From the NCBI RefSeq assembly GCF_964204645.1, contig NC_134029.1, forward strand, positions 3,224,001-3,288,000: a DNA stretch of 64,000 nucleotides, written 5' to 3'. A model generated the notes under the pieces. That model was given only the letters and a program-made list of their open reading frames with translations, was not told where the DNA came from and ran no database searches. The DNA is from Tubulanus polymorphus (Eukaryota > Animalia > Nemertea). This document shows, in pieces, positions 1 to 64,000 of the stretch. Position 1 is the stretch's first letter, and the number at the start of each line of letters is the position of its first letter. The position numbers and the translations under genes are program-made.

Positions 1-3000
1 TTTGTGGCTGATTTAGTCAGCAAATTTGAAAATGATTTTGAGAATGTAAGTATTAGTTTTCGTCATGATTTAACATTCATTGTTATAAATTTCCTTTTAT
101 GAATCAAGAAGCAAATTCTTTGATTATTATTCTTAGAGAATTGATGATAATCATAATCATAAATGCATTTTCCTTATTGAGGCGTTTTTTAGGGGAAGAA
201 CTTATACCACTATTGTACCCGAGGCCTTTATGGTAGATGAATCATAACAGAAAATCTTTTTTACTTTTCCAGCTTTTAAGAAAAAGAGCAAAAAGGAAAC
301 TAGATTTGGATGGAACGAACGCGATTCCAGATTTTACCCGACGAGATCGAGGTGAATGGTTTATATCAGAAATTCCGACGCGCTTGAAATGTAGACACGT
401 CGACCTCGGAGATGTTTCACCAGCTAATACTCAACATTTTGTTGCCGCTTTGAAATCATCGGCTCAAGGAATTCAGGTAGGTCTGTTTTATATTGCTCTT
501 CCATTTCATTTTAACATTCTAAACTTTTTATCTATATCTATAATCTTCAAGATTTTGTTTAGTATTTTATTTAAAAGTTTTTTTTTTAATAAATAAATCT
601 TGAAATGAGGGGAAAATTTCAGGAAAAGCGAAGCATTGTTTTATGAAAGGTAACAGTGATGAATTGGGCAAATGTTTCATTTTTAGAATCTCAAAATAAA
701 TTTTTTGTTAATCTGATTTTTATTCATAATTTTGGATGAATTATGAATATTTTCCATTACCTATTAGTTAAGGCTATATTTCAAAAGAAAATATTTTTCA
801 ATGCAAGAAGTGGTTGGGTTTTTTCCAGATAGCAGCAACAAGGAGCCACATGCTCCCCTTTGAGAGTTTCCTGTGCCCTTTTGAAAAACAACAGCAATTT
901 TTCCACCTGCAACTGATAGGAGAGTTGGGCACATATGTTTATATTCTCTGGAATAGATTTGAAGTGCCTGGAAATTGCATTAAAATGTACCGAAATTTCA
1001 CAATTATCCAGACCCTATTTTTGCTTCATTTCTACGGCGCTTGGCCATTTCATTTCTTTGTGCTCCTGTCAAAGTCTGCCCCTGGGATTTTAAATCAAAA
1101 CAAATCAAATCTTCCAATCAAATAAATTAGAGGGACTCCTTATTTTAGGATCAAATAAATCATTCTTGTCAAGATCTACAATACTATACCACCTACTGAT
1201 ATAAAAGATGAATTTAATGATGAAAGAAGAAGACTTTTCCAAATATTGATAAATTGTGTGAGTTGACATTCACTACATGGGGTAACACATGCCCAGTTAA
1301 TCAAATCCAAACTGGCACATTGGTCTTACACCATACACTGAATGACAAACACAAGTCTTAAGTCAATCGGCATTTTGATGAAAAGTTCTATTTCTGATTG
1401 ATGCTTAGTACCAGTTCATTCTTGATGATGGTAAAATCCTGATGTTGTCGGTTCACTGAAGATTTTCTAACCCGTAGGTGGCTTCTGTCAGATGGCCATT
1501 GGAAGTTTTATAATGCCCAATGAACATCTCACAAAACCTCACCTCCGACTTAATGAAGTCATCTACAATCAGCATCTATTTTCATGTCTGCAAAGAATGA
1601 ATATAACATAAAACATATAACATAAAGAAAATCTGATGATTCCTTGTAGCAATAACATACCTGTTCTAGTCTCCTCAGTTTGGAGACTGAATTTTCCACA
1701 TCTGAAGCCAGTATTTATACAGCAGTTCTCGCTAATTAACTATTAGTGCCATTTAGATGGCTGGAAAATGTGTAAATTAGACATTAGAGACTTCTGGTCA
1801 GTCGGACTGTGAAATGACTCAGCTGGGGGTCTGAAAGTCATTGTTGTATGCAGGTGCTGATCAACAATCCATCTGTTCTTTAATCAGAGATTCGTGATAA
1901 ATGTTGGTCATCATCCACCTGTTTTTGAATGATATATTGTTCATTTATGTCAAAAGAATTACTAGTCAGACAACTAGAGTCCTATGCGTGTGATTACTAC
2001 AAGTTCGTTAATCCATTTACTGAAGTCAACATCACTCATCAGAATACATGTCTTTGTATGCAATTTTAAAGTAACTAAATTGAGACTTTTTAGACTGACT
2101 TTGATGATGGACATTGTCCGACGTGGTTTAACCAAATTAGAGGTTTATGGAACGTGTACAGAGCGGTGCATGGTAAAATCCCTGGTACGTAATCAATCGC
2201 GGTCAATAAGAAAACATCAAGGTCTCGATGCTGAAATCCTTAAGATGGACCATTTCCTTACAGGTGTTCATTCAATTGAAAAAGTGCCTGTTCTGATGCT
2301 GAGACCTCGAGCCTGGAATATGATCGAACACAACATGCTTGTAAGTTCTGTATGAATCTTGCCCAAATCAATTTAGACTAGTGACAGTCTTTGTAGCGTC
2401 AATAGTTGAAATAAATTTATTATCATAGTGTAATGAAGATTTAACAACAAAAAAACACATCGATATTCAGATCTGAATCTTGCCCTTTCGCACTGAACTT
2501 CATGGTTGGTGACAATTCTTAAGAAATTTCACAGCGACATTAGTTAAGTGATAATTTTTATATCTCTAAAGGTAAATGGAAAAGAAGTGCCAGGACCACT
2601 GTTCGATTTTGGACTGCTGATGTTTCACAATGCTAGAATTCTCGCTCAAGTTAAAAGCGGTCCCTTCTTTTACTTGTCAAAGGTGAAGTAGTAGCTATGA
2701 GTTATAGATGTGAAGAAGAATTACTTATAATTTAGCATTTTTGTAACATTCTGTTTGTATTACAGCTTGAAAGTTCGACGGAAGCGAAATTATGGAATGA
2801 TATATTTGTTTATACTCAAATGAAGGTAAAATAGGTTATGGTTTCACAAGAATGTATAAATCTAAAATCAATCTAATTTCTTCATTAATTCAGTTTATCT
2901 TAAATCAATTTAGGAGTTTATGATTTTTGTAAAACTGGGCTCTGATATATATTTTTCCAACAATCGTAGATATTGTCCTCCACACTTATTACTGTTCACC

Positions 3001-5243
3001 ATTCGAGTTGATACTTGACTTCCTTTCATGCTAAAATCTCATCAACACCTCGTAACTGCTGCTAATCATTTTCCGTTTAAATCGTGACTAACTCGAAGAA
3101 TCTAATTCCTGGAATTATACCGCTCCTTAGAGAGAAGTACATTATACAGCCCAAAATTTTTCTAATGCATTTTTTGACATAAAACTGGCCCCAAATTTTT
3201 ATCTTACATTGCTTAGTTCTCATCTTTTTAGCTTGGGCTTCCACGAGGAACCATCAAAGCTTGTGTATTGATTGAAAATATCTTGGCTGCATTTGAAATG
3301 GAAGAAATTCTGTATGAATTGCGTGATCATTCTGCTGGTTTGAACTGCGGAATGTGGGATTATTCAGCTTCAATCATTAATAAATTCGGTTAGTAATTTT
3401 TAACCTGGATTTTGAGAGTTGTTGGCATGAAAATATGAAATATATGTATGTTTCTAAATTATTTCAATACATTAAAAGGCATGTACAATCATCATGTTTA
3501 TATTGCTAGTTTTGCTTGATAAGACTCGGCAGAATTATAGTGGTGTTTTAAAAATGATAACCATAGGGAGCGTTCATAAATTACGTACCTTCATTGGGGG
3601 AGGGGGGGTTACTGAATTTTGGTACAAAGTGGTACATGGGGGAGGGGGTCAGCAAAAAAGGTACGTACTTTGAGGGAGGGGGGTATTAATCAATCTTGGT
3701 ACGTACTTTATGTACCAAACTCAAATGAAAATAGCCGTAGGCCCAACGTACATACTGGCTACACCCACAATACTTTTTTCATTAGTCTAGTTACAAGAAA
3801 TCATTTATAATTGCTATAGAATTACTATTCATTCATTCATGTAATAGAAAGGAGTCGGAAAAATCTTCTTTTCTGTATTTCAGGTCATCGGCGAGAATTT
3901 GTTCTTCCAGATCGTAAAAAGTATGTTTCGATGGATCGTCATTTCCTGAAAAGTTACATGGATCTAGTGATACAAGTTTGTCACAAACACGGTGCTCATG
4001 TTACCGGCGGAATGGCTGCGAAACTTGTGACAGAAAAAGAGGAAAAAAACGCTATAGAAACTGTTTGCAGGTAATTAGTATGAACAATTATCTTTGATCT
4101 TTTTATTTTTATTTAAAAAAAATGTTATTTATCTTGGAAACAGAGTTTTTTTTAAAATCCAATTTGATATGAATTTTGTAGTATTCTTTAAAACAATAAA
4201 GATTTGTATTTTATTTTCTAGGGGTAAATTACTCGAAATCGAAGCTGGTGCTGATGGTTTTATGGTTTATGACCTGAAATTAGTTAAGATTATGCAGAAT
4301 CTTTTCAAGAAAAAGACTTCAGGAATAAATCAACTCAATGTCACTAGAGGTGAAGTCAATATTCGTGCAGATGACTTGTTACAGATGCCCACAGTAAGGA
4401 CCACTTTTTCCACAAAAGAATTTGATTGTGCATCAATTTCTTGCTTGTAAACAAATTTTTTTACGTATTTGATTCCAGGGTGGAGTGACACTGAATGGAC
4501 TCAAGTACAATATTTCAGTCGGGATTTTGTTCATATATTCATGGCTGAAAGGTGAATATATTACATAATAGTAAACTGCTATGATAAGATTGCACAAACC
4601 CTTTCTCTGCTATTTTTACTATCTACATGCGTTTTATAATTTATTTTCAGGAAATGGTCACTTTTATTTCCAAGGGGGTGTTGAAGACTCTGCAACTGCC
4701 GAAATTTCTCGTTCCCAGGTAAAGATAGAATTAATCGCTTGAAGAAATATACATTTTTGAAGTCAACATTTGTAGGGTTTAGGGTTTAAGAACAATAAGT
4801 TGTTTTCGAGCCAAGCGGTGTTATTTTCATAAAGCTTGAAAATAAAGCATAGTGTGACAAAAATGTTTAATTACAATGCTTTTTAGGCCTGATACATTTA
4901 ATTCAGATTTCAGATAAACTATAACGATATATTATACCCAAAACTATTTATCACTCTCTATCAGGTCTGGCAGTGGATCCGTCATAGGGCAAGATTAGAA
5001 GAAAATGGAGAACTGATCACATTTTCAATGGTACAAACTGTCGTTCGGACGACGATTGATGAAATTCTCCGTCGTGAGCAGATTGATAATCAATTACTAA
5101 ACCAAGCTGCAGACACTTTCCTTGAAATCGTAATGAAACACGAATTCCCTGAGTTCATTACGACTTATCTAAATGAAGAGCATCTGTTTCATTCTGTTCA
5201 TCCGAACAGGAACAGTAACTCGAAAGTCACTTCTAAATTATAG
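1..5243 (+). CDS. Malate synthase (malate synthase A-like), peroxisomal; 5' end lies outside the window
   Basis: Phase-consistent GT-AG exons: <1-45, 273-476, 2094-2184, 2264-2340, 2572-2682, 2766-2825, 3232-3388, 3884-4070, 4222-4393, 4479-4551, 4651-4718, 4965-5243 (507 aa visible). Motifs: [111 protein letters not shown]-terminal SKL* (PTS1). Confidence 0.95.
3563..3710. mobile_element. Probable MITE fragment in malate synthase intron, related to the element at 52298-52461
   Basis: Starts TAGGGAGCGTTCATAAATTACGTAC with GGGGAGGGGG tracts and GTACGTAC motifs, the same layout as the TIR element at 52298-52461; right end not clearly intact. Confidence 0.5.
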
Positions 5244-6309
5244 ATAAAAACGTTATCATTGATCATTCATTGATTGTCATAAATGTTATCGTAAATGATT
5301 ACTCTGACATGTATTAAGCCAGGGAAATAGTGGGGTATTTTGGATTCCTTGATCTGTAAGAACCTAGGGATATATTGTTGATTTTAGAGCTATTTACAGG
5401 ATGAAGTATTTGCTATCTAAATATACATCATTTATTATTATGAATTTTTCTAGTCAATTTTTACAATCAACAAATTTGTTAATCGTTTAAAGTGTGAAAT
5501 AATCATGATTCATATAAAAATTTAGTCAAATCCATTCAATTGTTGTAGTTTGTTTTTTCACAAGTTTCAATTCACAAGGATGTATTTCCACATGACTGAA
5601 AGCCTTCAAATGCAACACTCAGCATAACAACTGAAGCCATACAGGGGGCCAGCAATCAAATGCTGTGATGTTTGCATTCTATTTTAAGACGACTTATTTC
5701 CTTAGCAGAAAAAATAAAATTAAGCGACCTTCTTGCAACTGATAGTGGTATTTATTAGCTTGAACATTTGTAGCACGATTATTTAATTTCTGGATGGATA
5801 AGTTGGGATTTTTTACAAACTCGGTTTCAGGAAAATCAATCTAATGCACATTTTATGAGGTACATACCGAATATGCTCAAAATGCTGATTTTCCTTCCAT
5901 ATGAACACAATTTTAATCATTAGGTACATGGAGAAGTGGCTTATCCCTGGAGATGAATACATACATCATCAATGGCCCCAAAAAGATGTCGATTTGTTTA
6001 ATATCAGGGTTTGTAGCAGTTGGAGGCAAAATTCAACATTTTTTCCTGAATCCAATGATGAGTTCCTGGTATTTCTCTTATTTAATGGTAAAGCCATGAA
6101 ATAACAAAATGCGTTAAGATTGCAATAAGAGTTATCAGTAGAAATTTCCTGTGATGACACAAACAATAAGTACTTCTCAGATCTTTCAGGGTTTAACCGA
6201 AAAGTAAGCACTAATCGGGGCCTATCCTGAATATTTCCAACTTATCATACTAAGCCGGACTTTAACTACAAACCCAGAATTAAATTGATAAACTCAGCGG
6301 GAAAGCCGT

Positions 6310-9126
6310 TTATGTCTCCTTGACGACAACACCGTCATTATAAGTATTCATATTAGCACCGGTTTGGGTTTTATCATTAACACGCGACGACAAACTGAAA
6401 TTCATATTTTTCTCTGCGCACGGTTCCAACGAAACTGACATAGTATAATTGTGATCGGTATTTGCCACAGACACCGACGATTTCATAGAATAATCGTGAT
6501 CATTGCTAATTCGTTCGTTTACGCTGCTCGAATCGACAACGTTATTGTTCCGACAGAGAGAAACATAGCTTTTATCCAGTCCATCCATAATATTTATCTG
6601 ATGACCCTGTTCCTCGTCAGATGTTTCTGAAAAATGTTCATTATCATCCGTTGTCGTTGTCGCAGGACGATGCCCGGACAATTTTGTAGCAAACGCAATT
6701 TTTCGAGAACTTTTTCGTTTCTTTTTCTGAAAAAGGATAAGAATGATAATAAACAATGATTTAATAGTTGATGAAATATGAATACCCGGTAGCGAAGAAT
6801 AGCGACAAACCTTCGGTTTAGGTCGATCTGGATCATGCAATTTCATGTGAAGTTCTAACTTTTGCTGAAAAGAATGCAAGAATTTCTTTGTAATACGACA
6901 CATCATTTAGGGGCTTGTTGATATTAAACTTCTAGATCTTCCTGCAAGCCATGTGTAGATACGTGAAGGAAGTGTACCAAATGATGGGAGCGCGTATGCT
7001 TGCAGATAAGTTGTTGGTTTTCAATAAGCAATGAACCGTGGCACACCTGGTAATGCAAAAAACATTAACCGGCAAATTTTGTGACGCCGTAGCAACCAAC
7101 AGAGTTTTAGGAGCTGTATATCGACTTCCAGTAAGGCAGTGAACGTGTTTGAAAAAATATTGCTGCAATTGTCGACAGATTTAAAACCACATTTAGGAAG
7201 AAATAATTACACTTCATATCAAGGACTTAACAGCAGAGCTGTTAGGCCGTCCTACCTTTGTGACAAATGTATGTCCACAACCTTTGTGTAGACACGGAAA
7301 GCGTTGACCGTCGTGGTAGGATTTAATATGAGCGACGAGGTTACGTTTATCGAGGTATACTCTCGGACATCCATCACGTGGACAGATGAACACTTGACGA
7401 GCATCGCTGTGACATTGTAAGTGACGTCGCAGTTTCTGTTTATTAGGAAATACTTGACTACACGTGTCACAGGTCAGACCTGAAGAAAACATCAGTTTAC
7501 CATAAGAACATTATTTATTACGAACCCATGAAATGTTTTTAATTCTAATTGTTAACAGCCACACCTCGCCAATTCTATTAAATTGCCTCCCCACGCGGCG
7601 TTATTCTCACCTTGTTTGTGTTTGGTAGCTAAATGCTTTCTAAGAACACTCCATTTCTCGAACACTTCTGAACAGTGGTGATGAGTACATTTATATCCCT
7701 CGTGTATTCGCATATGCAGTTTAAGTTTACTCGGCATCACAAAACTTTTCTCACATCCTTCATGAGTGCACCTTAAAATGATAATCAATAAACTCACAAA
7801 CAAGGGATGAAAGAATTGCATACACTTGTGTAAATTGAATAAGAGGGTCTAGAGAAAATCCCCTTTAACGATGATTGTCAATCTCTGGATAGGAAATTAT
7901 AAATGAAAATGGTGGCATATCATCCAGCTACAGAATGGCCACTTATCTGGAAATCAGGGTATTTTCTCTAAGTCAGGGAATTTCGTAAAGGATAAGTCGG
8001 GGAAATTTGCTGAGATAAAAGTGGCTACCCTGAACCAGTCTGGCCAGGTGTCATTTGTTCGTACTGCATACAGGTATGGTAGATGAACATGGAAATAACA
8101 GGTACTCACTTGTATGGTTTAACACCGGTATGAGTAAATTCATGTCCTCTCAGGTGATGGTGCTTCTTAAAAACTTTGTCGCAATCTTTGCACTGAAAAA
8201 AAGATCAAAATCAATAACAAAACATTCATGGTGAACATTGTGAAAGTGAGATACAATACCAGTACCTTATAGACATGTGTCTCATGGCGGCGTTGTATGT
8301 GTTTGTTTAGGTTGTCTTGTGAAACAAAACTCTGACTGCAGTCATCATGTGGGCACCTAGAAACATGAAAAGTTTCTGCTGATAGTCGAAATCAATGATT
8401 TTTACACAAGGAATCATTTGTTTGTTTGATTACTTACTGTATGATTATTTTGTTTTGTTTATCATCTGGTATGTGAGATTTATCGATATGACGTTGTAGA
8501 TGAGCTGATCTAGTGTATGTACGGTCGCAGTGGTTACACGCATACGGTCTCTGTGTCAGAAAATAGAAAATCATAGATTCTTCAACTGACGAGTATGAAG
8601 ATACAACAGACAGGGGTGTGTCTAAACATGTTGTGTCAATGTCTGTCTAAACATTTTGAAAGGCCAATCGACCCCCTGTTCCGTGATTTTACATGCTTTT
8701 CACAGGGGTCCTTACAGTTCAGGGCAAGTCACCAAAAATGCTCTTACGTCTCAGAATTGTCTTTTTTTGTCTGCAGTGCAGGGAGTATGAAATCCGGAAT
8801 TCCCTGATCTGTAAGAACCCTATTGTTTTGAATCGAGATGAATAGTCGAATACCTGCCCTGCTGGTCATGGTATGGTATGGTGGTGGTGGTGGTGGTGGT
8901 TTCGTTGACGTTAGTTAAGTTAGTTGTTACCTTTTTTTAGCCCATGATGGGCAAATGAGTGATTGTAAATATTTACCTCACCAGTGTGGGTTCTAGTGTG
9001 ATGTTCTAGTCGATCTGGTCTCGAAAACGTTTTACCACAGTTTTCGAAGGAACACAGATACACTGACGGCCTCGTTGATTTAATTTCACGGTTAGTTTTA
9101 CCAGAAACAACGTCCCCGTCAGCCAT
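6310..9126 (-). CDS. GTF3A: Transcription factor IIIA (5S rRNA gene factor), nine C2H2 zinc fingers
   Basis: Exons in transcript order: 9126-8977, 8550-8438, 8356-8266, 8192-8110, 7771-7611, 7479-7256, 6864-6811, 6726-6310 (430 aa). Nine fingers with TFIIIA-typical strings: FKKHHHLRGH, CTHEGCEKSFVMPSKLKLHMRIHEGYKC, KWSVLRKH, CPRDGCPRVY...NLVAHIKSYH, HDPDRPKPK, and the post-finger basic segment KKRKSSRKIAFATKLSGH. Confidence 0.93.
7934..8032. repeat. Short interspersed repeat (TGGCCAC...CAGGGAATTT family)
   Basis: TGGCCACTTATCTGGAAATCAGGG...TCAGGGAATTT...GTGGCTACCCTG; a related copy starts near 38158 (GGTGGCCACTGATCTGGAAA...CAGGGAATTTG). Confidence 0.55.
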
Positions 9127-9471
9127 GTTTGTAGCTCCACATTCTACACATTTCGCGCAGCTCTGAGAAATCGGTTTCGAATCCCGGTTTAATCCGAAGC
9201 TTTCACCCAAAGTTTGAGACTCATATCATAGAATTTGTTATACATTTTATAGAATTAATCCATATTATTTGAAAGATCTCAAATATAGGCATATTACATT
9301 TCTATAAATATGGTTTCGATATATTTCTTGAATTGAATTGAATATCGTTCTAAGGAGTTTCTGAAATATCCATGCTGTTTTCAGCACTAAATTTCAAAAT
9401 GCGAGCTTTTAGATTTAGTATTTTCCCCTGTGTTTAGTTGATTGGTGTTAGCCGATGATGTTATGTTAATC
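9127..9471. promoter_or_regulatory. Bidirectional promoter region shared by GTF3A and the Scm3/HJURP-like gene
   Basis: Divergent start codons at 9126 (-) and 9472 (+) are only ~345 bp apart. Confidence 0.7.
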
Positions 9472-12400
9472 ATGGAGGATAAGCTAGAACGAATGTTTAG
9501 TGGGTTTGCTGATTCGAAGAGTAAATTTATTTACGCTTATGAATCTATCATTGAAAAGGTAATTCTACTAAAAAACTTAAGTCAAGAATAAGAAGATATT
9601 GTTTCAATGTTTGTTTATTATCTTCTCGTCTCATCTAGGCCTAATTAATAATAGCGCGTTCGATTATCTTTTCCTAGTAAGCCTGGATGCGTTCGATTTA
9701 TCCATCACTTGATAGTTTGGGCTGCCCCGGGCAAGTTAAAGTGAGCGACTCCCAGAGCAGGTTACTTTAAACTTCCCTGGGTAAGCCCGAACTATCACGT
9801 GACGGATAAATCAAACGCGTCCGGGCTATCCCTGGGTATACTAAGAGAAGATAATCGAACGCGCTATAAGACAGTCTACCTGGCCTGGCCCTGGTCCTGG
9901 AAGGATCACCGACTCCTTGTCTGATGACTGAGTCTCTCACTCTCAGAGGAGTCTGATGGAATTCTTCCTTAACTCAGATAGACAAAGACATTGTTAAACT
10001 TTTCGGACCTGTTATCGCTTCACTACTGCTTTTAGTATTGTATTGTTCCACAGGCACTTGACATAGACACTATTTTTCTCTTTCCTTTTTTTGGTTCAAT
10101 TATATGGTATAATAACTAAGGACTGCAATTTGACTGGCATGAATTATCAGCTTTATCTCATATTGTCACTTTTTTCTCTGTTTATTTAGTATAATCACGA
10201 GTTTCCAGATTGCGACATCATCGATCCAACAAGCTTGACGATCGTTGAGAATAGGGGTATTTAATTGATTATCATTTCGAGCTTCTTTCCGATTAATGAC
10301 CAAATTGTCATTATATAGCTGAATCATTTTTCTTTCTTTGTGTTTTAGGGCAACTGGCAAAGAGCACATTTAAGCCAGTGAAATTAGGGACATCGATCTT
10401 AGTTAATCCATCCACAAGTAATCTCACTTTTGATCTGAGTAAGTATTTGACGAGGAAAGGGATTAGATTTGAGGAGAGTTACTAAACAGTTTTGATGAAA
10501 TCTTATGATTCTATTGATTAAATTTCAGGTAAACCTGATCATGAAAATGAAAACGATATAACGGTAAATACGACATAAGTTCAATAATGAAATATAAATA
10601 TCCTGGTAATTTTTTTTCACCTAGAAATTAGAAAAGTTACTCAGCAGATCCTTAATCGAACTCATGAAAAAACAGCCTAAAATACTATCATTACCACAAT
10701 ACAAAAGAAAGAAGAGTCCTTAAAGTTTCCTTGAGCTTATTGTTTATTTCAACATTTTGACTATCTTTATTTAAATAGTCACCTTCATTTATACTGATGG
10801 ATGAACTAAAATGACTATTAGGAATGCTTATGCACATACGCTAGTTGAAATGTAAAAAACACTCAAGCTGAAGGAAACATTTTGCTGGACTCATTTTTCT
10901 CTTGTAGTATGGACAGAGACGTGTTTCATCAATATTTTCTTTACATAAAGGTGTCGACGAATATTAGCCATGTGTACAGACGATGGGACACTGTGTTAAA
11001 CAAGGCAGAAATAACTGCTGTTGAAGGTATAATATATTGAGTTGAACTATAAAAAAAATGGGCCCTAGCCAGGGAAATAATTGGGATAGATTTGGAATAG
11101 AACACTAACCGCTGTTTGTGAGTTATCCTAATTATTTCTTAACAATTCAAATTTTCAATAATCTTTTCCCCATTTTCTTTATGTAGATTACAAACCATTC
11201 ATTCATTGAAATTAACTCTCTTTAAAGAATTTCCCTTATTATTTTTTAAGAATTATTTTTGGATCACGAAATGTTGGATGATGAAGGACTCGATTGTGAA
11301 ACGATTACTTCTACGTCATCTGTAGATTACGATACCGAAGAGGAAGTGACCCCTAGTGAGGTGAGACTGAAATCGGGATCCCTACGACTCCTTGATTCCT
11401 TAAAAACTCATTCAAAGTAGAAAATGCTTTTAAAAGTGCTTGAAACTCCTTTAATTTGAACAAAATGTCTATGACTCCTTTAAAACTCTTTCAATTTTGA
11501 GAAATAGGCAGTTAGAAATTTGTATTTACTTTTTAGTTTGCAGTTATTTAGTAGACATTTGCATCAACCGAATTAGAAGGTTATCAAATTAGAACCGAGT
11601 TTAATAATGAAAAGGATACAAATTTGCTAACAAAACCACCGAATCAATTAACGGTACCAAATTTAGGGGGAGTCTTCTGGATTGAGATATGAGAGTAATG
11701 CAGATACTTCCTCGAAATTTGAAATTTTCTCCCACATCTATGAAACTCAGCCATGCTTTTCTCATTTTTATTGGATATCCAGGAAAAACTTCTCGAAGAG
11801 GAATCGTCGTTAGAGGAAATCAATTCGTCTAACGTTGATCGAGATGAAAATGCGATTTCACCGTTGAAACGAGAATTATTTCCAGATGCGGACTCGCGCA
11901 CGCGGGAGTGTAGATCTGAAGCGCGATTGGCGAATGAAACGTATCGTGTCATTAAAAAACCATCCCATGACAGCGGATTGTCGTCGTTAAAGACGAGCAT
12001 TTCATTGAGCTCACTGGCGGAACTCGAACACAACGCCGCGCACGAGAAACGCAACCCACAAACAAACTCAAGTCATCGGCGTCGAGTGAATCTAATTACT
12101 TTAAAGAGAAAATCTCCATCTTCGGGACGCGATAGCCCTGAAAATTCTGATCGTTTGATAGTGAATGAAAACACTGGTCGAGTAGTGACGTTAGGGAATT
12201 TTAACGCGACTGTCAGCAGCGTTTGTGATAAAATACACGACGAAACAGACGGTGAAACACTGTTAGAAAATAACTACCAATCTAAAACTCTGAGTACCTG
12301 TCATCAGTATGATGATGATTACAGCGATGATGATGAAATAACGTTGTTAAAGGATGATGAAGTGACATGCATTAAAGAAGATTTCCGAAGTCCCGACCAA

Positions 12401-14566
12401 CTGAAGTTATATCGAAAATACGAAAACAATAAGAAAGTTTCGCAATGGCTCGATAAGGTTGCGCATTCATGTTTTAGTCAGAACGAATCAGATGCGTTTC
12501 GCATGAATCGGGATGAATCTCAGCATTATCGAGAGACTCGTGACGTGTTGGCGATATCTCCAGATGTTTGGAGGGGAAAGGTACTACTGTCTCGGAGTGA
12601 TCCAACTCAGAAGAACCAAGTTACCGGTATGACTCCAAGTATTCGGTTTAGCAGCGGTATGGATTTTAGGAGAGACCCGGTTGATTCACCAAATAGCGAG
12701 AAAGTAACGCCTCGAAGGGACATGATTATTGGATCTCCGATAACTGGAGTTGTATCTCTGAGGGATGATCTCGAATCTCCAACTATCAAAATGAGTAACC
12801 TGTGCTTAGACTCTCCTGCGCGAAGTAAACATTCGTCAGTTTATCAAAACTCAGTTCAAAATGACGCTCCGATAGATTTGACAAAACGTAATTGCGATAC
12901 GCAGATGATATCATACGGTCAGTGCGGAGCGATTGATTTAACTACAAAACCGTCGATGAATATTGAACTGATTTCTGGTCAACGCGAAACACAACAACTC
13001 GAGGCTTTAGATTTAGTTTGTAAACGGATTCAATGTAAAGATTTTAACAAAGTTCAGGATTCGGTAACTCGGTTCGGACATAATGATATCGTTTCTGGCA
13101 ATCTGAGGGAATCGACTAAAGTCGTATATCCTCCGCGTAAAACTCGGGACTATAACATTGCTCGTCGAAGTACTTCATCTTCGAACGAGCATTCAGTCAA
13201 TCGGTCTCCTGGATGTAAGGAATCAGATAAAGTATTTATGGTCCAGTCTCCAAAGACTGCATTGTCTGCTCATGCGCAATCTCCAAAGAGCTATAGTAGT
13301 AATTATGTGGAGGATTGTTCTCTCAAATTTTCTCATGAAAAGAAAATCCCTGAAGTGACGTCTTCTGTTCAGCAATCTCCTCAAACTGCGAGGAATGACA
13401 AAATTCCTCCTGAAGGTGATAAAACTGAAGTACGCATACCCGTAAAATCTCAGCCATCTAAAGATGTTTTCCGATGCCCTGAAGTGCCACGACCTCGGAT
13501 AAAACCATCAGTACCACTAGTGCATGAAATACCTCATTGCAAACTTACTGAATCTGATCGATGTCATGAAACATGCCGGATAGATTTGAAACCGATGAAC
13601 CTAGCACTTCAGCCTTATGTGAGGCTGACTGATCTAGCTGCGCAGCCTCATGTGAGCCCTACCGATACGCTACCAGTTACTCAGCCTCAAGTGAAACCAG
13701 CACTTGTCAATCAGGTGAGACATTGTGTCCAAGTCCATTGTCAAAAGGAGTCTCCGGTGAGACCTGCTGAGCCAGTTATTCAGCGTCAACTGAGATCTAC
13801 TGTCCCAGTTCGGTGCCAGAAAGAGGCTCAAGTTAAACCTGCTGAACCTATCTCTCAGCCTCATGCAAGATTGGCTGATGCTGAATCAGTTGCTGAGCCT
13901 CAAACGAGATCTGCTGAACCAGTCACTACTTCAGTGAAATCAACATCGCAAGTACGGCGTCTACGGCATCAAAAAGAACCTCGCGCAAGACTTTTTAATT
14001 GTATTCAGCCTTCTCCAGCACGACCTACTGAATTAGTGGAACCTTCGTTTAAAACTCTTGTTTATCCATCGCCATTGGTCACTAGTACTCCGCTGGCTAA
14101 ACTTAAAGATAAACTAGAAGTGTCGGATGATATATCCGAAATCACTCCATGTTACCGTCGGCCTGTTGGTGCGAAGCTGGCGATTAGTGAAAAAAAGTCT
14201 GATCCGAAGTATTTGAAAACTGTTTTACCGATACGCGAAGATGAGTTCAAAGTCCTGTGTGATTCTAGTTCTGATGATGTTAGGAAAGCGAATCCGGTTA
14301 AAAGAAAGTTATCTCATGGAGATTTTGCGGTTTCTAAAAATAAGTGTCGTAAACGCGAATCTGATTTTACTGAAAATAATCAAGACTCATCGTCGCTGCC
14401 ACGGAAAGAATATTTGGGCAAGCGGAAGGCTGCGAGGTCGAGAAAACAAAAAACTTTTGAAAAGGAAAATAGCTCGAATAATTCAAATAGAAATTTGTCT
14501 TCTTGCACTGGTCAAGTTTATTGTAAAAAATTGTTCTGTTTTCGATGTTCTGAGAATCAGCCTTAA
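9472..14566 (+). CDS. Scm3/HJURP-like CENP-A chaperone candidate (~1082 aa): N-terminal Scm3-like domain, long disordered S/P-rich body, C-terminal Cys4 motif
   Basis: Phase-consistent exons 9472-9558, 10190-10256, 10349-10438, 10529-10563, 10951-11026, 11251-11360, 11783-14566. Spliced N-terminus MEDKLERMFSGFADSKSKFIYAYESIIEKYNHEFPDCDIIDPTSLTIVENRGQL fits the remembered Scm3/HJURP pattern (..ESIIEKY....D.ID..T..IV...G.L). C-terminus CTGQVYCKKLFCFRC. Gene structure is well supported; the family call rests on motif recall. Confidence 0.75.
9651..9867. mobile_element. Foldback/palindromic MITE in intron 1 of the Scm3-like gene
   Basis: Terminal ATAGCGCGTTCGATTATCTT / AAGATAATCGAACGCGCTAT are perfect reverse complements. 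Inner arms (GATTTATCCATCACTTGATAGTT / AACTATCACGTGACGGATAAATC) also pair, giving a ~217-nt hairpin. Confidence 0.85.
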
Positions 14567-17500
14567 AACCGTAAATGATACTGTTTACTTCAAACCGCTG
14601 TCATTTATCAAAAACTCAAATTGGAAACTAAACTTTCCTGCGTGAAGGGAAGATTTGTCAGTTTAATTGGTCAAAGATGGTTTTCAGATAGAAAAAAACA
14701 GTATTTCGATATGATTCATCATTCGATCAAAACATTCGATTTTAGACTCAATTTCGGACTACAGAGTAAACTTTTTCACAGTGCATGTAACCTTTACCCC
14801 ATTTGACACTTTATTGATACCTTTGCTATTTTTGGGACCACAATCAGTTGCATAACTGTAGCTCACGACATGTTCAATGATTGTGTTTGTATCTATATGT
14901 TCACCAGGGGGTGTTGATTATTGAAATTGATAGTTCAGCATCTTAAACCACTTTTCACCAAGTTAGTAACCTGTCTGTGGTTAGACTGGATATTTTCACA
15001 AACCACAAAAAGGTATAAGGTATAAGCCCAACCAATTAATGAAAATGATGAAGTAACTAACTACATTGTGTTCCCAAGTGGGCATGGTGTCCCTGAACCC
15101 CTAGTTTAATGATTAGATCCTTGGCTTCATTTAAATTACATGAATGATATAATTTTAAAACTCTTATCAGTGGTAATTATGAGCGTTTACGTTATTTTTA
15201 CTGTTATGTACTGGTACATAAATATAAGATTGTATCTTTGTTGTAGCCTTCAGTTATTTATGTAAATGTCTTTAAAAAATGTACTTAGCAATAATTCCTC
15301 GTTTGGTTTTTAATTTTAAGGAGTGTATTTCTATGAATGTATGGATGGAGATGACCCATTGCAATTTTCATTTTCCCCAGTACGTAAGAAAAAGGAGAAT
15401 ATCTTTTTTTTCAATTACATTAAGTCTTGGAGGTAACCACCCGCAAGGAACCCAGTGCCCCTATTTCAACCGTACGGTGTCGCCATCTAAATAGTGAAGA
15501 GGAAGGAGTCTCGTGCCAATGACGTCATTTCATATATTTACATAGGCGGCGAACCGGCCATTTCTAGGATTATTCAATGCGCTCAAAATATAGTTCGTAC
15601 TTTATTACAAATTTTCAATATTTTTCCTCGCCGACAAAACACTGATATTACACCAATATATTGATTATACACTCTGAAATATAAAACAATTAGAATAAAG
15701 TAAATTCGGCTTTTGATAGAATCGTTTTAGACGCGCGAACGAATACAGTTCATCTAAAATTAGCTGTAGATTCCGGAGAGATTCATGTTTTCCATCCAAA
15801 AATAGCTCAATAGGACAAACACTGCTCTACTGGTCAGTAAAAATAGACATAATCTCTCCTCATATTTGTTGTCGTTGTTTATAATGTGTGTTGTAGTCGT
15901 CGTATTCTAATCGAACGCGCTTGTTTCGTATTTGATCGTTGATTGACATACACGGACTGGCCGAGTTTGAGGAGTGACTGAATCTGGTTGTCATGATTGT
16001 CAGTCAGAGTCAGGCCTGTCTCCGCTTCAACCGGCCTCGGTGCTTGTGATTGCGTTAAATTGACATGAATGAATGAGAATGCGCCATCGTGTACTATATG
16101 CTCAGTGGCGCTTGTCAATTTGAACTCATCAAGTGTCTATAAATAACACGGTAACCGGTGGCGGTGTAATGACGGAGACACTGTTGAAAAGCCAGCTGGG
16201 TGGGCAACAGGCCACAACTCGAAATAGCATCCGTTAGGGGATTCCCCAATTTTGATATATCAATTTTGTTTTGGGATTTATTGTATAAGATGAATACTTA
16301 CAGTTCCTCTGTCGATAAAATGGCTACTCAAGTCAACTACCAAAAAGACATGTAGGCCCCTATAATAAATTGAACTGTGGAAGTGTTTTAAGTTGAAACC
16401 ACGGATCAGGGTATTCCCTGATATTGACATTGCATTTTCTCTTCTAAAATTAAAAACCTTTGGGTCTATAAAATGTGCCCTGTTATATGAATTCCAATAG
16501 GACCTAATCTGTTTTAGATAGGCCTAGCCCTAATTAACCCTCTACTAGTAGCTAAGATTACAAATTTACCGCCCTACTAAAATGAAGGCCTAGGCACTTT
16601 TTCACTTTCAGCCTAACCCCAGTATCTTTTCTAGACAATTGTAATTGATCTTTTGTGCCAGAGCTGTGTTTAAGAAAGAGTTTTATCCAATATATTGAAA
16701 CCACCTGAAGTCTCAACTATAAGTTAGCCTACTCTATGCCTACTGTATAGGTCCGGAATGAAATAATTTTCAAGCTGATGTTGATTTGTTTCAGACGCTC
16801 ATCGATAAATAAATCGCCTTCCTGAACATCTTACTCGATCGTTTATAATACTCCTCGAGAATTTGTGCTGCCGACTACAGATTCTTGGTCACAGTTTATT
16901 TATCAGGTAGGCTTCATTTAAGAAAAAACCATCAAGGACCCAGTTCCACAGTTTACTGCATGAATTAGACTTGGAGTGGAAATATTGAAATATATTAGCT
17001 TTAACAGAACCGTCAAATCAAACCGAGAACTAAAGAACTGAGGCCAGTTCTTCAAATTACACTTAAATGACTGCTTTTTTCAGGTAATTCTCGTTACTGA
17101 AATTTTTTATGTCGAGGTTTTCTTATCTTGGACCTAAACTTAAGCAAAAACCCATCGCAAATTAATGGATCGCGATGATAATGCTGAACTGACCTTCTTA
17201 AATGTCTAGTCGTACCACCCTTGGTCCTCCCCTCCCCCTCCCTCCCCAATAAATGCTTCTGATGCATTTTCAATTAGAAAGGATAATCCACTCCACAAGT
17301 ACTTAATGGGTTTAAAAAGTTTTCCTTCTATCTTGTTTTCATCCCTGCTTCAGTACATCTCGAAAGTATAAATTATTCAGACACGATACAGTTCGAGCCA
17401 CAGTTTACTATAGTATCTACATTTTATTTAGGTATTATTTGATACGCGCAGTGAAAACTCTGCCAAATATATAATAATATTGCTATGTCGACGCGGTGAC

Positions 17501-18307
17501 TATGTGTTTGTGTATTTTCATTTGTTGTGGATCATCATCGCCTCGAGGGGGAAACACGTGAATTCTAAATGTCAGTATTTCTGCAGGTTTATTCGCAGTG
17601 GGTGTGTCGATGACTCCGAACAGATCTTCTTTCTTTTCACACTTTTATCTATCTATCACGAAGCTTCCATCTCTACCGATGTCACTACTGAGCCGCTATC
17701 GATTTTACGGGTCACGACCAAAACGAAATCCATTCGAGCCTCGGAGGCATAATTTTCAAACGAACTCAAAAAACTTCACGAAAAACGTCTCAGTAAATTG
17801 GTATAGGTTTTATCGGCGAATATTGAATAATTTTCACCAGTTAGTTCTTGTCCATTAAGACAGTCCTTGGGCACATTCAGCTGTGTGGTTTAAACAGGGG
17901 TTCGTGGACTGTCGATCATTCACCTGTTGATGGCTGGTGCTAATGGCCTCAAGCGTTCGGCCTTTTATGTCCTCATGTTCTTCGTGAAAACCGAAATGAT
18001 GATGACATTATTATTTCACTTTTGATATATGAGAACAGTTAATCGACGAACACTGAGAAGTCTGATGCTCCTATCGATTCGTTCGTTTAAATCAAAGACG
18101 TGTTTTATATCCAAAAACGAGGTAATTCCCATGGGGTCTCTAATTGAACTCCTCTGAACGAAGTCAACAGTTCAACTCGTGGCTCGACGTTTTATTCGTT
18201 GAAAACTTCAAACGCTCGTGAAAACATCTTCAGGGTGCATGTTCTCAATCTTGATCACTTTCTGTTTGTTGAGAATGATATGGTTAAAAGTTGAACCAAT
18301 CTCCTTG

Positions 18308-18554
18308 CAGGTGCGAATCCAGAGGGGTGTTTCAGGGGTCATGACCCTCCCCCCTGCTCAACTACCAAAATTTTTTTAATCATTTTCTTGAAGGAATGTA
18401 CTCAAGACCAAGCGGGCGACAGTACCACATAACATCTTCCATTTGGCCAAACAATCTGCTGTATAGGCCCCTATCATTAGAGATTTTAGTCGGCAGTTTA
18501 ACATTAACGTTTTCTATGAACCCCCTTCTGGAAAAAACGCTGGATCCGCGTCTG
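18308..18554. mobile_element. MITE with CAGG(T/C)GCG(G/A)ATCCAG termini
   Basis: Left CAGGTGCGAATCCAG, right CTGGATCCGCGTCTG, internal GGGG/CCCC tracts. Related right-end fragments near 21330 and 53425. No TSD recognised. Confidence 0.7.
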
Positions 18555-20184
18555 CCTCAATTCTCTCTACATCTCTCTGGTAAAAGCTCGATGATAAAAC
18601 CATCCATTGGTTCTTGGTAGCTTTTCATTTCTTCGTGAACTGTTTGTGTTTTAAACCTGAATTTAGGCATTTTTCCGTGAGTATAGACATGGTCTTGGTA
18701 TAGGCATTCGTTTTTCTATTGTATTATGGGATTTTATCATATATTGCCTTATTTTTCAATAAAATTAAGAGATATCGAAGTAAGATTTCACTTCACCTCG
18801 GATGAAGCTATAAGTCGTATTCGACTACTCTGTTTTGAAGTCTCGTCTGAGTTGACTGCGCTCACTACATTTGTAAGTATTTTTTCTATACAGCGCATTG
18901 AAGTTCACCAGTGACCCGCGGGTATTATCTGACATCCACGCCCATATCTCAACTCAGTCGATATTGACATCATCGCCCGCGATTTCAAACAAACATTGCA
19001 TAAAAATGTTGTTTATTGTCCGTCAACTTCGATTGCAGTTATAACCAGATCATCGAGAGAGAAACTATTTTTAGGGGAGAAAAGAAGTTTTGAAAATCAG
19101 TGTGTTTTATAAATGATTGAGTCGATAAACTGATGATGATCTAGGATGCAGTTTTATAAACGCACTGATCTATTTTCTTCTTTATGGCTAAATGGAGATT
19201 TCATCTGACACTATCTGGGGAATGTTTCATCTCCCAGTTAATTACCCTAAGATTTAGGCTTCACAGAAGTTTTTTTTGTCAGATTCGAAATGTACTCGAT
19301 ATTGAAATTCTAATCAAAGCGTTAGTTTTAATTATATCTGAAAATTCAAATTATTCTAATTAATGATTGATTTTATTTTTTGATAAAACATTTAAGTCAT
19401 AGTTTTTTTAGCTTGACGCAAAAAATTCCAGACAAGACTTTAAGTTGCCTGAATTGAGTAGTTATTTGTGGTATGACTTCAAACAGTTCCGGTACGATAT
19501 GTTAATATATGTCTTTATAATGCTGCCCACTGAAAAACCGATCTTCCGTCCCATGTATATAGAAATAGCAACAAACGTGACTTTAAAAAAATGCTCATCA
19601 CGTTCGTCGTGACTTGTGGAATAGACTTTTAAAAAAAAGTAAGACATCTGGGCGTGTCCATCATGTAAGTTGAATTACTTCCAAGAATCCTAAGTCTAGA
19701 ATGTTCTGTCCTCATTATGGAAAATCATTTTGATTATAATGTGAGGAAGAAAATGAGCAGAAATAAATTTGTTCAAAGCGTTCAATAAGATTCTGTAAAA
19801 AAAAAGCTTGACAATTAAGGAATACAGTAGACCTAGTAGACACTCATATATCGGAGATAACCGTTTAACTCTGATATTTGTTGAAATATTTTTCTGACGG
19901 TGAATCAGAATTATCTACCATTCGTATTCGCGTTCAATTCGGACACATTTTAACGGTCCAAAAAGCCTTGAGCGAAATCTACCCGGTTACCGATTTGAGA
20001 AAATCTACGAGATAAATTTTTGGACGCGGATGTACTCGTATAGTTTCTCGGTATCGGGGTCCGCTTATAGCCCCGAAAACCTCGCAATGCCGCAAAAAGT
20101 CTATTTTCGACACTTAAATCGAATGACGGAAAGGTGATTTTCTTTTTTCGAACGTTATTTTTCAACTCATGACTGTCGTATCAC

Positions 20185-20477
20185 GGGGCGGAATATGATA
20201 CATTTCATATTGCGAAGTCTATGTCGTCGTCGGGTTTCGACCAATCAAAGCGCGCTACGGTAAGCTTCATCTTAACGGCTTATTTTTCAGCGGTTGATAT
20301 TAATCAATGATAAACTGTCTCACAGATAACAAAATAGTTACTCGACTTTTCTCGCGTCGCCGAGTGACAGGTTCCACAACACTAGACGTTTTTGGTGTTT
20401 TAAGACGGGCTGGATCCTGCTGGTAAAAACACTGACGACGACCGTATTTCATAGCTTGCGCTTTATTTTGTATTAAG
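20185..20477 (+). promoter_or_regulatory. Candidate distal promoter and non-coding first exon of MEF2
   Basis: CpG-rich stretch with GC box GGGGCGG (20185), CCAAT (20241) and a strong donor AAG|GTAAGC after 20477; no ORF. Assignment to MEF2 is inferred from position and strand. Confidence 0.5.
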
Positions 20478-20838
20478 GTAAGCGTTATCGGTTGTGATGA
20501 ATTCTGCCAGGAATCTATCTATAGTGTGTGGCTAGTTACACCTGATATTTGCATACGTCTTTTTTCATACGGTTCATCGTTGGTATTTTAGAATTGATTT
20601 TTTAATCGCGTTTGAAGTTGTATTTGATGTTACTGATGTGAATGTCGCGCTCGCGGGTTGATAACGGATTGCTATCAGTTTACAAAATGTTTTCTATTAG
20701 ATTTCGGTTTTTCGATACAATTTCTCAGTCTTTCGCCGATTATTTAATAGTTTCATTCATGTCCACCAGGGGATTCAGTTTGTCCTGTTAGGGTCGTTTA
20801 AATGAGGTACCAGCTGCACACACCAGATGGCGCAAATA

Positions 20839-20930
20839 CCAGGACCCAGTTCCACAGTTGTGAGTTAAGATTTGACTCAAGAGTTAATCATTGAAAATGA
20901 ACTAATTTTAACTGTCGAACTGGATCCTGG
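20839..20930. mobile_element. Short MITE (~92 bp)
   Basis: TIRs CCAGGACCCAGTTCCACAGTT / AACTGTCGAACTGGATCCTGG. Related ends at ~16935, ~29500 and ~42856-42935. Confidence 0.75.
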
Positions 20931-21698
20931 GTTGTTTGTTGGGAATTTTAATTTTTAAAGTTGATTTTCAATCAAATTTGAACTGAATTTTTTAGGCTTC
21001 CGAACCTGAATACTATCAAACAAGTCATCGAATAGCTATACGATGATTAATTTTCTCACTCGATGTATGGTATAGATTTCAGTGTAAATTCTTTTTATAA
21101 ATTGGAAAAGTTGATTCAAATTTAACGAAATGTAGAAGACATTGAAGGTAATCGAGTAACCAGTACTAGGGACCAGGAAGTCCAGAAAAGTGTTTGAAAC
21201 CTTTGGCTACAGGCATGGCCACTCTCAGAATACAGCTGAATGTTTTCCAAATACCCTGAACCCATCGCAAATCACTTCACACCTATATTGTAATGGTGAT
21301 GGAGTACATATTTCCCCCCTTTTCTAGAATGCTGGATCTGTCCTTAATTTTGTGTTCAGTTCATCCCTGGATGGAGATCATCATGTGAATGAACGATGGC
21401 TTCAAGGCTATCAGTGACGTGTAATGAATAGTTGCGATGTTCAAGTTCTAAAATATATTCTGGATAAATTGTTGTTATTTTACGTAAGCAATGATGTTCA
21501 AAAATAATAATCATACCGATCCATCATGTGATCTAAAAACAGGCGGTCTCCTCTATCCTTTCTTCATCCCAACAACAATTACTTTGTGGAATACTTTTCC
21601 TATGTCTGTTTCGTAGCCAAAGACAGATATCCCTGTCACTTTCAAAAACTTAGTAAACCTACCTAACGTATATTATATCTCTTTCATTATTATTATTT

Positions 21699-22084
21699 TG
21701 TTGGGTGGATGTTCTGTTGGACCAGTATTCTGTTGGGTGGATGTTCTGTTGGCCCAGTATTCTGTTGGGTGGATTGTCTTGTTGGGCCACTGTTCTGTTG
21801 GGTGGATATTCTGTTGGGTGGATATTCTGTTGGGCCACTGTTCGGTTGGATGGATATTCTGTTGGGTGGATGTTCTGTTGGGTGGATGTTCTGTTGGGTA
21901 GATGTTCTGTTGGGTGGATATTCTGTTGGGTGGATGTTCTGTTGGGTGGATATTCTGTTGGGTGGATGTTCTGTTGGGTGGATGTTCTGTTGGGTGGATG
22001 TTCTGTTGGGTGGATGTTCTGTTGGGTGGATGTTCTGTTGGGTGGATGTTCTGTTGGGTGGATGTTCTGTTGGGTGTATATTCT
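21699..22084. repeat. 16-bp minisatellite (GTTCTGTTGGGTGGAT)n, about 24 units
   Basis: Read directly; variants CCAGTATT/CCACT at the 5' end. Explains the six repetitive ORFs in the track. Confidence 0.97.
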
Positions 22085-22324
22085 GGCATTGTTCAGTTGA
22101 TGAATTTTTTTCTCTGACACAAACTGAAGTTGATAGTTGATTAAATGATCTGCGTCAGTCAGGTATAAAGTGTCTCCTCAGCAGCACGCAGGCGCACGCA
22201 CGCATGCTGCTCTGATCACTATCGATCCACACTCTATTTACGTCACAAATCCCATGTTATAAATAACTGCAGCCTATTTTCACCCGACGAATGAAGCTTG
22301 GGGGTTTCCATACGTTCCCGGTAC

Positions 22325-22358
22325 TGCTGCTGCTGGTGCTGCTGCTGCTGCTGCTGCT
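22325..22358. repeat. (CTG)n trinucleotide tract
   Basis: CTGCTGCTGCTGGTGCTGCTG...; a second (CTG)n tract at 39657-39683, next to (TACG)n at 39618-39637. Confidence 0.9.
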
Positions 22359-25300
22359 GTACCCAGCTGACGAAGCCTGCCGCTACGATTCCATTACCAT
22401 GGTTACTGGGATGGGGGTATCCTGACGATGCGTAGGTGCTTATCGTCGTAAGATCATTAGTTAACAAGGCGTGGTGATGTCGTCCCCAAAAGTGTAATTT
22501 GAAACCTGCCACGTGCGTTCATGATCGGCTGTGACCAAATAATTTTGATGGAAATATATTCAAAAATGGTGCACGAGTGGATGAAATTCTATAAATAGCT
22601 ATTGAGGGGATTATCATGAAGTCAGTGCAAGTCCGGCTGTTAATAAATTACTAGAAATGTTATTCGTGGTTTTGCACTCAGAATAGAACTCTCACTTTCC
22701 TCCCTCTCTCTCTCCTCCTCCGGGCTGCAGACTTTATGTCATACGCATTTTATTTTGGAGTCATTTCCAATTTTCTAATTCAAGCCGCGATACTGTTTTT
22801 TCATCAAATATCGCTGGAAATAGATTTCAGGATCGATGGCAAATTTTATTTTTACGCGACAATTTTTACGTGTGTGATTTTGGCAATTGGAAGTGCTGCC
22901 ATCTACATTTTTCTAAAATCTGTTGAATACTAATGTGTATGAACCGGATTCGCGTGACGGATTATTTTTTTCGTAATTTCGCTCCATTCATTCATTCATT
23001 TATATTTTGAGAATATCATTCACTGCGCATATACACAGAACAGTAGAATATAATGGAGTAAAGATTGAACTCTCAAAATTCCTGTTACGGTTCTTGGAAA
23101 TGTTTCATAAGATCATTCGTGTGTCTCGAAAGACACGTTTTGCAACGAATGAGAATCCATTCATTTCCAGCGAAAACACTGCGACCTTGGCCCGCGATTA
23201 AACTGGCCGCCCGGCTGTGCTCATAACCCATAGAAACAAATAAATGTGAGATTTCAAAAGCCCGTACGGGTTTCTGATAGTCGTCTTATTCTTTGTTCGT
23301 TTCGAAATGTAGATTTTACGCTGAAATGGGTGAAACGAACGACAGTCAACATTGGGTCATATTTTGTCCGTTGGCGGTTGTCTGAATGTCGGCGGTTGTG
23401 TCGTGAGCTTTCTGCTCCAGTTACGTTGGTCAATCGTTTAAAAAAAATACGTCACTACGCCCGACTTTTCATTGCAACATAGGACATACAACAGGTTTGA
23501 CGGCACCAGTACCCTGTGACCGTTTTCACGTTAAAGGTCAACTAAAAGTTAAATCCATTAGGCTTCAACCAGTGCCTTTGTGTTTTGGCTGGAAGCTTTT
23601 TAGTTTTCGGTAAAACTCGCTCTTCATTTGGCTGCTGAGTTAATCGTTGGTTTAATGAATTCCCTCCCGGCTGACTTTTTCTTTGATGATGATGATATGT
23701 AGTCGCCATATTAGCCATCTTGAATAATATCGATTTACTCTTAATGGATACCCGGAATTCGCTCATCTCCTTTTTGAATTAGCCCGCAAACTATGTTCAA
23801 ATCACAAAATCAGAAGTTGAAATTCCCCTCACTAGACTAAGAGTTAATGAAAACAAATTGAGAAAGAAGAAGGGATCTGTTCAACCAGTTGCTATTAGCG
23901 CATTATGGAGCTGCTTGTATTGGCTTCAGTTTTGAATGAAAACAAACTTTAAAGGCTCCAAGAGAGAGAGAGATACTTAGCCTGAGGCAATTGAAATTTG
24001 TTTAACAGAATCCCATTCATTCGAGACAATGCGATCCACATGTCTTAAATCCCAGGCGCACAGCTAGTTCTTTAACGTTATGTAATCAAAGCAATTGAAC
24101 TGGATTGAAAGATCACCTGAGGATCTCCAGATTACACAGGGGTTCAACCATAACAAATACACCAGATACTACTGTACATTTTAAATGATGCTAAAATCTG
24201 GCTGTCGACTGCTGGAGACTCGGCTTGTTGCTTAGGATATTTTTTCGAACTATTTCTATGACTGATATTGCTACATGGTCTGAAGGTCCATTTAATTCCG
24301 CGATTTATTTCTTGACCCACTTTTCGAGACATATTTGAGACGGAAAGAAAAAGCATTCAGAGAGGTCATCAGGTTGCTAGAAAATAAAAACGTTTTGTGG
24401 TCACTGTTTCCTGAACCACGGTGGCCTGCATAACACTTGAATAATATTTTATGTTTAGACAGGTTCTTTAGACGGGTGCTTTTTTCTTTTATGTTCGATC
24501 GTCAATCGTTGACCCAGATCGGCGCGTGAAAATATATTACCCTTCTACTAGTTCTAGTATCTACGGTGGTCTCGAGCGGCCAATCCGTGACTAACCTATT
24601 ACTTACTTCTCGGACTCGTGTTGGACCTGCACCAAAAAATAGTTCACTAGACTCGGCGCGCTCATTACACGTGAAATATCCGACGGTTGGTGATCGTTTT
24701 GCTCTGAAAAAAATCTTGAAAATTCGTCGATCGATCGTCTTGTAAAGTAGTCGCCACTCTGTAAGTACAAGTTTAGGTGTGATTTCTTCTTTACGAATGA
24801 AATCACCTGAAGTGCGCGGTTTTTTAATATATTCATCGCTACTGAATTTATATCGGGAAGTTTTTTACTTCGATTGCTTGAGATATAAATATCAGGTGGG
24901 TTTCACGTAATGCGTGTATGGGGAAACACGGTGACCTAATTTAGGCTATTTTAATTTCATTTTGTCCCAGTTTTACCGACAGATGTTGTATATATACTAC
25001 ATTAATGTGACACGTGAAACATCATTGAATCGTTTTTTAAATCAAATTTTAAATGTGTGTTTTCGGTCATACTGACCGAATTCACATTCAGGAATGAACT
25101 AGGAATTGAGAAATGTGACAGTAGCATCAATGACAATCCGTGCATCAATGACAATCCGTGCATCAATGACAGTTGAATGTTAGTCCATATTAGTGACATT
25201 ACTTTATTGATGCCTGGAGCGGAATCGTCATCAGTATCATCAGTTCTGATATTTGATAGGCCTGTCTGTGGTTTACTCCTATTAGTTTTGTTGTTAATAA

Positions 25301-26632
25301 AAAAACAGACTCTTCTGAAATTGATTTAATTGATTGATTGATCAGTATATAAGTTCAATACTCTGATAAGATTAATTTGCATAGAAAACATTGGAAAAAT
25401 TCAGTGAGCAAAATTTAGTGAGCAATTTCAACCAAATTATTTCAATCGGGATTGAAAAGTGATATTTGAAATGTCATGTCCGGCCTGATATTTCATGATA
25501 TCAAATTCGAGCGCAACCCTTGATCGCGTTTGAATTCGAAAGTCAAAGATATATTTTGAAGATTTTCTTGATAACTGATTCAAATAGGACAACTGCGGTT
25601 TTCAATCTATACTGACTCTAGACATGCCTGTGCAGCCCTGAAAAACCTGTTTCATTGTAGAATGTACCGGTTTTTGTGGTCGTCATTTTTGGGCGAGTTG
25701 AAATTCCCTTTTTGATCGATCAGTCCGTAGCATAGCGTCATTTTATGAAGTCTGACAGCAGTTCTTAAATTCTGAAAACTAACGTCACGATTCATTAAGA
25801 AACCGTTGGTTGAAATACAGTCAACTCCTAAAAAGCCGCTGCCCTCGCCTAACGCTATATTTTATTTCTGGGAACTGAACATTATGTATTTTATCGTGGA
25901 ACTCGTCAAAATCACCCACCTATTGACTGCCATACCCTCGACACTGTCAAAATCATAAATCACCTAGGCCGATATGTGGGTTCTCTATCGATCAGGAGTG
26001 GACTGTAAACCCATTTCTCCGTGTGCTGAGACTCGCGCCTTTTTTCTAGCTTTCAAATTTTGTTTCGTATCGTGTTTTTATGCGGGTCAAAAAAATGTCG
26101 GCAACCCGGTAGCCGTGTTTATTCATAAAACTGATCAGCATCCGTCGTCGTAGAAAGTTCATTCAGAAAATCTGATGGAACCCGAGCGAGTGAGGTATTC
26201 TGTATTTTTATGAATGGTCGGATATAATCAGGACTATCGAGTTTGATGATGTATCCTGTATGGCCAGCTGGTCGGAGAACGCGTCGCTGCTACAACCAGC
26301 GACAAAAGCTCCTATTCAAGTGTTTTTTGCTCTAATCGCGGGGTCTGTTCGGTGGCCAAAGCGTTTTTGTCAATATTCACGACGCGGCCATAGTGTTCTA
26401 TTCGCTGCCCGAAGGGTCCACGCCGGACCAACGCATGTTTCTTTTGACCCCGGCTGAAAAAGCATTATGAGCTGAAAATCTCAGCGACTCAATAATGAAA
26501 CAATTGTGTTTTTTCAACCTTGACTAAGGTTCAATAGTCGAGGACTGAGGTTTCAACCTATAGCCGCCAATTTCTATTATACTACGAAATTTTGTGCCGT
26601 TGGTCACATGATGCAGATTTTTATGAACGAAG

Positions 26633-26911
26633 CTCTCTCTCCTCTCTCTCTCTCCTCTCTCTCTCTCTCCTCTCTCTCTCCTCTCTCTCTCTCTCCATTA
26701 TCTTTCGGACATTTTATTCATGAAATTTATCGTCACAATAGAATAAAAAATCTGCTCAACTGAACCGTATACGTTCGGTTAGTTATTGAACTGTTCTCTT
26801 TTGAGTCGAAAAGGCAGAAAACTTGACCAATCCCGTCTCCTATACGTGGTTCTAGTTGACCAGCAGCAGCTGCTGGAGTTTCACAGCTCTCGACGGATAC
26901 ATCGAGTTCAG
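26633..26911 (+). promoter_or_regulatory. (CT)n tract followed by a candidate non-coding MEF2 exon
   Basis: (CT)n at 26633-26696, then CAGCAGCAGCTGCTG E-box and donor CAG|GTAATA after 26911. Confidence 0.35.
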
Positions 26912-29900
26912 GTAATAAATGTGAAATATCTGACTATAATTAGACTTGTGTCTATAGCTCAAAATCATTAAGACAGACATAGCCCCTGCTCAATTATTGG
27001 CAGATGATTTATGTCGAATTCCTAATTTAAGACGGCCTATAAGTGTAATTCAAATGTGATATTTATCAAACAGTGAAACTGTAACGGTGTTGTCCAGATT
27101 CGAATCAAACATATTTACATATGCGGTTCAATTATTTTTTTAGGTACATACTTACAGTTTAACCATATCCGTTTTTCTGGGGTTTTTTGCTCATCGCGAG
27201 GTATAGATCTAAATATTCCATTCGGTTGTTGATCAGAAAGGCTGGTTACTGTATATTACTGACTGCACATAGAGTCTGGCAGAAACGAGAATAAAACCAC
27301 CACGGAGGATAGAGATCCTAGAATTCTATATTAAAACTGATTGTCTAAATTTAATCTCAAGTGCTCAGATAATGCTATGATTATATAGACGATAGTCAGC
27401 CGTAATAGATTATATATTTACCTGTTCCTGGAGCAGTTCATTCCTACGATTCCCAGAATGGGTTCAGGAAAAAATACTTTTCCCGCATCTCCTTCAATAC
27501 ATCGAAGGAAACAGCCTTTTTATATGAACTGTACTGTAGTTTTTTTTTTAATGGAAGTTTTTGAAACTGCAATTTAGAAAAGTTTGCTTCTGGATTTTCG
27601 AAATATTGTTACGTATATTTATTGATATCATCTTGGAGTAATTATCTGGACAAGATAATTACTCCAAGGTGTTAGATGGTACAGGGAGGCTGCACTTCCC
27701 AGGTGTGTTATATGATGCTTATTAATCAGATTTGAATTTTAATCAGCTTTGAGTAAATGAATGTAGGTCAGCATTAGAATTGGTGCTGATTATCTTCTAT
27801 ATGATACTATATAGTGATATCATGGCAGAAACCAGCTTCAGACCTCCCCCCAATCACTGTCAATTTCAATACAGCATCATCCATGAAAAGTTACATAATA
27901 ATGCCACTCACAAGATGGAGGTTTTGGTAATTCTATCTATGAACCAAGACCCTGAAATTTTAATTTAGTCCTATCCCCTTATAAAGATTAATTGGAAGCA
28001 TGGACGTTCAACGGTATAAAACCATGATGTTTAATTGAAAGGAATAAAACCTTGGCGCTTGATTAGAACGTGTGTGCTGCAAATAATTTTGTATCAAAGA
28101 TTTACTCTTTGTTAGTGAATGAGCAAAAATGAATTTTAAACTAATTTCTTCGCTAATGATAATGTGTAAGATTACGATTCTCGACATGAGAATATAGGGC
28201 TTCTGTAATGGCAGTTATTGTATTTCATTCCGGTATCATTTCATTAGTCTTAAAAGGAAAGATCTAATTCTATTAGAATTAATTGATAAATTAGTAATTA
28301 TTTGGGTATATATCTCTGAGTATGGCTTCTTATATTCAGGTGTCAGGTAACCTATGGTCTTCTATAGCCATATAGACCTCCATTGGCCTTCCTGTTTATA
28401 CAAAGGCTTGCACAAGAATTTAACAACTTTTTGAGATTGCTTCTCATTCTTTTCATTGAATTCCACTCTATAGATGCCATAGTTTAAAAGCCTGTGAATT
28501 TCAAATTAGTCGTCAGTTGAAGACCTTCTCATCATTTGTTATGTTGCCCACGGGAGGCTGCTCAAACCCTGATTCTATTGTCCATATGGGTGGAGAAGTG
28601 TCTAATCCGACATTGCGTAATTTGTGGTAACCTTATGAGGAGAACTGAAACCCCTATTATGATTTACTTTGAATCCTAACTTAGCCCATTAGCTCTAAGG
28701 ACAGCGCCAGGAATAGACCGACATCACGCTCAATCTCAAGGTACGATTTCCTCACTTGCCTAGAAACACATATTTTTAGTTTTCGTGTTATATTTTTGGC
28801 TCAGATTTATTATCGAATTTAGTCGATATATTTATAACCCGGGAACCGGCAGATCGAATTAGACATTGTCGCAGATATTCCAACGATGCGTAATCGTGAA
28901 ATATATTTGTTCAATATTTGGCAATAAACCAAACTGCTTTTCTTCGAAAAAATTGGTAAATTTCAATTTCGGCGTCAATCAGAGCATGACTTCTTGCCGA
29001 TTCTGAAAATAAATATCCACTGGAAAAAGATTGCGAAATTTGATTTTTATTTTTGGGTGAAAATTCTGCGTATAAATTGTATATATTTACAATAATTGAT
29101 GTCATTAATCTATTTTTATGTAAATTACAGTTTTTATTCACACAAACGATGGTTACTGTGAGTAATCATTTTTGTATCTAAGTAATTTTAAGTTTCGCAA
29201 ATTGCAACAATTCGAACTTCACCATTTTAGGCATCAAGCTTGTATACAATTATGTTTTTAAAGTTTAAAAACTTTCTTTTTTATTTTCAATCTTCATAAT
29301 GGAACCAACGCCCGTTGATATTTCGAAATTTATTTTTTTATTTCACTTTTGATATTAAATGAAATTTCCGCCATTTTGTGAAATCGTAAGAGGTTTCAAC
29401 CAACAAAATAGGAAATAGAAAGAAGGTAGCATGAAACAGTGTAAAACCCATTCATTAAAACTTCGAAAGATTCAGTTTAATCAGGGCCATCATAAACTTC
29501 AGGATCCTGTTCAATATTTGTCGGTCAAAATATTGAAAATGAACTTATCTTACTGTTTATGAGTCAAACTGGTAAGTTTCAGATAGAAATGGCCGAGGGA
29601 GGAGTCTTTCGCACCTCGCTGTTATCACTGAAATGAGCTTAGTTCGGTCTGATCACCCAACTCACCGAGATTCCATCATTCATCATTTCTTCGTTATAAT
29701 CCTCGGGCGACGACGAAATCCACCTGAAGGGTAAAAATCTGTTGTGCCATAAATAAACATTCATATATTTACGGATTTTAATCACTGCTAATAATGTTTT
29801 ATATCATTCTTAACCCAGCGCATTACAACGCCTGAACGCATTAAATCTATTTTTAGTCTATAATTATTCTCTGAAAAAAAAGTCGATGGCAGTTTGAATT

Positions 29901-30314
29901 GAAATATCTTTTATGAATTGCAGAAATGTGTTTATCGAATTGTTTACTATTGAAGAATAGTCAAAAGTGCCGTTTGAAGTCAAATGTACTTTCTTTCTGA
30001 CGAAACGCGTGTTTTTAGAATGTATTCCACGACGTTCAGAAAAGTTCATCTTTTTTCTTCTGTCAAGATAAGTAAAAAATGAGAAAATGCTGAGCTCTGA
30101 ATTTTTTTTTAATGGATAATCAAGACGTTATGGGGGCTTCCGTCGAAATAATAACTACATTCATTACCAAATATCAGACCACTCCCTTCCTGACTGGTTT
30201 TTATAATGATGGTTGGATCCTGTCCCTGAGGCTAGCGTAAGATTAGCCCAGACTGCCGTATATTCCTACTGACAGCGGCTGTAGACATGAGGTTTTAATG
30301 CTGTTGGTTGCCGA

Positions 30315-30598
30315 TGACGTCAAACTTTGTGCTGGGTTGCTGGTGTGTCGGTGTCGGCTTACATACAACATCTCTAGTGTGTGCAATAGAACTCTCCTCT
30401 CTCTCTCTCTCAGCTACTGTATAACAGCAGCTATAGGTAGAGAAACAAATTATCTTCAGCTTCTCCACCGGATCCCTGGATGAGCCCGCATTCTTGTGCA
30501 CTGCGTACATCGTTTTGGTTCCTGCGTCGGTCGGTCGTCAGTCTCATTCTAATGCTTGGATAGTCGCCGCTGAGTAGGCTCTATTCTCGTCACTGCCG
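30315..30598 (+). promoter_or_regulatory. Candidate proximal promoter and non-coding first exon of MEF2
   Basis: Full CRE TGACGTCA (30315), (CT)n near 30392-30410, Inr-like TCAGTC (30538) and donor CCG|GTAAGT after 30598. Confidence 0.55.
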
Positions 30599-33572
30599 GT
30601 AAGTTCTCTGCCTATGTTGTGTTTGTTCCCGATTCTAATTTTGTGGCACAGCGTTTTATTTCCGTTGCGCTTATACATATTTTTAGCATAGACAGTTCTG
30701 ATTTTAGCTTCTCTTCGCGGCCGGCACTGACGTTCTATTTTATAAATTTCTATTTAGAGCTGTAGATACTGAACTGACTACTAGGATCTCTCTCTCTCTC
30801 TCTCTATAGCTCGTGGTGGGAATTCTAATGGTTATTTTTGACTGACTGCCCCTTTATAAACATCTTATAGTATTTGATAGTAGTAACTGCTGGAGTGGTA
30901 CATGCGAAATAGTTTTCGTTGAAAAATGTTCTTTTTTATCACGAATGTTCTAATTCGAAGTTTGGTAAACTAGCTTTTGTGATGATTTCAATTGATTTAA
31001 ATCCGGAATATTTCTAACGATCAAGACGGTCATTTTCTATCAGTTTCAGTTAGTTGGTAGAAGTACTTCTGCTGGAGTACACTTCATCTCACATACATGC
31101 TATTTGCTATTTTTTTCATGAATTGTATGAGAAATCGAATTTACGATCTTATTTCTGTGATTTTGTGTTAAGTAAGTTTTGTAAATCTATCAGTAACTGA
31201 TTCACGCTGTTTCTGTAGGTTGGTCGAGATTTCATTCACACGCCCAAACGTACACGTGACTCCTCCATCATACAGATAGTTATTAAAACTAAAGTATCGT
31301 CTTATGTTCATGGCTATCATCACATCATGATTCAATTTCAATTAGTTTCTCAGAGCATTCTCTAGGGTATTTCACCGCACTGCTAGTAGTTACCTATCGC
31401 TTTGTCGTGATCAAGACATGAAATTCCATTTTCACTAAGAAATAAAGTTTCGATATATGTAACACCATTAGGCAAAAAGCTTAGAAATTAACAAATACAT
31501 GCTGTATATAGATGCTATTCATTTTGACACCTATGATATAACTTGTATACTGGATGTTACGGGCTCATATATCTGGTAGTAAATACACATGAAAAACCCG
31601 TACATTTCAACAGGTCCCACCTCCCTGATTTCAATAAGTCCAAACTTAAAAGAATTTGTCGTAATATTCTTTTGTGAATTTTATTAGCTGACAGGCGAAC
31701 AAGATTAAAGGCACACTTTTTCTCTTCTGTTCACTAATCGCACAATGCATTCTTTTATCAGGTTTTGAGATTTCGTGAGTTTATATTTCAAACATGTGAC
31801 GATTACGTCACCTCGATTCACTCCTGAATATAGCGAGAGCTACGAAGACCTATTGAATGAGCGCAATAAAAATTCAATTGAGAATTCTTCAACTTTTCAT
31901 CCCATTGTTAAAGGCGAAAGTTGACCCCAGAAGCCTCTATTTACTTTGATCTGTGTTTTCTGAGCTATTATTTAAATTAACATGGCTTCATTTAATCTTC
32001 AGGGCCTGTGTGTCCTTTTATTGCTCAGGGGGTGGGTTTTCAAAATGTGAAATGAAGAAATGTTATCAGCGGCAGTGAGTGAGAGCCATTTGATTCAGGT
32101 GAGAGCACAAAAGAATGACTCAGACCCGAGGAGGACCGGGATGGGTGAATTGTGAGCCAAAAAGTGGTCATTATCTCGAGTCCGTTGATTGCCACCAGAT
32201 TCGACACATGGAGACAATTTATTGACCAAATTTCTGTTTTCTTAACTACGAGGAAATTATTTTGACGAAAAATGGGTCATGTTTGATGTTATTTCTTTTC
32301 AAACAATAAAGCGGCTTACGTCCAGGGTCCAGGGCGAGTGAGCTTTATAGAAAAATCCGGCGTCGGGCTAATGGTCGGAACAGCTGTCCAAAATATTAGC
32401 GCAAAGTTTTCTTTTCTTCTTCTTTTGCGAATAAGAGTTAGAAATATGAATCAAACACAAGAGTGAATCCTAAACGATTTTTGTTGACGCTAAAATCCGA
32501 GTCTATTTCCCGGAATTATCCAACACGCCTATATTCAACAATGTTTCATCTCTCTCGGCGGACTTTGTCAACTTCACCACCCTGATTCATCGCAGTTTCA
32601 TCAGACCCCGCAGTACTGCTCCCATGTGGAGCCTCTTTGAGGGAAAGATGATGGATGTAGTGCAACTGGTATCTTGCTCATCAGGACCAGTCTGCATCCA
32701 GCTGGCTTGTTTGTAAAGATAACATGTGCAGTACTCGGTAGTGAATCATCTGAAAGGTCACTCGCTCATGTAAGATTTACCTAACTGTATACTAGCAGTT
32801 TGTAGGTGAAAAACTGATGGCTGCGTGTATATTAACTGTACTCAGAGCTCATACACTTCACCTGCTTTGTCCATAGGTTTACGGATACTTGGGCAGAGAC
32901 TAGGAATCCCCTCCCTGTTACGTCATCAAAGCATTTTTATGACCTGGCCTTAATAACCTATAAAGAAAAGATTGTACCTTATTTTTGTAGAACATTTTAC
33001 ATATGTAAGTACAGTATATCGAAATTTGTACCATTTCATTCGGTTATTGAAATTTTCAGATAAGGCTTGAGTTGAAAAAAAGTTTGTAACCGGGCGTAGG
33101 TCTATTCTTGGGGCATTGCTTCTATTTTCTGTAGCTCCATTCATTGAATGTGTCCGCTGTCAGTCGCTGTTTATATCATTTATCTGTAAATAATCGGTCA
33201 TCGTCGAATTCGATCTTAGACAAAGTTTTCGTGTTCTCGGTAAGAAAGACGACGGTCCCAGGTATTTTTACGTAGCGTGGACACGGAATGGGATGGTGTA
33301 ATTACCCTGGATTTTGCTGAATGTGAAGGTCGATAAAGATTCGCTCCTATTCACTTGATTGAGGCGAGGTTTGGTTCGATAAACTCGACATGAAAACGGC
33401 ATATACTCGGCGCTTGTCTTTCGGATGAAGTCGACGATCTTGAATCGACGAATTTTACCTTTTAGTAGCTGGTGTTTGAAGATCAATGGTAAACGGGATG
33501 ATGATGATATCGTGTTGTTGCTTTTATTTACGTAGAAATCGCCTTCGCGTAAATCAAAAATGAAACGCGTTG

Positions 33573-33831
33573 TCATTAAGAGAAATCCGCAATATCGATT
33601 ATAAACAACCGTTATTGTTTTTTCTTTATTTTTCTCCTACATTTCAATCCTTCTTCCCATCTTCAGAGTTCATTTTAAAACATTTGAAAAGAAATTTATT
33701 CGAAATTCAGAAAAAGAATGAAATTTTGAAATAAACTCTGAAGATGGGTGGAAGGATTCCACTCGAAACATGAGAATAAAAAGAATAAAACAATAGTTGT
33801 TTACCTCAATATGATGGGTTTCTCTTAATGA
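33573..33831. mobile_element. Degenerate foldback element (~260 bp) upstream of the first coding exon of MEF2
   Basis: Paired arms TCATTAAGAGAAA/TTTCTCTTAATGA, TAAACAAC/GTTGTTTA, TATTGTTTT/AAAACAATA, CCCATCTTCAGAGTT/AACTCTGAAGATGGG. Confidence 0.75.
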
Positions 33832-34422
33832 TATTCGTCAAGTCTAGATATTCTGGAATTTCAATGATTATTTTTGAGGGGACGTGTACTACGTCATCAA
33901 TGTATCGGGGCTAGTAGACTGGTTGCCGGTCAATTGAATTCAATTATCAGTATCGGTTTATTCAAATCCAAAATAACTTAATATTATATAATTCATATCA
34001 TATTATCTATTGAGCAATATGTTTTATTTTTCAAGGCATCAATAAATTCAGTTTTCGTATTGATATCGGTTTCTCAAGTTGATTAAATGCTCGCTTGGCT
34101 CATTTCTGCAATAGTCATGGACGAACTTTCATTTGTAAATTTCCAGGAAATCTATTGCTATTTTGTTGTTGCGATAATCATTACATGTATTGGTAATCAT
34201 GATGTAATTGATTGAATAAGATCAACAACTTAGAATACAGACTTTTCAAAAAACAAAGTTTATGCGCTTCAGTTTGAAGATCTTGTTCGCTTTTCAGGTC
34301 TACCGGTATCTCTAGTAATGAAGCAACTTGAATGATGTATTTTTTCTCTGTGTTCCATTTCAGATTTTGGATTATTTTATACGTCATATCTAGAGGCTTC
34401 CACATACTTGTATCTAAACACA

Positions 34423-43994
<9,572 letters not shown>

Positions 43995-46900
43995 CGCGAT
44001 TCGATGATGATGGTTCGAGCCGAAATGTGTTCATCGCATATTACTAACTGTAGTGGACCCTTTGGACCTTGCATGCTATAGATACTGTGACATGTTTGTT
44101 GATCAGCATGCCGCCCCTGCAGCGGTGCACATAGAATGCAGTGTTTCGTTTTCAATAAATTCTAATAAAAGTCGAAATTTCAAACCACTTTCAACCGGCT
44201 AACGGTTTGAGTCGGTTCGATATTCAGTAAAATGTGCTTTGACAATAACGACTTCAATTTGCGAGACCATCATCATTTGAATGAGTTAGTGGCTGATTCG
44301 CCGCTTCCTGCCCCAAATAGCTGGTGATCCCGTTGTGCTATGAACCCCCAGACATTGAACTGTGTATTGCTATTGTTATGTCTTAAAACATTCGATTCGA
44401 CATTATGCGAAATAAACAACTGTTATGATCTGATCATAGATTATATGAACGTCGCGATCTTATTGCGGTCAGCATACTGAAGCAGTACCGAAGATTTTGC
44501 TACAATAGGGTGACGCACAGACTACGCACCCATGCCACTATATTGTATATCGAAAACACAACTTGATACCAATATTTTGTATATTTAAAAAGTTCACTGT
44601 ATATTACTAATATTATTATTATTATTATTATCATTATTATAATTATTATTATGGTTGATTTGTATAGACTATGACTCAGTGGAGATATACAGTTCAGCTT
44701 TCGAGTAGATAGATTTGTTTATACTGCAGTTCATGACATGTTTAGAACAACTGGTTAGAATAATGAGTTTTTGGTGGGCCCGATTTTTTCTTCCGAGGCA
44801 AGAGAAAAAACTTGAGGCTTGTTAATGTTTTTGACATTTTCACTGTGTATGTCGTTTATATACTGGGTGTCTTGCGGCTTGTCATACGTATCACAAATTC
44901 TGTGAAATTCAAATGTCTCCATCCTGAACAAATATGGATGATTTCTCGCTCTCCTGATTGCTGGACTTCTGTACTGAAATAATATGTTGATTACTGACGG
45001 GGTATGAACGTATAGGTGATTTATAATAGATTATGAACTGAGTAGAGTTTGTTACTATGCAAAATGATTAATTTTCTAGCGAAAGGTAATATTATAAAAA
45101 CAAAGAAATTAGATGAAAAGATCGTAGCAATTTTCTATTTTGACGCGCGTTTGCTTTTGGGGTTACTCATTAAATTACCTATCGGGTAAGAACGTCAGGT
45201 ATGTCTATAACTTTTCACACGAATTATTTGTGTTTTCGTGCGACTGAGAGCCGATTTCTATACGCGCAGCAGGACTGTGCATTCTGAATATCAAATGAAT
45301 TTGCTCTTCTCGTAAGTCTATTGTTGCTCCGTTGATTTGATCCTGGAACATTTTCATCCCAGTTAAAATGTATAAGACAGCAACATCGATTTGTACTAAA
45401 ACGATGAATCCAATTGACATAATCTCTGCCTATATCAACTTGTTTGCTGCCAACTACAAACTGCGAGTTATCTCTTAATTTTGGTTCTGCCGTTATTGCC
45501 ACTATTAGTTTTCTCGATCGGATCCTTATTCACTGTTTGATATTTGCAATCTGGCAGTTGGAATAGCGCAATTCCTGATAGGCTGGCAATGTCAACAAAA
45601 TGCTTCATTCTCAATGTTCATTGGTTTATTTCGAACGATGGCTGACTATGGCCAACTACGAGATAACCTTGCAGCAGATTGTTGGGAAGGAACATGGTGG
45701 TAGCAAACGTGTCTATAGTAAGAAACCACAAATATCTCAGGAAATCTCATTTACCTTATTCGGTTCGACCGATTCAATAAACAAATTTTCATCAGTTTGA
45801 TTTGCCCGCTATTATAGTCTGTTTGAAAATTGGTATCGGTTTCGAAATAGTTTTCACGTGGTCACTCACGAGAAATGAGTTGTTTTTATTCGGGTGTCAG
45901 AAATGTTGGCGTAATGAACACGTGTCGCCGTAAATAGAACAAAAGCTCACTAGCTTTCTTCAGTAATGGTTGTAATTTCCTAAATGCAACTGTTTTTGTG
46001 TTTGTCCCACTCAATACATGATAACTTTAATAGCACTACCAGTATGTTGTGAATATAAGCGTAGGTGTGCTATAACTGGGCAAATTTGTAGGTTTTTTTT
46101 AGGTATCTTAAAGCTATGTATTTGCTGATTCTTGAGTGTGTTTTAGTTTAAAATAACCTCATACTTGTTCATGTACCACCACTCTTCACGAAATTACTTA
46201 TTTTGAACTATGTGAGTGAAACTGAGAACTGTCAAATCGAATGTTTAAATCGAGATTCAAACTCTTGCGAAGACGTAGCTTTAGAATACTTGTCCTGTTC
46301 GAGGTCGCCAGTTAAATTTTCCTTCCGCAGTTTGAATGACTCGCGCCATGTGATTCTGTTGTAAGAATATCGTTCCCCTCCAAATTTTGTACAACCAGAG
46401 GAAACAAATATTGATCAAATTCAATAGAAATGCCATAAATATTATTATTATTGATATTATGATTATTATAATGATAACACTGTTTATTTGACAAGAATAA
46501 TGCTGTTTAACCTACGATTTGCTCACCCTGTTTTGTATAAATGAGATTTTTATGTGATAAAATCAGTTGATATGTGTGTGTGTATGTGGATGAGTGAGTG
46601 GGTGTAAGGCATGGCCTGGTTGTTACTGAAGCCATGTGATAAAATGACAAAGTGTTGTCCGCATAATGTTTTGATAAAAAAATATGTTTGTTTGTTTGTT
46701 TGTACTCCTAATAATGTTATAGCTTAAAACTCTGCTAGAAGTCATAAATGCAGATGGTGTATAGAGGTCGCCTTAGTGCGAATATCATATCGAATATGAA
46801 ATTTTCGCATCAAAATGCGCGGTGCCGAGCAACACTAGTTTTTACGCTCTTGAGGTGATGTTTGTTATTCGCGATGTCACAAAACTGTGGTTGAACAATC

Positions 46901-47847
46901 GTGTAAATATAACTATAAGTAGAAAAGTAGTTTTTCCACCGGGTTTGTGGATGAATGAACACATTTCACCTCGAAATCAAATCGGACGAAAAATGTCGAC
47001 GATTGTTTTCATACGGAGATGGTGCATTCACTTTATTTTTTTGTGATGACTTTGTTAGATTTAAGTTTTTTATAGTCTTTCGATAAAAAGTTTCTCATCG
47101 AGTGTAAATATTTGCACCAGATAGGTTCAATCATTGAACTGCGAAGCGTTACATTGAAATTATTTAAAAAAAAGAATGTTGACCTCCTTGATCTGTTCTG
47201 CGTGTATCAGGCTGGCGAATGTTACCTCAAATATGTCTATGGTGCAAATATATATCCGTGAGTTTCATCGCAAAGATAAGAAATTGTAATTCTCTCCATT
47301 GGCGAAATGTCTCTCGAGGCTATTTCTAATACAGCTACGGACATAATTTTCGATAATTTTTCGATATGTTCACAACCAGCGAAGAAAAATATACATACAT
47401 GTATCGTATATGTTTGATATGATAAAAAAATATGAATAAAGCGAAAGAAATGATGATAATGTTTAAACATATGATAATATATGTATGTATATGTTTTATA
47501 TATATATATATATATGATGATAATGTATAAATTGTTTTTCTGTTGTTTTTTTTTTATTACATGGGTTTGTAAATGATACTTTAAACACAAAAAAACGATG
47601 CTTTATTTAATGAAGAAAAAAAAAACGGTAGTAAATTATTTCCGTATTACGTAATTATTATTGATTATTGTATTGGCAAGAAAAAAGCCGCACATGATTA
47701 TTTTGAGCCGGTTCTTGAGACGTAAGCATTACCCATAGGCACATGTATCATGGGTCCCTTGAGTGCTTCATTAGTGCCCAATAGCCATTTTCTGGTACTT
47801 ATTATTGTACTGTTATAAATGTTAGTTTTAAATCATTATTCTTATTC

Positions 47848-47901
<54 letters not shown>

Positions 47902-49850
47902 GTGCATGATGGTTGTTTATGTTTTTTTGTGATCTCATGTTTTAGAAACTAAGTATCGAGCATTATTATGAAGATGTGCAGATAATGTTGAGAATGCAGC
48001 ATCGAGACCTTGTTTTGATAAGTATCTCCGTTTGGACCAAGTTTCGGAATAGAAAAAGAAAAAACGTTTCCATTTTCGGGAAATGTTTTTGTTGATTGAC
48101 TGTCTCGGACTGCACACTCTGTATGTTTTTGATAGTTTGATGATATTTTGTAGCTGTGTTTTATGATTAACGATATATTAGAACTTTGGGCCTTTTACAC
48201 ACGTAAATGTTTTATAATATGAAATAAATTCCAAGACAACAAACGAATTAAATGAAAAAGAACGATCGATCAACAACAGGAATTATTATTATAGTTACAT
48301 GTATTATGATTATTGCACAATATATTATTTAAATAGTAAAAAATTAAAAATCAAAATGTTGCATGCTTATATTTGTAGTTTTGCTTATTTGTTTTTCGTT
48401 TTGTGGCATGAAGCGTGGTTTCCCATGGAAATTTCGAATTTCCTAGATTTTGAAGAGGAACGTTGTACGAATATATATCTAACGGAGAATGTCTATATGT
48501 ATTTACCGGTATTTGCTTCAAATTTCAATGATCGGTTAATCAAAGAATGTAAGCGCTTTCGTGGAATTCGAGAATGGACAAGTAAAAAATCATGTCAGTA
48601 TATCTAAAATGGTTAAACTATTTATGTTGTGGTTATGATATATCAAATGCCATTATTAGTTATCATCATTATTACTGTGGTTATTTGTCTTATAATTGGC
48701 GTTCTGTAAGGGGCAGGATCCCCTTACAGTTGAGCGATTTTTGGTATAATTTCCGCATTCATAAGTTGAAGTTTATCCCAGCTGGCTCTGATTTATAACT
48801 GAGGACATCAGCATTATAAAACGATAGTTTAAAAGCATGAAATATATATTATATTGTTATTGTGCTGCAGCCTCGAGAGTTGAACTCTATTTTGATGCAT
48901 TGTGTCAAGATATTACTAAGTTTTTTTCTTGTTTACACTTTTGAATACACCAGGAAAATTGTTTGTGCACTTCGATATCGTATTTCTCGCTTTATCGTTA
49001 CCTGGGTCGGATGTCAAGCTGTCAAATGGTTTTTCACTATTTAGTGCTATTGTACATCTTCGTTTTCCATATCTTTGTGTTTCCACCCCTATACTTCCCA
49101 TTTATAAACCGGCTTGTTAATTACAGTGAAAAATCACCTTTGGCTCCTGTCCAGTATAACACATTGATAAAAATTACAAAATCATTCATATTTGTCCGTT
49201 CGAAATCCGTGGGAAAATTCTTCTTCATATTTTTTTTGTCTTCACATAAAAATTCTAGTTTGAATTATTGTTCACAAGCAGAGTTCAAGCGATCGAAATC
49301 ATATCTTAGAACGCAGTCAACCAACCGTGTGTGGGCTTAAGGAGAAACCGCAACGAAACGTGGTAGAATTTATACCCATTAGTCTATATACACGTTCGAA
49401 ATGACCAAAAATTCAAGACGATAAATGAATGAATTTTTAGTTTTTGTGTTTAAATCTTTAATTTCAAAACTAAATATGAAAGTGGGTTTTATACGTGAGT
49501 TAGACGATAGACGCAGACGGATTAATTAACCAGTTAGCCGTGTAGCATTTAACAGACAATGTATGCAAACATTACTATTAACCGGATTTATATATGTATA
49601 TGAAGAACGAAAAGCAAACATTTTACGAGTTCAAAATAGTAGAATCTGTACATAAGATATATATTTCCTTCACTAGCCAAACTCTGTCTATATGATATGT
49701 AAGATGTGTGCAGTGGTTTTTCAGCTTTCATCACCTATGACCATATTGTACATGGCTGCTGACCATTTTTGTATTGTTCACTGGGAGTTTCTATGAGTGA
49801 TATGTATTGTATAACCAAAATTTAGTCGAGAATTAAAAAGAAATACTCTT
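43995..49850 (+). other. Probable long AU-rich 3' UTR of MEF2
   Basis: No credible exons and few MITEs; (TAT)n tracts at ~44610-44650, ~46440-46475 and 47848-47901; TGTAHATA motifs at 46902, 47104, 49647; ATTAAA at 49832 followed by a T-rich tract. The 3' end is an inference. Confidence 0.45.
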
Positions 49851-51215
49851 GACCAAAAAATCGGATTTTCGTGTTTTATTTTTTTTCGTTAGCAATTTTT
49901 GAGATTTCAGACGTTCAACTCCTCCATCTTACCATAAATATCTCAATCTGAGTCTCCAACAGAGAGTTCCAGAGATCGTGCGCCGTGTGGGTGTTGGTCG
50001 GCCTTGCGACCGTTTGCTATGCGATGCAATCTGTTGTAAATTGGCAGGTAGGTCGACGACGACTGGCCCAACCCACCTCTACGCCCGTCTTGAAGATAAA
50101 CTGGAGATCGATCTTGCATGTAACGATATCATCTTTTTCCAAGCGCAAAACATTTGACATTAAATGGACGGCAAACATGTGATTAGACCAACAGAATTTA
50201 CGAATGAATATTTCATAAATATAAACATATTTTGAACATTTGCTGAACGGATCAACCACGTGGTTTGGTCGTCTGAATTCAGCATGAAGGCGAAATCTAA
50301 CTGGAATCTGTCATCTGTCGGTCCTTCAATATTCGGCCATTTCAGTGTATTATCTGAAAACTTTAGACGTACACGTAAAATAATGCTGACATTTTATGCG
50401 GGCATTCATTCGTCGAAGATGAAGTTCATGTATTGGTGGGCGCATGCAGTCATCTATTATGTGAAAACTTCTTGTTTAAGCTTTGATCCATTCGAAAACC
50501 ATATCACGCGCATTTGGACCACGCGAGTCTCCCCGAGCAAATCTTTATCAAAATAGTTTTCTTTTCAATGGATTCTAAATCCTTTTTTACACAGTTCACT
50601 TTTTTCAGGCAGCGCGAGTTTGACATTTTGCACGAAGTCTTAGAAATATCTCGCCGCAGAACAACAAACAGACTAGGACCATCTTACTTATAGGCAATCT
50701 AACAACTTAAGGAGAGTCTTCAGATGCAAGACGTAAACTGCTTCATTGCGCATTTACTGTCGATATTCACAGAATGAAAGAATGAAACCTAAGCAGATAG
50801 AAAGAAAATATCAGTTTTCTATATTCTATGTGTATATCATCTTTTATTTGGAAGCTTCCTACCTTCTATTATAAATGTACATATACGAATTTCATCAGGG
50901 ATAAATACGGTGACATGTCGTTCCACATCTATGGTTTATATCATCTACAATTATCCAAACTCGTATATTCCTCGGAAATACATGAAATGCCATTGTCTCC
51001 AAAACCACACAAAGACCTTCTATCGAAAGATGAAACGTGGGAAAATAACTCACAGAAACCCAAACGAAAAATGAAGAAAAGAAGGCTATATTGAGGGTAC
51101 CAATCCAGCCATTTATTTCATAAGACCATTCTGCACATCAGTTGATGAGACTATTTGATAAACAAGGTGGTATAAGGGGCAAATATAGGAAATGTGTGTG
51201 GGTGGTTTTTTAATA

Positions 51216-51308
51216 TGTTTGGTAGTGTATGTGATATAGTGGTGCGATGTCGATATTTGGTAGTGTATGTGGAATTAGTGGTGTGATGTCGATGTTTGGT
51301 AGTGTATA
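51216..51308. repeat. Left piece of the ~39-bp satellite, cut off by the transposon insertion
   Basis: About 2.5 units of TTTGGTAGTGTATGTGGAATTAGTGGTGTGATGTCGATG, the same unit as 57085-58650. Confidence 0.9.
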
Positions 51309-51819
51309 CCCTTACGAAAATGGTACACGTGTAATTGTAAATGAAAATACACGTGTATTTCAAGTACACGTGTAAAATTTGCCCAATTTTACACGTGTAC
51401 TTTATCCCAATTACACGTGTACTTCATCCAAATTACACGTGTATTACACGTGTACTTCATCCAAATTACACGTGTATTACACGTGTACTTCATCCAAATT
51501 ACACGTGTACTTCATCCTAATTACATGTGTACTTCATCCAAATTTCACGTGTATTACACGTGTACTTCATCCTTATTACACGTGTTTTTCATCTTGTATT
51601 ACACGTGTACTTTATCCTAATTACACGTGTATTTCATCCAATATTACACGTGTCTTACACGCTAAATACATGTGTCTTCAATTGCCATTTTTTGTTGAAT
51701 TCAAATCAAACCACCATGTGAGGAAATCTCCTTAATCCATGTGCTGTTTAGAATGAACATACTCAAGAGATTCACATTTTCCATACTAACTGATTTATTC
51801 ATCTTCATAAATTTTATAA

Positions 51820-53689
51820 ATCTTTGAGTTATGGCATGTCTTATGTTGGCCTCTTTCGCACCCTTCTCCTTTCGACATTGTTCTGAAATGATAACCATTT
51901 GAAAAAATTAAGCAAAAGTATACAATGATTTCTTTACCCGGATAAATAATTCAACTTCAGCTGCTTGGGATGATGATTGAATTCTGTAGCTTTTTCTAAG
52001 ATTCTTCTGCATATAACAGTTAACAGTTTTTGCACTCTTCAATGACTTGATTTTAAGCCATATGGTGAAATGCTTGACAATCTGGAAATTTCAATGTTCA
52101 ACGCCACCTGATGAAAAACAAGGGGTCTAGGGACACCATGCCCATATGGTTTCGAATGCTAACCAATCAACATAATAAAATAGAAACAGGACATTGAAAC
52201 TCACCACTATCATAAAACATGTCACAAGCTACAATTTTATAATTGATCGATGTTATTAAGTATTCATAGGTACCAAAATAAATTAGACAAATTGTATGGG
52301 ATCATTCATTTATTACGTACGCATAAAATTTGAATTTTTCAAACCCCCTCCCCCTTTGTACGCAAAATCAGCCATTTTTTCATATACATTCAGCAATACA
52401 GTACGCAATTGCACTGACCCCTCCCCTTCCCCTAATGCGTACGTAATAAATGAATGACCCCTATATAATTCAATATTCAACTCCCCCTGGTGGTGAGAAC
52501 AAAAACCTGGGTAACCCCAATTCCACATGAGATGAATACTACAACAGTGGTAACAATTATCAAATATCAAGACTATATAAGTCAAAACCTGTTGATATTT
52601 TCCTTCAAAAACCTTTTTCTATCTATGAATAAGAACTGATGACACTAAGATGGCTGCCAAATGTGTCACGCTTGACTGATCGAAAAATCAGTCTCGTATG
52701 TTTTAGATTGTTAAGAATGTACACCCATCACAAATTTCAAAGAAAAATTGCAAACCATTAGGGAGCTACAAGACAAAAATGACCTTTTTGGGTACAAAAA
52801 AGGTCACATGATGGCCATCTTGTGTCAAGATTGAAGCATCTTCAAAATTTCCCTTGAAAACTTCAAAAAATTGCATAAGTTATGATTTTGGGGAATGAAA
52901 ATGGCCAATGCAGTTGGCCATCTTGATTCGGACCAGTTTTGGGCAGGAGACATGGCTAGGATAGATATATCTATAACTTAAATATCAAGAGTATTAAAAC
53001 TTCCCAAAATACTGGATTCCAACAACAGACGAACGAAGGGTGAATGCAATAGCCCGCTTGGACTAAAGTCTCAAATGGACTAAAGGTGGGGACACATTAG
53101 GCAATTTCGTTAAGCACTAATGTTGTGCAATGAAATCGTCGGTAAAATCACCTAGTTTGTCAGGGTCTGCGCCGACTGAATCGCCCGAATCCAACACGTC
53201 CTTCGACTGAATCACCCAACGCATCAGGACACGGTGATTGTTCGCCTCGAGCCATATTAAACGTTAAACCCTCCCCTTTTCTGACCAAGTGCCCTTTTGA
53301 ATCACAGGAGAAAAATTCCACCCTATGATCAAAGTGCACAAACCCCATACAACCGTTTCAGACCGGGAGACCTGTATTGACTAGGGCCCTTTTCATAAGA
53401 GCTGAACCCTCGTTCTTCCAGCTTGGATCCGCCCCTGTAAATCAACAACAAATGAACGCTAGCCATTATATATTGAATTCATGTACTTACGTATTATTTA
53501 GCTGACCCGGTTTGGGTCCAACTTTTTTCCTCATGGAAGACTTTCATTGCGTCGCATCCAGTCCAATGCCTTGACAATTAGACTTTTAAATGAGTGGACG
53601 ACAGCATGCATGCACCCAACAGTATTAGGTTTTCCGACTAATCAGCGTATGGCAGCAGCTGTTGTATCATCCAATAGTGAGTAGGCATC
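51820..53689 (-). pseudogene. Decayed BEN-domain-like accessory gene of the transposon
   Basis: Exon-like segment 53689-53491 (AG|GAT...C|GTAAGT) with stops and a frameshift gives DDTTAAAIR*LV...SNCQG...KKLDPNRV.*II. A downstream segment (~51884-51825) gives EQCRKEKGAKEANIRHAITQ. Together they resemble the BEN-domain SN.G...LDP..V..I...I..AI pattern. Confidence 0.35.
52298..52461. mobile_element. MITE nested inside the EnSpm-like element
   Basis: TIRs GGGATCATTCATTTATTACGTACGCAT / ATGCGTACGTAATAAATGAATGACCCC with internal CCCCTCCCC tracts. Confidence 0.85.
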
Positions 53690-55943
53690 CTAAAATGAGA
53701 AGAATTTACAATGCTCACGCTGTAATCTATACTAAAACCATTTCGACGCTCATATAATCTATTATGTAAATACCTGATTTTCATCACACTGTCGTTGTTG
53801 AGAAATCAGTGGAGAATTGAAGGCTCTCTCGCACTAACATCGTTTTCCAACAATCCCCTGGTGGACACATTTTTAAGCCAAAAAAATGGGAATTCCAATT
53901 TTATAGTGTCGGTCATTGGATCAATTGTTATTGGTGTAGACCCTATAAAGTTTGAAAAAAAATGGTCAAGAATTGATTACACTAATGTTGTTTTTGTCCC
54001 CAATCGAAACTCCGACAGCGACCTAATTCCAGCATACAAATTTAATGGCGATGATGGGCGCACAACAAAATCAAAATGACCCTGCGGTTTTTAGATTGGA
54101 TGAATAAACACCAAAGACACTCCATTTTTATCCCTCACGATTGGAATGATCACTCACAATTTTTAGGCCTACAAGTACAATATTTACTTAGTCATGTTAG
54201 TTTTCATTCCAATAAACATATTCTTTTAGTGACCTTGTGGTGGCCTGAAGCCCAACACAATAAACCTTTACTTAACTACATGTACATAACAATAATCATA
54301 CCTGAACAATCCACAACGTCCTTTAAACGCGGGATAATAAATGGCCTTCGATTTTTTCTGTTCCACTTCCATTCGAATCCACTCTCTCTACTAATTGTAA
54401 TGAATCTAATCATTCAATGATCCACTATGTGTTTCACCTCAAACAAAGAAGCAGTGTCACTTTTGGTCCAGTTGTCAATGATCCCCTATTATACATTGTC
54501 ATCCATTAATGCGTTTTGAAATCATTATGAGAATAGAATACTGAATAGATCGTGAAAGCCTGTGAAAACGGCGTGAAAACGTGTTGCTTAACAATGGCAA
54601 TATGGCTGCCACCGCGCAGGGGTGCTTGGGAGTTTAATTGAAATAGATTATTTAATTATTAATAAGTTTTACATCTGCATTTTAGTTCTTTTAGAATTTA
54701 AGAATAATCGTGATTAGTGATATTTAATTAGTAAAAATAACTTATACTAAGTTATTATGAAGCTAAGGCAAAATCAATTAAGTAAGTTGAAAATAACGAT
54801 TCAGTGAAGAAATGACGATCATTTTAATATACGCTGTATTATAAAAATAGACAAAAAAGGTACATGAATAAGGCCTGTTACTATTTAATTCAACATTTAG
54901 ATGAGATTAGATTTGTCTAGGTTTTTTTCTGTTTATTGAAAACCATTTTATCGGAGCTCGTCAGTTCGTCAGTGAGGTTTTCATTTTAGTAGTGTTCCAA
55001 AATGGAAGACAAATAACATTAAGATGCACTTTTTAGTGGAAAAATTACCCGTAAATATCGATGTATACCAACCGAATTCGTCTTTTGCAAGCATGGAGTT
55101 TGAAAAAGAAATTGCAAGTAGCAGGCCAGTTTAAATACGCGAGTAGGCCTACATGTTAAACATTTGGAGGTAAGATCATTTTAAATCTAAGCAAATCAAA
55201 TTGACTTTATTGGTTCTTATCAATTCAATGTTAAACAAGTATATTATTGGTTTGACAATAAAGTTGACAGGACTAACAAGAGACATGGAGAATTATGCAA
55301 TTGCATAGGCCAATTGTTTAGTTTAATGTTAATGTTGTTAGTTTTTACAAGCGGGCTCAGTTCTAATTGAGGGGATGGCCTCTGTCTGTCTCAGTGTCTG
55401 TATATTGGACGATCACATTGTACCACATACTTTTTATGTGTACAACATACAAAATATGGTGTATACATATATAATGGATAATGTATGATAGACAATGCTA
55501 TGTATTTCGTATATAAGCCCTTACAGACAAAAAAGCCAGGTCCGATCTGGTACGTTATGCATGAGGTTTACTGTTCATCGCAACAATAGGCTACGAAATC
55601 GCTAGCTGGAAACCAACCTACGTATAGGCCTACTGTAGCCTTAAGTTCTATATGCTTGGGAATAATTTATTCTCAAATTACTTCTTGTTTTGTAGATGGT
55701 AATATGTTGCTAAATGATGGACATTTCGATTTTTCAAGAAGTCAATTTTGAGAATCTGGAAGATTTAAGAATTGAAAATGGCCACAATCCATCAATAATG
55801 CAGACAATGGTTGTGACGACGTAAGTTAGTAATACAGTGCCTTATGACTAAAGTGAATGCAATCTTAATTGCCAATCTACTCATCCGATATGAACTTGAC
55901 CAATCACCACAATGTTTAATCTAGTTTGCAGCCACAGCTCATT

Positions 55944-56315
55944 GATGGAAATAGATGATCCTCTCCACACAAATGCTGAGGTGACCCTTCGTGGGGCTGT
56001 TACTACTATTATGACGTTCTCCCTCGAAGCTGGATCCACATCAACTGTTTTGACTGGATTGTTGGATCGGTTGAATTTTCTGTTACTGAGAAGCGGTTCT
56101 ACGCAGTTCTAAATGCCTATTTTGAAAAGATTTTCTCTATGTGCGGAGGTGAACAAATATTACTGCGCTGTATATAAGACATTATTCAAAAAACTGCAGG
56201 TATGATACAAATGTTCATTATGTGATATACAGTATGATAAGGCAACATTAGAGGAAAAAGGACATTTTTTGTGTACATGCCCATTAATGAACAACTGAAA
56301 AGACTCCTCGGCTAA
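55944..56315 (+). pseudogene. Decayed N-terminal part of an animal EnSpm-type transposase
   Basis: MEIDDPLHTNAEVTLRGAVTTIMTFSLEAG...LTGLLDRLNFLL...NKYYCAVY...KCSLCDIQYDKATLEEKG/FFVYMPINEQLKRLLG with stops and a frameshift. Matches the remembered PL..A..T / YC..C / C..C / F.Y.P...QL..LL layout. Catalytic core not seen (internal deletion). Confidence 0.55.
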
Positions 56316-57084
56316 GAAGAGCTAGCTAGCAAAATTAATGAATGGGCCTACAAGGAAAGCAGAACACTTGGAGCTGGTGACAGCAATATATTCAACATTT
56401 TTCATAAATAACATTGTAATTCGGGGCTTGGGCAGTCCCCTAAGCCTCTAGTTATCTTGATAATAAATGAAATATCCAAAATTTTTTGTTCAGATCATGA
56501 TTTTTGTGAAACAGTTTTTGGATTTATTCAGAGGGCAACAAAGGCATGTGCTTCATTCATACAGGATCCAATCTAGTCAATACAGGACAAACAACATGAC
56601 TTTTTTGACACGGCATCCTGGAAAAAACTACTAAATGAGGATCAAACAATTAAAAAGACAGGAGATTCCTTCAATTCTCCGAACATTACATGCAAAATCT
56701 TACTTTTTATGAAATCATGTGAAGCTAAATGATGTAATTACAAATTTTATTGCAGTTCACAAAAGTGACCAATTATGAGAAACAAGGTACATGTATAATT
56801 TAGTCTAGTACATGCATCCAGATTGCACATGTATTTCAGAAGCCACACATGAATTTACACGTGTTTTTAAAATACACGTCCTAAGTTACACGTGTATTTC
56901 AAGATACACATCTTCAGTACACGTGTAATTCAAAATACATGTCCAAACTACACGTGTATTTTAGAAATACACGTGTTTTACACATGTACTTCAAAATACA
57001 CGTCAAAAGTACACGTGTAATTTCATATTACACGTGTATTACACGTGTATTTAGCTAAATACACGTGTACCATTTTCATAAGGG

Positions 57085-58650
57085 TATGGTATAGTGGTGC
57101 GATGTCGATATTTGGTAGTGTATGTGGAATTAGTGGTGTGATGTCGATGTTTGCAAGTGTATGTGGAATTAGTAGTGTGATGTCGATGTTTGGTAGTGTA
57201 TATGGTATAGTGGTGCGATGTCGATATTTGGTAGTGTATGTGGAATTAGTGGTGTGATGTCGATGTTTGGTAGTGTATGTGGTATAGTGGTGTGATGTCG
57301 ATGTTTGGTAGTGTATATGGTATAGTGGTATGCTGTCGATATTTGGTAGTGTATGTGGAATTAGTGGTGTGATGTCGATATTTGGTAGTGTATGTGGAAT
57401 AAGTGGTGTGATGTCGATGTTTGGTAGTGTATATGGTATAGTGGTATGCTGTCGATATTTGGTAGTGTATGTGGAATTAGTGGTATGATGTCGATATTTG
57501 GTAGTGTATGTGGAACTATTGGTGTGATGTCGATGTTTGGTAGTGTATATGGTATAGTGATGTGATGTCGATATTTGGTAGTGTATGTGGAATTAGTGGT
57601 GTGATGTCGATGTTTGCAAGTGTATGTGGAATTAGTGGTATGTTTTTGATGTTTGGTACTGTTTGTGGAATGTGGTGTGATGTCGATGTTTGGTACTGTA
57701 TGTGGTATACAGTTGTATGATATGTCGATGTTTGGTAGTGTATATGGTATAGTGATGTGATGTCGATATTTGGTATTGTATGTGGAATGTGGTGTGATGT
57801 CGATGTTTGGTAGTGTATGTAGAATTAGTGGTGTGATGTCGATGTTTGGTAGTGTATGTGATATAGTGGTGTGATGTCGATATTTGGTATTGTATGTGGA
57901 ATTAGTGGTGTGATGTCGATGTTTGCAAGTGTATGTGGAATTAGTGGTATGTTTTTGATGTTTGGTACTGTTTGTGGAATGTGGTGTGATGTCGATGTTT
58001 GGTAGTGTATGTGGTATACAGTTGTATGATATGTCGATGTTTGGTAGTGTATATGGTATAGTGATGTGATGTCAATATTTGGTAGTGTATGTGGAATGTG
58101 GTGTGATGTCGATGTTTGGTAGTGTATGTGGAATGTGGTGTGATGTCGATGTTTGGTACTGTATGTGGAATGTGGTGTGATGTCGATGTTTGGTAGTGTA
58201 TGTGGTATACAGTTGTATGATATGTCGATGTTTGGTAGTGTATGTGGTATAGTGGTATGTTTTCGATATTTGGTAGTGTATGCGGTAAACAGTTGTATGA
58301 TATGGCGATGTTTGGTAGTGTATATGGTATAGTGGTATGATGTCGATATTTGGTAGTGTATATGGAATAGTGGTGTGATGTCGATGTTTGGTAGTGTATG
58401 TGTTATACAGTTGTATGATATGTCGATGTTTGGTAGTGTATATGGTATAGTGGTATGATGTCGATATTTGGTAGTGTATGTGTTATACAGTTGTATGATA
58501 TGTCGATGTTTGGTAGTGTATATGGTATAGTGGTATGATGTCGATGTTTGGTAGTGTATGTGGAATTAGTGGTGTGATGTCGATGTTTGGTAGTGTATAT
58601 GGTATAGTGGTATGATGTCGATATTTGGTAGTGTATGTGGTATTGTGGTG
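57085..58650. repeat. ~38-40-bp satellite array, about 40 units
   Basis: Consensus GATGTCGATGTTTGGTAGTGTATGTGGAATTAGTGGTGT with alternating variants (GGAATTAG, GGTATAG, GGTATACAGTTG). Confidence 0.97.
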
Positions 58651-59636
58651 TTTTGTAATGTAGTTAATGTAGGTGCTGTATGGTAATGGTATGTGGTACT
58701 GGTGTATGGCAGTATATGCCTATGGAAGTGGTTTTTAGTTTTATGTAGTGGTTCTTGGTATTGAGTTTTATATAATGGTGTCTAATAATTATTTGTGTCC
58801 TATTCCTTATCCTAGATTGTGAAGAATCGACGAAGAGGATCGGTATATTAAACATATGTTAATATTATGCACTAGCATAGATTTCCTATTGGTCAAATGA
58901 AGTCACGTGCCTATTGAACCCGAGACTGACTGACAATTGAAGACGAAGATAAGTTCAAAATATTTATTTTTATATATCATATCATCATAATCATAATTTT
59001 TGATACAGAGCAGCAGTTTACCACCGGATGTGTTGAATTTCAAATTTTGATGTATATTAAATCGCAGATTATCACTGATTTCTAAGCCAGGACACGGGAC
59101 TTGAAACAAACTTTGCAAGTGTTGGAAGAGTGAGCAATAAGTTGTAACTCGTTGTTTCGGTCATGTTTTCTACCAGGAATGGTCAAATGTCATGTTTTGT
59201 ACATGATAATGATATTGTTTGCTAATTGCGCTTTCTGAATGCGATGTTTCAATGTATAAGTATTGGTGTGCCTGAAGTGTTTCAAGTGTTATCTGGTTTC
59301 AAATAATATGTAATTCATATAAGTAGTTTATGTACATTGTACCTTAAGTATTCGATCGGCCGCAGGATTAGTGCAACAATTTTTAAGTATTTACAGCAAT
59401 TTGTTCAGCATATCAATCGCAAATATTCAAACAAGACCTATGTACCGAGCTATAATATTGAGATACTGCATTTTGATTATAAAATTTAGATACAGTTGAG
59501 AACAAAAGAGAAAATGAAATATTTAATCGTTGTTGGCTCACCCGCCAGTATTTACGTTGTAACTCCCGTTATACTAAACATCATGTATAAAAAAGTCTCT
59601 TCAAAAAAGTGTCTATGAAGTTGAACTAATACGCGT

Positions 59637-62352
59637 TTATAAATCTTCTGTCAGGTCCAATTCGTCTGCTTTCAAAGTGTATGATTTCTCAAGTTTGTTC
59701 AGACCGCAATCAGCGATAGTGACCTTCTTCTTTGGTCTGGCCGTTGCCATGTCCGATTCGAGATCACCGATAGTTTTGATGACATCCTGAAAATACGAAA
59801 AAAAAGTATTGAAATAGGTTCAAGTTTTAACAATAACTTTCCGCAAACTTAGGTTGTTACATAAATATGCCTACGTAAAAGAAATACTAAAAAATCATGA
59901 TACTGATTTTAAGTGGATATTATACTTACATAACCTCGAATAACTTTGCCGAAAACGACGTGTTTACCGTCCAACCATCTGGCTTTCTGGAGAAGGATGT
60001 AGAACTGTGAGCCGTTTGTGTCTGGGCCGTGGTTGGCCATGGCAACCCATCCAGGTCCTCTGTGGCTCAAGGTGAAGGGTTCGTCATTGAATTTTGGAGC
60101 GTAGATGCTCTTTCCTGGAAACATCCGAAATGGATCGCATTAATCAAAATATCCACCCTTTGTATCAATTATGGGTAGGTTTTATACTGATATGTTGTGT
60201 AATTCGTCATCGGGCTCTGTATAATCAGTAACTTCAGCCGACCTTTAGTCATAAAATGGACTTAAAGTAGTCATTTTCTTTGTTTATTTAACTTCTTTGT
60301 GGCACACGTTATCCTCGTATATTAGTAGAATCGTCTAAAAAGTGATTTGCTAGTTAATTCCGCTTGTTGAGTGTAATTTTGTTATTTCTATCGAAAACTT
60401 GATTACTTTCATTATCACATGCAAAATAAAAAGCTTATCGTCATTTTATTTTGTTCTTGTAGATTCGATTAGATTAGTGGTTCTTGTAGAATTATCTATT
60501 TTTGTCGGCAAATTTCTAACAATCAGAGATTTGAGAAAAGATTTAATTTGACGGTTGCGAAGGAATAGTCATGATTTAATAGCGATTAAAATTCTATCGA
60601 TCAATGTTGACCTCAACTTACCACCGGTTCCATCCCCGACTGTGATATCTCCCATTTGAATGATGAAATCTGGTACTACTCGGTGAACTGGAGTTCCTTT
60701 GTAGTGGAGTTTTTCCTAAGAAAAGAATTCATAAATGATGTTGTAGTCTTGAATAAATACAGTATCAAGTACAGATTACGCAGATTACGTCGACGACCGC
60801 GGTAAGAAACGACTGTTAGACCGCATAAAAACGCGTCATGTTAACGCTTCCTGGTGTACATTCATGTAATATTATAGTGTAGAATAACGTTTAAAAAACA
60901 AAAGACACGTCACACATCAAATATAATCAACATCTACGATCTTGAATGTGCTTTAATCCAACTGTATAAGTTTGAAGTGGGAAGAAAATTAAAATAGTGA
61001 GTGGAAATTAAATCCGTGAAAAAGAATAAAACAATGGATGGATATAATTTCTGTTAGTAGAGGACCATAAAATCCAGGTTTAATTGATTTGTTATTTGTC
61101 ATTTTAATGATTTTCTAATGAATGAGAACACGTGTTAAACTCGGTCGTTGGGCTGTCGCTTACATGTGTACAGAAGTTCTATATATCTCGGGTAGCAGCA
61201 GCTGGGCCTCGACGTGGCACGTCGTGTACAGGCCTGACGCTTGATTTCATTGGCAACATCTGCAGGCGAAAATCACGACCACATTCGATAATGCGTTGTT
61301 TATACGCAGTTGAATGATATACTCGTGAAATTCAAGTTTGTGGTCGAGTTTCAAGTATCACGTGTTCGGATCTTGTTACTGTCGTCCGCGTGGCATAATT
61401 CACACGTCACACAGTAGTAACTTATACTTCAAATCATATTCATATACATTAACTTTTCAAAATTTGAATTTCGGCTTGAAATACAGTGCCTTCCATGCTT
61501 GCCCCCTTCCAGTCAGATCGTGTATGATTTTTACGTATGTTTTGAGCTTATACAAATATTTATGTTTTTAGTTTATGAAAATAGGTATTTTACGTATTTT
61601 CTAGGTAAAGATTAACCGGAGTGATAAAATAAATTTCGTGAATATCATAGAATAGTTAGAAATTATCATTCGTTATCTGTGATGCAATGACTGATTAGTA
61701 AACTGAGTGTCAATACGACAGATGTGTTCAGATTGACACTCTCATCGATCGGACACCGATACAAAGCCAGTCGTCAAATAGCTTCAAACGTGTTGATAAT
61801 TTACTTCCACGTTTATATTCAAATGATTTAAATTCATCATCGCTTGAAATGGTAATTAAAACGCGAATAACTTTATTTCGACGATCATCAAAGAATTAAG
61901 ATTAGCATTGTTTGAATATTCGTCGCTCGTAGTTAAGAACCATTTTTCGCCGGTGGAAAAATGATCAAAACCCGAAACTGATTCTAGCTCATTTAACTTT
62001 ACTTTGAAATGTCGTACATGTAGATCATTGAATTTGAAGCGTGCAAAGAGCAAGAAAGTAGATTCAGAAACAACACAACGGACAGATAGATAGATTAGGT
62101 AAACGCTGATTTGAGACTCACATAAAGTCTTTTGTGACCTTTGGCGATGGACTTGAAGTTCAAGACAGTAATTGGTGCCGTTTCACCGAAAAGTCCGATA
62201 ACGAATCGACCCTTGTAATCGTCTCCGGGCCCGTACATATCTTTGATTTCAATATCAAACCATGCTTCCGATGTAATTGTGTAGTTATCGGCGTTATCGG
62301 CACAGTAGCAAACTGCTACAAGTGCAAACAAGGCTGCAATTTGTGCGTACAT
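59637..62352 (-). CDS. Secretory-pathway cyclophilin (peptidyl-prolyl isomerase B/C-like), isoform using the proximal N-terminal exon, 219 aa
   Basis: Exons 62352-62122, 60715-60622, 60114-59930, 59786-59637. Signal peptide [17 protein letters not shown]; [78 protein letters not shown]; ends LTEDL*. Confidence 0.95.
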
Positions 62353-62388
62353 CTACAAATACAAAATAAACACAAAAAATACACTTAC

Positions 62389-62625
62389 TGGACCGCGCGT
62401 GTATCCTAAAGTTAAGGCCATAAAGTTCATGACGGTTATCGGGGAAGTTTCGCCGAACAAGGCCACTGTGAATTTCCCAGAGAACGTTTCTCCCTTTTCA
62501 GGATAATCGTGAATTCTGACGTCAAACCAGGCCTCATCTGTAACTGTGAAATTGGACGTTCGGGCTGGATTTAGGACACTGGCCTCGACTATCGTTATAA
62601 GTAGTGGTAGAGCCAAGAACAGCAT
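62389..62625 (-). CDS. Alternative (distal) duplicated first coding exon of the cyclophilin; gives a 221-aa isoform when spliced to 60715
   Basis: TTTGTAG|ATG start, signal peptide MLFLALPLLITIVEA, NFTVTDEAWFDV...GKFTVALFGETSPITVMNF, phase-0 donor CCA|GTAAGT. Paralogous to exon 62352-62122. Confidence 0.88.
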
Positions 62626-63376
62626 CTACAAATATATAGACACGACTCGAGTCGTTAGAAGTCTATTATTGAACTTTGATCAGGGTGGAGGGGTGACTAG
62701 ACTGGGAACGGTTGCGGGTTGAATTGGAAATAGTTAATTCTGCGAGGGAAACTATTCATACGTTACTAACTATATGATACAGTTTATATACTTATGCAGT
62801 TTTGGGACGCGGAATATTCTGCCCAAATACTTTGAAAGCACCTATAACTATATTATGCTATGTATAATTTTTGGTGGAAACTCGAGGGAAGATAATGAGA
62901 TAACAATAAACGGGACTCATTTATCGTACAATATATACAACCTTAAAACCTAAGCATTAATCTATGATCTAATACCAACAATTTCATGTGAGGAATCATA
63001 TCGGTATCTTATGATCTAAATCTACTATTCTAAATGTATTCTAAAAGTTATTGTACTTACTTTCCATCATTAGTTTTGCTTAAAAATTCAAATACCCATC
63101 TATCCGAAATTTCAATAAGATATCATCAACATCGAAATATCACATCTTCGAATTTGAAATTCAGAAATTCAGTTCAGCATCAAGTTAGGAGTTTGGATTT
63201 GTAGAAATTAAATGTTTTTCATAAAATCGTAATGATTACAATCGATCAGGGACACAATCTACATAATTTTGGTTAAAAAATGATTAAGATTCCTAATGTT
63301 AAGAAAATGATTTGAATACGTTTAATTCTAAGTTAAATTCGTAATTATTGATAGTCAATTGAAATGAACAGCTTAC

Positions 63377-63490
63377 CTTTTCTGTTTCTGTTTGGTTTCT
63401 GTTACTCTAACTAAAACTACCACTACTTTAAACTCCGCTGCTTAATTTTGAAGTGACTGAATCATCGATGTTCGGCTGCACATATAAAGA
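63377..63490 (-). promoter_or_regulatory. Candidate promoter and non-coding first exon of the cyclophilin
   Basis: Minus strand: TATA-like TTTATAT ~28 nt upstream of Inr-like TCAGTC (63460-63455), then donor AAG|GTAAGC below 63377. A second donor AAA|GTAAGT lies below 63061. Confidence 0.5.
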
Positions 63491-64000
63491 CGCCTGGCCT
63501 GTAAAACGTGGTCTCCAAAAACCAATCAGTGCTCGGGCAGCTGTTCAAAACAACCGCTTTCCAGATCATTTTACGGTTGCAGTGATTTTCACGGAGGGTA
63601 GACTAGCTTCCGTTTATCTCGACATGAATCAATCATCTGATGAACTAAACGGCTAAAATTTGGGATAAATAACCCTGATCTTATATCAAGATCTTTACTT
63701 TCGTTTGTTTCATGTAAAGGTTTAATATTTACGGTTTTGTCCGGGAGAGCTAGTGACTGATATTAGTGGGGAAATCACAGCCTGCCCCCCATTTTGGACG
63801 AGTTGATATATCGGGCCGGGTAAATGTCGGGTTGGCAATGTAGATGTGGCGACTAGGACGCGTGGCATAGAAGCCTATGTGTTCCTTATTGATTTCTGTC
63901 GTCAAAAATGGCAGATGTCGTGAAGTTGTCATAATTTCCATCGTTTAGTACAATAACTAACATCACAAATGGTGCATTAAACCAAAGCTGGACACAGTGA

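Follow-up and report, generated by a model that had tools for sequence, protein, structure and literature searches.

Gene content of the window and the seven-exon model

The window, by which we mean the whole 64,000-nucleotide stretch analyzed here, comes from Tubulanus polymorphus, a palaeonemertean ribbon worm. On its forward strand lies a predicted gene of seven exons that begins at 9472 and ends at 14566. Exon 1 (9472..9558, aa 1-29) starts with an ATG, ends at a GT donor and encodes the scm3 helix up to the K of a KY dipeptide. Exon 2 (10190..10256, aa 30-51) continues with the Y of KY, a linker, an acidic/hydrophobic strand and a second strand, and exon 3 (10349..10438) holds the G-x-L end of the scm3 domain plus its flank. 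Introns 1 and 2 (631 and 92 nt) are GT-AG introns with pyrimidine tracts that splice in frame. A sequence-only reading of the same DNA had proposed these three small exons, and its coordinates, GT-AG boundaries, frame and spliced peptide all proved correct.

That reading had also tied the three exons, through three more, to a 937-aa ORF. We predict linking exons at 10529..10563 (exon 4), 10951..11026 (exon 5) and 11251..11360 (exon 6, which encodes an acidic stretch and has the donor GTGAGA), all on the forward strand, followed by a last exon at 11783..14566 (exon 7, 927 aa, ending at the stop codon). The proposed link stands as far as GT-AG boundaries and frame are concerned, while exons 4 to 7 are joined by prediction only. 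The 937-aa ORF corresponds to 11753-14566 when counted from its own ATG, and its spliced portion begins at 11783. In the complete model each of the six introns is GT-AG, and the 3,249-nt coding sequence, with its sole stop at the end, encodes 1,082 aa. A second in-frame ATG at 9463 is a possible alternative start that would add three residues; the ATG at 9472 has the better start context (A at -3, G at +4).

Exon 7 is polar in composition (S 12%, R/K 16%, P 7%), is probably disordered, and matched no Pfam family. The linker carries 22 S/T-P and five full CDK-type sites. Beyond the scm3 domain the remainder of the protein is polar and poorly conserved, as judged from its composition and from its lack of a Pfam family or homolog. 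When the 927-aa exon was searched against proteins of 509-1,623 aa clustered at 90%, and against 1.84 billion representative proteins, neither search returned a match, even from the same species.

Upstream and on the reverse strand, 6310-9126 contains a multi-exon C2H2 zinc-finger gene (Pfam TFIIIA_zf-C2H2, 39.7 bits, over cutoff) with TFIIIA as its best PDB match; from these matches, the gene is likely TFIIIA. The predicted ATGs of the TFIIIA-like and Scm3-like genes face each other head to head across a 345-bp interval (9127..9471) that is likely a shared promoter. Elsewhere on the forward strand we found the last exon of an animal malate synthase gene at 4965-5240 (Pfam MS_C, E 3e-8) and MEF2 exons at 41260-43994, of which 43710-43991 is 100% identical to a T. 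polymorphus MEF2A-like sequence. Malate synthase acts in the glyoxylate cycle and is patchily distributed among animals. Repeats are also present: nested inverted repeats with 29-nt and 61-nt arms at 9651-9867 in intron 1, resembling a MITE-like multicopy element; very high-copy repeats at 11379-11730 (intron 6) and 14920-15110 (3' of the stop), where summed contig depth reaches thousands to tens of thousands; and, at 21650-22180 and 57000-58600, strongly strand-skewed simple tandem repeats that give rise to spurious long ORFs.

Allelic variants were taken from contigs of two sequencing runs, neither recorded as RNA; the contigs cover introns and are without spliced joints. Between 9300 and 11400, 40 of 41 substitutions were listed, from which we dropped 11 in the repeat (9650-9870) and one upstream of the ATG. 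Two of the 28 substitutions kept fell in exons 1 to 6 (465 bp), both synonymous, and 26 fell in introns (1,203 bp; binomial p=0.007); all eight listed indels lay outside exons. For exon 7, the changes listed (40 of 108) included 12 in the exon, six silent and six missense, with no stop or indel among them. Contig depth over the exons was similar to that over unique flanks. This pattern of variation is in keeping with a real gene whose N-terminus is constrained and whose linker changes fast.

The product of the Scm3-like gene was not found among public proteins, though T. polymorphus MEF2 is present there. The gene may be unannotated, or its product may be missing from the protein collection. 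The same absence would be expected of a pseudogene or silent paralog rather than a working chaperone, but we regard that explanation as scarcely credible: the reading frame is uninterrupted over 3.2 kb, the small exons show only silent changes, the listed variants include no indel or stop within exons, and the gene stands head to head with a TFIIIA-like gene.

The N-terminal Scm3 domain

Eight unspliced pieces of the window were searched for Pfam families with E values of up to 10. Exon 2 alone matched Scm3 (PF10384) as its sole family, covering profile positions 23-46 of 53 at 13.2 bits (E 0.074), which is under the PF10384 cutoff of 24.3. Exon 1 alone had no Pfam match at E up to 10, exon 6 had one weak, unrelated match, and exon 2 had zero matches among PDB sequences.

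We also built two profiles that did not contain the window sequence. The first comprised 11 Scm3-type loci from a motif scan requiring KY, and the five of these loci that were tested all scored 74-86 bits on PF10384. The second comprised 88 further PF10384 proteins, retrieved by a query that included the exons. With the 11-sequence profile, exons 1, 2 and 3 together scored 17.0 bits, and exons 1 and 2 alone scored 6.1 and -1.3. With the 88-sequence profile the spliced peptide scored 19.6-24.1 bits versus 8.4 and 0.4 for either exon alone, the addition of exon 3 accounting for the rise from 19.6 to 24.1. Residues 1-60 reached 25.3 bits with this profile, where the best of 5,000 shuffles reached 13.1 and the reversed sequence 1.7. 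The whole window, both strands included, offers 12,525 two-exon GT/AG joins free of stops, and among these junction 9558/10190 ranked first with both profiles (16.5 bits versus 11.6 for the runner-up with 11 sequences, 22.1 versus 11.0 with 88), neither of which is wholly blind, as KY was demanded in the motif scan of one and the exons were part of the retrieval query of the other. Because this junction was the best of 12,525, we conclude that the joining of exons 1 and 2 is not due to chance.

The details of the spliced peptide agree with the family. Exon 1 aligned with fungal helices without gaps, and in one profile alignment exon 2 directly abutted exon 1. K29 closes exon 1 and Y30 opens exon 2, placing the KY dipeptide across the junction, and both the D38-I-I-D41 strand and G52-x-L54 are present. 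The domain is N-terminal, as in all 88 retrieved proteins (start within 120 aa). AF2 modeled exon 1 as one continuous helix (residues 2-31 of a 32-aa peptide, pLDDT 89.8), although short peptides are often modeled as helices. The peptide departs from the consensus at two positions, where Pro42 replaces the Leu of D-x-D-L and Asn50 replaces the Asp of D-x-G-x-L; Hollis et al. 2026 (PMC13322267) note that both are relaxed in animals. Inspected by eye, the peptide is a close fit to the scm3 alignments published for invertebrates and choanoflagellates. The earlier assignment of an Scm3 domain is thus supported by the Pfam match of exon 2, by our two profiles and, by eye, by the published alignments.

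A four-cysteine motif at the C-terminus

The large ORF had been described as otherwise featureless, but it carries a four-cysteine motif, C-x5-C-x3-F-C-F-x-C (aa 1063-1077; 14504..14548, forward strand), five residues before the stop. A similar motif, C-x6-C-x3-F-C-[FLMW]-x-C, occurs in 44 of the 88 Scm3 proteins, all named ones being fungal, and some of the 44 proteins that do not have it may be partial sequences. It lies 14 residues or fewer from the C-terminus in 43 of the 44 proteins having it. The first cysteine spacer is 5 in T. polymorphus versus 6 in 44 of 44 comparison proteins.

A loose pattern, its width chosen after both sides had been seen, had a single match across the six frames of the window (93,396 residues). 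In 200,000 shuffles of exon 7 the strict pattern never appeared, and the loose one appeared 26 times anywhere and never in the last 30 residues. With hhalign, the last 30 residues were the best of 31 windows (probability 93.9, E 1.7e-7). A MAFFT alignment of the last 40 aa with 15 whole proteins, chosen for having the motif, brought the four Cys and the Phe into register. HMMER alone gave a weak score (10.8 bits, i-E 0.046, with a runner-up at 9.7 among 2,836 six-frame pieces). No Pfam family covers the motif, whether in the window protein or in the fungal Scm3 group, and the ESM Atlas returned no usable match for the C-terminus of the window protein or for that of a fungal protein. In a metal-free AF2 model the C-terminus formed a short hairpin with a local pLDDT of about 80; a fold search with the 40-aa C-terminal model returned nothing at Z 2 or more, the model being too small to inform.

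Because the cysteine motif lies at the opposite end from the Scm3 exons, as in fungal Scm3, we place the last exon with them. The occurrence of two motifs at the ends expected from fungal Scm3 is the best evidence for including exon 7 in the gene; the shared C-terminal motif supports orthology with Scm3. It is improbable, in our judgment, that exons 1 to 6, read through the exon 6 donor, instead encode a short Scm3 protein of about 176 aa and that the 927-aa ORF is a separate gene. The frame of exon 6 is open as far as 11417, its join to exon 7 rests on prediction, and short Scm3 orthologs of 212-358 aa appear in Table S1 of PMC13322267. However, the exon 6 donor (AG/GTGAGA) is good and in phase with the acceptor at 11783, read-through past exon 6 runs into the high-copy repeat from about 11379, and the large ORF terminates in a cysteine motif typical of Scm3 C-termini.

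Both motifs are short, and a look-alike has to be considered: the KY stretch could be chance or a SANT/Myb-like resemblance in an unrelated disordered nuclear protein, and the cysteine motif could be convergent, for example an IBR/RING-type fragment. Motifs related to C-x3-F-C-F-x-C occur in IBR-type fingers of real proteomes, and Scm3 profiles weakly matched the SANT domains of MTA1/3 and CoREST via F-E-x3-KY. Those SANT matches, however, span 15-19 profile positions, whereas the spliced peptide spans about 44 with both strands included. Pfam found no SANT/Myb family for exons 1 to 3 (E up to 10) and no IBR/RING family for the C-terminus, and the two motifs lie at opposite ends, each where it is expected. 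We consider a look-alike very unlikely and retain the seven-exon Scm3-like gene as our model.

Proposed identity and comparison with known relatives

We hold with high confidence that the predicted seven-exon gene is the T. polymorphus ortholog of Scm3/HJURP, whose product would bind a CENP-A/H4 dimer with its N-terminal scm3 domain and would deliver the dimer to centromeres. The gene is a new member of the known Scm3/HJURP family, and by analogy with that family we infer that its product binds and loads CENP-A. By extension from the family (PMC13322267), the exon 1 helix would pack against helix 2 of CENP-A in antiparallel orientation, with KY touching a CENP-A glutamate and the exon 2 strand reading CENP-A loop 1, such that CENP-A/H4 would be chosen over H3 for deposition. 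The polar linker of approximately 1,000 aa would be disordered and bear recruitment and cell-cycle timing sites. A zinc-binding, cysteine-rich domain of fission-yeast Scm3 was reportedly described by Folco et al. in 2024, and we take it to be the same motif as the C-terminal Cys4 here. If the analogy with that domain is right, the terminal Cys4 would bind one zinc and aid centromere targeting.

A cysteine or zinc motif in animal HJURP was not found in the portions of the literature searched. The available portions of PMC6677171, PMC11185503, PMC13314379 and PMC13079627 contained nothing on a C-terminal motif, and the text of PMC13322267, the supplementary PDF of which was outside the search, has "zinc" zero times and "cysteine" only within a reference title. 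A fungal-type Cys4 tail in an animal HJURP may be previously unreported. We tentatively suggest, at a little under even chances, that the ancestral animal-fungal Scm3 was a two-module protein that bound CENP-A through its N-terminal domain and used a C-terminal Cys4 zinc motif for targeting; both modules would be kept here, the "fungal" domain surviving in spiralian HJURPs and being lost in vertebrates. This ancestry, if true, would anchor orthology of the whole protein at a second site and would suggest an animal centromere-targeting route unlike the vertebrate one. A Cys4 motif common to animal and fungal Scm3, if true, would itself extend homology beyond the scm3 domain, into sequence for which the text of PMC13322267 reports very little homology among orthologs. 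The question of whether a zinc motif formerly served animal HJURPs in centromere targeting would then become testable. With this locus, Nemertea joins the animals with a recognizable CENP-A chaperone, and a gene model is supplied for a product that was not found among public proteins.

The earlier implication that invertebrate orthologues are rare was overstated: in a 2026 survey by Hollis et al. (PMC13322267), scm3 orthologs are described from the majority of metazoan lineages, among them annelid, mollusc, brachiopod, bryozoan and flatworm. Nemertean names do not appear in the text or readable supplements of that paper, where many rows give accessions only (the supplementary PDF lay outside the search). 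Its named orthologs include Capitella ELT94853, Lingula XP_013387541, Biomphalaria XP_013081743 and Monosiga XP_001747460, and its spiralian Scm3/HJURP orthologs are 435-1,823 aa long. In the published alignments, the invertebrate and choanoflagellate orthologs share with the window protein an N-terminal helix, KY, seven residues, a D-[IV]-[IV]-D strand, G-x-L and a long polar remainder; the Monosiga and Dimorphilus rows further share KY-[NS]-HEF with it (PMC13322267).

A profile combining exons 1 and 2 with two fungal domains retrieved 88 proteins, all PF10384 and none named animal. Many fungal PF10384 proteins (P0011, P0018, P0048-P0073) are named Myb-like or TERF2-interacting in their source. 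The large fungal Scm3 proteins (PF10384; P0010, P0073, P0093) have in common with the T. polymorphus protein an N-terminal Scm3 domain, a long linker and C-x-n-C-x3-F-C-F-x-C near the C-terminus, and differ from it in the first cysteine spacer (6 versus 5). Myb or C2H2 domains occur in some fungal Scm3 proteins, including C2H2 fingers in Candida Scm3 (PMC8015856), and are absent from the T. polymorphus protein.

Pfam detected no vertebrate HMD or repeat domains in the window pieces, and we know of no terminal Cys4 motif in human HJURP. The fungal Scm3 profile matched yeast Scm3 (PDB 2L5A and 2YFV), and the profile including the window exons matched human HJURP (3R45) only at E 1.1. The helix-KY-strand layout of the window protein is shared with both human HJURP (3R45) and yeast Scm3 (2YFV, 2L5A).
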